Positions 1-32,000 of a stretch of DNA of 32,000 nt are shown here, piece after piece. Both the position numbers and the translations under genes were made by a program. The DNA is from Deferrisoma camini S3R1 (GTDB lineage Bacteria; Desulfobacterota; Deferrisomatia; Deferrisomatales; Deferrisomataceae). Where the stretch lies: NCBI RefSeq assembly GCF_000526155.1, contig NZ_JAFN01000001.1, positions 3,070,264 through 3,102,263 on the forward strand, given 5' to 3'. The notes beneath the pieces are model-generated. The model saw only the letters and a list, made by a program, of their open reading frames with translations. It was not told the origin of the DNA and did not search any database. The stretch's first letter is position 1. Every line of letters starts with the position of its first letter.

Positions 1-1
1 C

Positions 2-631
2 GTGCTCCTGGAGCCGATCCAGGGCGAGGGCGGGGTGCGGGTGCCGTCGGAGGGGTACCTGCGGCGGGCCCGGGAGCTGTGCGACGTGCGCGGGGCGCTT
101 CTCATCCTCGACGAGGTCCAGACCGGGGTGGGACGCACCGGCACGTTCCTGGCCTGCGAGCACGACGGCGTGAAACCGGACATCTGCACCCTGGCCAAGG
201 GCCTGGGCGGGGGAGTGCCCATCGGCGCGGTGCTCGCCACCGAGGCCGTGGCCCGGAGCTTCGGCCCGGGCACCCACGCCTCCACCTTCGGCGGCAACCC
301 CCTGGTGTGCGCGGCCGCGCTCGCCACGGTGCGCACGATCCTCCAGGAAGGCATCCTGGAGCATACCCAGCGGATGGGGACATACCTGTTGGAGCGCCTG
401 ACCGAGCTGGCTCGGGGCCGCCCATGCATCTCGGCCGTGAGGGGCCGCGGGCTCCTGATCGGTATCGAGCTGGCCGGCGATCGCAAGGCCAAGGACGTGG
501 TGACCGCCATGATGGATCGGGGGTTCCTGGTGGGGTCGGCCGGTGAGCAGGTGGTCCGGCTCGCCCCACCGCTCATCGTGGAGCCGGAGGAGATCGACGC
601 CCTGCTCTCGGCTCTGGAAGAGGTGGTGTGA
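2..631 (+). CDS. argD: Acetylornithine aminotransferase, C-terminal part (5' end lies outside window)
   Basis: Class-III PLP aminotransferase motifs in translation (EPIQGEGG, LILDEVQTGVGRTG, TLAKGLGGG with PLP lysine, STFGGNP). It is the first gene of an argD-F-G-H run. Confidence 0.92.
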   Translation: MLLEPIQGEGGVRVPSEGYLRRARELCDVRGALLILDEVQTGVGRTGTFLACEHDGVKPDICTLAKGLGGGVPIGAVLATEAVARSFGPGTHASTFGGNPLVCAAALATVRTILQEGILEHTQRMGTYLLERLTELARGRPCISAVRGRGLLIGIELAGDRKAKDVVTAMMDRGFLVGSAGEQVVRLAPPLIVEPEEIDALLSALEEVV

Positions 632-648
632 GGGGGTGCAAGGTTTTA

Positions 649-684
649 GGCTTTCCAGCTTTCCGGCTTTCTAGCCTTCCAGCC
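649..684. repeat. 8-bp-period CT-rich tandem repeat (GGCTTTCCA GCTTTCCG GCTTTCTA GCCTTCCA) in the argD-argF spacer, just 5' of the argF SD
   Basis: Read directly from the sequence. Related copies at 1676-1702, 20696-20730 (reverse complement) and 20835-20881. Confidence 0.8.
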
Positions 685-698
685 GCAAGGTATCCGCC

Positions 699-1616
699 AT
701 GCCCAAGCACTTCTTGAAGCTCACGGACTTCGGCCGGGACGAGCTCCTCGGCATCCTCGAGCTGGCCCAGGATCTCAAGGCCCGCCAGGCCCGGGGTGAG
801 CCCCACCGCCTGCTGGAGGGCAAGACCCTGGCCATGCTGTTCGAGAAATCGAGCACCCGGACCCGGGTCTCGTTCGAGGTGGGCATGTTCCAACTGGGCG
901 GCCACGCCCTCTTTCTCTCGCCCCGCGACACCCAGATCGGCCGGGGCGAGCCCGTGCGCGACACGGCCCGGGTGCTGTCGCGGTACGTGGACGCGATCAT
1001 GGTGCGCACCTACGGCCAGGACGTGCTCGAGGAGCTGGCGCGCTGGTCGTCGGTGCCGGTGATCAACGGGCTCACGGACCTCGTGCACCCCTGCCAGGTC
1101 ATGGCCGACCTCCTGACCGTGCTGGAGCGGAGGGAAAGCCTGGAAGGGCTTCGGGTCGCCTGGATCGGCGACGGGAACAACATGGCCCACTCGTGGATCC
1201 ACGCGGCCCGGGTGCTGGGGTTCGGCCTGCGGCTGGCCTGCCCCGAGGGGTACGAGCCCGACGGGGCGATTCTGGCCGCGGCCCGGGACGCCGGAGCCGA
1301 CGTGGAGGTGGGCCGCGACCCCGAGTGGGCCGCGAGGGGCGCCCACGTGGTCACCACGGACGTGTGGGCCTCGATGGGCCAGGAGGAGGAGCAGGAGGCC
1401 CGGCGCCGCGCGTTCGCGGGGTACACCGTGGACGCCCGGATCATGGCCGCGGCCGACCCCTCGGCCGTGTTCCTCCACTGCCTGCCCGCCCACCGGGGCG
1501 AGGAGGTGACCGACGAGGTCCTGGAGGGGCCCCGGTCCGCGGTGTGGGACGAGGCCGAGAACCGCCTGCACGTGCAAAAGGCGATTCTGGTGCACCTGGT
1601 GCGGGAGGAAAACTGA
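699..1616 (+). CDS. argF: Ornithine carbamoyltransferase
   Basis: 305 aa with the STRTR carbamoyl-phosphate motif, HPCQ motif and HCLPA near the C-terminus. AAGG SD about 8 nt upstream of the ATG. Confidence 0.96.
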   Translation: MPKHFLKLTDFGRDELLGILELAQDLKARQARGEPHRLLEGKTLAMLFEKSSTRTRVSFEVGMFQLGGHALFLSPRDTQIGRGEPVRDTARVLSRYVDAIMVRTYGQDVLEELARWSSVPVINGLTDLVHPCQVMADLLTVLERRESLEGLRVAWIGDGNNMAHSWIHAARVLGFGLRLACPEGYEPDGAILAAARDAGADVEVGRDPEWAARGAHVVTTDVWASMGQEEEQEARRRAFAGYTVDARIMAAADPSAVFLHCLPAHRGEEVTDEVLEGPRSAVWDEAENRLHVQKAILVHLVREEN

Positions 1617-1654
1617 CCCCGAAAGGGAGGTGCGGGTACCGCGGGGGAAGAAAT

Positions 1655-1702
1655 CGACGAACGACCTCCGACCTCTCGGCTTTCCAGCATTCTAGCGCCT
1701 TC
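1655..1702. repeat. Composite short-period repeat in the argF-argG spacer: heptads CGACGAA CGACCTC CGACCTC, then GGCTTTCCAGCATTCTAGCGCCTTC
   Basis: Read directly. Combines both short-repeat families seen elsewhere in the window and sits immediately 5' of the argG SD (AAGGGAG). Confidence 0.6.
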
Positions 1703-1718
1703 AAGGGAGTGAACAACC

Positions 1719-2924
<1,206 letters not shown>

Positions 2925-2974
2925 GCAAAGGCCCTCCGGCGGTGCCCTCAAAGGGCGCTGTGGGATTGCCCCAG

Positions 2975-3136
2975 AGGGGTGAAGCCGGGGCCTCCTCCTC
3001 CGCTGAACACCCTCGCAGGGGCCGCCACGGTTCGGTCCGCTGCGACGCGTGATAGCACGCGCCGCGGCCGCTCCCTTGCACCGGGCGGCCCTTGCTGCTT
3101 GGGCGTCGCGCTCCGTCGGAGACCCCGGCTTCACCT
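2975..3136. repeat. Palindromic intergenic element (copy A) between argG and argH
   Basis: Terminal inverted repeat GGTGAAGCCGGGG (about 2978-2990) / CCCCGGCTTCACC (3123-3135). Architecture resembles the other palindromic elements in the window. Confidence 0.6.
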
Positions 3137-3247
3137 AAGTGATCCGTACTTTTCTTTCGAGGCATAAGGAAACGAGTCGCTCGGGTCTCGCGGGCGAAAC
3201 CGACGGTACGACCGCCTAATGTCCGGCGCGCCCTAGGGGCCCTGTTC

Positions 3248-3280
3248 GACCGTAGGCCGGAGACCGACGACCGAACCGAC
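3248..3280 (+). repeat. Heptad leader cassette (GACCGTA GGCCGGA GACCGAC GACCGAA CCGACAA) abutting the argH SD AAGGAAG
   Basis: 7-bp periodicity read directly. Near-identical core (GACCGTAGRCC..GACGACCGAA) to the cassette at 10186-10217. Confidence 0.65.
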
Positions 3281-3294
3281 AAGGAAGATTCCTC

Positions 3295-4692
3295 ATGGCC
3301 GAAAAACCCTGGGGCGGACGGTTTCGCGAAGAGACCCTGAGGATCGTCGAGCGGTTCACCGCGTCGATCGGGTTCGACCGGCGGATGTACCGCCAGGACA
3401 TCCGGGGGTCCATCGCCCACGCCCGCATGCTGGCCTCGGTGGGCATCCTGACCGAGGAGGAGGCCGACACCCTGGTCCGGGGCCTGGAGCAGGTGCTCGC
3501 CGAGATCGAGCGGGGCGAGCTGGAGCTCACCGAGAGCCTCGAGGACATCCACATGAACGTGGAGCACCGGCTCACCCAGATCGTGGGGCCGGTGGGCGGC
3601 AAGCTCCACACGGCCCGCAGCCGCAACGACCAGGTGGCCCTGGACCTGCGGCTGTACCTGGCGGACGAGGTGCCCGAGATCCTGGACCTGCTCCGGGGCC
3701 TGGGCGAGGTGCTGCTGGAGCGGGCCGAGGCCGAGGCCGACCTGCTCGTGCCCGGCTACACCCACCTCCAGCGGGCCCAGCCCGTGACCTTCGGCCACCA
3801 CTGGCTCGCCTACTTCGAGATGTTCCTCCGGGACATGGAGCGGTACCGGGACGCCCTCGGGCGGATCCGGCGCTCGCCCCTGGGGGCGGGCGCGCTCGCC
3901 GGGTCGCCCTACCCCCTGGACCGGGAGCGGGTGGCCCGGGACCTGGGGCTCGAGGGGGTGTGCCGGAACAGCCTCGACGCCGTGTCCGACCGGGACTTCG
4001 CCCTGGAGTTCCTGTTCGCCGGCTCGGTGGTGATGATGCACCTGTCCCGGCTGTCGGAGGAGCTGGTGCTGTGGTCGAGCCAGGAGTTCGGGTTCATCGA
4101 GCTCTCCGACGGGTTCTGCACCGGCTCCTCCATCATGCCCCAGAAGAAGAACCCGGACGTGCCCGAGCTCCTGCGGGGCAAGACCGGGCGGGCCTACGGC
4201 AACCTGATCTCGCTCCTGACGACGCTCAAGGCCCTTCCGCTCGCCTACAACAAGGACATGCAGGAGGACAAGGAGCCGGTGTTCGACACCCTCGACACGG
4301 TGAAGGGGAGCCTCGCGATCACCGTGGAGATGCTCCGGAACCTCAAGGTGCGGCCCGACCGGGCCCGGGCCGCGCTGAAGGCCGGGTTCCTGCTGGCTAC
4401 CGAGCTGGCGGACTACCTGGCGGCCAAGGGCGTGCCGTTCCGCCAGGCCCACGAGGCGGCCGGCCGGCTGGTGGCCCTGGCCGAGGCCCGGGGCTGCGGG
4501 CTCGAGGACCTGGACCTGGAGACCCTGCGGTCGGTGTCGCCGCTGTTCGAGGAGGACGTGTTCCAGGTGCTCGACCCCGAGGCGAGCGTGGCCCGACGCA
4601 CGGTGCTGGGCGGCCCGGCGCCCGACAACGTGCGCCGCGAGGCCCGGCTGGGGTGGGAGCGGCTCGATGCGATCTGGCCCCGGCGGGACTGA
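3295..4692 (+). CDS. argH: Argininosuccinate lyase
   Basis: 465 aa with KPWGGRF N-terminus and the fumarate-lyase family signature GSSIMPQKKNPD. Confidence 0.97.
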   Translation: MAEKPWGGRFREETLRIVERFTASIGFDRRMYRQDIRGSIAHARMLASVGILTEEEADTLVRGLEQVLAEIERGELELTESLEDIHMNVEHRLTQIVGPVGGKLHTARSRNDQVALDLRLYLADEVPEILDLLRGLGEVLLERAEAEADLLVPGYTHLQRAQPVTFGHHWLAYFEMFLRDMERYRDALGRIRRSPLGAGALAGSPYPLDRERVARDLGLEGVCRNSLDAVSDRDFALEFLFAGSVVMMHLSRLSEELVLWSSQEFGFIELSDGFCTGSSIMPQKKNPDVPELLRGKTGRAYGNLISLLTTLKALPLAYNKDMQEDKEPVFDTLDTVKGSLAITVEMLRNLKVRPDRARAALKAGFLLATELADYLAAKGVPFRQAHEAAGRLVALAEARGCGLEDLDLETLRSVSPLFEEDVFQVLDPEASVARRTVLGGPAPDNVRREARLGWERLDAIWPRRD

Positions 4693-4810
4693 CCTTGCAC
4701 AACCCGCCCCTTGGACCCTGCCATCAGCCTGGCGGGCGAATGGGTCCGCCGACGCGCGCCTCCCTATTATTCCGGCGGGTAAACAGGCGTTATCGCCCCC
4801 TGACCGGGGG

Positions 4811-5008
4811 GCGAGGGGCTTGGTGGAGCGCCGGGCGTGGCTCCGACAGTCGCTGCCCCCGGCACTCAGCCGATACCCGCTCCGCCGGTGACCCGAAAGG
4901 CATTGCCAACGTTCGCGTTCCTGGCGTTCGTGGGGCACTCGGGCTGAGTGCCGGGGGCAGCGTGAGTCGGATGCTGCACTCACGCATGGCCGGAACCAAG
5001 CCCCTCGC
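4811..5008. repeat. Palindromic intergenic element (copy B), predicted long hairpin
   Basis: Outer 13-bp perfect inverted repeat GCGAGGGGCTTGG (4811-4823) / CCAAGCCCCTCGC (4996-5008). Inner 20-bp perfect inverted repeat GCTGCCCCCGGCACTCAGCC (4852-4871) / GGCTGAGTGCCGGGGGCAGC (4942-4961). Confidence 0.8.
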
Positions 5009-5039
5009 CCTCGTCGCCGATGAGTGCACCTATTTTGTC

Positions 5040-5187
5040 GCCGGGGTAACAGCGCCGCGCAGCACCTTTGGCGATCGGATCTTGAAAGGCCTCGGATTTC
5101 ATCGAGTTGCCATGAAACCGCTCTCCTGTCTCGTGCCTGCGCGGCGAATCTCGACGCCCGGCTTCGCGCCCGGCCGGAGGTAGGTCC
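5040..5187. repeat. Palindromic intergenic element (copy C, partial left end)
   Basis: Right half CTGCGCGGCGAATCTCGACGCCCGGCTTCGCGCCCGGCCGGAGG (from 5137) is about 85% identical to 22235-22285. Inner inverted-repeat partner GCGCCGCGCAG at 5052-5062. Confidence 0.6.
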
Positions 5188-5188
5188 C

Positions 5189-6235
5189 TTGTCCCGCCCG
5201 CCGAGGCACCGTGCCTATTTTGCCGCCGGATTGATGATTGCGGGACTGATCATCGTCGCCGCTGCCTTGGGCTGCGGCCGCCGGGGCGATCCGGTGCCGT
5301 CGAGCCGCAGGCTGCCAGCCGCCCCCCCCGGCGTGCGCCTGTCGGCGCCCGCCGGGGTGCTCCGGGTCTCCTGGGACCGGCCCCGCCGCGACGCGGTGGG
5401 ACGGCCCCTGTCGGGCGTGGGCGGGTACCTGGTGCTCCGGGCTGCCTGGCCGCCGGGCCAGGACGCCTGCGCCGGCTGCCCCGAGGACGCCAGGGTCGTG
5501 GCCCGGGTCGACCCGTTGGCCCGCCGGGCCCGGGGGCTCCCGACCGAGGCCTGGGAGGACCCAGACACCCGGGCCGGGTGGACCTACCGGTACCGGGTGC
5601 GGGCCCTGGACCCCGAGGGCCGGCCCGGCGCGGTGTCCGGCCCGGCCGACATCACCTGGGTTCCGCTGGCCCCCCCCGCCGCGGAGACCCGGCCCGGTGA
5701 CGGCAGGGTGCTCGTGCGGCTCACGCCCGCTCCCTGGCCCGAGGGGATCGAACCCCTGGAGCTCAGGGTGTACGACCGAGCCGGCCGCCTCCTGGCCCGG
5801 GCGCCGGCCTCCGGGGCCGGGGTGACGGTGGAGGGGCTCGAGAACGGAACCGCGTACCCGGCCGAGGCCCGGGTGGCCGGCCGCACGGGCGAGGGGTGGG
5901 AGGTGGAGAGCCCGGGCACGCCGGTGACCCTGGCCCCGGTGGACACGACCCCGCCGGTGGTCCCGGCCACGGTGACCGCGTTCGCCGAGGACCGGGGGGT
6001 GCTCCTGGCGTGGGTTCCGGAGGGCCCAGAGCCCTACGCCCGGGTGTGGGTGTTCCGCCGGGCCCCGGGGGAGGAGCCCCGCCAGATCGCCGAGCTCCCG
6101 GGAAGCCGGCTGCGGTTTCGGGACGTCTCGGCCGTGCCGGGAACCCTTTACACCTATTGGATCGTGGTGGAGGATGCGGCAGGCAACCGGAGCCTCCCCT
6201 CCCGGGAGGTCGTCGTGCGGGTGAGGGAACCATGA
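5189..6235 (+). CDS. Lipoprotein with three fibronectin-type-III-like repeats
   Basis: TTG start at 5189 with GGAGG 8 nt upstream. The track's longer ORF from 5024 runs into repeat element C. Signal peptide MSRPPRHRAYFAAGLMIAGLIIVAAALGC with a lipobox-like ALGC. Fn3-like strand motifs YRYRVRALDPEGRPG and YTYWIVVEDAAGNRS. An ATG at 5234 is an alternative start. Confidence 0.7.
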   Translation: MSRPPRHRAYFAAGLMIAGLIIVAAALGCGRRGDPVPSSRRLPAAPPGVRLSAPAGVLRVSWDRPRRDAVGRPLSGVGGYLVLRAAWPPGQDACAGCPEDARVVARVDPLARRARGLPTEAWEDPDTRAGWTYRYRVRALDPEGRPGAVSGPADITWVPLAPPAAETRPGDGRVLVRLTPAPWPEGIEPLELRVYDRAGRLLARAPASGAGVTVEGLENGTAYPAEARVAGRTGEGWEVESPGTPVTLAPVDTTPPVVPATVTAFAEDRGVLLAWVPEGPEPYARVWVFRRAPGEEPRQIAELPGSRLRFRDVSAVPGTLYTYWIVVEDAAGNRSLPSREVVVRVREP

Positions 6236-7200
6236 AGACCGCCATCATCGGCGCCGGGGCCATGGGCTGCCTGTTCGGGGCGCACCTGGCCCGGGCCGGC
6301 GTGGACGTGACCCTGATCGACATCGACGCGGACGAGGTGGCCACCCTGCGCGCCCGGGGGGTGCGGCTGCACCAGGACGGCCGGGTCTCCGACGTGGCCG
6401 TGGCCGCCCTCACCGACCCTGCCGAGGCCGGCCCGGCCGACCTGGTGATCGTATTCGTGAAGGCCCACCAGACCCGGTCGGTGCTGCCGGGGCTGCCCCC
6501 CCTGCTGGGCCCGGAGACCCGGGTGCTGACCCTGCAGAACGGCCTGGGAGCGGCCGACGTGCTCGCCGAGGCCGTGCCCCCGGACCGGCTCTTGGTGGGG
6601 GTCACGGCCCAGGGCGCCACCCAGCTGGGCCGCGGCGAGGTCCGCCACGGCGGCCGGGGGGAGACGCTGCTCGGGCCCTACCGCCCGGGCCCGGACCGGT
6701 TCGCCCAGCGGGCGGCCGCCATGCTCACGGGCGCCGGGCTTCCGGCACGGGCCGTGGCCGACCCGTGGCCCCCGGTGTGGAAGAAGCTGGCCGTGAACTG
6801 CGCCATCAACCCGGTCACGGCGCTCACCGGCATCCGCAACGGGCCGGTGGCCGCGTGGGACCCGGCCCGGGAGCTCGCCGCCGACGCCGCCCGGGAGGCC
6901 GCGGCCGTGGCCCGGGCCGAGGGGGTGGACCTGGGCGACCCGGAGGACCTGGTGGGGTTCGTGACCGCCGTGGCCCGGGCCACGGCCGAGAACCGATCCA
7001 GCATGGGCCAGGACGTGGACCGCCGGGCCCCCACCGAGATCGAGTTCATCTGCGGGGCCGTGGTCCGCCGGGGTGAGGCCCGGGGGGTGCCCACCCCGGT
7101 GAACCGGACGCTTTGGCGGTTGATCCGAACCCTGGAACTCGGATACCGTACGGCCGCCCCGATTCCGGAGGACGCCCATGGCCAAGTTCACGATTCCTGA
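6232..7200 (+). CDS. panE: 2-dehydropantoate 2-reductase (ketopantoate reductase)
   Basis: MKTAIIGAGAMG Rossmann N-terminus, LQNG, WKKLAVNCAINPVTAL and SMGQDVDRRAPTEIEFI motifs. The ATG overlaps the upstream stop (ATGA at 6232-6235). Confidence 0.9.
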   Translation: MKTAIIGAGAMGCLFGAHLARAGVDVTLIDIDADEVATLRARGVRLHQDGRVSDVAVAALTDPAEAGPADLVIVFVKAHQTRSVLPGLPPLLGPETRVLTLQNGLGAADVLAEAVPPDRLLVGVTAQGATQLGRGEVRHGGRGETLLGPYRPGPDRFAQRAAAMLTGAGLPARAVADPWPPVWKKLAVNCAINPVTALTGIRNGPVAAWDPARELAADAAREAAAVARAEGVDLGDPEDLVGFVTAVARATAENRSSMGQDVDRRAPTEIEFICGAVVRRGEARGVPTPVNRTLWRLIRTLELGYRTAAPIPEDAHGQVHDS

Positions 7201-7987
7201 GATCCGGGACCGCAAGCGCCGGGGACCGCCCCTGGTGATGATCACGGCCTACGACTACCCCACGGCTCGCATCGTGGACCAGGCCGGCGTGGATCTGATC
7301 CTGGTGGGCGACAGCCTGGGCATGGTGTGCCTGGGCTACCCCGACACCGTGCCGGTGACCCTGGACGAGATGATCCACCACACCGCGGCCGTGGCCCGAG
7401 GGGCCGAGCGGGCCCTGGTGGTGGGCGACCTGCCGTTCCTGACCTACCAGGTGAGCCCCCAGCAGGCCGTGGAGAGCGCCGGCCGGCTGGTCAAGGAGGC
7501 CCGGGCCGACTGCGTGAAGCTGGAGGGGGGCCGGACCCAGGCCGACAAGATCGAGGCGATCGTCACGGCCGGCATCCCGGTCATGGCCCACATCGGGCTC
7601 ACCCCCCAGACCGCCACCCAGCTCGGCGGCTTCAAGGTCCAGGGCCGGGACGCCGAGGCGGCCCGGGCCCTCATGGAGGACGCCAAGGCGGTGGAGGCGG
7701 CAGGGGCGTTCGCGGTGGTGCTGGAGTGCGTGCCCACCAAGCTGGCGACCCGCATCTCCCAGGGCCTCTCGATTCCCACCATCGGCATCGGCGCGGGCCC
7801 GCGGTGCGACGGCCAGGTGCTGGTTCTCCACGACCTGGTCGGCCTGTTCGACCGGTTCGTGCCGAAGTTCGTCAAACGCTACGCCGATCTGGGGGCCGAG
7901 ATGCGCCGGGCGGTCGAGACCTACTGTACCGAGGTGCGCGAAGGCGCGTTCCCGGGGCCGGAGCACGGCTTCGGGGAGGAGTCGTAG
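7178..7987 (+). CDS. panB: 3-methyl-2-oxobutanoate hydroxymethyltransferase
   Basis: 269 aa with the typical PanB N-terminus (ITAYDYPTA, LVGDSLGMV) and GGAGGA SD 5 nt upstream. Confidence 0.96.
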   Translation: MAKFTIPEIRDRKRRGPPLVMITAYDYPTARIVDQAGVDLILVGDSLGMVCLGYPDTVPVTLDEMIHHTAAVARGAERALVVGDLPFLTYQVSPQQAVESAGRLVKEARADCVKLEGGRTQADKIEAIVTAGIPVMAHIGLTPQTATQLGGFKVQGRDAEAARALMEDAKAVEAAGAFAVVLECVPTKLATRISQGLSIPTIGIGAGPRCDGQVLVLHDLVGLFDRFVPKFVKRYADLGAEMRRAVETYCTEVREGAFPGPEHGFGEES

Positions 7988-8020
7988 AGAGTTTCCTGAT
8001 CCCACGAGGAGGTGTGTGCC

Positions 8021-8455
8021 ATGCGCAAGACGTTGCTGGGAACCGTTGCGATCGTGTCGCTCCTGCTGGCGGGGCTGGCGTTCGCCCAGAACATCGAGGT
8101 GTTCTCCATGGGCGAGTCGGTGACCGTGGGCAAGCTGGTCTACCAGGTGAACAAGGCCTGGTGGGAGAAGACCCCGGACGGCTCGGACCAGTACCTGGGC
8201 GTGGCCGTGACCGTCACCAACAAGGGGTCCACTCGGGTCCAGCTTCCGCCGTTCCAGCTCATCGACGCCAACGGTCGGCCCCACGAGGTGAACTTCTCCA
8301 AGATCGTGTGGCCGAAGATGGCGCTGAACGCGGGCGAGACCCTGAGCGGAAAGCTCTACTTCCACCTACCCGAGGGCGAGGGGTTCCGGATGGTGGTCTC
8401 GGGCGGCTACGACGAGGGGGAGTTCGCCTACGTGGAGATCAACGAGGTCAACTGA
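8021..8455 (+). CDS. Secreted DUF4352-like protein
   Basis: ATG at 8021 with GAGGAGG SD. Signal peptide MRKTLLGTVAIVSLLLAGLAFA. Beta-rich body (YLGVAVTVTNKGS, GETLSGKLYFHLP) resembling the DUF4352 Ig-like family, from memory. Confidence 0.65.
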   Translation: MRKTLLGTVAIVSLLLAGLAFAQNIEVFSMGESVTVGKLVYQVNKAWWEKTPDGSDQYLGVAVTVTNKGSTRVQLPPFQLIDANGRPHEVNFSKIVWPKMALNAGETLSGKLYFHLPEGEGFRMVVSGGYDEGEFAYVEINEVN

Positions 8456-8480
8456 TCCCCGGACGAACGCACGAAGCACC

Positions 8481-8518
8481 AAGCGGGGGATGCGCCGCAA
8501 GCGCGCCCCCCGCTTTTT
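8481..8518 (+). terminator. Intrinsic terminator after the DUF4352-like gene
   Basis: GC-rich stem AAGCGGGGG...CCCCCGCTT with an inner GCGC/GCGC extension, followed by TTTTT (8514-8518). Confidence 0.8.
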
Positions 8519-8545
8519 CGTGCATCCGCCAAGCCTAGGCTTCCC

Positions 8546-8602
8546 GGTAACTTCGGTCGTTGGTCGTCATTCGTCATTCGTCGGTCGTCGGTCGTCGGTC
8601 TC
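8546..8602. repeat. Orphan heptad cassette: GGTAACTT then seven 7-bp units (CGGTCGT TGGTCGT CATTCGT CATTCGT CGGTCGT CGGTCGT CGGTCTC)
   Basis: Read directly. Reverse complement carries GAAGTTACCGGGAAG, like the leader upstream of the ABC ATPase gene, but no gene follows it. Confidence 0.85.
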
Positions 8603-8633
8603 CTGGCCCCCAGGGCAAGTGGCTCTCGCCAAC

Positions 8634-8763
8634 CCGGCGGCGGGGGCCTGGTGGAGCACCCGCCTAACGGGCCGGGCCACCCGGAAGTTCCCTAGTTTCT
8701 AGTCTCTAGTTTCTAGTCTCTAGTCTCTGGCCGGCCGGAACCAGGCCCCATGCCCCGCCGCCG
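8634..8763. repeat. Palindromic intergenic element (copy D) with an internal 7-bp tandem repeat (CTAGTTT/CTAGTCT x5 at 8692-8726)
   Basis: Arms CGGCGGCGGGGGCCTGGT (left) and ACCAGGCCCCATGCCCCGCCGCCG (right). Lies between convergent genes, so it may also act as a bidirectional terminator. Confidence 0.7.
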
Positions 8764-8859
8764 ACAACGGCCCGGACCAACGCACGTTACCCTTCTCCGT
8801 TGTAGGGTCGCGCAGCGGCCCCGGGGGACCCCATCTTCGCCAATGCGCCGCCTCGCAGG

Positions 8860-9837
8860 CTACCGGCCCTGTCCTCCGTCCTCTGTCCTCCGACCCCCGG
8901 CCCCTGCCGAGCGGTCCGCGGCCCGGGCCACCTCGGCGAGGGCCTCCCGCAGCCCCGGGGTGGGCACGAAGGCGCACCCCTCGGCCGGGCTCACCCGCCA
9001 GCCCTTGCGTTCCCGCACGATCTCGATCCAGAGCTGCTGGTCCAGGTTCGGCTCCACGATCACCGCCCGCACCATGGCCCGCTGCCGCACGGGATCGTAC
9101 ACCACGTCCTTGAACGCCACCGTGGCCTCGCCCCGCACGGTCCGGGGCGCGAACCCCGCCGGGTCGAACCCGCTCACCGGATACCGGATCACCTCCACCT
9201 CCTCGGGCACCGGCACCTCGGGGTGCCGCACCTTCACCAGCCGGATCTCGTGGAACCGCTCCTGGCCGCCATCCACCCACTTCTCCTCGAACCGGGTCCC
9301 GAACCCCGGCCGGATCTCCCGCCGCTCGGCCCGCAGCGGACCGCCTCGGGCCTGCTCGCAGATCCAGTCCGCATAGGGCCCGTGGTCGGTGACCAGGTAC
9401 ACCTCGCCCCCGTCCCGGAGCCGGGACGCGACCAGGTCCTGGAAGGCCCTTCCGAAAAGACGCCGGCCCTCGTGCCGGTCCTTGGGCCAAGGGTCCAGGA
9501 ACAGGGCCACCACCCGGTCCACCGACCGGGGCGCAGCCACCCGGTGGAGCACGAACCGGGCGTCGGCCAGCACGCCCCGCACGTTCGCACACCCCGCCCG
9601 GGCGGCCCGCTCCAGGGCCCGGGCCAGCCGACCCCACTGGAGCTCCAGGCCCAGGTAGTTCCGGTCCGGGTGGGCGGCCGCCTCCCGGACCAGGCGCTCC
9701 CCCGTGCCCGGGCCGATCTCGATCTCCACCGGGCCGGGCCGGCCGAACAGGGCCGCCCAGTCCTGGGGCCGGCCCAGCCGCCACCACGGCACGAACCCCT
9801 CGGGCACCGGGAAGAACGTGCGCCGGCTGCCTCCCAC
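8860..9837 (-). CDS. trmB: tRNA (guanine-N7)-methyltransferase with an extra C-terminal domain of about 110 aa
   Basis: EIGPGTGE SAM-binding motif, LGLE, and FLDPWPKDRHEGRR (the FPDPWPKKRHHKRR-type TrmB motif). 325 aa, against about 210-240 aa for typical TrmB. Confidence 0.85.
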   Translation of the reverse strand: MGGSRRTFFPVPEGFVPWWRLGRPQDWAALFGRPGPVEIEIGPGTGERLVREAAAHPDRNYLGLELQWGRLARALERAARAGCANVRGVLADARFVLHRVAAPRSVDRVVALFLDPWPKDRHEGRRLFGRAFQDLVASRLRDGGEVYLVTDHGPYADWICEQARGGPLRAERREIRPGFGTRFEEKWVDGGQERFHEIRLVKVRHPEVPVPEEVEVIRYPVSGFDPAGFAPRTVRGEATVAFKDVVYDPVRQRAMVRAVIVEPNLDQQLWIEIVRERKGWRVSPAEGCAFVPTPGLREALAEVARAADRSAGAGGRRTEDGGQGR

Positions 9838-9838
9838 G

Positions 9839-9931
9839 TCAGCCGGCTCCCTTCAGGGCCTGGGGGGAGAAGGTCTCACCGGTGTCGCTCGGCAGCTCGA
9901 AGGGGGGCAGCGGGTCGCCGGGTTTCAGCAT
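9839..9931 (-). pseudogene. 30-codon stub of a Bcp-type peroxiredoxin (N-terminal strand only) directly upstream of trmB
   Basis: MLKPGDPLPPFELPSDTGETFSPQALKGAG matches the Bcp/AhpC-TSA N-terminal pattern (LKxGDxxPxFxLPxxxGxxxS....KG) but stops before the catalytic Cys region. AGGAG SD 7 nt upstream. Its TGA ends 1 nt before the trmB GTG. Confidence 0.6.
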
Positions 9932-9967
9932 GGCGAGGCTCCTATGGATCGGCTCGGGAAGACGCGC

Positions 9968-9997
9968 ATCATACCCCAGCCGGATCGTCCGGCCCAA
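9968..9997 (-). promoter_or_regulatory. Possible sigma70-type promoter for the stub-trmB unit (TTGGGC-N18-TATGAT on the minus strand)
   Basis: The TATGAT -10-like hexamer is the reverse complement of 9968-9973, with a weak -35. By-eye pattern match only. Confidence 0.3.
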
Positions 9998-10140
9998 GAC
10001 GCTTGAGGAAGCCCGGGCGCTCGTGGTACAGGATGCGGCCTTTCGGGGGAACTTCGTCCCCGGCCTGCGGTCGACGGTCTTCGGTCCCTGGCAGGGCAAG
10101 AGGGTCTCCCCAGCCCGGGCCGCCCGGCGCCAAGGGAGCG

Positions 10141-10184
10141 GCTTCGGCGCGTGAGGGCACGCGCCGAAGCGGGCCGAAGGCCCC
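10141..10184. other. Two adjacent hairpins in a divergent intergenic region
   Basis: 13-bp perfect stem GCTTCGGCGCGTG / CACGCGCCGAAGC with a 4-nt loop (10141-10170), then GGGCC-GAA-GGCCC (10171-10184). The second motif recurs at 20884-20896 and, reverse-complemented, at about 22050-22062. Confidence 0.65.
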
Positions 10185-10185
10185 A

Positions 10186-10217
10186 GACCAACGACCGTAG
10201 ACCGACGACCGAATTAC
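10186..10217 (+). repeat. Heptad leader cassette (GACCAAC GACCGTA GACCGAC GACCGAA TTAC) 5' of the aminotransferase gene
   Basis: 7-bp periodicity read directly. Same family as 3248-3280, 22007-22042, 30505-30532 and 8546-8602. Confidence 0.75.
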
Positions 10218-11582
10218 ATGAAGGACCTCTCCATGCGATCCTACGAGTCCCGATACCGCGACCTCACCCCCCGTTCCTCGGCCCTGGACGAGCGGGCCCG
10301 GGGCCTGCTGCCCGGGGGCATCAGCCACAACCTGCGGCGGTTCGACCCGTACCCCCTGTACGCGGCCCGGGCCGAGGGGGCCCGGGTGCTCGACCCCGAC
10401 GGCAACTCGTACCTGGACCTGTGGATGGGCCACTACGCCCTCGTGTTCGGCCACGCCTTCCCCCCCGTGCGCCGGGCCGTGGAGCAGGTGCTGGCCGGGG
10501 GATGGCACTTCGGCATGCCGGTGGAGGCCGAGGTGGTGCTGGCCGAGCGGCTGCGCCGCGCCGTGCCGGCCATGGAGAAGATGCGGTTCTGCACCAGCGG
10601 CACCGAGGCCACCATGTACGCGGTGCGCCTGGCCCGGGGGTTCACCCGGAAGCCCTGGGTGCTCAAGGCGGCCGGGGGGTGGCACGGCGCCAGCACCGAT
10701 CTGTCGTTCGCGGTGAAGCCACCGTTCCGGGGCGCCGAGGGCCCGGGCCTGCTGCCGCCCCGGGAGCAGGGGGTGGACCTGATCGCGTTCAACGACGTGG
10801 AGGCCACCGAGCGGGTCGTGGAGGCCCACCGGGGAGGGATCGCCGGCATCATCGTGGAGCCCATGCTGGGCTCGGGCGGGTTCCTGCCGGCCGACCCGGC
10901 TTACCTGCGATACCTGCGGGAGGTGTGCGACCGCGAAGGGGCGGTGCTCATCTTCGACGAGATCATCACCGGGTTCCGGTTCCGATACGGAACCCTGGCC
11001 GACGCCTACGGGGTCCGACCCGATCTGACTACCCTGGGGAAGATCGTGGGCGGGGGGTTCCCCCTGGGCGTGTACGGGGGCCGACGCGAGGTCATGGACG
11101 CGGCCGACCCCCTCCAGGCCAAGGCGCCGGACCGGCCGGTGTTGGTGGGCGGGGGCACGTTCAGCTGCCACCCGGTGACCCTGGCCGCGGCCCTGGCCAC
11201 CCTGGAGGCCCTGGAGGCGTCCCGGGCCGAGCTGTACCCGGCTCTTGAGGCCCGGGGCGAACGCCTGCGCCGAGGGGTCGAGGAGCGGTTCGCGGCCGCG
11301 GGCGTGCCGGCCGCCTGCACCGGCCGGGCGAGCCTGTTCATGACCCATCTGCTGCGGGGCGGCGACCGGGACCTGCGCACGCCGGCCGACCTGGCGGCCA
11401 AGACCTTCTCGGCCGCCAAGGACCGGGAGCTTCGGCTAGCGCTCCTCGCCCACGGGGTGTTCGCCGTGCACGGCGGGGGGGCGCTCTCGGCCGCCCACGG
11501 CGAGCCCGAACTCCAAGTCCTGCTCGAAGCCTACGCCCGCGCCGCCGAGGACCTGGCCCGGGAGGGGTTCGAGCAGGGCTGA
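10218..11582 (+). CDS. Class-III PLP aminotransferase, glutamate-1-semialdehyde 2,1-aminomutase-like paralogue
   Basis: HemL-like pattern (LPGGISHN, FCTSGTEATMYAVRLARGFT, FDEIITGFR, TTLGKIVGGGFPLG with PLP lysine). By analogy with the sister leader cassettes, the true start may be the second ATG at 10233. Confidence 0.85.
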   Translation: MKDLSMRSYESRYRDLTPRSSALDERARGLLPGGISHNLRRFDPYPLYAARAEGARVLDPDGNSYLDLWMGHYALVFGHAFPPVRRAVEQVLAGGWHFGMPVEAEVVLAERLRRAVPAMEKMRFCTSGTEATMYAVRLARGFTRKPWVLKAAGGWHGASTDLSFAVKPPFRGAEGPGLLPPREQGVDLIAFNDVEATERVVEAHRGGIAGIIVEPMLGSGGFLPADPAYLRYLREVCDREGAVLIFDEIITGFRFRYGTLADAYGVRPDLTTLGKIVGGGFPLGVYGGRREVMDAADPLQAKAPDRPVLVGGGTFSCHPVTLAAALATLEALEASRAELYPALEARGERLRRGVEERFAAAGVPAACTGRASLFMTHLLRGGDRDLRTPADLAAKTFSAAKDRELRLALLAHGVFAVHGGGALSAAHGEPELQVLLEAYARAAEDLAREGFEQG

Positions 11583-11610
11583 GATCCCCGGCCCGCGCGC
11601 CGCCGCACAA

Positions 11611-11640
11611 ACGAAGGCCCCCGACGCCGGGGGCCTTCGT
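11611..11640 (+). terminator. Hairpin terminator candidate after the aminotransferase gene (no T-tract)
   Basis: 12-13 bp stem ACGAAGGCCCCC / GGGGGCCTTCGT, 29 nt after the stop codon. Confidence 0.55.
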
Positions 11641-11796
11641 CGCTGTCACGGCCTACAGTCCCAGAGCCATAGAGCGCCCCGCGGGCGCAGGACTCTCCAT
11701 CATCCGGGACGACCGATGGGGGTGGATCTTCGCAACACCGGTGGGCCAAACGCCCGGTGTTCGGCGCGCACGGCGCGCCCTATGGGGTTGCCCGGA

Positions 11797-11842
11797 TTGA
11801 CGGAAAGCGGAGAGGCTGGCATATATTTTGGTATATACCAGC
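11797..11842 (+). promoter_or_regulatory. vapBC promoter plus palindromic operator in a local AT-rich island
   Basis: TTGACG (11797-11802), then an ATATAT -10-like block 17-19 nt downstream. Inverted repeat GCTGGCATATA (11815-11825) / TATATACCAGC (11832-11842) with one mismatch. Confidence 0.55.
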
Positions 11843-11862
11843 TTCGGGCGCGGAGGATCCCC

Positions 11863-12090
11863 ATGCAAACGGCAAAGCTGTTCCGAAACGGGCGGAGTCA
11901 GGCGGTTCGGCTGCCGAAGGCGTTCCGGTTCGCCGGGGAGGAGGTGTTCATCAAGAAGGTGGGGGGAGTGGTGTTGCTCATCCCCAAGGGCGATCCCTGG
12001 GGCGAGCTGGTGGGGAGCCTCGATGGGTTCACAGAGGACTTTATGGAGACCCGGCACCAGCCGGATCAGCCCGACCGGGAACCCCTGTGA
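11863..12090 (+). CDS. vapB: AbrB/SpoVT-fold type II antitoxin
   Basis: 75 aa. MQTAKLFRNGRSQAVRLPKAFRF is the classic AbrB-type VapB N-terminus. GGAGG SD. Stop overlaps the vapC GTG (GTGA). Confidence 0.85.
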   Translation: MQTAKLFRNGRSQAVRLPKAFRFAGEEVFIKKVGGVVLLIPKGDPWGELVGSLDGFTEDFMETRHQPDQPDREPL

Positions 12091-12491
12091 TCCGGTATCT
12101 GCTCGACACGAACATCTGCATCTACGTCATCCGGGAGAAGCCCGAGGGGGTCATACGGCGGTTTCGCCGGCTGCCCGTTTCGAGCGTGGCGATCTCCTCG
12201 ATCACGTTGAGTGAACTCGAATACGGCGTCGAGAAGAGCTCCCGGCCGGTTCAAAACCGATTCGCCTTGCTCCGGTTCCTGGCCCCCCTGGAGATCCTGC
12301 CGTACGGCGCCGACGCGGCCCGCGTCTACGGCCGCATCCGGGCGCACTTGGAGCGGCAGGGCACGCCCATCGGCGCGCTCGACACCCTGATCGCGGCTCA
12401 GGCCCTCTCGGCTGGCTGCGCGCTGGTGACGAACAACGAACGGGAGTTCCGCCGGGTGCCGGGCCTCCGGGTGGAGAACTGGGCGGCTTAG
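12087..12491 (+). CDS. vapC: PIN-domain ribonuclease toxin
   Basis: 134 aa with PIN acidic residues in LLDTNICIY, TLSELEYG, ALDTLIAAQA and LVTNNEREF. Confidence 0.9.
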   Translation: MIRYLLDTNICIYVIREKPEGVIRRFRRLPVSSVAISSITLSELEYGVEKSSRPVQNRFALLRFLAPLEILPYGADAARVYGRIRAHLERQGTPIGALDTLIAAQALSAGCALVTNNEREFRRVPGLRVENWAA

Positions 12492-13444
12492 CGCCGCTCC
12501 ACCCGCCGGAACCCGCCGGCCTCGATCACCGCAACGCCCGGCTCCAGGGCGGCGTCCAGCAGAAGGTTCAGGCCCAGGTTGTCCGAGGCGATGTGGCCGG
12601 CCAGCACCACGTTGAGGTGGTGCTTCTTGGCCTCCTCCACGTGCTCCTTGGAGAGGTGCATGCCCACGATGGTGGACACCTCGGTGGCCTGGGCGAACTT
12701 CTGGTACATCTCCTTGGCCCCCTCGGTGCCCCCGGTCATGTCCACGAAGATCTTCCCGGCCCGCGCCTTCTTGTCACCGGCCACGATCACCGGGCCGGCC
12801 TGGTCCCGTCGGGCCTCCTGGTACTCGGGGATGGCATGGAGCAGGTCGAGCACGTCCCCCAGGGTGCGGGGCTGCTCCCGGTCGAAGAGCTCCGTCAGGA
12901 ACGTGGCCACGCAGTTGTCGGCCGGGGTGTGCACGCACACCAGGGGCACGTCCAGGAGCCGGGCCGCGTCCACCGCGCGCTGGTGGTTCACGGGCTGGAT
13001 CCGCTCCGACACCTCCCGCAGCCGGGGACCCAGGATCCCCTCGGCCTGGCCCACGGGCACCCCCAGCCCGGCGTGGATGCCGGCCTGGATCCGCATGACC
13101 TCCGGGAGCTGGGCCAGGGCGTGGCCCCGGGGATGGTGGGCCACCACGGCGTCCACCGGCCGGCCCTTCTCCCGGAGCCGGTCGGCCAGCAGGATCTCGT
13201 CGCCCTCCACGTCCACGGCCACCATCACGGCCCGGAGCTCGGCGGCCGGGTCGCCGTGGAGGATCCGGGTGTCGGCGTAGGGGTTTTCGAGGCGCTCCCG
13301 GTCGAAGAACTCCCGGTCCTTCTCCGGAAGCTCCTCCCACTCCTTGGCCGCGGCCCTGAGGTCGGCCTCGGCCTCGGCCCGGCCCCGGGGGTCCTGGTCC
13401 ATCCCCTTCTCCACGGCCCTGCGGTACAGGTCTACGAGCGTCAT
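12488..13444 (-). CDS. NIF3-family dinuclear-metal-centre protein (GTP cyclohydrolase 1 type 2-like)
   Basis: ATG at 13444 (MTLVDLYRR). VVAHHPRG (HHP motif) and AGHIASDNLG near the C-terminus. The longer track ORF upstream is Arg/Pro-rich high-GC noise. Confidence 0.75.
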   Translation of the reverse strand: MTLVDLYRRAVEKGMDQDPRGRAEAEADLRAAAKEWEELPEKDREFFDRERLENPYADTRILHGDPAAELRAVMVAVDVEGDEILLADRLREKGRPVDAVVAHHPRGHALAQLPEVMRIQAGIHAGLGVPVGQAEGILGPRLREVSERIQPVNHQRAVDAARLLDVPLVCVHTPADNCVATFLTELFDREQPRTLGDVLDLLHAIPEYQEARRDQAGPVIVAGDKKARAGKIFVDMTGGTEGAKEMYQKFAQATEVSTIVGMHLSKEHVEEAKKHHLNVVLAGHIASDNLGLNLLLDAALEPGVAVIEAGGFRRVERR

Positions 13445-13540
13445 GGGTTCGTCCCTCCGCGTAACGGGTTCGGCGAGAAGCTCGCCGCCAGTATGCCTGG
13501 TCCGGCACCTCGGACAAAAGGCCCCATTCGGGTGGGTTTC

Positions 13541-13569
13541 TTGACCGACCCCGGGGCGTCTCCTAGAAT
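13541..13569 (+). promoter_or_regulatory. Near-consensus sigma70-type promoter TTGACC-N17-TAGAAT about 200 nt upstream of the metal-transporter operon
   Basis: Hexamers at 13541-13546 and 13564-13569 with a 17-nt spacer, read directly. Such a clean match is unusual in this GC-rich context. Confidence 0.5.
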
Positions 13570-13768
13570 TTGGGCCCTCGGCCCGTTGGGCGGCCGGGCA
13601 GCTTGGCTGCCCCTGGCTCCCGGCCTTGCGCGGGCGCGGCGCCCCTGCCCGGGCCTTGCGGCCCGGGATCGCGACCGCATGGCCGGTCCTACACACAGGG
13701 GCTTGAGGGGGCTTTCGAGGGTTTCTCTGTCGGGCGCGGGGTTTCGCGCCCCTTCCGGGAACGGCTCC

Positions 13769-14641
13769 ATGCGCATCGTGCTCGCCCTCCTTCTCTCGAT
13801 CCTTCTCGCCGCTCCGGCCGGGGCGACGGACCGGATCCGGGTGGTCACCACCCTGCCCGACCTGGCCGACTGGGTGCGGGAGATCGGTGGCGACCGGGTG
13901 GAGGTCCGCTCCCTGCTCACGGGCCTCGAAACCCCCCACACCTACGAGCCCCGGGTGTCCGACGTGAAGGCCGTGGCCGGGAGCCGGGTGCTCGTGATGG
14001 TGGGCCTGGGGCTCGAGGAGTGGGTGAAGGGGCTGGTGCAGAACGCGAGGAACAGCGAGCTGATCCTGGTGGAGGCGGCCCGGGGGGTGCCGACGATCCA
14101 GGGGGACGACCACGACGGCGGGGCGGGCAACCCCCACGTCTGGCTCGACCCGGCCCGGGCCGAGACCATGTGCCGGAACATCGCCCGGGCCCTCGAGAGG
14201 GCCGACCCGTTCGCCGGCGACTACTACGAGGTCCGCTTCCAGGCCTACCGGGACCGGCTCCGGCAGACCGCCGAACGGATCCGGGCCCGGGTGGCGGGCC
14301 TTCCGGACCGGCGGTTCCTGGCCTACCACCCGGCCTGGCCCTACTTTGCCGAGGGGCTGGGGTTCGAGCTGGTGGGCACGGTGGTCGAGCAGCCGGGCCG
14401 TCAGCCCTCGGCCCGGGCCCTGGCACGGCTGATCGACCGGATCCGCTCCGAAGGCATCCGGGTGCTCGTGACCGAGCCGCAGCTTCCCTCCAAGCTCCCG
14501 GAACTCCTCCACCAGGAGACCGGGATCCGGGTGGTCACGCTGAGCCCGTTGCTGGGGGCCTCGCCCGCCCAAACCTACCTGGAGCTCCTGGAGCGCAACG
14601 CCCAGACCCTGATCGAGGCGCTCGCCGAGGAGCCGCCGTGA
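13769..14641 (+). CDS. Metal (Zn/Mn-type) ABC transporter substrate-binding protein, ZnuA/TroA family
   Basis: Signal peptide MRIVLALLLSILLAAPAGA. Family pattern HTYEP, NPHVWLDP and a short acidic/His loop DDHDGG. Confidence 0.88.
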   Translation: MRIVLALLLSILLAAPAGATDRIRVVTTLPDLADWVREIGGDRVEVRSLLTGLETPHTYEPRVSDVKAVAGSRVLVMVGLGLEEWVKGLVQNARNSELILVEAARGVPTIQGDDHDGGAGNPHVWLDPARAETMCRNIARALERADPFAGDYYEVRFQAYRDRLRQTAERIRARVAGLPDRRFLAYHPAWPYFAEGLGFELVGTVVEQPGRQPSARALARLIDRIRSEGIRVLVTEPQLPSKLPELLHQETGIRVVTLSPLLGASPAQTYLELLERNAQTLIEALAEEPP

Positions 14642-15441
14642 CCTACCTGCCCTCGGCTCCGGACCCGGCCGTCCGGTTCGAGCGGGCCACCGTGGCCTAC
14701 GACGGCACCCCCGCCCTGGAGGAGGTCACCCTGGAGATCCCCGCCGGCGCCCTGGTGGGCGTGATCGGGCCCAACGGGTCGGGCAAGACCACGTTCCTCA
14801 AGGCGATCCTCGGCCTCGTCCCCCCGGTCCAGGGACGGATCTTCGTGGGGGAGGAGTGCTGCCATCACCTCAAGCGGATCCGCCGGGAGATCGGGTACGT
14901 GCCCCAGGCCTCGCGGGTGGACCCCAACGCGCCGTTCCGGGTCCTGGACGTGGTGCTGATGGGCCTCTACCCGGGGCTCGGGCCCCTGCGCCGGCCGGGC
15001 CGGGAGGGGCGGCGCAAGGCCCTGGCCGCCCTGGAGGCGGTGGGCATGGAGGGGTTCGCCCTCCGGCCGGCCGGCCAGCTCTCGGGCGGGCAGCTCCAGC
15101 GGGTGGCCATCGCCCGGGCCCTGGTTCGCGACCCCCGCATCCTGCTGCTGGACGAGCCGTTCACGGGCCTCGACGTCCGGAGCCAGCACGCCGTGCTGGA
15201 CCTGGTGGTGCGCACCCACCGGCAGCGCCGGCTGACCACCGTGCTCGTCACCCACGACGTGAACCTAGTGTACCCCCACCTGGACCGGGTGCTCGCCCTG
15301 AACCGGCGGGTGTACGCCTACGGCCCCCCGCAAGAGGCCCTGGTGCGGGAGACCCTGGAGCGAATGTACGGCGCCGAGGTGCAGGTGCACGAGGCCGGCG
15401 GCCGGCCGTTCGTGTTCGCCGGGGACCACCACCATGGGTGA
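14638..15441 (+). CDS. Metal ABC transporter ATP-binding protein, ZnuC/TroB-like
   Basis: Walker A GPNGSGKTT, signature LSGGQLQR, Walker B LLLDEP. GTG overlaps the upstream stop (GTGA). Confidence 0.92.
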   Translation: MTYLPSAPDPAVRFERATVAYDGTPALEEVTLEIPAGALVGVIGPNGSGKTTFLKAILGLVPPVQGRIFVGEECCHHLKRIRREIGYVPQASRVDPNAPFRVLDVVLMGLYPGLGPLRRPGREGRRKALAALEAVGMEGFALRPAGQLSGGQLQRVAIARALVRDPRILLLDEPFTGLDVRSQHAVLDLVVRTHRQRRLTTVLVTHDVNLVYPHLDRVLALNRRVYAYGPPQEALVRETLERMYGAEVQVHEAGGRPFVFAGDHHHG

Positions 15442-16249
15442 GATGTTCTCCTACGCCTTCGTCCAGCGGGCCCTGCTGGCGAGCCTGCTGGTGGGCACGG
15501 CCTGCTCCCTGGTGGGGGTGTTCGTGGTGCTCCGGGGCCTGGCGTTCATCGGCGCGGGCATCGCCCACGCCGCGTTCGGGGGGGTGGCCCTGGGGTTTCT
15601 GCTGGGGTGGAACCCGCTCGTGACGGCCGTGGGGTTCTGCGTGGCCACGGCCGGCGCCATCCACGCCACCAGCCAGGCGGGCCGGATCCGCATGGACGCC
15701 TCGATCGGCATCTTCTACGCCCTGACCATGGCCCTGGGCATCCTGTTCGTGGGGCTCATGAAGACCTACGACGCCCGGCTCTACGGGTACCTGTTCGGCA
15801 ACATCCTGTCGGTCACGGCCACGGACCTGCGGATCATCGCGGCCCTGACCCTGGCGGTGGCCGCCACCGTGATCGTGTTCTTCAAGGAGTTCCAGCTGCT
15901 GTCGTTCGACCCCGAGGTGGCCGAGGCCCTGGGGCTCCCGGCCGGGCGGTACTCGTTCGTGATGCTCGTGCTCGTGAGCCTGACCATCGTGCTCAGCCTG
16001 GACGCGGTGGGCATCCTGCTGGTGTTCGCGCTGATCGTCACCCCGGCCTCGGCCGCCTACCAGCTCACCTACGACTACCGGGCGCTGTTCGTGCTCTCGG
16101 TCCTGTTCGGAAACCTTTCGTGCTTCCTGGGGCTGGTGCTCTCGTACGGGCTCGACGTGCCCAGCGGGGCCACCATCGTGCTCACCGCCACGGGGCTCTT
16201 TTTCGTGTGCCTGGCCCTCTCGCCCAAACGCCGGGGAGGACGCCCATGA
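15434..16249 (+). CDS. Metal ABC transporter permease, ZnuB/TroCD-like
   Basis: 271 aa polytopic membrane protein with ABC-3 family appearance (FVQRALLASLLVG...). Confidence 0.9.
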   Translation: MGEMFSYAFVQRALLASLLVGTACSLVGVFVVLRGLAFIGAGIAHAAFGGVALGFLLGWNPLVTAVGFCVATAGAIHATSQAGRIRMDASIGIFYALTMALGILFVGLMKTYDARLYGYLFGNILSVTATDLRIIAALTLAVAATVIVFFKEFQLLSFDPEVAEALGLPAGRYSFVMLVLVSLTIVLSLDAVGILLVFALIVTPASAAYQLTYDYRALFVLSVLFGNLSCFLGLVLSYGLDVPSGATIVLTATGLFFVCLALSPKRRGGRP

Positions 16250-17634
16250 CCCTCACCGACCGCGCCTGGTCCGAGCTCCAAAGGATCTTCCCCCCCGACC
16301 GGGTCAGCCGGGGCCCGTCGGTGCTGGACCTGCACAGCCGGGACGAGTCGTTCCACGAGCCCTGCCGGCCCGAGGCCGTGGCCTGGCCCACCACCACCGA
16401 CGAGGTACGCCGGGCCGTGGCGTGGGCCGGGGAGCACGCCGTGCCGGTGACCCCCTGGGGCGCCGGCACCAGCATCGAGGGCAACCCCATCCCGGTCCGG
16501 GGCGGCCTGGTGCTCGACTTCGCCCAGATGAACCGGATCCTGGAGGTGCGGCCCGAGGACTTCCTGGTCACGGTGGAGCCGGGGGTGCTCTACACCGACC
16601 TGAACGTGGAGCTGAACCGCCGGCGCACCGGCCTGTTCTTCCCCCCGGACCCGGGGGCAGCGGCCAGCGTGGGCGGCATGGTGGCCAACAACGCCTCGGG
16701 CATCCGCACCGTGCGCTACGGGCCCACCCGCCGGTTCGTGAAGCGCCTGGAGGTGGTGCTGGCCGACGGCCGGGCGGTGGAGGTCGGGACGCTCGCGCCC
16801 AAGACCTCGTCGGGGCTCGACCTGGTGGGGCTGTGGGTGGGCAGCGAGGGGACCCTGGGGGTGTTCACCCGGATCGTGCTGGAGCTCGCGCCCCTGCCCC
16901 CCGAGGTGCTCACGGCCCTGGTGCCGTTCGCCGACGCCGAGCCGGCCACCCGGGCCGTGGCCCAGATCATGGGCTCGGGCCTGGGGGTGGCCGCCTGTGA
17001 GTTCCTGGACCGCCACACCGTGCGGGTGGTGGAGCGGGCCGCCCGGCTGGGGCTGCCGGACCGGCCGATCCTGTTCCTGGAGTTCCACGGCACGAGCCGC
17101 CCGGGGCTGGAGGCCGACGCCCGGCTCGTGGAGGAGATCTGCCGGGTCGAGGGGGCCGAGTCGTTCGAGGCCGGTGTGGGCGCCGACGAGCGCGCCCGGC
17201 TGTGGGAGGCCCGGCACCGGGCCTACCGGACGATCCGAGAGGCCCACGTGGGCGAAGGGATCCTGATCGTGGACGCGGCCGTGCCCCGGAGCCGGTACCC
17301 CGAGCTGGCGGCCCGGGCCCGGCAGATCCTGGACCGCCGGGGGCTCACCGGGTACATCTTCGGCCACGCCGGCGACGGGAACCTGCACTGCCTGATCCTG
17401 GGCCGCATGGGGGACGAGGCGCTGTGGGCCTCGATCCACGAGGCCAACGCCGAGATCGTGGAGACCGCCCTGACCCTAGGGGGCACGGCCACGGGCGAGC
17501 ACGGGGTCGGCCTGGGCAAGCGTCGGTTCCAACGCCGGGAGCACGGGACCGGTCTCGACCTGATGGCCGAGGTGAAGCGGCTCCTGGATCCCCAGGGGAT
17601 CCTGAACCCCGGCAAGATCTTCCCCGAGGACTGA
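16246..17634 (+). CDS. FAD-linked oxidase (GlcD / D-lactate dehydrogenase family)
   Basis: PCMH-type FAD-binding pattern (PWGAGTSIEGN, VEPGVLYTDLN, GGMVANNASG, GSEGTLGV) and C-terminal GTATGEHGVGLGKR...LDPQGILNPGK. ATG overlaps the znuB-like stop (ATGA). Confidence 0.88.
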   Translation: MTLTDRAWSELQRIFPPDRVSRGPSVLDLHSRDESFHEPCRPEAVAWPTTTDEVRRAVAWAGEHAVPVTPWGAGTSIEGNPIPVRGGLVLDFAQMNRILEVRPEDFLVTVEPGVLYTDLNVELNRRRTGLFFPPDPGAAASVGGMVANNASGIRTVRYGPTRRFVKRLEVVLADGRAVEVGTLAPKTSSGLDLVGLWVGSEGTLGVFTRIVLELAPLPPEVLTALVPFADAEPATRAVAQIMGSGLGVAACEFLDRHTVRVVERAARLGLPDRPILFLEFHGTSRPGLEADARLVEEICRVEGAESFEAGVGADERARLWEARHRAYRTIREAHVGEGILIVDAAVPRSRYPELAARARQILDRRGLTGYIFGHAGDGNLHCLILGRMGDEALWASIHEANAEIVETALTLGGTATGEHGVGLGKRRFQRREHGTGLDLMAEVKRLLDPQGILNPGKIFPED

Positions 17635-17736
17635 TACCGGGGTTCGTTCCCCCTGGGACGAATGCGCACGGCCGGGGCGGGTGGAGGCCCCTGACCGTGG
17701 ACCCACGGCCCGTCGACCGCAGAGACAAGGACAACC

Positions 17737-19140
17737 ATGGACCCGTTGAAGGCCCTGCTGGGCACCCACCTGTTCGACCTCGTGCCGGAGCCGGTGTTCG
17801 CCCTGAGCCCCGAGGCCCGGTTCCTCATGGTGAACCAGGCCGCCGCGCGCTACCTGGGCCGGCCGGCCGGGGAGATCGTGGGCCGGGAGGTGGGGGAGCT
17901 GTTCCCCCCCGAGCAGGCGGCCCGGCAGCGGGAGGTGATCGGACGGGTCCTGGCCACGGGCGAGCCCTTTCTCGAGGAACGGGAGACCCCCATCGGCTCG
18001 GAGACCTTCGTGTTCCAGTACGCCGTGTGCCGGGTCGACGACCCCGAGGGCGGCCCGCTGGGGGTGCTGGGCATGGTCCGGGACGTCACGGCCCTGGTGC
18101 GGCTGGAGCGCTGTTACGCCGAGCTCTATGAGCGGGCCACCGACGCCCTGTTCGGGGTCGACCGGGAGGGAAGGATCCGGGTGATCAACCGGGAGGCCGA
18201 GGCGCTCTCCGGGTACCGCCGGGACGAGGTGGAGAGCTTCCACTTCTCCAAGGTGGTCCCCCCGGACGAGGCCCGGCGGCTGCGACGGTACTTCGAGGCC
18301 CGCGTGCGGGGCGAGGACGCGCCCACCCAGTACGAGGTGCGGTTCGTCCGCAAGAACGGCGAGGAGCGGTGGGCCGAGGTGCGGATCTCCCGAGAGACCT
18401 CATCGGTCGGGGCGTTCCAGGCCTCGGTGCGCGACATCACGGAGCGCAAGAAGCTCGAGGCCCTCCGCCGGGAGTTCCTGCAGCTGGTCGGCCACGACAT
18501 CAAGACCCCCCTGACGGTGATCCAGGGCTTCGCGGGGGCACTGCGCTCGGGCGTGTACGGAGAGCTGCCCGAGCCCCAGCGCCAGTGCATCGAGCAGATC
18601 CTCGACGCCAGCCGCCGGGTCGGCTCGATGGTGGAGCGGTTCCTCCTGGCCGAGCGGCTGGCCCAGGAAGGCGCGTGGGAGGCGAAGGCAGGTCCCGTGG
18701 CTCCCGTGTTCGAGGCCGTGGTCCGGGCGCTGGCCCCTGCGGCGCGGGACCGGGGCATCCGCCTGGAGATCGAGTCGCTCGTTCCGTCGGACGCCCGGGT
18801 GGCCGATGCCGAGGGGTTCCGCCATCTGGTCGAGAACCTGGTGTCCAACGCAGTCAAGTTCACCCCGGCCGGGGGCCGGGTGGAGGCGCGGCTGGAGGCC
18901 CGGGAGGGCGGCATCGATCTGGTGGTGAGCGACACGGGCCGAGGCATCCCGGCCCAGGACCGGGAGCGGCTGTTCGAGCGGTTCTTCCGGGCCTCGAACG
19001 CCGGCGGGACGGCCGGCTCCGGCCTGGGGCTCCACATCGTCAAGCTCCTGGTGGACCGGGCCGGCGGCCGGCTCGAGGTGGAGAGCGAGGAGGGAAGGGG
19101 AACCACGTTCCGGGTGTGGCTGCCGGGAGCGCCCCGTTGA
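17737..19140 (+). CDS. Cytoplasmic sensor histidine kinase (PAS-PAS-HisKA-HATPase_c)
   Basis: Two PAS-like segments, H-box LVGHDIKTPL, N/G boxes (NLVSNAVKFT, DTGRGI, GSGLGLHIV). No TM segment and no adjacent response regulator. Confidence 0.92.
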   Translation: MDPLKALLGTHLFDLVPEPVFALSPEARFLMVNQAAARYLGRPAGEIVGREVGELFPPEQAARQREVIGRVLATGEPFLEERETPIGSETFVFQYAVCRVDDPEGGPLGVLGMVRDVTALVRLERCYAELYERATDALFGVDREGRIRVINREAEALSGYRRDEVESFHFSKVVPPDEARRLRRYFEARVRGEDAPTQYEVRFVRKNGEERWAEVRISRETSSVGAFQASVRDITERKKLEALRREFLQLVGHDIKTPLTVIQGFAGALRSGVYGELPEPQRQCIEQILDASRRVGSMVERFLLAERLAQEGAWEAKAGPVAPVFEAVVRALAPAARDRGIRLEIESLVPSDARVADAEGFRHLVENLVSNAVKFTPAGGRVEARLEAREGGIDLVVSDTGRGIPAQDRERLFERFFRASNAGGTAGSGLGLHIVKLLVDRAGGRLEVESEEGRGTTFRVWLPGAPR

Positions 19141-19240
19141 TCCGGTCTCCTTGGGGGGGTACCCTGAGAGCGACCTCAGAGGACGGGGGGGGACGGACGC
19201 CGTCTAGGATTCTCGAAGACGGGAAGGGCGGAGACAAGCC

Positions 19241-19507
19241 ATGCCTACGGTTTCGATCGATGCGTTTGCGCGGGAATGCCGGCGCTATCTCCGGCAGCTC
19301 CGGGAGCGCGGCGAGGCTCTCGTGGTCGAGGACGGCGGGGTAGAGATCGCTCGCGTCATGCCGGCCATCGGCCCCTTGACGGCCAGCCAGGCCCTTGCAG
19401 ACCTTTACGGGATCTTGTCACCTGACGAAGGGGAGGCGTGGCTTGCCGACGCACGCAGGGCGGCCGATCACCTGGACGATGAGATCCGTGACCCATGGGG
19501 GTACTGA
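19241..19507 (+). CDS. Phd/YefM-like type II antitoxin
   Basis: 88 aa. N-terminus MPTVSIDAFARECRRYLRQL...ALVVEDGGVEIARVMP fits the Phd/YefM pattern. Overlaps the downstream PIN gene by 13 nt. Confidence 0.72.
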   Translation: MPTVSIDAFARECRRYLRQLRERGEALVVEDGGVEIARVMPAIGPLTASQALADLYGILSPDEGEAWLADARRAADHLDDEIRDPWGY

Positions 19508-19944
19508 TTGACACCTGCGTCTGGATCGACGTGGAGCGGGGTGTCCTGCACCCGGAACAGGTCCAGCGGATCACGGGCGACCATCCCGTGTACCTCTCTC
19601 CGGTCACCGTTGCGGAACTTCGCTTGGGCGTAGAGATCGCGGATCGCGAAGACGTCCGTCAAAGGCGGCAACGGGCGTTGGAACGACTCCTCACCAAACC
19701 CGTGCTGCCGATCGACGCCATGACCGGCCAGGTGTTTGGGCGCCTCGCTGCGGCCCTTCGAAAAAGGGGCTCGGGGCATCGCCGGCGCGTTCGGGACTTG
19801 TGGCTCGCCAGCCAGGCCGTGCAACACGGCTACTTTCTATTGACGCGGAACCAAAAAGATTTCGAAGGGATCCCAGAGCTCCAGCTCCTCACGATTGAAG
19901 AGAAACGCCGTCGGAGAAAAGGAGAGAGACGAAGTGTCCGATGA
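19495..19944 (+). CDS. vapC: PIN-domain toxin with a basic C-terminal tail
   Basis: PIN residues in LIDTCVWID, VTVAELRLG, RDLWLASQA and LLTRNQKDF. Tail EEKRRRRKGERRSVR overlaps the next gene's start region. Confidence 0.85.
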   Translation: MGVLIDTCVWIDVERGVLHPEQVQRITGDHPVYLSPVTVAELRLGVEIADREDVRQRRQRALERLLTKPVLPIDAMTGQVFGRLAAALRKRGSGHRRRVRDLWLASQAVQHGYFLLTRNQKDFEGIPELQLLTIEEKRRRRKGERRSVR

Positions 19945-20332
19945 GATCGTTCGAAAGACGGCCGAGACCGCGAAGCTCTACTTCGAGGGGGTGGAGGGGG
20001 AGCGGCCCTACGACCTGTGGAAGGCCTTCGACAAGGGCCTGGCCCGGGACCTGTCGCTGTTCATCACGGGTCAGATGTACGCCCGGGAACGGATTCCCCA
20101 CACCGTGCGCCAGATGATCACCGTGGCCGCTCTCACGGTGCTGGAGAAGACCGAGGAGCTGGAGCTCCACCTCCAGGCCGCCCTCAACGTGGGGTGTAAG
20201 CCCCGGGAGCTCGCGGAGGTGATCTTCCAGACCGCGGTGTACGGCGGGGTGCCGGCCATGAACCAGGGGCTCAAGGCCCTGCGCCGGGTGCTCCAGGCCC
20301 GGGGCCAGTGGCCCATGCCCGACGAGGGCTGA
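19934..20332 (+). CDS. Carboxymuconolactone decarboxylase (CMD/AhpD-like) family protein
   Basis: The GTG at 19934 is preceded by AAAGGAGAGAG, whereas the track's TTG at 19895 lacks an SD. CMD-like helices (RQMITVAALTVLEK, ELELHLQAALNVGCKPRELAEVIFQTAVYGGVPA). Confidence 0.78.
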   Translation: MSDEIVRKTAETAKLYFEGVEGERPYDLWKAFDKGLARDLSLFITGQMYARERIPHTVRQMITVAALTVLEKTEELELHLQAALNVGCKPRELAEVIFQTAVYGGVPAMNQGLKALRRVLQARGQWPMPDEG

Positions 20333-20336
20333 GCCC

Positions 20337-20708
20337 GTGGCCCGGGCCCGCCGGAAGCCCGCGCAGGCCACGGCCGAGCCCCGGCCCGGATCGGCCGTGC
20401 TCAACAAGGTGAAGCTCGCCGTGGCCATGGGGCTCATCGGCCTGGTGGCCGTGTTCGGGGTGCGCAGCCTCGCCCCCCGGTTCGTGGGGCTGGCGCTGCT
20501 GGCCATGGCGGTGGGCGTGTTCTCGGCCCTGACCACGGCCGGCCCCACCTACGACGCCACCTGCCCCGCCTGCGGCCGAAGGTTCGCCTTCACCCGGGCC
20601 CTGGGCATGCGGACCCTGCGCTGCCGCCTGTGCGGCCGCCGGCTGCGGCTGGAGAGGGGGGACGGCGGCCTCCGCCTGTCCGCTTACGCGAAGAAGCTGG
20701 GAAGCTAG
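20337..20708 (+). CDS. Hypothetical membrane protein with a C-terminal CxxC...CxxC zinc-ribbon
   Basis: Two predicted TM helices (LAVAMGLIGLVAVFGV; FVGLALLAMAVGVFSAL), then CPACGRRF...CRLCGRRL. GTG start 4 nt after the CMD stop. No family recognised. Confidence 0.5.
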   Translation: MARARRKPAQATAEPRPGSAVLNKVKLAVAMGLIGLVAVFGVRSLAPRFVGLALLAMAVGVFSALTTAGPTYDATCPACGRRFAFTRALGMRTLRCRLCGRRLRLERGDGGLRLSAYAKKLGS

Positions 20709-20730
20709 AAAGCTGGAAGGCTAGAAAGCT
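20696..20730. repeat. 8-bp-period repeat GCTGGGAA GCTAGAAA GCTGGAAG GCTAGAAA spanning the stop codon of the upstream gene
   Basis: Read directly. Reverse complement of the CT-rich family and an inverted partner of 20835-20881. Confidence 0.8.
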
Positions 20731-20761
20731 ATTAACCCGGCGCTAACGCTCCCTGCTCGGA

Positions 20762-20818
20762 GGGGCAAGGGACCTGCCGGAGAGCCGGGCGCGGCCCCTT
20801 AGCTCGCCGCGCAGCGGC
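20762..20818. repeat. Half copy (left arm) of the palindromic element family (copy E)
   Basis: GGGGCAAGGGACCTGCCGGAGAGCCGGGCGCGGCCCCTTAGCTCGCCGCGCAGCG is about 85-90% identical to 22107-22162. Confidence 0.7.
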
Positions 20819-20834
20819 TATGCTTGTCCAAGGT

Positions 20835-20881
20835 CTTTTCGCCTTTCGCCTTCTAGCCTTCTGGCTTTCCAGCCTCCCAGC
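20835..20881. repeat. 8-bp-period CT-rich repeat (CTTTTCGC CTTTCGC CTTCTAGC CTTCTGG CTTTCCAGC CTCCCAGC)
   Basis: Read directly. Followed by a GGGCCGAAGGCCC mini-hairpin (20884-20896) just 3' of the convergent ABC ATPase gene. Confidence 0.8.
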
Positions 20882-20898
20882 GGGCCGAAGGCCCAAGG

Positions 20899-21990
20899 TC
20901 ACCCCGCCGGCCAGACTCGTTCGCCCGTGGCCACATCGAACCCCACGAGCTCCAGCGGGTTCAGGTACAGGAGAACGCCCTCCCCCGGCTGCTCCCGGGC
21001 CTCCGGCGGGCGCTCCACCGTGATCCGTTGCCCTCCGGCGTCCAGATGGAGCAGGACGGCCCCGCCCAGGTACTCGCGCTCCTCGACCCGACACCGCAGG
21101 GGACCCAGCCCCGGTCCGCTTCCGAGCCGGGCCGAGTGGGGCCGGAAGCCCAGCTCCAGGGGGCCGGGGGGCGCGGGCCCGCCCCCGCACCCCGCGGGCC
21201 ACGGCAGGGCCTGGTCCCCCACGTGGAGCACGGCCCCGTCTCCGGTACGCTCCACTTGGATCCTCACCAGGTTCATCGGGGGCGAGCCCACGAACCCGGC
21301 CACGAACCGGTTAGCCGGAAGCTCGTAGACCTGGCGGGGTGTGCCCACCTGCTGGAGGCGCCCCCGCCGGAGCACGGCCACCCGGTCCCCCAGGGTCATG
21401 GCCTCCACCTGGTCGTGGGTCACGTACACCGTGGTCGTGCCGAGCCGCTGCTGGAGCCGGCGGATCTCGGAGCGCATCTCCACCCGGAGCCGTGCATCCA
21501 GGTTCGACAGGGGCTCGTCCATGAGGAACGCCCTGGGCCGGCGCACGATGGCCCGGCCCAGGGCCACCCGCTGGCGCTGCCCGCCCGAGAGCTCCCGGGG
21601 CCGGCGGCCGAGCAGATCCTCGATGCCCAGTAGGGCGGCGACCTCCCGGACCCTGGTCTCCACCTCCTCCCGGGGAACCTTGCGCACCCGCAGGGGGAAC
21701 GCCAGGTTCTCGGCCACGGTCTTGTGGGGGTACAGGGCGTAGGTCTGGAACACGAAGGCCAGGTCCCGGTCGCCGGGCTCCACGCCGTCCACCCGCCGGC
21801 CGCCGATCCACACGCCCCCGGAGGTGGGCGCCTCCAGCCCGGCCACGATCCGCAGCGCCGTGGACTTGCCGCACCCCGAGGGCCCCAGGAGCACCAGCAG
21901 CTCCCCTTCACGCACCCGCAGCGTGAGCTCCCGCAGGGCCTCCACCCGGCCGAACCGCTTGGTCACCCGGTCCAGGAAGATCTCGGCCAC
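20899..21990 (-). CDS. Sugar-type ABC transporter ATP-binding protein (MalK/UgpC-like)
   Basis: GTG start. Walker [10 protein letters not shown], signature LSGGQRQR, Walker B FLMDEP, and a C-terminal regulatory/TOBE-like extension. Confidence 0.94.
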
Positions 21991-22006
21991 GTCCTGTTTC
22001 CTTCCC

Positions 22007-22063
22007 GGTAACTTCGGTCGTTGGTCGTCAGTCGTTGGTCGGCGGTGTGGGGCCTTCGGCCCG
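22007..22063 (-). repeat. Heptad leader cassette plus mini-hairpin 5' of the ABC ATPase gene
   Basis: Minus-strand sense reads GGGCCGAAGGCCCC-ACACCGCC-GACCAAC GACTGAC GACCAAC GACCGAA GTTAC CGGGAAGGAAACAGGAC-GTG. Confidence 0.75.
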
Positions 22064-22106
22064 CTAGGCAGCTAGGCGGCCAGGCGGCTCTTGAACCGCG
22101 TCATCG

Positions 22107-22292
22107 GGGGCATGGGGTCTGCTGGAGAGCCGCGTGCGGCTCCTTAGCTCGCCGCGCAGCGCCTCCAACGCTTGCACCGTGAAACCGTTCGCCCCCGGTC
22201 GGACCGTCATGAAGCCACCGTTGCTGCCTCCTGCCTGCGCGGCGAATCTCATGCCCGGCTTCGCGCGCGGCCGGAAGCAGACCCCATGCCCC
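22107..22292. repeat. Palindromic intergenic element (copy F)
   Basis: 17-bp perfect terminal inverted repeat GGGGCATGGGGTCTGCT (22107-22123) / AGCAGACCCCATGCCCC (22276-22292). Inner inverted repeat TCGCCGCGCAG (22149-22159) / CTGCGCGGCGA (22235-22245). Confidence 0.8.
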
Positions 22293-22506
22293 TCGCTCCC
22301 GAAAAGCGCGGGGATTGAGGCAAGTTCCTTTTTCACAAACAGGCCGCCTCGCGGCCAACCGGAGTTTCCAACCTGCATTCGAGGTGAGTGCTTTCGGGCC
22401 GATCGTTCCTGCGCTTAGAGAGACGGCCTCGCCGAAGCCGCTACGGCTCCGGACCGGCCGGACCTAAAGCGGCGGGCATTCGTCTCCTGTTTGCGGCAGC
22501 TTGGTA

Positions 22507-23331
22507 TCAGGCTCCCTTGACCCCGCCGGCCGTGAGCCCGGCCACGAGCCGGCGCTGGAACACCAGGAACAGCGCCAGCACGGGCACGGTCATGAGCACC
22601 GAGGCGGCCATGACCCGGTCCCAGGCCGTGTGGTAGGAGCTGAACAGGTGGTACAGCCCCTTGGCCAGGGTGAACTTTTCCGGCGAGTCCAGCAGGATGT
22701 AGGCCAGCAGGAACTCGTTCCACGCGATCAGAAAAGTGTACACGCCCACCCCGGTCAGGGCCGGAGCCGACAGCGGCAGCACCACCCGCATCAGCACCCC
22801 CGGCCGGGAGCAGCCGTCCACCCGGGCCGCCTCCTCCAGCTCGGGCGGCAGCGCCCGGAAGTAGTTGGCCAGCATATAGAGCGACACGGGCAGGGTCTGG
22901 GCCAGGTAGGCCACCACCAGCCCGGCCAGGGAGTCCCGGAGCCCAAGCCCGGTGAGCAGGGCGAACAGGGGCACCACCAGGAGGATCGGCGGGATCAGGT
23001 AGATCAGCCCCAGGGCCAGGCCACCCAGCCGGCGGAACCGGAACCGGAGCCGGGCCAGGGCATAGGCCCCCGGCGCCGCGATGGCCAGGTCCAGCGCCAC
23101 CGTGGCCCCGGCCACCACGAGGCTGTTGGCCAGATACCGCAGGAACCCCTGGGTGAACAGCACGTCCCGGTACGCCGCCAGCGTGGGGTGCCGGGGCCAG
23201 AACCGGGGCGGCAGCGCGAAAAGCTCCGAAAACGTCTTGGTGGACGACAGGGCCATCCAGTAGAACGGGAACGCCACCGCGGCCGTCAGGAGCGCGAGCA
23301 CGACCGCGGTGCCCAGGGCCGGGCGCCTCAC
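22507..23331 (-). CDS. Carbohydrate ABC transporter permease (MalG-like)
   Basis: 274 aa with the EAA-loop region ELEEAARVDGCSRPGVLMRVVLP. GTG overlaps the upstream stop (GTGA). Confidence 0.92.
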   Translation of the reverse strand: MRRPALGTAVVLALLTAAVAFPFYWMALSSTKTFSELFALPPRFWPRHPTLAAYRDVLFTQGFLRYLANSLVVAGATVALDLAIAAPGAYALARLRFRFRRLGGLALGLIYLIPPILLVVPLFALLTGLGLRDSLAGLVVAYLAQTLPVSLYMLANYFRALPPELEEAARVDGCSRPGVLMRVVLPLSAPALTGVGVYTFLIAWNEFLLAYILLDSPEKFTLAKGLYHLFSSYHTAWDRVMAASVLMTVPVLALFLVFQRRLVAGLTAGGVKGA

Positions 23332-24230
23332 GGGAGCCACCTCCGGCACAGGGGGATGCCGGCCGCCAGCAGCAGGGCGAGGAGCAGGGCGCTTCCGGCC
23401 GCGGCCGTGCCGAAGTCGTGGAGCCGGAACGCGGTGTCGTAGATCCACAGGGGCACCACCCGGGTGCCGGCCGCCCCCCCGGTCAGCAGGAACACGTCGT
23501 CGAACTTGTTGACGGTCCACAGGAACCGCACGGCGAACACCAGGGCCAGCACGCCCCGGAGCTCCGGCCAGGTCACGTGCCGGAACCGCTGCCACGGCCC
23601 CGCCCCGTCGACCCGGGCGGCCTCGTACAGCTCCGGGGGCACGGCCTGGAGCCGCGCCAGGACGAACAGCATGGCGAACGGAAAGTACCGCCACCCCTCG
23701 AACGCCACCACCGCCCCCAGGGCCAGGGGCTCGGTGGAGAGCCAGGCCACGGGGCCGTCCACGGCCCCGGCCCGCTGGAGCGCCCAGTTGACCGCCCCGT
23801 ACACGGGGTCGAGGAGCCAGCGCCACACGAACGCCACCGACACGGCCGGCGCCACGTAGGGAAACAGGAACAGGGCCCGGAACACCCCCCGGCCCCGGAA
23901 CGGCCGGTTCACGGCCAGGGCCGCGGCCAGCCCGAGGCCCACCGACAGGGTGACCCCGGCCAGGGCGTACACCACGGTCACGGCCACCGCCCGCCACAGC
24001 TCGGGGTCGGTGACGGCCCGCAGGTAGTTGGCCAGGCCGGCAAACGGGGCCGGCCCCCCCAGGGTGCCGAGCCGGACCTCGTGGAGGCTGGTCCACAGGT
24101 TGTAGACCAGGGGAAACGCCACCACCCCCACCACCGAGACCAGGGGCAGGGCCAGCAGGGCCCAGGCCAGCCGCTCCTCGGCCCGGCGAAGGGCCTCGGC
24201 CGGATGGGTGTCGGCGCCCGCCGGCCTCAT
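23328..24230 (-). CDS. Carbohydrate ABC transporter permease (MalF-like)
   Basis: 300 aa with the EAA-loop ELYEAARVDGAGPWQRFRHVTWP. ATG overlaps the SBP stop (ATGA). Confidence 0.92.
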   Translation of the reverse strand: MRPAGADTHPAEALRRAEERLAWALLALPLVSVVGVVAFPLVYNLWTSLHEVRLGTLGGPAPFAGLANYLRAVTDPELWRAVAVTVVYALAGVTLSVGLGLAAALAVNRPFRGRGVFRALFLFPYVAPAVSVAFVWRWLLDPVYGAVNWALQRAGAVDGPVAWLSTEPLALGAVVAFEGWRYFPFAMLFVLARLQAVPPELYEAARVDGAGPWQRFRHVTWPELRGVLALVFAVRFLWTVNKFDDVFLLTGGAAGTRVVPLWIYDTAFRLHDFGTAAAGSALLLALLLAAGIPLCRRWLP

Positions 24231-25531
24231 CGCCGGGCCGCCAGGTCCGCCACCTTGGCCCGGAGCCAGTCCAGGGCCTGCTCCGGCGGCTCCCGGTCGT
24301 CGAGCAGGCGGCCGATCATCTCCGGCACCCGCTTCGAGGCGTACAGGTCGCCCACGAGCCGGGCGCCCCCGGGCCTGCCGAAGCCCCACCGCGCCAGCCG
24401 GGTGAACCCCTCGGCCAGGGCGTCGGGCAGCCCCGGGTCGTAGGGCGCGAACAGGGCCTGGTCGCGCCAGCGGGCCAGGGCCCGGCGCCGCACCGGCATC
24501 TTGCCGCCGGGGGCCATGGCGAGCCAGTCGGGGTAGCCGGGGCCCAGGAGGAAGGCCACCCACTCCCGGGCCTCCGGCCGGGCCCCGGCCAGGAGGCCCA
24601 GGGCGTACACCTCGCCGTAGGCGGTCGGCCGGCCCGTCGGCCCCTGGATGGCGGCCACGAACCCGGTGCGGCGGGCCAGGTCGGGCACGGCCGGCCGGTG
24701 CTCGGCCACCAGCCCGGCGATGTCGTCGAGGATGTAGGGGGAGTAGAAGATCATGGCGGCCCGGCCCGTCAGGTAGTACTGCCGGGCCTCCCGCCAGTAG
24801 GAGTGGCCGGGGGCCGCGAACGCCGCGAGCTCCCGGTAGAACCGGAGGGCCTCGAGGAACCGGGGCCCGAGGGCCGGCCGGCCGGCGTCGTCCAGGAGCC
24901 GCGCCCCGGCCGCCAGGGCCAGGTGCTCGAACACCTGCTGGGTGTAGATCTGCTGGGGGTGGGTGCCGAGCACGATCCCGAACCGGGGCACGGTGGGGTC
25001 GTGGAGGGCGCGGGCCGCGGCCAGGATCCGGTCCCAGGTGTCCGGCGGGGGAAGCCCCTTCTCGGCGAACCAGTCCTTGCGGTACCAGATCCCCTGGACC
25101 CACCCGTCCAGGGGCACGGCCGCGTACCCCGAGCCCTGGGGAGCGCGCACGAGCCCCAGGGGCCCCCGGTAGAACCCGTCCTCCCCCAGGTCCCGGATCA
25201 CGGCGGTGGCGGCCGCGGCGTCCAGCAGGCCCTCCGCAGCGTACCGGGCCACCTGGGTCAGCCCCAGCTCCACCACGTCGGGCAGCCGGCCGGCCGCCCG
25301 GGCCGAGGCGAGCTTCTCGGGCAGCACGTTCTCGTCCACCGGCACGACCCGGACCTCCACCCCGGCACGGGTCTCCGAGAACCGGCGGGCCAGCGCCTGC
25401 TGCACCTCCATGCGGTCCTGCTCCACCTCGGCCGTCCAGAACACGACCTCGGTGGCCTCCGGAGGCCGGCGGCAGCCCCCGAACAGAGCCAGCACGGCGA
25501 CACCGACGAGGCACACTCGCAGCGAGCCCAT
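24227..25531 (-). CDS. ABC transporter extracellular solute-binding lipoprotein (family 1, sugar-type)
   Basis: The ATG at 25531 has GGAGG 8 nt upstream; the track's GTG at 25540 is less likely. Lipobox LFGGC. Confidence 0.88.
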   Translation of the reverse strand: MGSLRVCLVGVAVLALFGGCRRPPEATEVVFWTAEVEQDRMEVQQALARRFSETRAGVEVRVVPVDENVLPEKLASARAAGRLPDVVELGLTQVARYAAEGLLDAAAATAVIRDLGEDGFYRGPLGLVRAPQGSGYAAVPLDGWVQGIWYRKDWFAEKGLPPPDTWDRILAAARALHDPTVPRFGIVLGTHPQQIYTQQVFEHLALAAGARLLDDAGRPALGPRFLEALRFYRELAAFAAPGHSYWREARQYYLTGRAAMIFYSPYILDDIAGLVAEHRPAVPDLARRTGFVAAIQGPTGRPTAYGEVYALGLLAGARPEAREWVAFLLGPGYPDWLAMAPGGKMPVRRRALARWRDQALFAPYDPGLPDALAEGFTRLARWGFGRPGGARLVGDLYASKRVPEMIGRLLDDREPPEQALDWLRAKVADLAARR

Positions 25532-25608
25532 GGCAGGCACCTCCGGAAGGGGCGGGGAACCACCCGGCCGAATCTATCGCCGGCCGCGGGCGTGTCAAAC
25601 CCGGGGGC

Positions 25609-27480
25609 TCACCCCCTTCGGCCCAGGGCCTCCAGGACCCACTCGGCGAGCCGGTCGTACACCTGGGCCGCGGCCTCGTCCACGTGGGGGCCGAGGCACT
25701 GCTCCTCGACCCGCTCCAGGTACCCGGCCCAGGCCCGCTCCAAGGCCACGGCCACCCCGGCCCGCCGGGCCGCCCCGCCCACCGCTCCGCCGGGCAGGAG
25801 CCGCTGCCACAGCCCCCCCGGCCGGCCCGGGCCCACCGTGCCCCGGAACAGGGGGATCTTCCGGGTGGCCGTGATCTCCCGGACCAGGGCCCGGCGATCG
25901 GGCGGAGGCGGAGGCCTCAGGCCGGCCCGGGCCAACGCCTCGGCCGCCTGCCGGGCCAGGTCCTCGCCCGCCCGGGCCAGGGCGGCCCGGGCCTCCAGGG
26001 CCAGGTTGCGCACCGCGTTCACCCGCAGGGGCTCGGTGGCCGCGAGCACGGCCTCGACCCGGTCGCGGTAGTCCGCCGCCGCAGGGTCGAGGGACGCCAC
26101 CCGTCCGGCCCAGGCCCGGCGGTGGGGTGCCCGGCGGCGGCCGAACCCGGAGCGAAGCCCCGCGGAGATCCCCGCCTTGGCCTGCCGGGCCGCGGCCTCC
26201 ATGCGCTCGGAGAGCCACCCCAGGAGCGCGTCGGCCGTGTCGGCCCGCCAGGGCCCCCGGCCCAGGCCGAGGGCCGTGCCGGCGCCCAAGGCCCGCCCCG
26301 CCTCCGCCACGACCCGCCGCAGGTCGGCCCGGCACCGGGCCAGGATCAGCCGGTCCCGCCGAGCGGCCACCTCGTCCCACAGCTCGTCCCGGAACGACCG
26401 GAACGCGTCCCGCAGGATCGGCGTGAGGGCCGAGGACTCCCACGCCTCCCGCAGCCGGGCCTCGCCGGCCGAGAGACCGGCCGGATTCGTCAGGGCCAGC
26501 CGGTCCAGGAGCCCGAGCAGGGCCGAGACCACGGCCGGCCGGCCGGCCACGCCCAGCCCCCGCAGGTGCCGAACCACCGACTCCTCCACCCGGCGCAGGT
26601 GCTCGGGCCGGCCCAGCTCGGACAGGTCGGCGTTCAGCACGAACCGGGTGACCCCCAGGAGCCCGTACCCCTGCAGGACCTCCAGGAACCGCAGGTCCGC
26701 CTCCCGGAGCCCCACCCGGCCCGAGATCACGTACACCACGGCGTGGGCGTCGAGGAGGGCCCGGTCCACCACGGCGCCGTGGGCCGCGTTCCAGGCGTCC
26801 ACGCCGGGGCAGTCGGCCAGCACCACCCCCTCGGGCAGGTCGGGCGCGGGCACGTCCACCCACACCCGGCTCAGGAACGCGGCCACCTCGTCCCGGGCCA
26901 CCCAGGCCCACAGATCGCCGTGCGCCCCCAGGTCCTCGACCCGGGGCTCCGGCCCCACCCGGTCGGCCGCGGCCTCGGCCCCCCGGACCAGGGCCCCCAA
27001 CGCCTCCCGAAGGGGCGAGGGCGGCCCGTCCAGCAGGGCCCGGGCCGCGCGCCGGTGGTCGGGGTTCCACAGGTCCCAGTCCCCCGGCCGGCCCAACGCC
27101 TCCAGGTGCAGGCCGAACGCCCGGTTCACCTCGGCCCGGCTCCTCCAGGTGATGCGGACCGCCGCCCGGTCCGCCGGCACCACCTCGGTCACCTGGGCCG
27201 TGAGCACCCCCGAGCCCCGGGGCAGCAGGTCCCGGCCCACCAGGGCGTTGGCCAGGGTGGACTTGCCCGACTTCACGGCCCCCACCAGGGCCACCCGCAC
27301 CCGGGCCTCGCAGGCCCGCCGGGCCGCGGCGTCCAGGTCCGCGAGCCATCCGGCCGCCCGGTCCGCCAGATCCGGCCGGGAGGCGGCGAGGGTCCGGAGC
27401 CTCTCCCGGGCCTCGGCCACGGCCCGCTCCACCTCGGCCCGCAGCCGCGCCTCCCGGGCCTGGCGCAGCGGCTCGGTCAC
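25609..27480 (-). CDS. Dynamin-family (bacterial dynamin-like) GTPase, soluble
   Basis: GTG at 27480 overlaps the Nudix stop (GTGA). G1 GAVKSGKST, G3 DCPGVD, degenerate G4 LNADL. Long Arg/Ala-rich helical stalk. No TM segment seen. Confidence 0.8.
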   Translation of the reverse strand: MTEPLRQAREARLRAEVERAVAEARERLRTLAASRPDLADRAAGWLADLDAAARRACEARVRVALVGAVKSGKSTLANALVGRDLLPRGSGVLTAQVTEVVPADRAAVRITWRSRAEVNRAFGLHLEALGRPGDWDLWNPDHRRAARALLDGPPSPLREALGALVRGAEAAADRVGPEPRVEDLGAHGDLWAWVARDEVAAFLSRVWVDVPAPDLPEGVVLADCPGVDAWNAAHGAVVDRALLDAHAVVYVISGRVGLREADLRFLEVLQGYGLLGVTRFVLNADLSELGRPEHLRRVEESVVRHLRGLGVAGRPAVVSALLGLLDRLALTNPAGLSAGEARLREAWESSALTPILRDAFRSFRDELWDEVAARRDRLILARCRADLRRVVAEAGRALGAGTALGLGRGPWRADTADALLGWLSERMEAAARQAKAGISAGLRSGFGRRRAPHRRAWAGRVASLDPAAADYRDRVEAVLAATEPLRVNAVRNLALEARAALARAGEDLARQAAEALARAGLRPPPPPDRRALVREITATRKIPLFRGTVGPGRPGGLWQRLLPGGAVGGAARRAGVAVALERAWAGYLERVEEQCLGPHVDEAAAQVYDRLAEWVLEALGRRG

Positions 27481-28097
27481 CGGCCCTCCCGGTGGAGGGC
27501 CCAGGCCAGCTCGGACCACAGCTCGAACCCAGCCCCCTCGGGAAGGGCCCCGGCGGGGTCGCCCGGGGGGGCCCACCGGTGGCCCCGCAGCTCACCGTCC
27601 CCGTCCCGGGCCGTGGCCGGGTCCACCGTGAGCCGGCAGCACACCCCCACGTGCACCCGACCCACCTCGGACTCGTCCTCGCTGATCAGCCCCACCACCT
27701 CCAGGCCGCCCAGCCACCGCACGGGGTACTCCTCCTCCACCTCCCGCCGGGCGGCCCGGGCCAGGAGCTTCGGCCCGGGGGCCTCGTCGCCGGCCGCGTC
27801 GGCCCGGTCGATGTGCCCGCCGATCCCCAGGCTCCAGAAGGCGTGGAGCCGCGCCTCGGTGCCCTGACGGGGGTAGACCAGCACCCGCCCGTCCGGGTCG
27901 AACACCGTGACGTAGGGGATCACCTGCTTCCACTCCGGGTCGGTCTCGGCCTCGGGCCGGGGCATCCACCGGGCCCGATCCAGGCCCAGCAGCCCGGCCG
28001 CCTCGGTCCAGGACCCGGCCGCGACCCAGGCCCGGGGGGCCTGCAGCGCCGGGTGCAGGGCGGTTCGGGGAACGACGAGAATCCTCTGGCTCTTCAT
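27477..28097 (-). CDS. Nudix-fold phosphoesterase of the YmaB/COG4112 type
   Basis: ATG at 28097 with GGAGG SD. WKQVIPYV, LHAFWSLGIGGHI, Nudix box remnant AARREVEEE and EVGRVHVGV, matching the COG4112 pattern as I remember it. Confidence 0.78.
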   Translation of the reverse strand: MKSQRILVVPRTALHPALQAPRAWVAAGSWTEAAGLLGLDRARWMPRPEAETDPEWKQVIPYVTVFDPDGRVLVYPRQGTEARLHAFWSLGIGGHIDRADAAGDEAPGPKLLARAARREVEEEYPVRWLGGLEVVGLISEDESEVGRVHVGVCCRLTVDPATARDGDGELRGHRWAPPGDPAGALPEGAGFELWSELAWALHREGR

Positions 28098-28162
28098 GGT
28101 TCCTCCGGTTCGGGGGGTGGCCGGAGTCTGGCACACCGGACGGTTTCGCCTCAACTCCGCCC

Positions 28163-28209
28163 GGCACCAGAAGGGCCGGCCCTGATTGAGGGCCGGCCCT
28201 TCTGGTGCC
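28163..28209 (-). terminator. 20-bp perfect GC-rich hairpin (7-nt loop) immediately 3' of the small peptide ORF
   Basis: GGCACCAGAAGGGCCGGCCC (28163-28182) pairs perfectly with GGGCCGGCCCTTCTGGTGCC (28190-28209). No U-tract, so it could be a terminator, attenuator or RNA-stability element. Confidence 0.7.
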
Positions 28210-28216
28210 TCCAACG

Positions 28217-28279
28217 TCAGCAGGGATGGACGCTGGAGGTTCCCGCGATGCGGGGCTTTACGTAGGGGATCTTCTTCAT
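28217..28279 (-). CDS. 20-aa candidate precursor peptide MKKIPYVKPRIAGTSSVHPC
   Basis: The ATG (28279) overlaps the radical-SAM stop (ATGA). AAGGAGG lies 6 nt upstream. The ORF is followed 7 nt later by the 20-bp hairpin. The genomic context (PqqD + rSAM/SPASM) is typical of peptide substrates. Confidence 0.7.
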   Translation of the reverse strand: MKKIPYVKPRIAGTSSVHPC

Positions 28280-29328
28280 GGCGGTCCTCCTTGGGGCCGG
28301 CCGTTCCCGGCCCAGCAGTGGGGATCGGGGGCGTTGAACGAGCCCGTGGCCGCGAACGCCCGGGCGGTGCACCCGCCCAGACACTCGCCGTACACCCCGC
28401 AGGAGCGGCACTTGCCCTCCGGGGTCTTCTCGCGCATCTTCCGCAGCACCGGTGAGGTGCGCCACAGCACGTCCAGGGGCTGATCGATCAGGTTTCCGGC
28501 CGACACCGGGATGAACCCGCACGGGGTCACCTCGCCGTCGGGCTCCAGGTGCAGCGAGAGCTTGCCGCAGGTGCTGCCCTTCACGGCCCCGGGATCGGCC
28601 CCGCCCAGCAGGGCCAGGATCGGGTCGTCGAACGACAGCTCGGCCGGCGCCCGGGGCCGCCAGGCCAGGGCGTCCTCGTAGAAGGCCCGCCACTCGCCGG
28701 GCGAGAGATCGAGCTCCGCCCGGTTCTCGGCGCCCCGGCCCGCGCACTTGAAGTTGTGCAGGTACACCGTGGTCGCCCCCCGCTCGGCCGCGAGCTCCAC
28801 GATCCGGCGGTACGAGCCCACGTTGTTCCGGTGGATCACGGCCGACACCGTGGACGTCACCCCGGCGGCCCGCAGGTGCTCCAGGGCGGCCAGGGCCCGA
28901 TCGAAGCTACCCGGCCGGGCCCGGAACGCGTCGTGCACCTCGGCCGTGGCCCCGTCGAGGCTCACCCCCACCGAGGCGAACCCCGCGGCCCGGGCCCGCC
29001 GGGCCGCCTCGGCGTCCAGGAGCCACCCGTTGGTGTTCATGCTGACCCGCAGGCCCCGGTCCGCCGCGGCCCGGGCCACCTCCCACAGGTGGGGGTAGCA
29101 CAGCGGCTCGCCCCCCCCGAAGTTCACGAACAGCACCCGGCACCGGGCAAGCTCCTCCACCAGGCCCAGCACCCGCTCCAAGGGGAGCTCCGACCGCGCC
29201 TGGCCGCGGGAGTAGCAGTGCCGGCACGAGAAGTTGCAGGTGTAGGACAGGGTCCAGTTGACGGTGAGGGGTGCGGTGAGCTCCACGGTCAGGCGTCCTC
29301 GGCCACGAGCCAGCCCCGGCTCAGGCAC
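28276..29328 (-). CDS. Radical SAM enzyme with a full C-terminal SPASM domain (peptide-modifying maturase type)
   Basis: CNFSCRHC (CxxxCxxC). SPASM pattern C-x10-G-x4-C ... CRSC-x5-C-x3-C ... C. An alternative GTG at 29286, 2 nt after the PqqD stop, would give a 337-codon gene. Confidence 0.92.
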   Translation of the reverse strand: MPEPGLARGRGRLTVELTAPLTVNWTLSYTCNFSCRHCYSRGQARSELPLERVLGLVEELARCRVLFVNFGGGEPLCYPHLWEVARAAADRGLRVSMNTNGWLLDAEAARRARAAGFASVGVSLDGATAEVHDAFRARPGSFDRALAALEHLRAAGVTSTVSAVIHRNNVGSYRRIVELAAERGATTVYLHNFKCAGRGAENRAELDLSPGEWRAFYEDALAWRPRAPAELSFDDPILALLGGADPGAVKGSTCGKLSLHLEPDGEVTPCGFIPVSAGNLIDQPLDVLWRTSPVLRKMREKTPEGKCRSCGVYGECLGGCTARAFAATGSFNAPDPHCWAGNGRPQGGPP

Positions 29329-29609
29329 TCGGCCACGAACGCCTCCACGTCCTCGCGGATCTCGTCGGCCGGGGCGTCGTACCGGCCCGCCAGCTCGGCC
29401 GCGATGGCGGCGGCGTCCCGGGTGCCGTCGGCCAGGAGCCAGATCTCCCCGGCCAGGAGGTTCAGCTGGTGCATCCGACCGGCGTGGACCAGGATCACCC
29501 AGCCCTCGTCGGCCACGTCCTCGCCCCGCTCCAGGGCGGCGAGGATCCGCTCCCGGGCCCCGGGCTCGTCGCGCCAGGCCAGCGAAGGGTTTCGGCGAAG
29601 CACGGTCAC
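29289..29609 (-). CDS. Stand-alone PqqD-family peptide-binding (RRE) protein
   Basis: 106 aa. LNLLAGEIWLLADGTRDAAAIAAELAGRYDAPADEIREDVEAFVAECLSRGWL fits the PqqD family pattern. GTG start 5 nt after the upstream lipoprotein stop. Confidence 0.85.
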   Translation of the reverse strand: MTVLRRNPSLAWRDEPGARERILAALERGEDVADEGWVILVHAGRMHQLNLLAGEIWLLADGTRDAAAIAAELAGRYDAPADEIREDVEAFVAECLSRGWLVAEDA

Positions 29610-29614
29610 GGCGG

Positions 29615-30487
29615 CTACTTCTTCCTTTCCGGCGTGCCCCAGGGGACGGGCAGCCGGGGCTCCACGTTCACCCGGCCCACCCCTTCGGAGTCGGCGCCGT
29701 CGAAGATCCGGTCGGCGAGCCGGCCCTTCTCGTCGGCCTTCCACCAGTTGTTTCCGGCGTCCACGTCGTCGGTCTGGGCCTCGCCGAGCTTCAGATCGTA
29801 CTCCCGATCGTCGAAGTTGTTTCGCCGCAGCACCGCGCCGGTCACGCCCTGCCGGAAGAAGATGCCGGTGAGGTTGCCCACGAACCAGTTCTCCTCGATC
29901 ACCGGCGAGCTGTTGAGGCACCGGATCCCGATCCGGTTCTCCTCGAACCGGCACCCCCGGATCACCACCCGGCCCCCCTGGAACCGCACCCCGCCGTAGT
30001 TGTTGCGGAACGTGCAGTCCTCGAACTCCACCGGGGTGAAGTGGCTGTGCACGGCCCACGGGCCCCGCTCGAACACCACCCGCCGCAGGTGGGCCTCCTT
30101 GGCCTTTTCGAAGGAGATCACGTCCTCGAACTCGTTGTTGCGCAGGGGCACCGAGGTGATCTCGATCGGCGCCTCCGGCGTGCCCAGGGCCACCAGGCTC
30201 CCCAGCACCCGGATCCACGGCTCCGGGTCCTCGCCGGCCTTGGGCTCGGGCAGATCGAAGTACACGCGGGTGCCGGGCAGGAGGGTCAGGGTGGCGGTCT
30301 TGGTCACGATGAGGGGCCGAACCAGCCGGACCTCCCCGCGCCACACCGTGGGGGCGTAGAGGATGTGCCGGGTCTCGGTGCGGGCCGTGGCCGGGACCGA
30401 GATCGTCTTGGGCTGGGGCAGGGTCACGCACGCCGCGAGCCCCACCGCCGTCGCCGCCCCCAGGAGCCACCATCGCCGCAGACCCAT
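29615..30487 (-). CDS. Lipoprotein with right-handed parallel beta-helix repeats (NosD/CASH-like)
   Basis: Signal peptide with lipobox GLAAC. PbH1-like repeats (FRNNYGGVRFQGG, IRGCRFEENRIGIRC, IEENWFVGNLTGIFF, LRRNNF). GGAAGGAGG SD. Confidence 0.8.
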   Translation of the reverse strand: MGLRRWWLLGAATAVGLAACVTLPQPKTISVPATARTETRHILYAPTVWRGEVRLVRPLIVTKTATLTLLPGTRVYFDLPEPKAGEDPEPWIRVLGSLVALGTPEAPIEITSVPLRNNEFEDVISFEKAKEAHLRRVVFERGPWAVHSHFTPVEFEDCTFRNNYGGVRFQGGRVVIRGCRFEENRIGIRCLNSSPVIEENWFVGNLTGIFFRQGVTGAVLRRNNFDDREYDLKLGEAQTDDVDAGNNWWKADEKGRLADRIFDGADSEGVGRVNVEPRLPVPWGTPERKK

Positions 30488-30504
30488 CGCCCGCCTCCTT
30501 CCAT

Positions 30505-30532
30505 GTAACTTCGGTCGTCAGTCGTCGGTCGA
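30505..30532 (-). repeat. Heptad leader cassette 5' of the beta-helix lipoprotein gene
   Basis: Minus-strand sense reads TCGACCG ACGACTG ACGACCG AAGTTAC ATGGAAGGAGG CGGGCG ATG. Confidence 0.75.
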
Positions 30533-30557
30533 AAGCTCGCCCCGACATCGGAGCCGG

Positions 30558-30600
30558 GGGGCATGGGGCCTGGTGGAGCGGCAGACAACGGCACGCGAAG
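30558..30600. repeat. Half copy of the palindromic element family (copy G)
   Basis: GGGGCATGGGGCCTGGTGGAGCGG shares the GGGGCYTGGTGGAGC core with copies B and D. It is the reverse complement of the right arm at 8740-8757. Confidence 0.6.
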
Positions 30601-30656
30601 GCCCGGCGATCAGATGCGGCACTCGCGGCCTACCAAAGTGGAAGACCGGCTCCGGA

Positions 30657-31715
30657 TCAATGGGACCGGGCCGAGGCGCCCAGACCCAGGAGCGCAGCCA
30701 GCCCGACCAGCACCGCCACCTTCCCGGCCGCCGGCACTCCGGCGGCCGACGCGCCCAAGCCCCAAACCTGCACGAGCACCGCGCCCGCGCCCATGCCCAC
30801 CACCGTGGCGGCCGCGTCCAGGTCGCCCTCGCCGGCCCGCACGATCTGCCGGAACGGACACCCGCCCGCCACCACGGCGGCCGCGCCCACCAGCCCCATC
30901 CCCAAAAAGCTCCACAGCCACTCCAGGTGGGCGCCGGGCTGGTCATAATAGCCAAGCCGGAACTGACCCGTAAACCCGTCGGCCAACCCGGCCGCCGCGA
31001 GCAGCCCTCCCAGGGCCAGGACCGCCCCCGGGCTGCGCACGAGCAGGATGTCGCGCACCGACCCGGTGATGCAGAACCGCGATCGCTGACAGGCGACCCC
31101 GATCGCCAACCCCGCGGCCAGGCTGATCCAGACCGGGGCGTGGAGCGCCCCGGGCCCGCTCCGGCTCTCCAGCAGGATCCCCGGCCGGAACAGGAGAGCC
31201 GTGAGGACCAGGGCCCCCACGACCAGCCCTGCGGGCACCAGCCACGGCACCGGCCGGGCCCGGCCGCCGCCATCCAGGTCGCCCCGCCGAACCAGGCGGA
31301 GCCCCCCCCACACCCCGGCCACCAGGCCCACCGCCCCGGCCACGGCGGTCAGGTCCCCGGCGGCGAGCCGCAACATCATCTTGATCGGGCAGCCGATGAA
31401 CACGGCCGAGCCCACGATCATCAGGAGCCCCAGGCCCAGCAGGTGGGCCCCGGCCGCTCGGGCCCGCGGCCGGAACTCCCGCGCGGCCAGGGCGGCGGCG
31501 GCACTGCCCAGGAAGAACCCCAGGAGCTCGGGCCGCAGGTACCGCATGCGGGGGTTGGGGTGCAGCCCCAGGGCGCCCACCGCGTTCTCCAGGAAGCACG
31601 AGATGCAGATCCCCGTGTTCGGCGGATTGCCCCAGTAGGCCAGGAGGCTGCCGAACAGCCCCATCAGGAGCCCGGCGGCCACGATCCACCCGTGCCGGGC
31701 CAGTCTCCCCCTCAT
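30657..31715 (-). CDS. yedE: YedE/YeeE-family transporter (putative selenium/sulfur-compound transporter)
   Basis: 352 aa polytopic protein. N-terminal YWGNPPNTGICISCFLENAVGALGLH and later GGCPFRQ match the YedE selenium-metabolism subfamily as I recall it. Confidence 0.8.
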   Translation of the reverse strand: MRGRLARHGWIVAAGLLMGLFGSLLAYWGNPPNTGICISCFLENAVGALGLHPNPRMRYLRPELLGFFLGSAAAALAAREFRPRARAAGAHLLGLGLLMIVGSAVFIGCPIKMMLRLAAGDLTAVAGAVGLVAGVWGGLRLVRRGDLDGGGRARPVPWLVPAGLVVGALVLTALLFRPGILLESRSGPGALHAPVWISLAAGLAIGVACQRSRFCITGSVRDILLVRSPGAVLALGGLLAAAGLADGFTGQFRLGYYDQPGAHLEWLWSFLGMGLVGAAAVVAGGCPFRQIVRAGEGDLDAAATVVGMGAGAVLVQVWGLGASAAGVPAAGKVAVLVGLAALLGLGASARSH

Positions 31716-32000
31716 TCGCACCCCCCCGCCAGCCGGCGCTGGAGGGCGTAGAGCTCTCGGATCTCCGGCGGCCGTCGGGTCGCCCACGGCCCCTTCCGGA
31801 TCGAAGCCAGCCGCTCGGCCATGCGCTCGCCCGACCGGAACGGTCCGTTCCGGTCGGCCACGGCCGGGTTCTCGTCCACGGCCCGGCCGTAGGCCCGCAC
31901 CGCCTCGGCCCACGCCCCCTGGCGGTAGGCCGCCTCGCCCAGCCAGAACCACGCCCACGCAGGGTACGGCCCGGAGCGGGCCCTCTGTCGAAGATCCAGC
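31712..32000 (-). CDS. TPR-repeat protein, C-terminal part (5' end outside window)
   Basis: The frame stays open to the window edge. WFWLGEAAYRQGAWAEAVRAYGRAVDENP is a canonical TPR motif. Stop overlaps the yedE ATG (ATGA). Confidence 0.6.
   Translation of the reverse strand, partial: LDLRQRARSGPYPAWAWFWLGEAAYRQGAWAEAVRAYGRAVDENPAVADRNGPFRSGERMAERLASIRKGPWATRRPPEIRELYALQRRLAGGCE

Follow-up and report, generated by a model that had tools for sequence, protein, structure and literature searches.

Cassette copies within the window

The window, by which we mean the whole stretch of 32,000 nt, lies in a genome (G000) that consists of a single contig of 4.24 Mb with 70% GC. Short arrays with a 7-nt unit stand in the leaders of five of its genes, which encode an ABC ATPase, a beta-helix protein, a class-III aminotransferase, ArgH and ArgG. 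These genes are unrelated by Pfam (ABC_tran/TOBE, Beta_helix/NosD, Aminotran_3, Lyase_1/ASL_C2 and Arginosuc_synth, argininosuccinate synthase, respectively). An earlier note on this DNA had quoted five such cassettes, and direct reading of the sequence recovered all of them as described, with offsets of 1-2 nt. The mini-hairpin that it had placed before both the ATPase and the aminotransferase copies was likewise seen, at 22062-22050 on the minus strand and at 10171-10183 on the plus strand. At argG, where it had listed a shorter version, the heptads at 1655-1675 are related ones of a different flavour and are followed by octads. The features are as follows.

22063..22089, minus strand: octad array AGCCGCCT GGCCGCCT AGCTGCCT AGC, 5' of the hairpin in the ABC-ATPase leader, read directly
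22050..22062, minus strand: mini-hairpin GGGCCGAAGGCCC with a 5-bp stem and a GAA loop, ABC-ATPase leader
22013..22040, minus strand: heptads GACCAAC GACTGAC GACCAAC GACCGAA, ABC-ATPase leader, read directly
22000..22019, minus strand: right end GACCGAAGTTAC-C-GGGAAGG of the ABC-ATPase leader, conserved across 111 copies (GACCGAAGTTAC at 22019-22008, GGGAAGG at 22006-22000, then a nine-base spacer and GTG at 21990)
21991..22506, minus strand: repeat mosaic of 516 nt from the permease stop to the ATPase start, with the cassette at its end; an insertion relative to sister taxa
30494..30568, minus strand: beta-helix cassette, of a second type, with left module CCCCATGCCCCCCGGCTCCGATGTCGGGGCGAGCTTTC, three heptads (30530-30510), GTTAC (30509-30505) and ATGGAAGGAGG (30504-30494); ATG at 30487
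10171..10225, plus strand: aminotransferase cassette with hairpin (10171-10183), four heptads (10186-10213), TTAC (10214-10217) and ATGAAGGA (GAAGGA at 10220-10225)
3248..3287, plus strand: degenerate argH cassette GACCGTA GGCCGGA GACCGAC GACCGAA CCGAC AAGGAAG; ATG at 3295
1655..1702, plus strand: argG leader, with CGACGAA/CGACCTC-type heptads, then octads, before the argG Shine-Dalgarno (SD) sequence
8546..8602, minus strand: orphan expanded copy with seven units, then GAAGTTACCGGGAAG, and no gene behind it (array detected at 8580-8600)

The neighbour downstream of the orphan copy is convergent. Homology places the start of the aminotransferase at ATG 10233. The cassette variant in that leader, TTACATGAAGG, brings an in-frame ATG of its own at 10218 (plus strand), 15 nt 5' of the homology-supported start, and this repeat-borne codon was picked both by ORF lists and by our home-made gene finder.

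Genome-wide abundance and architecture

An array was defined as three or more in-phase GACY-NNN units placed head-to-tail. G000 contains 314 such arrays, and 297 of them are intergenic in a genome where intergenic DNA makes up 13%. The commonest units are GACCGAC (265), GACCGAA (240) and GACCAAC (197). A pattern search found 99 copies of the 12-mer GACCGAAGTTAC and none of the reversed pattern used as a control, an abundance well above what chance would give, and the hairpin GGGCCGAAGGCCC occurs in 223 exact copies.

Aligned copies share a modular order, in which an optional left part is followed by the heptads, GACCGAAGTTAC, two variable bases and GGAAG. The right boundary is sharp: information content is at background just after GAAGTTAC-nn-GGAAG (111 copies). 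The left part is of three types, namely TTTGGCGCGGTTCGAGAGCC with octads and hairpin, CCCCATGCCCCCC...GAGCTTTC, and ...GGGGCCAGGA. The hairpin stands 5' of 136 of the 297 intergenic heptad arrays, and in many of the 99 GACCGAAGTTAC copies the hairpin itself follows the octad module; the module GAGCTTTC stands 5' of 15 arrays in G000. In intergenic DNA the hairpin is combined variably with octads, heptads and a palindromic core of 187 bp. About a third of the intergenic arrays (99 of 297) have no hairpin, octads or palindromic core within 160 nt, and simple co-transposition with a larger element fails to explain these. Longer units are also repeated. A 105-nt tail that includes the cassette is present in 75 near-full copies and a 364-nt composite in 20 (G000); copies of the tail, core and composite are 78-95% identical, and no two are the same.

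The palindromic core lies upstream of the ATPase cassette at 22106-22292 of the window (minus strand) and has 138 near-full copies in G000, with 78-95% identity. Its end modules are GGAAGCCCC...CCCTACAACGGAGAAGGGTAAC on the left and ...CAGACCCCATGCCCCCC on the right. It is also found, in dozens of copies, in the related genomes G001 and G002, with weaker copies in another genus (G004).

G000, G001, G002 and G003 represent the four species of the genus, and all four carry the cassette family. GACCGAAGTTAC occurs 99, 67, 72 and 5 times in G000, G001, G002 and G003, and the pattern (GACCNNN)3GACCGA 185, 154, 71 and 36 times, respectively. Outside the genus, GACCGAAGTTAC has no match in two sister genera and at most two per genome, the level of the reversed control, in about 25 further relatives. 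(GACCNNN)3GACCGA gave no match outside the genus except for 1-2 in one other genus. The cassette family as such was not found in the two sister genera or in about 35 other relatives.

Orientation and position relative to genes

A home-made gene finder based on codon usage called 3717 genes (87% coding), and 35 gene starts were cross-checked by orthologue alignment. The earlier note had described a portable cassette placed before unrelated genes and proposed a genome-wide count of its orientation and distance relative to start codons. That count bears the description out, with a strong bias in both respects. In co-directional spacers 190 arrays are in sense orientation vs 35 in antisense (p = 6e-27); a further 52 lie in divergent and 20 in convergent spacers, roughly as these are available. 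Sense arrays end at most 40 nt from a start in 141 of 242 cases, compared with 50 +/- 5.5 expected when each array is placed uniformly inside its own spacer, a statistic that is partly circular because start choice included a small SD bonus. On both replichores orientation tracks transcription, with ratios of 136:17 where genes are on the leading strand and 54:18 where they are on the lagging strand, which leaves replication direction as at most a secondary factor.

The leaders of about 140 genes, about 3.8% of the total, carry a cassette. A predicted start lies 8-38 nt behind GAAGTTAC in 50 of 111 copies, so that about 55% of copies are without a start. Sense orientation dominates also among arrays distant from start codons, and SD donation alone is therefore insufficient to account for the orientation bias. 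Closure of reading frames, in which heptads or octads would supply stop codons in all frames, was considered and rejected, as only 10 of the 297 arrays close all three.

Filled and empty sites between species

G001 genes are about 95-97% identical to those of G000. At the ATPase junction of G001 (...AAGGGGGCC TGA GG GTG GCC...), the stop and start codons are 2 nt apart, and G005, from another genus, reads ...GGG TAG CCCC GTG... at the same place. In G000 the corresponding stop and start are separated by 516 nt that end in the cassette. This contrast indicates that a stop/start junction with translational coupling has been split by inserted repeats. The old SD of the ATPase gene lies inside the permease gene, now more than 500 nt off, and that of the cassette is the only SD in range. 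The G002 spacer is 321 nt long and contains the same hairpin; its left end is TGA/TACCAAGCTGCC (the slash marks the junction), its right end is GTTACCGGGAAGGAAACAGGAC GTG, both ends match those of G000, and it has no heptads.

Two smaller observations concern the same spacer. The G000 mosaic begins right at the permease stop codon, with the junction TGA/TACCAAGCTGCC (window 22495-22509, minus strand) that is also present in G002. A terminator-like hairpin, GGCCGCGAGGCGGCC followed by TGTTTGTG, is located at 22342-22356 (minus strand), between the permease and ATPase genes; if this terminator is efficient, the ATPase gene would need read-through or a new promoter.

Other genes of the window show the same kind of difference. 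The cassette is absent 5' of the G001 aminotransferase orthologue, which has its own SD, and homology resumes at ATG 10233. It is absent from argH in G001 as well, where a different spacer of 2.1 kb ends in its own GGGAG SD and homology again resumes at the ATG. The argG site is longer in G001 by exactly 14 nt, that is, by two units.

A wider comparison covered 814 kb of G001 and 35 orthologous gene starts with an array in G000. Unit number is the same in G001 at 7 of these starts and different at about 19, and the remaining 9 are without an array. In the reverse direction, 43 of 63 G001 arrays are common to both species and 20 are not. Arrays kept in both species differ by indels of 7, 14 or 21 nt where they consist of heptads and of 8-9 nt where they consist of octads, while the flanks are 95-99% identical. 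The overall range is 0 to 13 units, with one locus at 13 units in one species vs 2 in the other, and in several cases heptads in one species stand at the position of octads in the other. Several array-less alleles have the hairpin or octads joined straight to (A)AGTTAC and the same SD. Retention of the right end and the SD in these alleles indicates that heptads expand and collapse in place. To judge from these predicted leaders, the heptads are dispensable at individual loci, since zero-heptad alleles keep the right end and the SD. At one further locus the left module is exchanged and the right end is unchanged, which suggests that sequence may be exchanged between dispersed copies.

Large size differences occur in other spacers of the window. 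The argG-argH spacer (2925-3294) is 373 nt in G000 vs 2136 nt in G001 (L015), and the spacer at 8456-8888 is 432 nt vs 2776 nt (also L015). At 11574-12494, G000 has two small ORFs (11863-12491) where G001 (L015) has only 45 nt.

The Shine-Dalgarno sequence and leader RNA

The 3' tail of the 16S rRNA is canonical (CCUCCUUUCU / ...CACCUCCUUUCU), and GGAAGG can pair with it. GGGAAGG at 22006-22000 serves as the predicted SD of the ATPase gene, which starts at GTG 21990. Leaders of the GAAGTTAC type have an SD duplex energy of -10.0 kcal/mol vs -9.8 for other genes, which is typical of the genome. GGAAG at the fixed offset is no commoner near genes than away from them (17 of 43 gene-proximal copies vs 34 of 68 orphan copies); this equal frequency marks it as intrinsic to the repeat and not as a product of local selection.

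The filled and empty sites fall into two kinds. The SD and spacer are wholly different at the empty sites of the ATPase, argH and aminotransferase genes and of loci 1223934, 1487865 and c21-130572. The native SD is kept at loci 376881 and 2972721 (both GG/AAAGG..., with the slash at the junction) and c78-204177, where the junction falls within or just before it; three or more loci in all have an earlier SD that adjoins the cassette or is merged with it. Depending on the locus, the cassette either takes the place of the predicted ribosome-binding site or lies against the native one.

One hypothesis of the earlier note was that the repeats provide an unstructured ribosome standby site. The computed mean unpaired probability from -50 to -20 is 0.48-0.53 for cassette leaders vs 0.40 for other leaders, and around the SD it is 0.465 vs 0.41. 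Cassette leaders are thus slightly less structured, as the hypothesis had it, but the difference is small and bears it out weakly. The 5-bp hairpin is the sole robust pairing in the leader folds. For four leaders of the window, folding is no better than that of shuffled sequence (z-scores from -0.08 to +0.67), and an Rfam search of the window and leader gave no family at the gathering score, with chance-level matches alone at E<=10. The lack of an Rfam family and of a fold excess argues against a structured cis-regulatory RNA (riboswitch, leader or sRNA).

Insertion mechanism

The cassette showed no terminal inverted repeats and no consistent target duplication, and no enzyme that would mobilise it was found. 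G000 encodes four identical 166-aa open frames (stop to stop) with a full IS200-type Y1 domain. It also encodes several proteins of about 320 aa that combine an IS200-like Y1 domain with a DnaA C-terminal (DnaA_C) helix-turn-helix and are widespread in the order; examples lie at C1:483719-484681 (L102), 215094-216059 (L105) and 1933734-1934735 (L103). These Y1 + DnaA_C proteins score 64 bits against the RAYT model, below its cut-off of 80 bits. A RAYT/Y1 transposase was rejected as the mobiliser, given that the flanks are without hairpin and heptads and that the family is common in cassette-less relatives. A miniature inverted-repeat element (MITE) was also rejected: the left end of the cassette (hairpin or octads) is no inverted repeat of its right end (GAAGTTAC-GGAAG), and filled/empty junctions have no consistent duplication. 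A look-alike of a target duplication, GAAGGG(G)ACGA, is present at both junctions of one locus, with a weaker case at the ATPase.

A probable mosaic intergenic repeat module

The explanation that we consider probable is that the cassette is a genus-specific mosaic intergenic repeat module with a slippage-prone array, whose 3' end may serve as an SD or fuse with one. It is a new family of the intergenic-mosaic-repeat kind already described, not a dedicated RNA switch. Its core consists of the 13-nt GC hairpin, a GACCRAC-type heptad array, the anchor GACCGAAGTTAC and two variable bases with GGAAG(G), and is often joined leftward to CTAG-containing octad arrays or to the roughly 190-bp palindromic core. 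As shown here by comparison between species, copies have been gained, lost and swapped between spacers, and array length changes by multiples of 7 nt over a range of 0 to 13 units, which is to be expected of replication slippage.

Selection on translation could give the module its placement. GGAAGG is predicted to pair with the CCUUUC/CCUCC tail of 16S rRNA, so that a sense copy at the 3' edge of a spacer could replace the gene's SD or fuse with it. Such a copy would be tolerated even where the genes of an operon are tightly coupled. Selection would act against two other kinds of copy: those in antisense, through which the transcript would gain CCUUCC and G/U-rich RNA, and those that part a gene from its own SD. 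The bias in orientation and distance would follow from this. As for the A/C-rich heptads, they would be weakly structured filler of variable length between hairpin and SD and would carry no required signal. Of the three hypotheses in the earlier note, the third, ends of a small mobile element that donates an SD, fits best when read as part of a mobile or mosaic element: there are filled and empty sites, GGAAG is intrinsic to the repeat, and SD and spacer were replaced at several loci. It needs two corrections: an SD is donated at some loci only, and the heptads appear to be dispensable filler.

The strongest competitor, which we regard as unlikely, makes the heptads a selected cis-acting translation element. 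They would form an unstructured, C/A-rich standby or enhancer platform, or an array of sites for an RNA-binding protein (S1, Csp or CsrA-like), and the roughly 140 genes would constitute a post-transcriptional regulon, possibly tuned by unit number. The strong sense orientation, the proximity to start codons and the somewhat higher unpaired probability of cassette leaders speak for it, as does the resemblance of the UUACAUGGAAG right end to what we take to be the CsrA SELEX consensus, RUACARGGAUGU. Such a role was proposed for the TAACTGA heptamer repeats of Beggiatoaceae, which are placed in the same way (PMC4679880). A selected element, however, is hard to reconcile with orthologous leaders that vary from 0 to 13 units, with 9 of 35 orthologues that lack an array and with heptads and octads that interchange at the same site. 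Moreover, the genes downstream have no functional relation to one another, 55 arrays either run antisense or lie between convergent genes, no start follows about 55% of GAAGTTAC copies, and the structural difference is small.

Still less likely is a neutral reading, in which the arrays would be simple-sequence DNA that leaves expression unaffected and the bias would come from mutation itself through transcription- or replication-coupled slippage or recombination at SD microhomology. The very fast turnover in unit-sized steps and the small extra bias with replication direction are in keeping with this reading, and the junctions inside GG/AAAGG at two filled/empty pairs suggest joining at SD microhomology. 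Heptanucleotide repeats are, moreover, cited as the commonest class of long simple-sequence repeats (SSRs) in prokaryotes (Mrazek 2007, as quoted in PMC4679880). Local slippage, however, cannot place one 12-mer anchor and one hairpin at about 100-220 sites, and at the ATPase, argH and other loci the SD of the cassette is the only one in range, which argues that these copies are not without effect.

A more speculative variant, to which we give little credence, would have translation tuned heritably by slippage in the heptad array: a change in the number of unstructured C/A-rich units that separate a protective hairpin from the SD would affect how ribosomes load or how a genus-specific RNA-binding protein binds. 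If it were true, about 140 genes would have individually adjustable expression that changes over short evolutionary times.

A role at the DNA level, as a portable promoter of the Neisseria REP2 type or a site array for a DNA-binding regulator or nucleoid protein, is very improbable: REP2 and Borrelia IR repeats do combine promoter, ribosome-binding site and ATG (PMC3184786), GACCGTTGACC-containing copies hold a TTGACC hexamer and an efficient terminator in the ABC spacer would call for a new promoter, but a consensus scan of two cassette regions found no sigma-70-type promoter, TTGACC is present in a subset of copies only, the 7-bp period sets successive sites on different faces of the helix and transcripts that began inside the cassette would have almost no leader 5' of the SD.

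Read as a mosaic repeat module, the cassette provides a natural example of intergenic repeats that rebuild translation-initiation regions, with a coupled stop and start 2 nt apart now split by 516 nt. The downstream ATPase gene, as far as its predicted signals go, is now dependent on an SD carried by a repeat. For annotation, about 4% of genes in the genus have leaders of repeat DNA, and in-repeat ATGs (10218 vs the real start at 10233) and spurious ORFs terminated by repeats may mislead gene callers. For evolution, non-coding spacers turn over fast between species whose genes are 95% identical. The natural alleles, with 0 to 13 units, form a tractable set for effects of leader length and composition on expression.

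Comparison with known repeats

A literature search for the motif strings returned no relevant paper. The closest published analogue is the set of TAACTGA heptamer repeats found just 5' of start codons in Beggiatoaceae (PMC4679880). These direct repeats occur in marine Beggiatoaceae, some Cyanobacteria and Bacteroidetes and overlap the position of the ribosome-binding site, where canonical SDs are rare (MacGregor 2015, PMC4679880). Both systems are short 7-nt tandem arrays with more than 100 sets per genome, mostly intergenic and in forward orientation just 5' of the starts of unrelated genes; both have a patchy, lineage-limited distribution, and in both, function is derived from sequence analysis alone. 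The present unit, in contrast, is GACCRAC in a genome of 70% GC, and the array is followed by an anchor and an SD-like GGAAG(G) or a native SD, often with a hairpin before it. Gain, loss and changes in unit number between sister species are also documented here.

Cyanobacterial STRR sequences, reportedly described by Mazel in 1990, are a second point of comparison. The arrays described here differ from heptanucleotide SSR and STRR sequences in being short (3-10 units) and imperfect, in lying between fixed modules (the hairpin and GAAGTTAC) and in being strongly oriented with transcription. The likeness to long heptanucleotide SSRs, as these are cited from Mrazek 2007 in PMC4679880, lies in a 7-nt tandem unit, an intergenic and lineage-specific occurrence and whole-unit changes consistent with slippage.

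The REP/BIME sequences of enterobacteria (Delihas 2011, PMC3184786) also combine small GC hairpins and short motifs in variable order into intergenic mosaics and are present in hundreds of copies, including inside operons. Unlike them, the present family has a hairpin of only 13 nt without a GTAG tag, its main blocks are tandem 7- and 8-nt arrays, and no RAYT association was found. Related REP families are said to have been treated by Di Nocera in 2013. Neisseria REP2 and Borrelia IR-A/IR-B, in the accounts of Parkhill 2000 and Morelle 2003 as reviewed in PMC3184786, are likewise dispersed, lack terminal inverted repeats, stand directly 5' of unrelated genes and bring a ribosome-binding site. 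According to that review, REP2 measures 120-150 bp, has two stem-loops and carries both a promoter and an ATG; its copies, about 25 in number, are tied to a co-regulated gene set. The cassette differs from REP2 in having no sigma-70-type promoter detected in the two regions scanned, a copy number about ten times higher, a variable tandem array and no evident regulon.

Further repeats in the same spacers

Other short-period families share these spacers and also change by whole units between species. They include the heptads GACTAGA/TAGAAAC and GACCTGC/GACGAAC/GACCTAC, with up to 9 perfect units, and CTAG-containing octads (GCCTTCTA, AGCYGCCT). Example sites are C1:367088-367108 and 262675-262764 in G000 and positions 649-684 and 1676-1702 of the window. 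A palindromic, MITE-like element of about 270 bp, different from the core above, is inserted in G001 at c78:34306-34575 and c78:59273-59546 (L108 and L109). It adjoins heptad arrays at two loci, both of which are uninterrupted in G000.

Follow-up and report, generated by a model that had tools for sequence, protein, structure and literature searches.

What does the radical SAM (rSAM) enzyme encoded at this locus of Deferrisoma camini act on, and could the very short open reading frame (ORF) that follows its gene supply the substrate? An initial annotation of the stretch analysed here (32,000 nt, hereafter the window) described a compact operon of four genes, encoding a beta-helix lipoprotein, a PqqD-like protein, an rSAM/SPASM enzyme and a 20 aa peptide, and proposed them as a candidate new peptide-maturation system. 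We compared the locus with known enzyme families, with 80 related loci and with other occurrences of the peptide.

Structure of the locus

All four ORFs are found on the minus strand, tightly packed and followed by a perfect 20 bp hairpin, just as first described. The first (30487-29615) encodes a 290 aa lipoprotein with a signal peptide, a LAAC lipobox and NosD-type repeats of the right-handed parallel beta-helix kind. Five nucleotides 3' of its stop codon is the GTG start of the second gene (29609-29289), encoding a 106 aa PqqD-family RRE or peptide chaperone. The start of the rSAM/SPASM gene had been left at either 29328 or 29286; both GTG codons exist, the upstream one giving a 350 aa protein and the other, 2 nt past the PqqD stop codon, one of 336 aa (29286-28276). 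As the alignment to the GeoRSP rSAM model, TIGR04303, begins at residue 17 of the longer ORF, 29286 appears the likelier. The last gene of the operon is the 20 codon ORF (28279-28217) encoding the candidate precursor peptide MKKIPYVKPRIAGTSSVHPC; its ATG overlaps the TGA of the rSAM gene as ATGA, with an AAGGAGG motif 7 nt upstream of the ORF, and the peptide is predicted to be translationally coupled to the rSAM gene.

The GC-rich hairpin (28209-28163, minus strand) begins 7 nt after the peptide stop codon and consists of the 20 bp stem and a 7 nt loop, with a folding energy of -54.9 kcal/mol (z = -7.0 relative to shuffled sequences). It has no U-tract, and a terminator scan made no call because the T-run is missing; in Rfam no family reached its gathering score, the only matches being sub-threshold ones to generic hairpins. 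In the Desulfuromonadales loci, hairpins with T-runs are present at the same position.

The compact operon proved to be a fragment of something larger. Upstream on the minus strand lie a gene for a YedE-family putative selenium transporter (31715-30657, 352 aa from the ATG at 31715), the start codon of which overlaps the preceding stop codon as ATGA, and the 3' part of a gene encoding a TPR protein (31712-32000), an ORF that exceeds the end of the window. A PhnD-like binding protein and the hypothetical protein hyp177 are encoded just past the equivalent of the window in a 97%-identical locus (L001) and related loci. The YedE and TPR genes are part of one conserved array with the four gene cassette.

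The enzymes belong to a divergent branch of GeoRSP

Reading of its sequence indicates that the rSAM enzyme has a CX3CX2C motif and the full set of SPASM cysteines, residues conserved or invariant in its homologues, and both the Radical_SAM and SPASM models of Pfam match. The protein is 100% identical to one of D. camini with a generic NCBI name, whilst homologues of 56-80% identity are already annotated as GeoRSP. TIGR04303 (GeoRSP_rSAM), one of the SPASM subfamily models against which the initial annotation suggested searching, gave by far the best score, 394.5 bits, 5.5 under its trusted cutoff of 400. The second best family was MftC (213.7 bits, cutoff 265), and among the other top-scoring families were AhbD, NirJ2 and NirJ (192, 167 and 154 bits; cutoffs of 500-515, that of AhbD being 500). 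Weaker matches included StsB (123 bits, cutoff 625), PqqE (119 bits, cutoff 381) and ScmE/F-type maturases; QhpD was not among the top matches listed. The closest solved structures (PqqE, BlsE and SkfB) reached about 71 bits at most. The enzyme fits no characterised family acting on large proteins or on non-peptide substrates, and an anaerobic sulfatase maturase can be rejected on a score of 71.4 bits against the TIGR03942 cutoff of 349. MftC is scarcely a closer relative of it than the tetrapyrrole enzymes AhbD and NirJ. In the canonical GeoRSP cluster L202, where the rSAM protein scores 492.8 bits against TIGR04303 despite its truncated sequence, AhbD is the second best family.

The best match of the PqqD protein (Pfam PqqD, 7.7e-17) is likewise to a GeoRSP model, TIGR04302 geo_PqqD_fam, at 73 bits and under the cutoff of 100; even the PqqD of G. 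halelectricus reaches just 94.8 bits. With TIGR03859 (PQQ_PqqD) the D. camini protein reaches 49.9 bits, which exceeds the cutoff of 46 and puts it at risk of misannotation as a PQQ protein.

GeoRSP is a named system in NCBIfam, comprising the PqqD (TIGR04302), rSAM/SPASM (TIGR04303) and SPASM-only (TIGR04304) families, yet literature searches found no paper on it and, as far as could be established, there is no model for its precursor. Alongside the top matches of both enzymes, the D. camini locus shares with L202, which is above threshold, its synteny with genes for YedE, a GGCE-tailed TPR protein and a PhnD-like protein. By a neighbourhood definition that is our own rather than curated, the TPR-GGCE, YedE and beta-helix genes within the window also place it with GeoRSP. 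It differs in that both proteins are under the curated cutoffs, in lacking the SPASM-only partner and a desulfurase, in having the lipoprotein gene between those for YedE and PqqD, and in the coupling of the peptide to the rSAM gene. The D. camini enzymes appear to be a divergent branch of GeoRSP with borderline membership, not an unrecognised family.

A conserved array of neighbouring genes

The cassette forms part of a conserved array that also encodes a YedE-type putative selenium transporter, a TPR protein with a GGCE tail and NosD-like proteins. YedE adjoins it in 72 of the 80 loci, the exceptions being contig ends and L077. In D. camini this protein scores 333.7 bits against TIGR04112 (seleno_YedE, cutoff 200), compared with 403-404 bits in L017 and L202, and Pfam Sulf_transp also matches. 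YedE has been tied to selenium use by comparative genomics, selenium transport being a prediction (PMC5322559). The link to selenium is that of a bioinformatic family name, and a role with sulfur would fit equally well.

The TPR protein (Pfam TPR_2, 31.6 bits) ends in a conserved tail, YALQRRLAGGCE-stop, and RLAGGCE-stop is found in 56 of the 65 loci in which a TPR gene was detected. A 182 aa homologue (L081) has an N-terminal membrane anchor on reading its sequence. A PhnD-like binding protein is encoded in 63 loci, an EF2568-type, selenocysteine lyase-like desulfurase in 54/80 and a SPASM-only protein (TIGR04304) in 61/80. The Desulfuromonadales array additionally holds both the SPASM-only paralogue and the desulfurase; the former is missing from the entire Deferrisoma-type group of loci, and at the D. 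camini locus, from which the desulfurase is absent too, a NUDIX gene lies downstream in the window instead. The SPASM-only partner may have its gene at another place in the chromosome or genome of D. camini.

Relatives of the beta-helix protein, rightly singled out at the outset as a partner, are found in 62/80 loci, with two paralogues upstream in the Desulfuromonadales. Its lipobox indicates that the D. camini lipoprotein is extracytoplasmic. It has 55 homologues, chiefly in Deferrisomatales and other Thermodesulfobacteriota, and passes the gathering scores of two Pfam models, Beta_helix (39.3 bits) and NosD (27.7 bits). An AlphaFold model (pLDDT 94.2, pTM 0.87) is an all-beta solenoid, for which Foldseek returned just weak matches to generic beta-helix proteins. 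NosD is a periplasmic carrier protein required for the Cu-sulfide CuZ site (PMC8457098); the lipoprotein resembles it in its repeats, right-handed beta-helix fold and predicted location, but, at 290 aa, is shorter than the roughly 377 positions of the model. A role as the NosD of N2O reductase maturation is rejected: the TIGR04247 score is 20.9 bits (cutoff 300), no nosF, nosY, nosL or nosZ gene is nearby and NosD is not among the top structural matches.

Conservation of the short ORF

The initial annotation proposed looking for a short ORF ending in Cys beside homologues of the enzyme, and one is indeed conserved in orthologous clusters: in 53 of 77 evaluable loci, the peptide is encoded 3' of the rSAM gene, on the same strand and 0-260 nt past its stop codon. 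The 17-20 aa family has the consensus Y-x-K-P-x3-G-x3-V-H-P-C-stop, or more fully M-K-K-..-Y-x-K-P-x3-G-x3-V-H-P-C-COOH. No Pfam or NCBIfam model matches, and the exact D. camini peptide is not in a collection of 15 billion proteins.

The ORF occurs in 52 distinct nucleotide versions, with entropies of 6.4, 6.5 and 21.0 at the three codon positions, the third being around three times as variable as the first and second. Its pN/pS is approximately 0.10, flanking DNA is unconserved and a Shine-Dalgarno sequence precedes it in 54/55 cases. Altogether 168 loci carry the peptide, in 105 distinct sequences, amongst which the Y, P, H, P and C residues are invariant and the K, G and V at least 97% conserved. 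Given this coding-type pattern of substitution and the recurrence in 53 of 77 loci, the presence of the peptide after the rSAM gene far exceeds what chance would give.

Three divergent lineages retain the rSAM-peptide order, namely the Deferrisoma type, joined by the ATGA overlap; the Desulfuromonadales type, ordered rSAM-peptide-SPASM; and a third group with 48% rSAM identity (L073, L110, L123 and L199). In a canonical Geobacter-type cluster the peptide lies at a distance of 6.7 kb. By these sequence comparisons, the short ORF looks to be translated, is kept under purifying selection and stays with the rSAM gene in several divergent lineages.

Comparison with known pathways

The locus has the general make-up of RRE-dependent rSAM pathways for RiPPs or cofactors, a short candidate precursor gene being linked to those of an RRE and a modifying enzyme, and the logic first proposed, in which a very short peptide goes with a discrete PqqD and a PqqE- or MftC-like rSAM/SPASM enzyme, holds. 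Also as noted then, the accessory genes of PQQ and mycofactocin synthesis, a leader protease and an exporter are all absent from the window and the extended array.

Mycofactocin synthesis (MftA, MftB and MftC) has the same triad, its rSAM enzyme being the second best family. MftC decarboxylates MftA oxidatively at its C-terminal Tyr, dependent on the RRE MftB (PMC8728441); in the present family the final residue of the peptide is invariant. However, the D. camini peptide ends in HPC, not GVY, and lies downstream of the maturase in a wholly different genomic context. With the rSAM enzyme below the MftC cutoff, this VHPC end, and no mftD, mftE or mftF gene in the window or extended array, membership is rejected.

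The PQQ pathway (PqqA, PqqD and PqqE) is likewise similar in its triad, in PqqE (6C8V, 71 bits) being amongst the closest structures and in the passing of the TIGR03859 cutoff by PqqD. Multiple copies of pqqA are known in some cases, and multi-copy genes are also seen in the peptide family. Nevertheless, the peptide has an invariant Tyr with no conserved Glu partner, no pqqA, pqqB, pqqC or pqqF gene is in the neighbourhood of the cassette and the PqqE score is far below its cutoff; just the PqqD model is passed, and PQQ membership is rejected too.

The obligatory last Cys of a ribosomal peptide recalls AviCys formation by LanD/EpiD enzymes, as an analogy of working only: these belong to the HFCD flavoproteins and not to the radical SAM enzymes, and the D. 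camini locus has no lanthipeptide genes.

The peptide family beyond GeoRSP loci

The peptide is not specific to the cassette. Only around 21 of 120 loci in a peptide-anchored metagenome scan were GeoRSP loci, and no GeoRSP rSAM gene is directly upstream in 80 of the 98 peptide loci whose upstream sequence spans 300 nt or more. In approximately 35-40 loci the peptide trails the gene for a giant multihaem cytochrome (TIGR01904-type, carrying 12-35 CxxCH motifs), and in others it comes after FG-GAP, HDIG or CarboxypepD-reg-like genes. It always trails a same-strand gene, whilst the gene that comes next is frequently convergent (C28, a TPR lipoprotein, C76 or C182). Multiple copies of the family occur in Desulfuromonadales, Deferrisomatales and their relatives that reduce metals and sulfur; one isolate, IMCC39146, has two.

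Since most of the scanned copies have no GeoRSP rSAM gene directly upstream, the function of the peptide could be independent of GeoRSP. It might be a small thiol- or metal-binding protein, or an electron-transfer factor, trailing operons of various kinds, with GeoRSP acting on something else, such as the TPR protein's RLAGGCE tail or a peptide from another locus. In about 24 of the 77 GeoRSP loci no copy of the peptide lies closer than 6 kb, a profile search there finding no divergent variant, yet PqqD is kept. Copies have been gained and lost, as with the decayed remnant in L205, and the GGCE tail offers a second, nearly invariant C-terminal Cys element. Against this stands the adjacency to the rSAM gene in so many loci and in three lineages of otherwise different gene order; its survival through rearrangement, with the ATGA overlap in D. 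camini, suggests the linkage has been selected. Among recurrent neighbours of the peptide, only GeoRSP combines an RRE with a modifying enzyme, and precursors of RiPPs and cofactors are often multi-copy or scattered away from their maturase. The TPR tail may be periplasmic, given the N-terminal membrane anchor, and would then be kept apart from a cytoplasmic rSAM enzyme. We therefore consider an independent role for the peptide unlikely, though it is the most serious competitor to its being a GeoRSP substrate.

Other roles for the short ORF and the enzyme

A regulatory peptide, controlling neighbouring genes with the hairpin through ribosome arrest or attenuation, would account for the fixed spacing from the invariant residues to the stop codon, the Pro-Cys-stop end, a length of 17-20 aa that would fit the exit tunnel and the stable hairpin directly 3', often with a T-run; in Desulfuromonadales the ORF is also just upstream of the SPASM-only gene. 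Such a role is very unlikely, however, as convergent next genes leave many loci without a downstream target, the D. camini ORF ends its operon and is seemingly coupled to the rSAM gene, and the RRE protein stays unexplained.

More improbable still is an enzyme whose substrate is not a peptide but, for example, a tetrapyrrole, with the short peptide unrelated to it. The PqqD/RRE gene lies immediately upstream in 77/80 loci and the array has no tetrapyrrole biosynthesis genes; although AhbD, NirJ2 and NirJ are amongst the top-scoring families, and the peptide is often associated with haem-rich cytochromes, the scores are far under the cutoffs. AhbD or NirJ membership is rejected on these scores and the lack of a haem or haem d1 biosynthesis context.

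Least probable of all is a conventional secreted antimicrobial RiPP: the full SPASM domain, Cys-containing substrate and StsB- and ScmE/F-type matches recall thioether-forming maturases (of sactipeptides, ranthipeptides/SCIFF and QhpD type), but scores are low, 104 of the 105 peptide variants contain just one Cys, the full sequence of the peptide, putative core included, is conserved across orders, genes for a leader protease, an ABC exporter or immunity were not found in the window or extended array, and the neighbours are transport and trafficking genes.

Proposed function

Overall, the balance tips modestly towards the locus being a reduced, divergent GeoRSP, an RRE-dependent radical SAM peptide-maturation cassette that modifies the short peptide. 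To our knowledge every characterised RRE binds a peptide, and the retention of PqqD in 77 of 80 loci leads one to expect a peptide substrate; the conserved short ORF probably encodes the missing GeoRSP substrate. PqqD would bind its N-terminal, Lys/Arg-rich Y-x-K-P part and hand the 17-20 aa peptide to the rSAM/SPASM enzyme, which would modify the invariant C-terminal V-H-P-C, where Cys must be the last residue; thioether formation would be an alternative chemistry at this Cys.

The product may be a chalcogen-linked cofactor or carrier. By analogy with PQQ and mycofactocin, this seems more likely than an antibiotic, because the peptide is conserved across orders over its whole length and not in a leader alone, protease and exporter genes are absent and the peptide genes are multi-copy. 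Selenium or sulfur trafficking is suggested by the constant neighbours, namely YedE, the selenocysteine lyase-like desulfurase, NosD-like proteins and the PhnD-like oxyanion-binding protein. That GeoRSP acts on the C-terminal Cys of the peptide and matures it into a new cofactor or carrier of the thiol or selenol kind is a tentative and rather doubtful extension of the proposal. Were it true, the product would couple YedE-dependent uptake of selenium or sulfur to redox machinery outside the cytoplasm, namely the NosD-like proteins and giant multihaem cytochromes, and its synthesis would be the third PqqD-plus-rSAM pathway to a peptide-derived cofactor, after those of PQQ and mycofactocin.

A compact minus strand gene cluster and its hairpin

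The initial annotation had described a compact operon of four genes as a candidate new RiPP or peptide-derived cofactor system, and all of its features were recovered on the minus strand at the following positions. The first gene (30487-29615) encodes a lipoprotein with a signal peptide and a LAAC lipobox, which matches the Pfam Beta_helix and NosD families above their gathering scores. Five nucleotides past its stop codon starts a gene for a PqqD-family protein, or RRE (29609-29289), followed after 2 nt by a radical SAM (rSAM)/SPASM gene; the likeliest start of the latter is a GTG at 29286, because the family model aligns only from residue 17 of the longer open reading frame. The D. camini species protein is 100% identical to this rSAM protein of the window. 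Its stop codon overlaps, as ATGA, the start of a 20-codon ORF, MKKIPYVKPRIAGTSSVHPC (28279-28217), which has an AAGGAGG sequence 7 nt upstream. Beyond this lies a hairpin (28209-28163, minus strand) with a perfect 20 bp stem (dG -54.9 kcal/mol, z = -7.0) and no U-tract; no Rfam family reached its gathering score over the peptide and hairpin region.

AlphaFold models the lipoprotein with confidence as a beta-solenoid (pLDDT 94.2), and in the PDB its likeness is confined to generic beta-helix proteins. It scores 20.9 against the NosD model TIGR04247, for which the cutoff is 300; by repeat and fold the protein is NosD-like, but it is not an orthologue of NosD. Downstream of the hairpin, also on the minus strand, are genes for a NUDIX domain protein (27477-28097) and a 655 aa dynamin-family GTPase (25609-27576); these fall outside the system described here, since among 80 related loci they are retained solely in L001, a locus from a 97%-identical metagenome-assembled genome. 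At the other end of the window, four plus strand ORFs with high GC3 (2-4692) look by eye like arginine biosynthesis genes (putative argD, argF, argG and argH). The window contains no CxxCH-rich ORF.

The enzymes match the GeoRSP system

The rSAM protein matches best TIGR04303, the 'GeoRSP system radical SAM/SPASM protein', at 394.5 bits, just short of the curated cutoff (400). The next-best families, MftC (213.7) and AhbD (192), each score under their own cutoffs, whilst scores were 119 against PqqE and 71 against anaerobic sulfatase maturase. The closest solved structures, those of PqqE, BlsE and SkfB, are distant (approximately 71 bits). Likewise, the PqqD protein has as its top match the GeoRSP PqqD chaperone, TIGR04302 (73 bits, cutoff 100). 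It also just clears the PQQ-specific TIGR03859 (49.9 bits against 46), pqq genes being absent, so that automatic annotation may wrongly assign it to PQQ biosynthesis. The GeoRSP name is already given to homologues at 56-80% identity, whereas the D. camini rSAM protein carries only a generic NCBI name. Literature searches for GeoRSP, including the TIGR accessions, YedE with radical SAM and PqqD, and SPASM with selenium, returned nothing relevant. Judged by these matches and the lack of a paper in these searches, the window enzymes are members of a named but uncharacterised family.

The initial interpretation is thus upheld in part. The enzymes are not of an unrecognised family, as had first been proposed, and comparison with other genomes showed the four genes to be part of a larger unit and the peptide family to reach beyond it. 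The underlying logic of an RRE, an rSAM enzyme and a short peptide did stand: the enzyme does not score as a member of a characterised family with another type of substrate, and orthologous clusters do contain a conserved short ORF.

The 20-codon ORF is conserved as a gene

Eighty genome loci around rSAM homologues were retrieved, 77 of which could be evaluated for the peptide. In 53 of these, a peptide ending [V/I]HPC-stop is encoded on the same strand, 0-260 nt past the rSAM stop codon. Across 55 loci, representing 52 distinct nucleotide versions, the summed entropy is 6.4, 6.5 and 21.0 at the first, second and third codon positions, and pN/pS is approximately 0.10; the flanks are near-random (1.9-2.0 bits per position) except for the Shine-Dalgarno region, a motif of this kind preceding 54 of the 55 copies. 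In total, 168 loci were collected, and the peptides that they encode (17-20 aa) comprise 105 different sequences. These show no variation at Tyr(-15), Pro(-12), His(-3), Pro(-2) or the last residue, Cys, and conservation is at least 97% at Lys(-13), Gly(-8) and Val(-4). The peptides are rich in Lys and Arg, lack acidic residues and contain a single Cys.

Three variants of the peptide had no match in Pfam or NCBIfam, and an exact look-up in a collection of 15 billion proteins did not find the D. camini sequence. The same look-up with ten forms of at least 20 aa found only an accidental, unnamed 47 aa extended call, and in two annotated genomes the peptide falls in an uncalled gap. Its C-terminal strings do not occur in the searchable literature. 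Profile-HMM searches of six-frame translations of peptide-less GeoRSP loci detected no divergent variant within 6 kb; selenocysteine (TGA) in place of the final Cys was also considered, and no '...VHP-stop' segment scored in this search. No locus has a second copy within approximately 7 kb.

The cluster is a fragment of a larger array

Rather than constituting a whole operon, the four genes are a fragment of a larger YedE-linked array, for which the L001 locus served as a proxy for the D. camini genomic context. Adjoining the lipoprotein gene on its upstream side is one for a putative selenium transporter of the YedE family (TIGR04112, 333.7 bits, cutoff 200), the ATG of which overlaps, as ATGA, the stop codon of a TPR protein gene that runs off the end of the window (31712-32000, minus strand). 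Amongst the 80 loci, PqqD is found in 77 and YedE in 72, the latter being absent only at contig ends and at one rearranged locus. This exception (L077:6001-6738, in CP070682.1) is the sole locus with ample upstream sequence yet neither PqqD nor YedE; its rSAM match begins only at residue 83, and the copy may therefore be truncated or rearranged. Other frequent members are a PhnD-like periplasmic binding protein (63 loci), a beta-helix relative (62), the TPR protein (61), a SPASM-only paralogue, TIGR04304 (61), and an EF2568-type cysteine desulfurase, TIGR01977 (54), whose second-best match is the selenocysteine lyase SclA.

In the complete genome of Geoalkalibacter halelectricus, the order is sigma-54 regulator, 177 aa protein, two NosD-like proteins, PhnD-like protein, TPR protein, YedE, PqqD, rSAM, peptide, SPASM-only protein, desulfurase and a 91 aa protein, the last of which is, on our own reading of a homologue's sequence, a probable lipoprotein. 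The 177 aa protein had a weak likeness to one protein cluster, C13 (25% identity, pairwise E = 1e-4), which was given no weight. A sigma-54-dependent response regulator heads the extended Desulfuromonadales array at L081:2965-4338 and 20 other loci, which suggests signal-responsive expression of the array. The Deferrisoma type, including the window, is reduced: a single beta-helix lipoprotein separates YedE from PqqD, and neither the SPASM-only protein nor the desulfurase is encoded nearby.

The TPR protein has the near-invariant tail Y-x-L-Q-x-R-L-A-G-G-C-E, with RLAGGCE-stop present in 56 of the 65 loci at which its gene could be detected (e.g. L081:8007-8555). With this tail, the array has a second C-terminal element containing a conserved Cys, and the protein could either partner YedE in relaying sulfur or selenium or serve the rSAM enzyme as an alternative substrate.

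The peptide family extends beyond GeoRSP loci

The peptide had been regarded as part of this cassette; scanning metagenome contigs with the back-translated peptide motif alone revealed a family extending well beyond it, with at least 120 loci. All 120 among the matches listed encode a proper family member. Of these listed matches, a GeoRSP rSAM lies directly upstream in 18, or approximately 21 counting contigs cut just upstream, and is absent from 80 of the 98 with enough upstream sequence. The commonest context among the matches listed is 20-110 nt behind a giant multihaem cytochrome, which accounts for approximately 35-40 copies (L084, L101, L109, L115, L146, L166 and around 30 more); these are Geobacter-type proteins with a TIGR01904 domain, 12-35 CxxCH motifs and lengths of up to 2,846 aa. 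Also trailed by the peptide, among the same matches, are FG-GAP, HDIG, CarboxypepD-reg-like and BchE-like B12-rSAM genes. Nine loci of 68-72% GC (L091, L099, L107, L151, L152, L161, L182, L183 and L196) encode a 20 aa subtype resembling that of D. camini, with a PMT-like membrane protein on one side and, on the other, a small secreted protein then a U32/UbiU/TrhP-like protein; this may be the gene's home in D. camini relatives lacking a GeoRSP-adjacent copy.

The isolate IMCC39146 (GCA_030005635.1) has two peptide genes on different contigs, one beside GeoRSP (L055:7133-7186) and one behind an HDIG gene (L206:3632-3688), neither of which was called by the annotation. At syntenic HDIG-BaxI loci in other genomes, the peptide is absent (L203, L204) or a frame-broken remnant (L205:3567-3794). 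A further locus, L202, has a GeoRSP cluster of canonical type that scores above threshold (492.8 bits for the rSAM, 336.4 bits for the SPASM-only protein). No peptide is encoded between these two genes, one instead lying 6.7 kb away; such distant placement may be the reason that no precursor model accompanies the curated cassette. At L202:8486-10215, and also at L128 and L168, the peptide trails, or is convergent to, a gene for a BchE-like B12-binding radical SAM protein (TIGR02026, 401 bits, cutoff 481), which in L202 is 6.7 kb from the GeoRSP cluster and beside a CbiM/ECF cobalt transporter.

One alternative, which we consider rather unlikely, is that the peptide functions as a small protein in its own right and that the substrate of GeoRSP is something else, for example the GGCE tail. 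The ORF always lies behind a same-strand gene among the matches listed, and the next gene is often convergent; because of this convergence, a role as a leader peptide, causing arrest or attenuation, appears improbable.

A proposed role in selenium or sulfur trafficking

Gene content, homologies, coding-type conservation and linkage were established directly. In the mechanism that we judge most likely, the peptide would be the GeoRSP substrate, PqqD would act as the RRE for its N-terminal Y-x-K-P segment and the rSAM/SPASM enzyme would target the invariant C-terminal V-H-P-C. That the enzyme has a non-peptide substrate, as do those of AhbD/NirJ type, seems slightly less probable still than an attenuator, given the conserved RRE. 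MftC, the nearest characterised peptide-modifying family, oxidatively decarboxylates the C-terminal Tyr of MftA in an RRE-dependent manner (PMC8728441), and the strict requirement for Cys as the last residue of the peptide parallels this Tyr. By analogy, decarboxylation of the C-terminal Cys, possibly followed by cross-linking, is tentatively ranked as the first candidate chemistry, with a Cys thioether second.

We infer that the product is more probably a cofactor or carrier than an antibiotic, since the whole peptide is conserved across orders, its genes can be multi-copy, and a protease and exporter are absent; a secreted antimicrobial RiPP is the least probable reading of all. The constant neighbours, namely YedE, the selenocysteine lyase-like desulfurase and the PhnD-like and NosD-like proteins, suggest a part in the trafficking of selenium or sulfur. 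YedE has been tied to selenium use through comparative genomics (PMC5322559), the PhnD-like protein weakly resembles selenate-binding and tetrathionate-sensor domains, and a published description of NosD makes it a periplasmic carrier on which the copper-sulfide CuZ site depends (PMC8457098).

GeoRSP has been catalogued without an assigned substrate, and this orphan system is now supplied with a concrete candidate and its context; as the peptide is sharply defined and easily synthesised, the system is directly testable. Carriers in selenium or sulfur trafficking are a poorly known area, and the near-constant link to YedE and the desulfurase suggests a peptide-based step in it. Should the peptide prove to be unmodified, a widespread conserved small ORF remains as a result. 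Neither gene callers nor the tested models of Pfam and NCBIfam pick up its gene, which in many metal-reducing bacteria lies behind giant multihaem cytochromes; this points to an overlooked family of small genes in organisms important for extracellular electron transfer.

Follow-up and report, generated by a model that had tools for sequence, protein, structure and literature searches.

Here we describe an unannotated mini-gene in a stretch of Deferrisoma camini DNA (the window, by which we mean the whole 32 kb that was analysed) and the family of very short peptide genes to which it belongs. The mini-gene lies at 28217..28279 on the minus strand, as do all of the features that accompany it, and its 20 codons, running from ATG AAG AAG ATC to CAT CCC TGC and followed by a TGA stop codon, encode MKKIPYVKPRIAGTSSVHPC, a member of a family of 17-20-aa peptides. 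The ATG (28279-28277) overlaps the TGA stop codon (28278-28276) of the radical SAM (rSAM) gene upstream in an ATGA arrangement, and a Shine-Dalgarno (SD) sequence, AAGGAGG (28286..28292, minus strand), falls inside the rSAM coding sequence, at its 3′ end, and is separated from the ATG by 6 nt. The combination AAGGAGG-N6-ATG was observed twice in the 32-kb window against an expectation of 0.02, with both occurrences falling within the operon of the mini-gene. An initial annotation of the window had reported the ATGA junction (28279-28276), the perfect AAGGAGG 6 nt upstream (28292-28286) and a hairpin 7 nt past the stop codon, all of which we were able to reproduce, the only amendment being that the stem of the hairpin is 21 bp rather than 20 bp in length. 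The same annotation had placed the mini-gene in the tail of a longer ORF, and this is correct: a 176-aa ORF with a GTG start (28217..28747) shares the frame of the mini-gene and shadows the rSAM gene, which is read in another frame. Genes of 17-20 aa fall under the length limits applied by gene callers.

The hairpin (28163..28209, minus strand) begins 7 nt past the TGA of the mini-gene and consists of a perfect 21-bp stem and a 5-nt loop, CAAUC, with a folding energy of -57.8 kcal/mol (z = -6.5 relative to shuffled sequences). A U-tract is absent, and for this reason the hairpin is not called in a terminator scan of the window; it is probably an operon-end terminator or an RNA-stabilising stem. 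A REP-like repeated element can be ruled out, as the arms of the hairpin are unique in the window. Comparison of the window with Rfam gave nothing at the gathering threshold, and no tRNA genes were found in the window.

The mini-gene is the last gene of an operon with the order TPR - YedE - beta-helix - PqqD - rSAM - peptide, in which the genes upstream of the PqqD-rSAM pair are co-directional and tightly packed. The rSAM gene (28276..29286, minus strand) encodes a radical SAM/SPASM maturase of the GeoRSP type, with 336 aa counted from a GTG at 29286. The protein carries the Pfam Radical_SAM and SPASM domains and matches the NCBIfam model TIGR04303 over its full length with 394.5 bits (cut-off 400), the best match by 180 bits; orthologues with 55-78% identity and the same synteny are labelled GeoRSP by both NCBI and JGI, and the closest solved structure is that of PqqE (6c8v). 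The adjacent gene (29289..29609, minus strand) encodes a PqqD-family peptide chaperone (RRE) of 106 aa, for which TIGR04302 is the best match (71.8 bits, cut-off 100), PF05402 (PqqD) is matched with 61.6 bits, clear of its 23.4 cut-off, and the closest solved structure is the PDB entry for PqqD, 3g2b. NCBI terms the PqqD protein of GeoRSP systems a “peptide chaperone”. The NCBIfam and Pfam results thus uphold the earlier assignment of a PqqD-like protein and an rSAM enzyme upstream of the mini-gene, the latter with a full SPASM architecture.

Upstream of this pair are a right-handed beta-helix (NosD-like) protein gene (29615..30487, minus strand; PF13229 and PF05048), which has homologues in related loci and whose product, on our own reading of the sequence, appears to have a lipoprotein-type N-terminus, and a gene for a YedE-family putative selenium/sulfur transporter (30657..31715, minus strand; TIGR04112, 334.8 bits, cut-off 200). 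The ATG of the YedE gene is overlapped by the stop codon of a TPR/membrane protein gene, of which the window contains the 3′ part (31712..32000, minus strand); this protein ends in RRLAGGCE and its gene continues beyond the window. Downstream of the hairpin, genes for a NUDIX protein and a dynamin-like GTPase are conserved only in a 97%-identical relative (locus L001). The GeoRSP system is defined by three proteins, namely the TIGR04302 PqqD chaperone, the TIGR04303 rSAM/SPASM enzyme and the TIGR04304 SPASM-domain protein. TIGR04302 and TIGR04303 are the best models for the window PqqD and rSAM proteins, and the synteny with YedE is shared; however, both proteins score just under the curated cut-offs and the third protein is missing, since a tblastn search of the window for a TIGR04304 homologue found none beyond the SPASM domain of the rSAM protein itself. 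The system in the window is either a member of the GeoRSP system or a borderline case of it.

For comparison we aligned 12 GeoRSP rSAM proteins and collected 80 loci from species-representative genomes, 77 of which were evaluable. A homologous ORF of 17-20 aa was present directly downstream of the orthologous rSAM gene, on the same strand, in 53 of the 80 genomes (53/77 evaluable loci), with the consensus MKKYxKPRVVGSSNVHPC-stop. When a profile of the peptide was searched against all stop-to-stop ORFs in all six frames of the window and the 80 loci, it returned 54 matches at E <= 1e-8, corresponding to the 53 loci and the window, every one of them immediately after the rSAM gene, with 0.27 as the next best E-value. 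The same six-frame search gave no sign of a divergent peptide in the rSAM loci without a copy (nothing better than E = 0.27), and no other conserved small ORF that might serve as a substrate candidate was found in the compared rSAM loci. Most members are 18 aa in length (n=47), the remainder being 19 aa (n=3), 20 aa (n=3) or 17 aa (n=1). Met1, the Tyr, the Pro of the K-P motif and the terminal His-Pro-Cys are invariant, with Cys always encoded by the last codon; within K-P the Pro is conserved in 100% and the Lys in 98% of members, and Lys, Gly and Val are each at least 90% conserved.

The nucleotide-level comparison is equally clear. The non-consensus fraction at codon positions 1, 2 and 3 is 0.095, 0.089 and 0.414, respectively, such that position 3 is approximately 4 times more variable, and pairwise codon differences comprise 7638 synonymous and 3849 non-synonymous changes. 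Judged by this codon-level signature, the peptide gene is protein-coding and under purifying selection. The position of the start codon is fixed by in-frame stop codons 1-2 codons ahead of the ATG in several loci, and an SD core is found in 53 of the 54 members. Stop codons vary (TGA 33, TAA 18, TAG 3), from which it follows that all members genuinely end in the Cys. Within 60 nt of the stop codon, 46 of the 54 loci have a hairpin with a minimum free energy (MFE) of -15 kcal/mol or lower (median MFE -23.8 kcal/mol and median z -3.7 for the post-stop 60 nt); these GC-rich hairpins are unrelated in sequence between loci and often have a T-run. The spacer between the rSAM gene and the peptide ORF is not conserved, ranging from -4 to 202 nt, and the ATGA overlap is restricted to D. 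camini, its relative L001 and one further locus (L073). The initial annotation would have been refuted had the ORF not been conserved where the rSAM-PqqD pair is retained, and it survived this test, with position, strand, a length of 17-20 aa, the K-P motif and the terminal Cys all kept; its expectation for synonymous sites was likewise met. Of the motifs that it expected to be conserved, K-P and the terminal Cys are, while G-T-S-S is not, most members having G-S-S-N. We regard it as practically certain that the mini-gene is a genuine and strongly conserved gene that has escaped annotation.

Existing resources provide no name for the peptide. Two 20-aa members had no match in Pfam (E<=0.01) or NCBIfam (E<=10), the exact peptide sequences are absent from a 15-billion-protein collection, and a search of the literature (subscription literature being outside its scope) found nothing relevant on a GeoRSP substrate or on the peptide motif. 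The suggestion in the initial annotation that the N-terminal half contains a PqqA-like recognition motif could not be substantiated, as the resemblance is statistically undetectable and there is no NCBIfam match at E<=10.

The genes around the peptide fall into recognisable arrangements. The core of the related loci consists of a PhnD-like periplasmic binding protein, the TPR/membrane protein, YedE, the beta-helix protein, PqqD and rSAM; YedE precedes PqqD-rSAM in almost all related loci with a fetched upstream flank (the exception being L077), and the C-terminal motif [RS]LAGGC[E] of the TPR/membrane protein is kept in 59 loci. Loci of the Deferrisomatales type, including the window, have YedE and PqqD separated by the beta-helix gene and are without the SPASM-domain protein. 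In loci of the Desulfuromonadales type the peptide gene sits between the rSAM gene and the gene for the SPASM-domain protein (TIGR04304), and a TIGR01977 cysteine-desulfurase/SclA-like enzyme and a small lipoprotein also follow the peptide. The TIGR04304 protein is a pseudo-rSAM, with the CxxxCxxC motif present in 0 of 54 homologues. No peptidase or ABC exporter was found among the scanned neighbours (YedE, beta-helix protein, PhnD-like binding protein, TPR protein, SPASM-domain protein and cysteine-desulfurase-like protein) or the recurrent gene clusters. In 24 evaluable rSAM loci, among which are L002-L009 from the nearest relatives of D. camini as well as Geothermobacter and Rokubacteria-type loci, no copy of the peptide lies within ~4 kb.

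Copies of the peptide gene also exist away from the rSAM gene. Scanning metagenome contigs with a back-translated peptide pattern identified at least 120 loci; users of such a set should be aware that its conservation is partly forced by the search pattern, and we use it only for context. Among the 120 matches listed, about 36 are in a GeoRSP context and 72 have no GeoRSP rSAM gene despite 0.3-14 kb of upstream sequence, the stop codons are TAA in 30, TAG in 11 and TGA in 79, and every copy keeps its SD sequence and terminator hairpin. Several settings recur among the matches listed. Approximately 25 copies begin 10-55 nt past the stop codon of genes for giant multihaem c-type cytochromes (up to 2567 aa) that share the C-terminal domain F-[ST]-C-S-K-C-H-x-P-H-A...I-T-N-C...N-C-H-R...G-W, ~14 have an HDIG gene on one side and a BI-1 gene on the other, ~9 follow an FG-GAP protein, and in ~13 GC-rich loci the genes after the peptide encode a binding-protein-like product, one U32-family protein and probably another, and a permease of the ArsP type. 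In one locus (L205) the peptide ends a cytochrome - Big_1 operon; rSAM loci P0007 and P0039, from assemblies other than that of L205, have no adjacent peptide. The association with cytochromes is frequent rather than universal, as one homologue of the cytochrome domain (P0207, locus L206) has no peptide nearby, and its cause could be that the two function together or simply that operon ends are favoured for insertion.

Two genomes illustrate how these remote copies relate to GeoRSP. In Geothermobacter hydrogeniphilus (GCA_002093115.1) the GeoRSP operon consists of YedE-PqqD-rSAM, a 27-nt gap, the SPASM protein and the desulfurase, with no peptide; MKVYSHPRVVGNGNVHPC*, followed by a terminator, is instead encoded after a giant-type cytochrome on another contig than GeoRSP, and a paralogous cytochrome in this species is followed by a remnant, MSNIQHC*. 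Isolate IMCC39146 (GCA_030005635.1) has both an rSAM-adjacent copy, MKKYIKPRVVGSSNVHPC (L055), and a second, stand-alone copy, MKRYQKPRVVGSNNVHPC* (L210), situated between the HDIG and BI-1 genes; the same HDIG/BI-1 spot in another assembly holds a decayed copy. A remote copy and GeoRSP thus occur in the same genome in both of the genomes checked (2/2), so that remote copies do not contradict a substrate role, and a genome can carry more than one precursor gene or encode the precursor in trans. Producers of PQQ can similarly carry several pqqA copies.

We consider the mini-gene to be a translated peptide gene that is most likely the precursor, or substrate, of the YedE-linked GeoRSP rSAM/SPASM enzyme and its stand-alone PqqD protein, a reading to which we assign a probability of roughly 65%. 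A short co-directional ORF directly downstream of a maturase and an RRE, conserved across orthologous clusters (53/77), is one of the observations on which it stands, and on synteny the substrate role is well supported without being proven. In D. camini the peptide gene would be translationally coupled to the rSAM gene through the ATGA junction. The PqqD domain is inferred to bind the basic N-terminal half, KK-Y-x-K-P-R-V-V, although there are no binding data, and would present the C-terminal G-S-S-(N/S)-V-H-P-C to the rSAM enzyme. The latter may then abstract a hydrogen atom and modify the strictly C-terminal Cys/His-Pro region, a step that is likewise inferred, no modification having been observed. 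Formation of a thioether crosslink from the Cys, as in sacti, ranthi or NxxC peptides, is one possibility, and an MftC-type oxidative decarboxylation or crosslink of the last residue is another; these chemistries are a matter of pure inference, they are equally plausible, and we favour neither.

Comparison with characterised systems places the locus near, and outside, the pathways for two peptide-derived cofactors. Mycofactocin biosynthesis likewise combines a tiny precursor (MftA), a separate PqqD-type chaperone (MftB) and an rSAM/SPASM enzyme (MftC), and MftC is the second-best NCBIfam match of the window rSAM protein (213.7 bits, under the 265 cut-off). MftC acts on the strictly C-terminal residue of MftA by oxidative decarboxylation and crosslinking, chemistry that parallels the invariant terminal Cys of the peptide described here. 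In contrast, the peptide ends in V-H-P-C and MftA in G-V-Y, no MftD/E/F-type genes were seen, and the neighbours are YedE and sulfur/selenium genes rather than nicotinoprotein dehydrogenases. The PQQ pathway is similar in having a peptide of ~20 residues, a PqqD and an rSAM-SPASM enzyme, with PqqE (6c8v) and PqqD (3g2b) as the closest structures, and the N-terminus of PqqA, W-K-K-P-A-F/Y, loosely resembles Y-x-K-P-R-V. However, PqqA has a Glu-x3-Tyr core and the peptide lacks it, containing no Glu at all, the rSAM protein scores only 119.2 bits against the PqqE model (cut-off 381), and pqqB/C/F genes are absent. The locus is built like those for PQQ and mycofactocin biosynthesis and, with scores under the cut-offs and different core motifs, belongs to neither. 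MftC and PqqE, the nearest characterised relatives of the rSAM enzyme, both act on tiny cofactor-precursor peptides.

The likeness to thioether-containing RiPPs (sactipeptides, ranthipeptides and NxxC peptides) lies in a short Cys-containing substrate and an rSAM-SPASM enzyme with an RRE. They differ in that the peptide has a single Cys at its extreme C-terminus, that no leader protease or exporter was seen, and that the sequence hardly changes from order to order, unlike the typically variable cores of RiPP antibiotics; the thioether-type models StsB, PapB, QhpD and similar gave only weak matches. QhpC, which forms a small crosslinked subunit in the haem protein quinohaemoprotein amine dehydrogenase, may together with QhpD offer an analogy to the cytochrome-adjacent copies of the peptide. 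The thio(seleno)oxazole rSAM/SPASM maturase SbtM of Geobacter, from the same bacterial group, acts on a peptide Cys/Sec in a selenium context (cited in PMC13188914). It differs from the enzyme described here in that the corresponding model, TIGR04082, is matched with 100.8 bits, far under its cut-off of 350, the peptide has no Sec, and the gene architecture is another. Taken as a whole, the evidence suggests a product that resembles PQQ or mycofactocin, as a cofactor or carrier with a housekeeping role, more closely than it does an antibiotic: the peptide is nearly invariant across orders, its conserved neighbours include neither a protease nor an exporter, further copies are found in trans in the same genomes, and there is a constant link to YedE, binding-protein and desulfurase-like genes for sulfur/selenium trafficking.

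The rival explanation with most in its favour is that the peptide is a stand-alone micro-protein, for example one that binds thiol, metal, haem or sulfur, which functions unmodified and lies next to the rSAM gene through co-regulation; its partners would be extracellular multihaem cytochromes or YedE-type sulfur/selenium trafficking. Such a protein would account for the 72 of the 120 metagenome matches listed that have no rSAM gene upstream, for the ~25 listed copies placed 10-55 nt past giant multihaem cytochrome genes, for the peptide that closes the cytochrome - Big_1 operon in L205, for the SD sequence and terminator that every copy among the metagenome matches listed has of its own, and for the 24 rSAM loci without an adjacent copy. 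Nevertheless, a PqqD/RRE beside an rSAM-SPASM enzyme implies a peptide substrate for which there is no other conserved small ORF candidate, and co-regulation alone is a poor explanation for adjacency in 53 of 80 genomes from several orders. GeoRSP is, moreover, present alongside the remote copies in both genomes checked, and the peptide has, on our own reading, no signal sequence, leaving no obvious route to periplasmic or extracellular cytochromes. An unmodified micro-protein therefore remains possible, and we think it the less likely explanation by some distance from an even chance.

The other explanations concern whether the mature peptide matters at all or ends where we have placed its C-terminus. 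A cis-acting leader or attenuator peptide, or a by-product of a terminator with no peptide function, would fit a very short ORF that is always followed by a strong hairpin, as well as its position between the rSAM and SPASM-domain genes in loci of the Desulfuromonadales type. It would not be expected to conserve an amino-acid sequence while third codon positions and flanks drift, and it is further weakened by downstream genes that are wholly different between contexts, by the many loci in which the peptide ends the operon, by hairpin sequences that are unrelated between loci and by the absence of an Rfam family match in the window; we consider this very improbable. A TGA with a stable stem-loop 7 nt further on, in an operon with YedE (TIGR04112), also raises the question of whether the codon after Cys20 encodes selenocysteine, with the hairpin as its SECIS and a longer Cys-Sec selenopeptide as the product. 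Read-through of this kind is ruled out by the variable stop codon (TAA 18 and TAG 3 besides TGA 33 in genomes; TAA 30, TAG 11 and TGA 79 among the metagenome matches listed) and by sequence beyond the stop that is unrelated between loci, without a conserved read-through frame; a perfect 21-bp stem without a bulge and without a loop G also looks atypical for a bacterial SECIS. Finally, genomes of high GC content are rich in spurious ORFs, the mini-gene lies in DNA of 73% GC, and the 176-aa shadow ORF shares its frame, all of which would be compatible with a chance ORF. The comparative data exclude this, given conservation in 53 genomes, the signature of purifying selection and the conserved translation signals.

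The reading that we prefer, in which the peptide is matured by GeoRSP, gives a named system its best candidate for the missing substrate. GeoRSP is an orphan radical-SAM/PqqD system, distributed across Desulfuromonadales, Deferrisomatales and other anaerobes, and its hosts are metal- and sulfur-respiring bacteria. A concrete substrate candidate means that its chemistry can be tested directly, using two proteins and a single synthetic peptide. The case also illustrates the extent to which annotation overlooks conserved coding sequences of fewer than 30 codons. What is new is a probable precursor-peptide family for an orphan rSAM/PqqD system and, with a modest chance, an entry to a new peptide-derived cofactor. 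It is conceivable, as a speculation that we hold to be doubtful, that PQQ and mycofactocin have a third counterpart here, either another peptide-derived cofactor or a low-molecular-weight thiol: GeoRSP would mature the C-terminal (N/S)-V-H-P-C with sulfur or selenium supplied by YedE and desulfurase-like proteins, and the product would work with the giant extracellular multihaem cytochromes that its gene often follows in metal- and sulfur-respiring Desulfuromonadota. More generally, the near-invariance of the peptide, its terminal Cys, the copies in trans, the adjacency to cytochrome genes and the link to YedE hint at a cofactor or carrier that may act in extracellular electron transfer or sulfur/selenium metabolism.

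In nearly every related locus for which the upstream flank was fetched, the PqqD and rSAM genes are accompanied by genes for YedE (a putative Se/S transporter), a NosD-like beta-helix protein and a PhnD-like binding protein, and we therefore conclude that GeoRSP is really a YedE-linked system. The YedE to NosD-like beta-helix genes occupy 29615-31715 (-) of the window and were compared across L001-L080, the loci with an orthologous rSAM from species-representative genomes; Desulfuromonadales-type loci carry an extra gene for a TIGR01977/SclA-like desulfurase. In the window, the YedE ATG overlaps the stop codon of a TPR/membrane protein gene, the 3′ part of which lies at 31712-32000 (-) and homologues of which are found upstream of YedE in L001-L080. 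The C-terminus of its product carries a conserved motif, [RS]LAGGC[E]-COOH, in 59 of these loci. The operon thus encodes a second conserved near-terminal Cys besides that of the peptide, and the TPR/membrane protein could consequently be a carrier or an alternative target of the enzyme.

The D. camini rSAM and PqqD (28276-29609 (-)) score below their NCBIfam cut-offs, the former only just (394.5 versus 400 bits) and the latter at 71.8 versus 100 bits, which is probably the reason that the rSAM bears only a generic name at NCBI. The GeoRSP SPASM-domain protein TIGR04304, encoded after the peptide in L013-L079 (for example at L036 3125-4072), is a paralogue of the rSAM, and the CxxxCxxC SAM-cluster motif has been lost in all 54 of its 54 homologues. 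D. camini and the species closely related to it lack this protein, which therefore does not belong to the minimal system. On a separate point, the rSAM frame of one Geobacteraceae MAG (L015 4668-5063) does not terminate at PDPHCWK, as it usually does, but continues for ∼100 nt more, overlapping the peptide gene in a different frame. Either a genuine extension or a frameshift introduced during assembly could account for this.

Downstream of the peptide, a NUDIX hydrolase gene starts ∼65 nt past the hairpin with its own SD (GGAGGA) and is followed by a gene for a 655-aa dynamin-like GTPase (together 25609-28097 (-)), a pair whose position 3′ of the peptide is shared only with L001, a 97%-identical relative. 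Among the matches listed, a peptide gene copy very often lies immediately 3′ of giant multihaem c-type cytochromes of up to 2567 aa, as in the metagenome contigs L095, L100, L106, L108, L128, L137, L161, L165, L178, L181, L185 and L187, where it follows the large cytochrome ORF by 10-55 nt. These cytochromes have in common an unnamed conserved C-terminal domain, F[ST]CSKCHxPHA..ITNC..NCHR..GW, of which L201 1-809 provides a further instance. A paralogous Geothermobacter cytochrome is followed by a decayed copy, MSNIQHC* (L202 803-829), and a frameshifted remnant lies at the HDIG/BI-1 spot of another assembly (L211, about 1815-1875), so that copies have evidently been gained and lost.

In a GC-rich lineage the peptide is a 20-aa variant, MRKxKYVKPGVVGGSSVHPC, followed by genes for a binding-protein-like product, a U32-family (PF01136) protein, a further protein without a Pfam match that we take to be a second U32-like one, and an ArsP-type permease (L093 1858-4344; L139 399-3827; both metagenome contigs). 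These neighbours may amount to another partner system for this peptide.

Follow-up and report, generated by a model that had tools for sequence, protein, structure and literature searches.

The beta-helix protein encoded at positions 29615-30487 (minus strand) of a 32,000-nucleotide stretch of the genome of Deferrisoma camini S3R1 very probably belongs to a peptide modification system of GeoRSP type, as a conserved component located outside the cytoplasm. In what follows, "the window" is this whole stretch, at its full length. As judged from homology searches, the protein family was shown to be almost confined to genomes possessing GeoRSP, and its genes usually lie within a few kb of the GeoRSP genes. 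Our overall explanation, to which we give a probability of about 0.55, is that the protein is the exported partner of GeoRSP and that it handles the peptide product of the system in the periplasm.

The lipoprotein and its operon

The gene is an open reading frame of 290 codons on the minus strand, with an ATG start and a TAG stop at 29617-29615. The DNA of the window has about 70% G+C and contains long open frames in several phases; despite this we concluded that the frame is a real one and not the product of chance, because it has syntenic homologues in 16 other genomes, with identities of 33-93%. We read the first 20 residues by eye against the lipobox pattern [LVI][ASTVI][GAS]C: two arginines (R4 and R5) are followed by a hydrophobic run and by L-A-A-C at 17-20. 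The protein would thus be lipidated at Cys20 and has the features of a signal peptidase II substrate, that is, of a bacterial lipoprotein, as the original prediction had it. The Pfam model Beta_helix (PF13229) matches with 6.4e-10 and 39.3 bits (cut-off 25.9), and the Pfam model NosD (PF05048) with 2.1e-6 and 27.7 bits (cut-off 23.6). The AlphaFold2 model, built on an alignment of 41 sequences, has a mean pLDDT of 95.0 and a pTM of 0.88, and one can see in it a signal helix at the N-terminus, after which regular short strands are stacked at residues 36-234. In this model the lipoprotein is a right-handed parallel beta-helix, and the beta-helix fold announced by the original prediction stands.

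Every orthologue that we aligned carries either a lipobox or a signal peptide. The orthologues of families f1-f3 have lipobox-like motifs, whereas those of family f4 have, according to our reading of the sequences, ordinary signal peptides of the signal-peptidase-I type. This means that export is conserved and that lipid anchoring is not. In the alignment, W144, H147 and H149 are invariant and are all located on one strand. Three arginines (R168, R189 and R212) occupy matching positions of the next turns, the register of the turns being read from the sequence, and are followed by an EYDxKLGExQ block; the alignment also shows an NWW / IFDGxD cap. No cysteine of the mature protein is conserved among the aligned orthologues. 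Two histidines spaced two residues apart on a strand face one way, which is a common arrangement for the binding of a metal or of another ligand. Of 14 diverse members of the family, 11 retain the HxH motif, domains encoded at canonical GeoRSP loci included. We defined the family by its co-occurrence and neighbourhood with the GeoRSP radical SAM (rSAM) gene, by an N-terminal cap DTxWxG...PGT, by the HxH strand and by the cap NWWG...IFDGxD; the protein of the window has all of these features.

The original prediction had placed the lipoprotein gene first in its operon. This has to be corrected: the gene is internal, since genes for a YedE-family transporter, a TPR protein and a PhnD-like binding protein lie upstream of it, and the YedE stop overlaps the start of the beta-helix gene by 4 nt in at least ten relatives. 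The PhnD-like gene precedes the TPR gene just outside the window (genome positions 3102465-3103802) and shares 54% identity with its counterpart in the canonical GeoRSP operon (genome G151, see below). The gene of the membrane-anchored TPR protein (genome positions 3101975-3102535) enters the window by its 3' part only (31712-32000, minus strand, frame open to the edge of the window), and its TGA overlaps the ATG of the YedE gene as ATGA at 31712-31715. The YedE-family membrane protein (30657-31715, minus strand), a putative selenium/sulfur transporter, scores 333.7 bits against TIGR04112 (cut-off 200) and is the sole match above this cut-off in the genome. Between the YedE and the lipoprotein genes lies a spacer of 169 nt (30488-30656, minus strand) which exists in this genus only, the two genes overlapping by 4 nt in other genera. 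We found no terminator-like or promoter site in this spacer, and its fold is not more stable than that of shuffled sequence (z = 0.82). Because of the gap, a separate promoter for the lipoprotein gene is possible in this genus.

Downstream, the TAG of the lipoprotein gene is separated by the five bases 29610-29614 from the GTG start at 29609 of the PqqD gene, exactly as had been claimed. The PqqD-family peptide chaperone (RRE), of 106 aa, extends over 29289-29609 on the minus strand (PF05402, 7.7e-17). It is followed by the radical SAM/SPASM peptide maturase of GeoRSP type (28276-29328, minus strand; PF04055 and PF13186; TIGR04303, 394.5 bits), the true start of which is probably the GTG at 29286, directly after the PqqD stop, since the orthologues begin at the corresponding residue. 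The ATG of the precursor peptide gene (28217-28279, minus strand), of 20 codons ending in ...SSVHPC, overlaps the TGA of the rSAM gene as ATGA. On the 3' side of the peptide stop, a perfect G+C-rich hairpin read from the sequence (28163-28209, no strand given) is likely to be the end of the transcript or a stabiliser of it. Read from gene spacing and order, then, the predicted operon is tightly packed and runs PhnD-like, TPR, YedE, beta-helix, PqqD, rSAM/SPASM and 20-aa precursor, with the beta-helix gene in its interior. The 5-nt gap and the order shared with relatives uphold the tight coupling of the beta-helix gene to the PqqD, rSAM and peptide genes. The operon contains no dedicated peptide exporter, and the precursor has no signal sequence. 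Beyond the hairpin, at 25609-28214, Nudix and dynamin-like genes are found beside the cluster only within the same genus; we do not count them as part of the GeoRSP-type system.

Conservation of the association with GeoRSP

D. camini belongs to the order Deferrisomatales of the phylum Thermodesulfobacteriota; its genome is called G000 below, and our statements of orthology are based on BLAST identities. The YedE, beta-helix, PqqD, rSAM order is invariant in the window and in 16 related loci, that is, in 17 genomes of Deferrisomatales from four families. The original prediction counted on finding the lipoprotein gene syntenic with the rSAM and PqqD genes in other genomes, and the order is indeed held in 17/17 of the Deferrisomatales genomes carrying the rSAM gene, our own included. 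Among 40 relatives, an orthologue of the rSAM gene always has an orthologue of the beta-helix gene beside it. The YedE gene is directly upstream of the beta-helix gene in 16/16 related loci, with the 4-nt overlap between the YedE stop and the beta-helix start in at least ten of these loci; the beta-helix stop and the PqqD start overlap as well, by 4 nt, in many relatives. In one of the 16 loci (L054, G020:C14:10000-24000) the YedE, beta-helix, PqqD and rSAM genes are all broken by frameshifts and stops, which reflects either decay or errors of a long-read metagenome assembly.

We then took the phylum as a whole, with a sample of 401 genomes evenly drawn on which both searches were made. The GeoRSP rSAM gene (E <= 1e-70) was found in 22 of the 401 genomes, from nine families. 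The beta-helix family (E <= 1e-20) was found in 24, which are all the 22 GeoRSP genomes plus G239 and G320, two genomes where no GeoRSP rSAM can be found even at 1e-30. The co-occurrence which the original prediction had asked to be tested is present: the beta-helix family occurs in 22/22 GeoRSP genomes versus 2/379 of the others. Mixed families are concordant, both genes being present in 2/6 genomes of f30 and in 3/4 of f2. We give counts and no P value, because related genomes are not independent samples.

Outside the order, 8 of the 10 GeoRSP genomes have a beta-helix homologue at less than 10 kb from the rSAM gene. These genomes have 4-6 homologues each, and in six of them the one near the rSAM gene is the best of the genome. 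Likewise, 8 of the 10 loci show a linkage of YedE with GeoRSP. The exceptions to the proximity of the beta-helix gene are two metagenome loci of Pseudomonadota and family f25, which have GeoRSP and no nearby beta-helix gene. In the canonical loci of G151 and G267, the beta-helix gene immediately precedes the PqqD gene, as it does in the window. The core proteins of G151 exceed all three GeoRSP cut-offs (161, 622 and 355 bits). Its operon encodes, in this order, a CarboxypepD_reg protein, the peptide, an 844-aa triple beta-helix, a CarboxypepD_reg/Big_1 protein, an OpuAC-like protein, a ResB-like protein, a NicO/RcnA-like transporter, a TPR protein, a 329-aa beta-helix, PqqD, the rSAM enzyme, a SPASM-only protein, a PhnD-like protein, a small unknown protein and YedE. 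The closer match to the lipoprotein of the window is domain 3 of the triple beta-helix, with 37% identity versus 27% for the beta-helix adjacent to PqqD.

GeoRSP is described in NCBIfam as a set of three cytoplasmic proteins (TIGR04302, TIGR04303 and TIGR04304) without a dedicated beta-helix model, only the NosD subfamily model matching, far below its cut-off. The system of the window shares with it an adjacent PqqD and rSAM/SPASM pair having these models as best matches, a precursor family ending in VHPC which is common to the canonical loci, and the YedE, PhnD-like, TPR and beta-helix genes also present in the G151 operon. It differs by its scores, which are below the cut-offs, just so for the rSAM enzyme (394.5 versus 400 bits for TIGR04303) and clearly so for PqqD, for which TIGR04302, the GeoRSP PqqD model, is the best model although the match reaches only 73 bits, versus a cut-off of 100, next to the rSAM gene. 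In the same order, the rSAM orthologues score 379-414 bits and so straddle the cut-off of 400; the second family for the enzyme of the window is the mycofactocin maturase, with 213.7 bits. A further difference is that the SPASM-only protein is missing: no TIGR04304 protein exists in the whole genome, the best match (49 versus 300 bits) being the SPASM domain of the rSAM enzyme itself. Finally, the window has a single-domain beta-helix lipoprotein between YedE and PqqD. Taken on these model scores and gene contents, the system of the window is best described as a reduced variant of GeoRSP-type peptide modification.

As in the PQQ (PqqA/D/E) and mycofactocin (MftA/B/C) systems, one finds here a very short precursor, a chaperone of PqqD type and an rSAM/SPASM enzyme, and the modification is expected at the C-terminus. 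In contrast with theirs, which has Glu/Tyr or Val-Tyr, the core of the window's peptide ends in His-Pro-Cys; PqqB/C and MftD/E/F are absent, and the accompanying genes are those of YedE and of exported proteins with a beta-helix. The family TIGR04133, "rSAM_w_lipo", is by its name what we take to be a precedent for an rSAM/SPASM enzyme paired with a lipoprotein. The enzyme of the window is not a member of it, as it scores 85.6 bits against a cut-off of 425. We found no paper on the GeoRSP system, and neither the papers on the Geobacter extHIJKLMNOPQS genes nor the 2015 paper on the comparative genomics of selenium mentions the genes discussed here.

Two loci should be mentioned beside these. 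In G320, an 18-kb array (L139, G320:C27:12000-30878) carries CarboxypepD_reg, beta-helix, OpuAC-like and ResB-like genes, and neither a GeoRSP rSAM gene nor a peptide gene was found in that genome. Hence an envelope module of this kind can exist without GeoRSP. In our own genome, a second locus (L105, G000:C1:2687948-2690864) contains a pair of paralogues: a beta-helix protein with 53% identity to the lipoprotein, and a PhnD-like protein with 55% identity to that of the canonical G151 operon. Beside this pair are encoded a beta-helix/BamB-like fusion, a PAS histidine kinase as well as a membrane polyferredoxin (Fer4_5), and the locus has no rSAM gene close by.

The precursor peptide and its copies

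A search with the back-translated pattern KPx[IV]xGxSxVHPC followed by a stop gave 17 matches in 10 of the 401 genomes, and none with the reversed pattern as a control. With looser patterns and with regular expressions applied to the fetched loci, the peptide is present in 18 of the 22 GeoRSP genomes. Its stop codon is mostly TGA, and it is TAA or TAG in G006, G041 and G081. Because homologues end with TAA or TAG, the peptide truly ends with a cysteine and the TGA is a real stop. We had considered a selenocysteine read-through of this TGA, which was favoured by the adjacent YedE gene, by two predicted tRNA-Sec genes, by SelB, by a SelD gene containing a TGA and by the hairpin after the TGA. 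We rejected it: besides the TAA and TAG of the homologues, what would be encoded beyond the TGA shows no conservation, and no SECIS model matches. Compared with Rfam, the hairpin region gave spurious hairpin matches only, and it is not a SECIS element. The in-frame TGAs seen within rSAM matches were discarded as well, as they come from alignments extending beyond the true stop codon. In the low-G+C family f4 (loci L049-L053, to be compared with 28163-28220 of the window), the TGA of the peptide is followed by a hairpin and then, 60-100 nt further on, by a separate T-rich terminator. SelD (G000:C1:2674710-2675627) has one in-frame TGA and is for this reason probably a selenoprotein itself. ARAGORN predicts two tRNA-Sec genes (3684895-3684988 and 4115643-4115740), which would be unusual if both are real.

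Our own genome contains a second VHPC copy, MKRTTYVKPKIVGTSSVHPC (G000:C1:2280812-2280874, minus strand; positions 2813-2875 of locus L104). It comes directly after the gene of a 1064-aa exported Big_1/Invasin_D3/lipoyl-like protein, itself preceded by a cytochrome gene which exceeds 2600 codons and encodes at least 45 CxxCH motifs. Cytochrome, Big_1 and peptide genes are arranged in the same way in G006, with three copies, and in the distant G041. In G119, G342 and G388, copies of the peptide come directly after homologues of the C-terminal part of the giant cytochrome. In all six genomes (G000, G006, G041, G119, G342 and G388), then, copies of the peptide follow a cytochrome with about 50 haems or a Big_1 protein; in G151, which is Geobacter-like, the peptide gene comes directly before the 844-aa triple beta-helix gene. 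These extra copies beside cytochrome and Big_1 genes place the function of the peptide with envelope proteins, which fits an exported beta-helix partner. The conservation of that partner itself suggests the cell envelope as the site of action of the GeoRSP product. An action of the peptide outside the cell, one of the two possibilities raised in the original prediction, receives indirect support in this way, from copies adjoining the genes of giant multihaem cytochromes, of Big_1 proteins and of the triple beta-helix. In G119, one precursor copy (L142, G119:C1:1165722-1168769) is located directly before the gene of a divergent second rSAM/SPASM protein, about 30% identical to the enzyme of the window, which hints at a second maturase for the VHPC peptide family.

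Possible roles of the beta-helix protein

The explanation that we favour can be worded as follows. In the cytoplasm, the PqqD protein and the rSAM enzyme would modify the peptide in SSVHPC, its C-terminal core. The modified product, or a small molecule cut from the peptide as with PQQ, would reach the periplasm, where the beta-helix protein would bind it, present it or process it, possibly together with a metal or with a sulfur/selenium species. This would be the task of a surface stripe centred on the HxH motif that is conserved on one strand. Proteins of the envelope would then make use of the product, for instance the giant multihaem cytochromes whose genes adjoin further copies of the peptide gene. 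PQQ itself is a cytoplasmic product that serves periplasmic enzymes. The biochemical role of the beta-helix protein as a binder or scaffold, either for the matured peptide or for sulfur/selenium or metal species, is proposed here tentatively, with a confidence somewhat short of even. We regard as rather doubtful, although worth stating, the more specific proposal that the VHPC peptide gives rise to a small factor, which could be a cofactor for redox reactions or one that binds a metal or a chalcogen, and that this factor reaches the envelope to be loaded on, or handled by, the dedicated beta-helix proteins and the giant multihaem cytochromes encoded beside further precursor copies.

The label "NosD-type" used in the original prediction reflects a generic resemblance of domains and does not carry further. 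The resemblance exists: NosD, known from the maturation of N2O reductase by NosDFY (7o0y), is a periplasmic right-handed beta-helix with Pfam NosD/CASH-type repeats, and our protein has in common with it a genomic tie to sulfur/selenium and metal transport genes. The Pfam NosD domain is matched at the 27.7 bits given above and, when the profile of the family is compared with the sequences of the PDB, the NosD chain 7o0y_A comes at the top, only with E = 0.015. If the lipoprotein were a genuine NosD, it would be the periplasmic subunit of an ABC system of NosDFY type maturing a copper-sulfide enzyme. The specific model TIGR04247 (NosD) gives the lipoprotein, however, 20.9 bits for a cut-off of 300, so that it is not a NosD by this model; the operon has no NosF ATPase, no NosY permease and no ABC genes at all; and the genome, which is 98% complete and in a single contig, has no match to TIGR04246 (NosZ, Sec-dependent type), the sole NosZ model that we ran. 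The mature protein of the window has about 250 aa, the NosD chain of known structure 436 aa, and NosD is absent from the top 50 fold matches. We thus rejected the reading as a true NosD and give it hardly any weight. In the Foldseek comparison with the PDB, only generic beta-helix lyases, epimerases and tailspikes are retrieved, all of them weakly (E >= 5e-3).

These fold matches, weak as they are, are polysaccharide lyases, epimerases and tailspikes only, and they would suit a protein active on glycans, or a purely structural beta-helix of the envelope (a lyase, an epimerase or an adhesin-like protein), co-regulated with GeoRSP and having no direct link with the peptide. The beta-helix/CarboxypepD_reg/OpuAC-like/ResB-like module found in G320 with neither the rSAM gene nor the peptide, and the several beta-helix paralogues scattered over the genome of D. 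camini, go in the same direction. This would nevertheless leave the association of 22/22 versus 2/379 and the 4-nt overlaps with the YedE and PqqD genes hard to explain without a shared function, and no glycan biosynthesis gene was seen in the loci examined, so that we hold it to be improbable. A more serious competitor, and the main one, reverses the direction of transport: the beta-helix and PhnD-like proteins would capture a sulfur or selenium oxyanion, or a metal, on the periplasmic side and pass it to YedE for uptake, and the cytoplasmic rSAM enzyme would build the element into or onto the peptide with its terminal cysteine, in which case the beta-helix protein never meets the peptide. 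The position of the beta-helix gene between those of YedE and PqqD, with its translational coupling to YedE in at least ten loci, is what one would expect of such an import, as is the linkage of YedE to GeoRSP in 8 of the 10 loci outside the order. The genome has two places where a beta-helix gene is accompanied by the gene of a PhnD-like protein which lacks an ABC partner, the PhnD-like protein of the canonical operon weakly resembles the models of selenate binding (TIGR04553) and of tetrathionate sensing (TtrS), and the organism uses selenocysteine. Yet beta-helix genes also adjoin peptide genes and cytochrome loci which are distant from YedE, the canonical loci encode large multi-domain beta-helix and CarboxypepD_reg proteins that resemble scaffolds rather than solute binders, and the mature protein lacks a conserved cysteine to carry sulfur or selenium. 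We consider import as unlikely on the whole, while clearly the best placed of the alternatives, and we retain the handling of the peptide product by an exported partner as the preferred explanation.

GeoRSP has been an orphan radical SAM system. It is now tied to an exported beta-helix family, to YedE, and to copies of the precursor beside the genes of cytochromes with about 50 haems, and these three ties locate its function in the cell envelope of bacteria that respire metals and sulfur. The beta-helix family is a conserved GeoRSP partner which was previously unlisted, and with it come experimental handles: proteins to purify, residues to change and, in Geobacter, genes to delete. Should the system make a new peptide-derived cofactor, or a carrier of metal or chalcogen, this would add a pathway beside those of PQQ and mycofactocin and would have a bearing on extracellular electron transfer. 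If the factor were indeed handled in the envelope as in the more specific proposal above, Deferrisomatales, the relatives of Geobacter and allied lineages would possess a cofactor pathway of a new kind, serving extracellular or chalcogen respiration.
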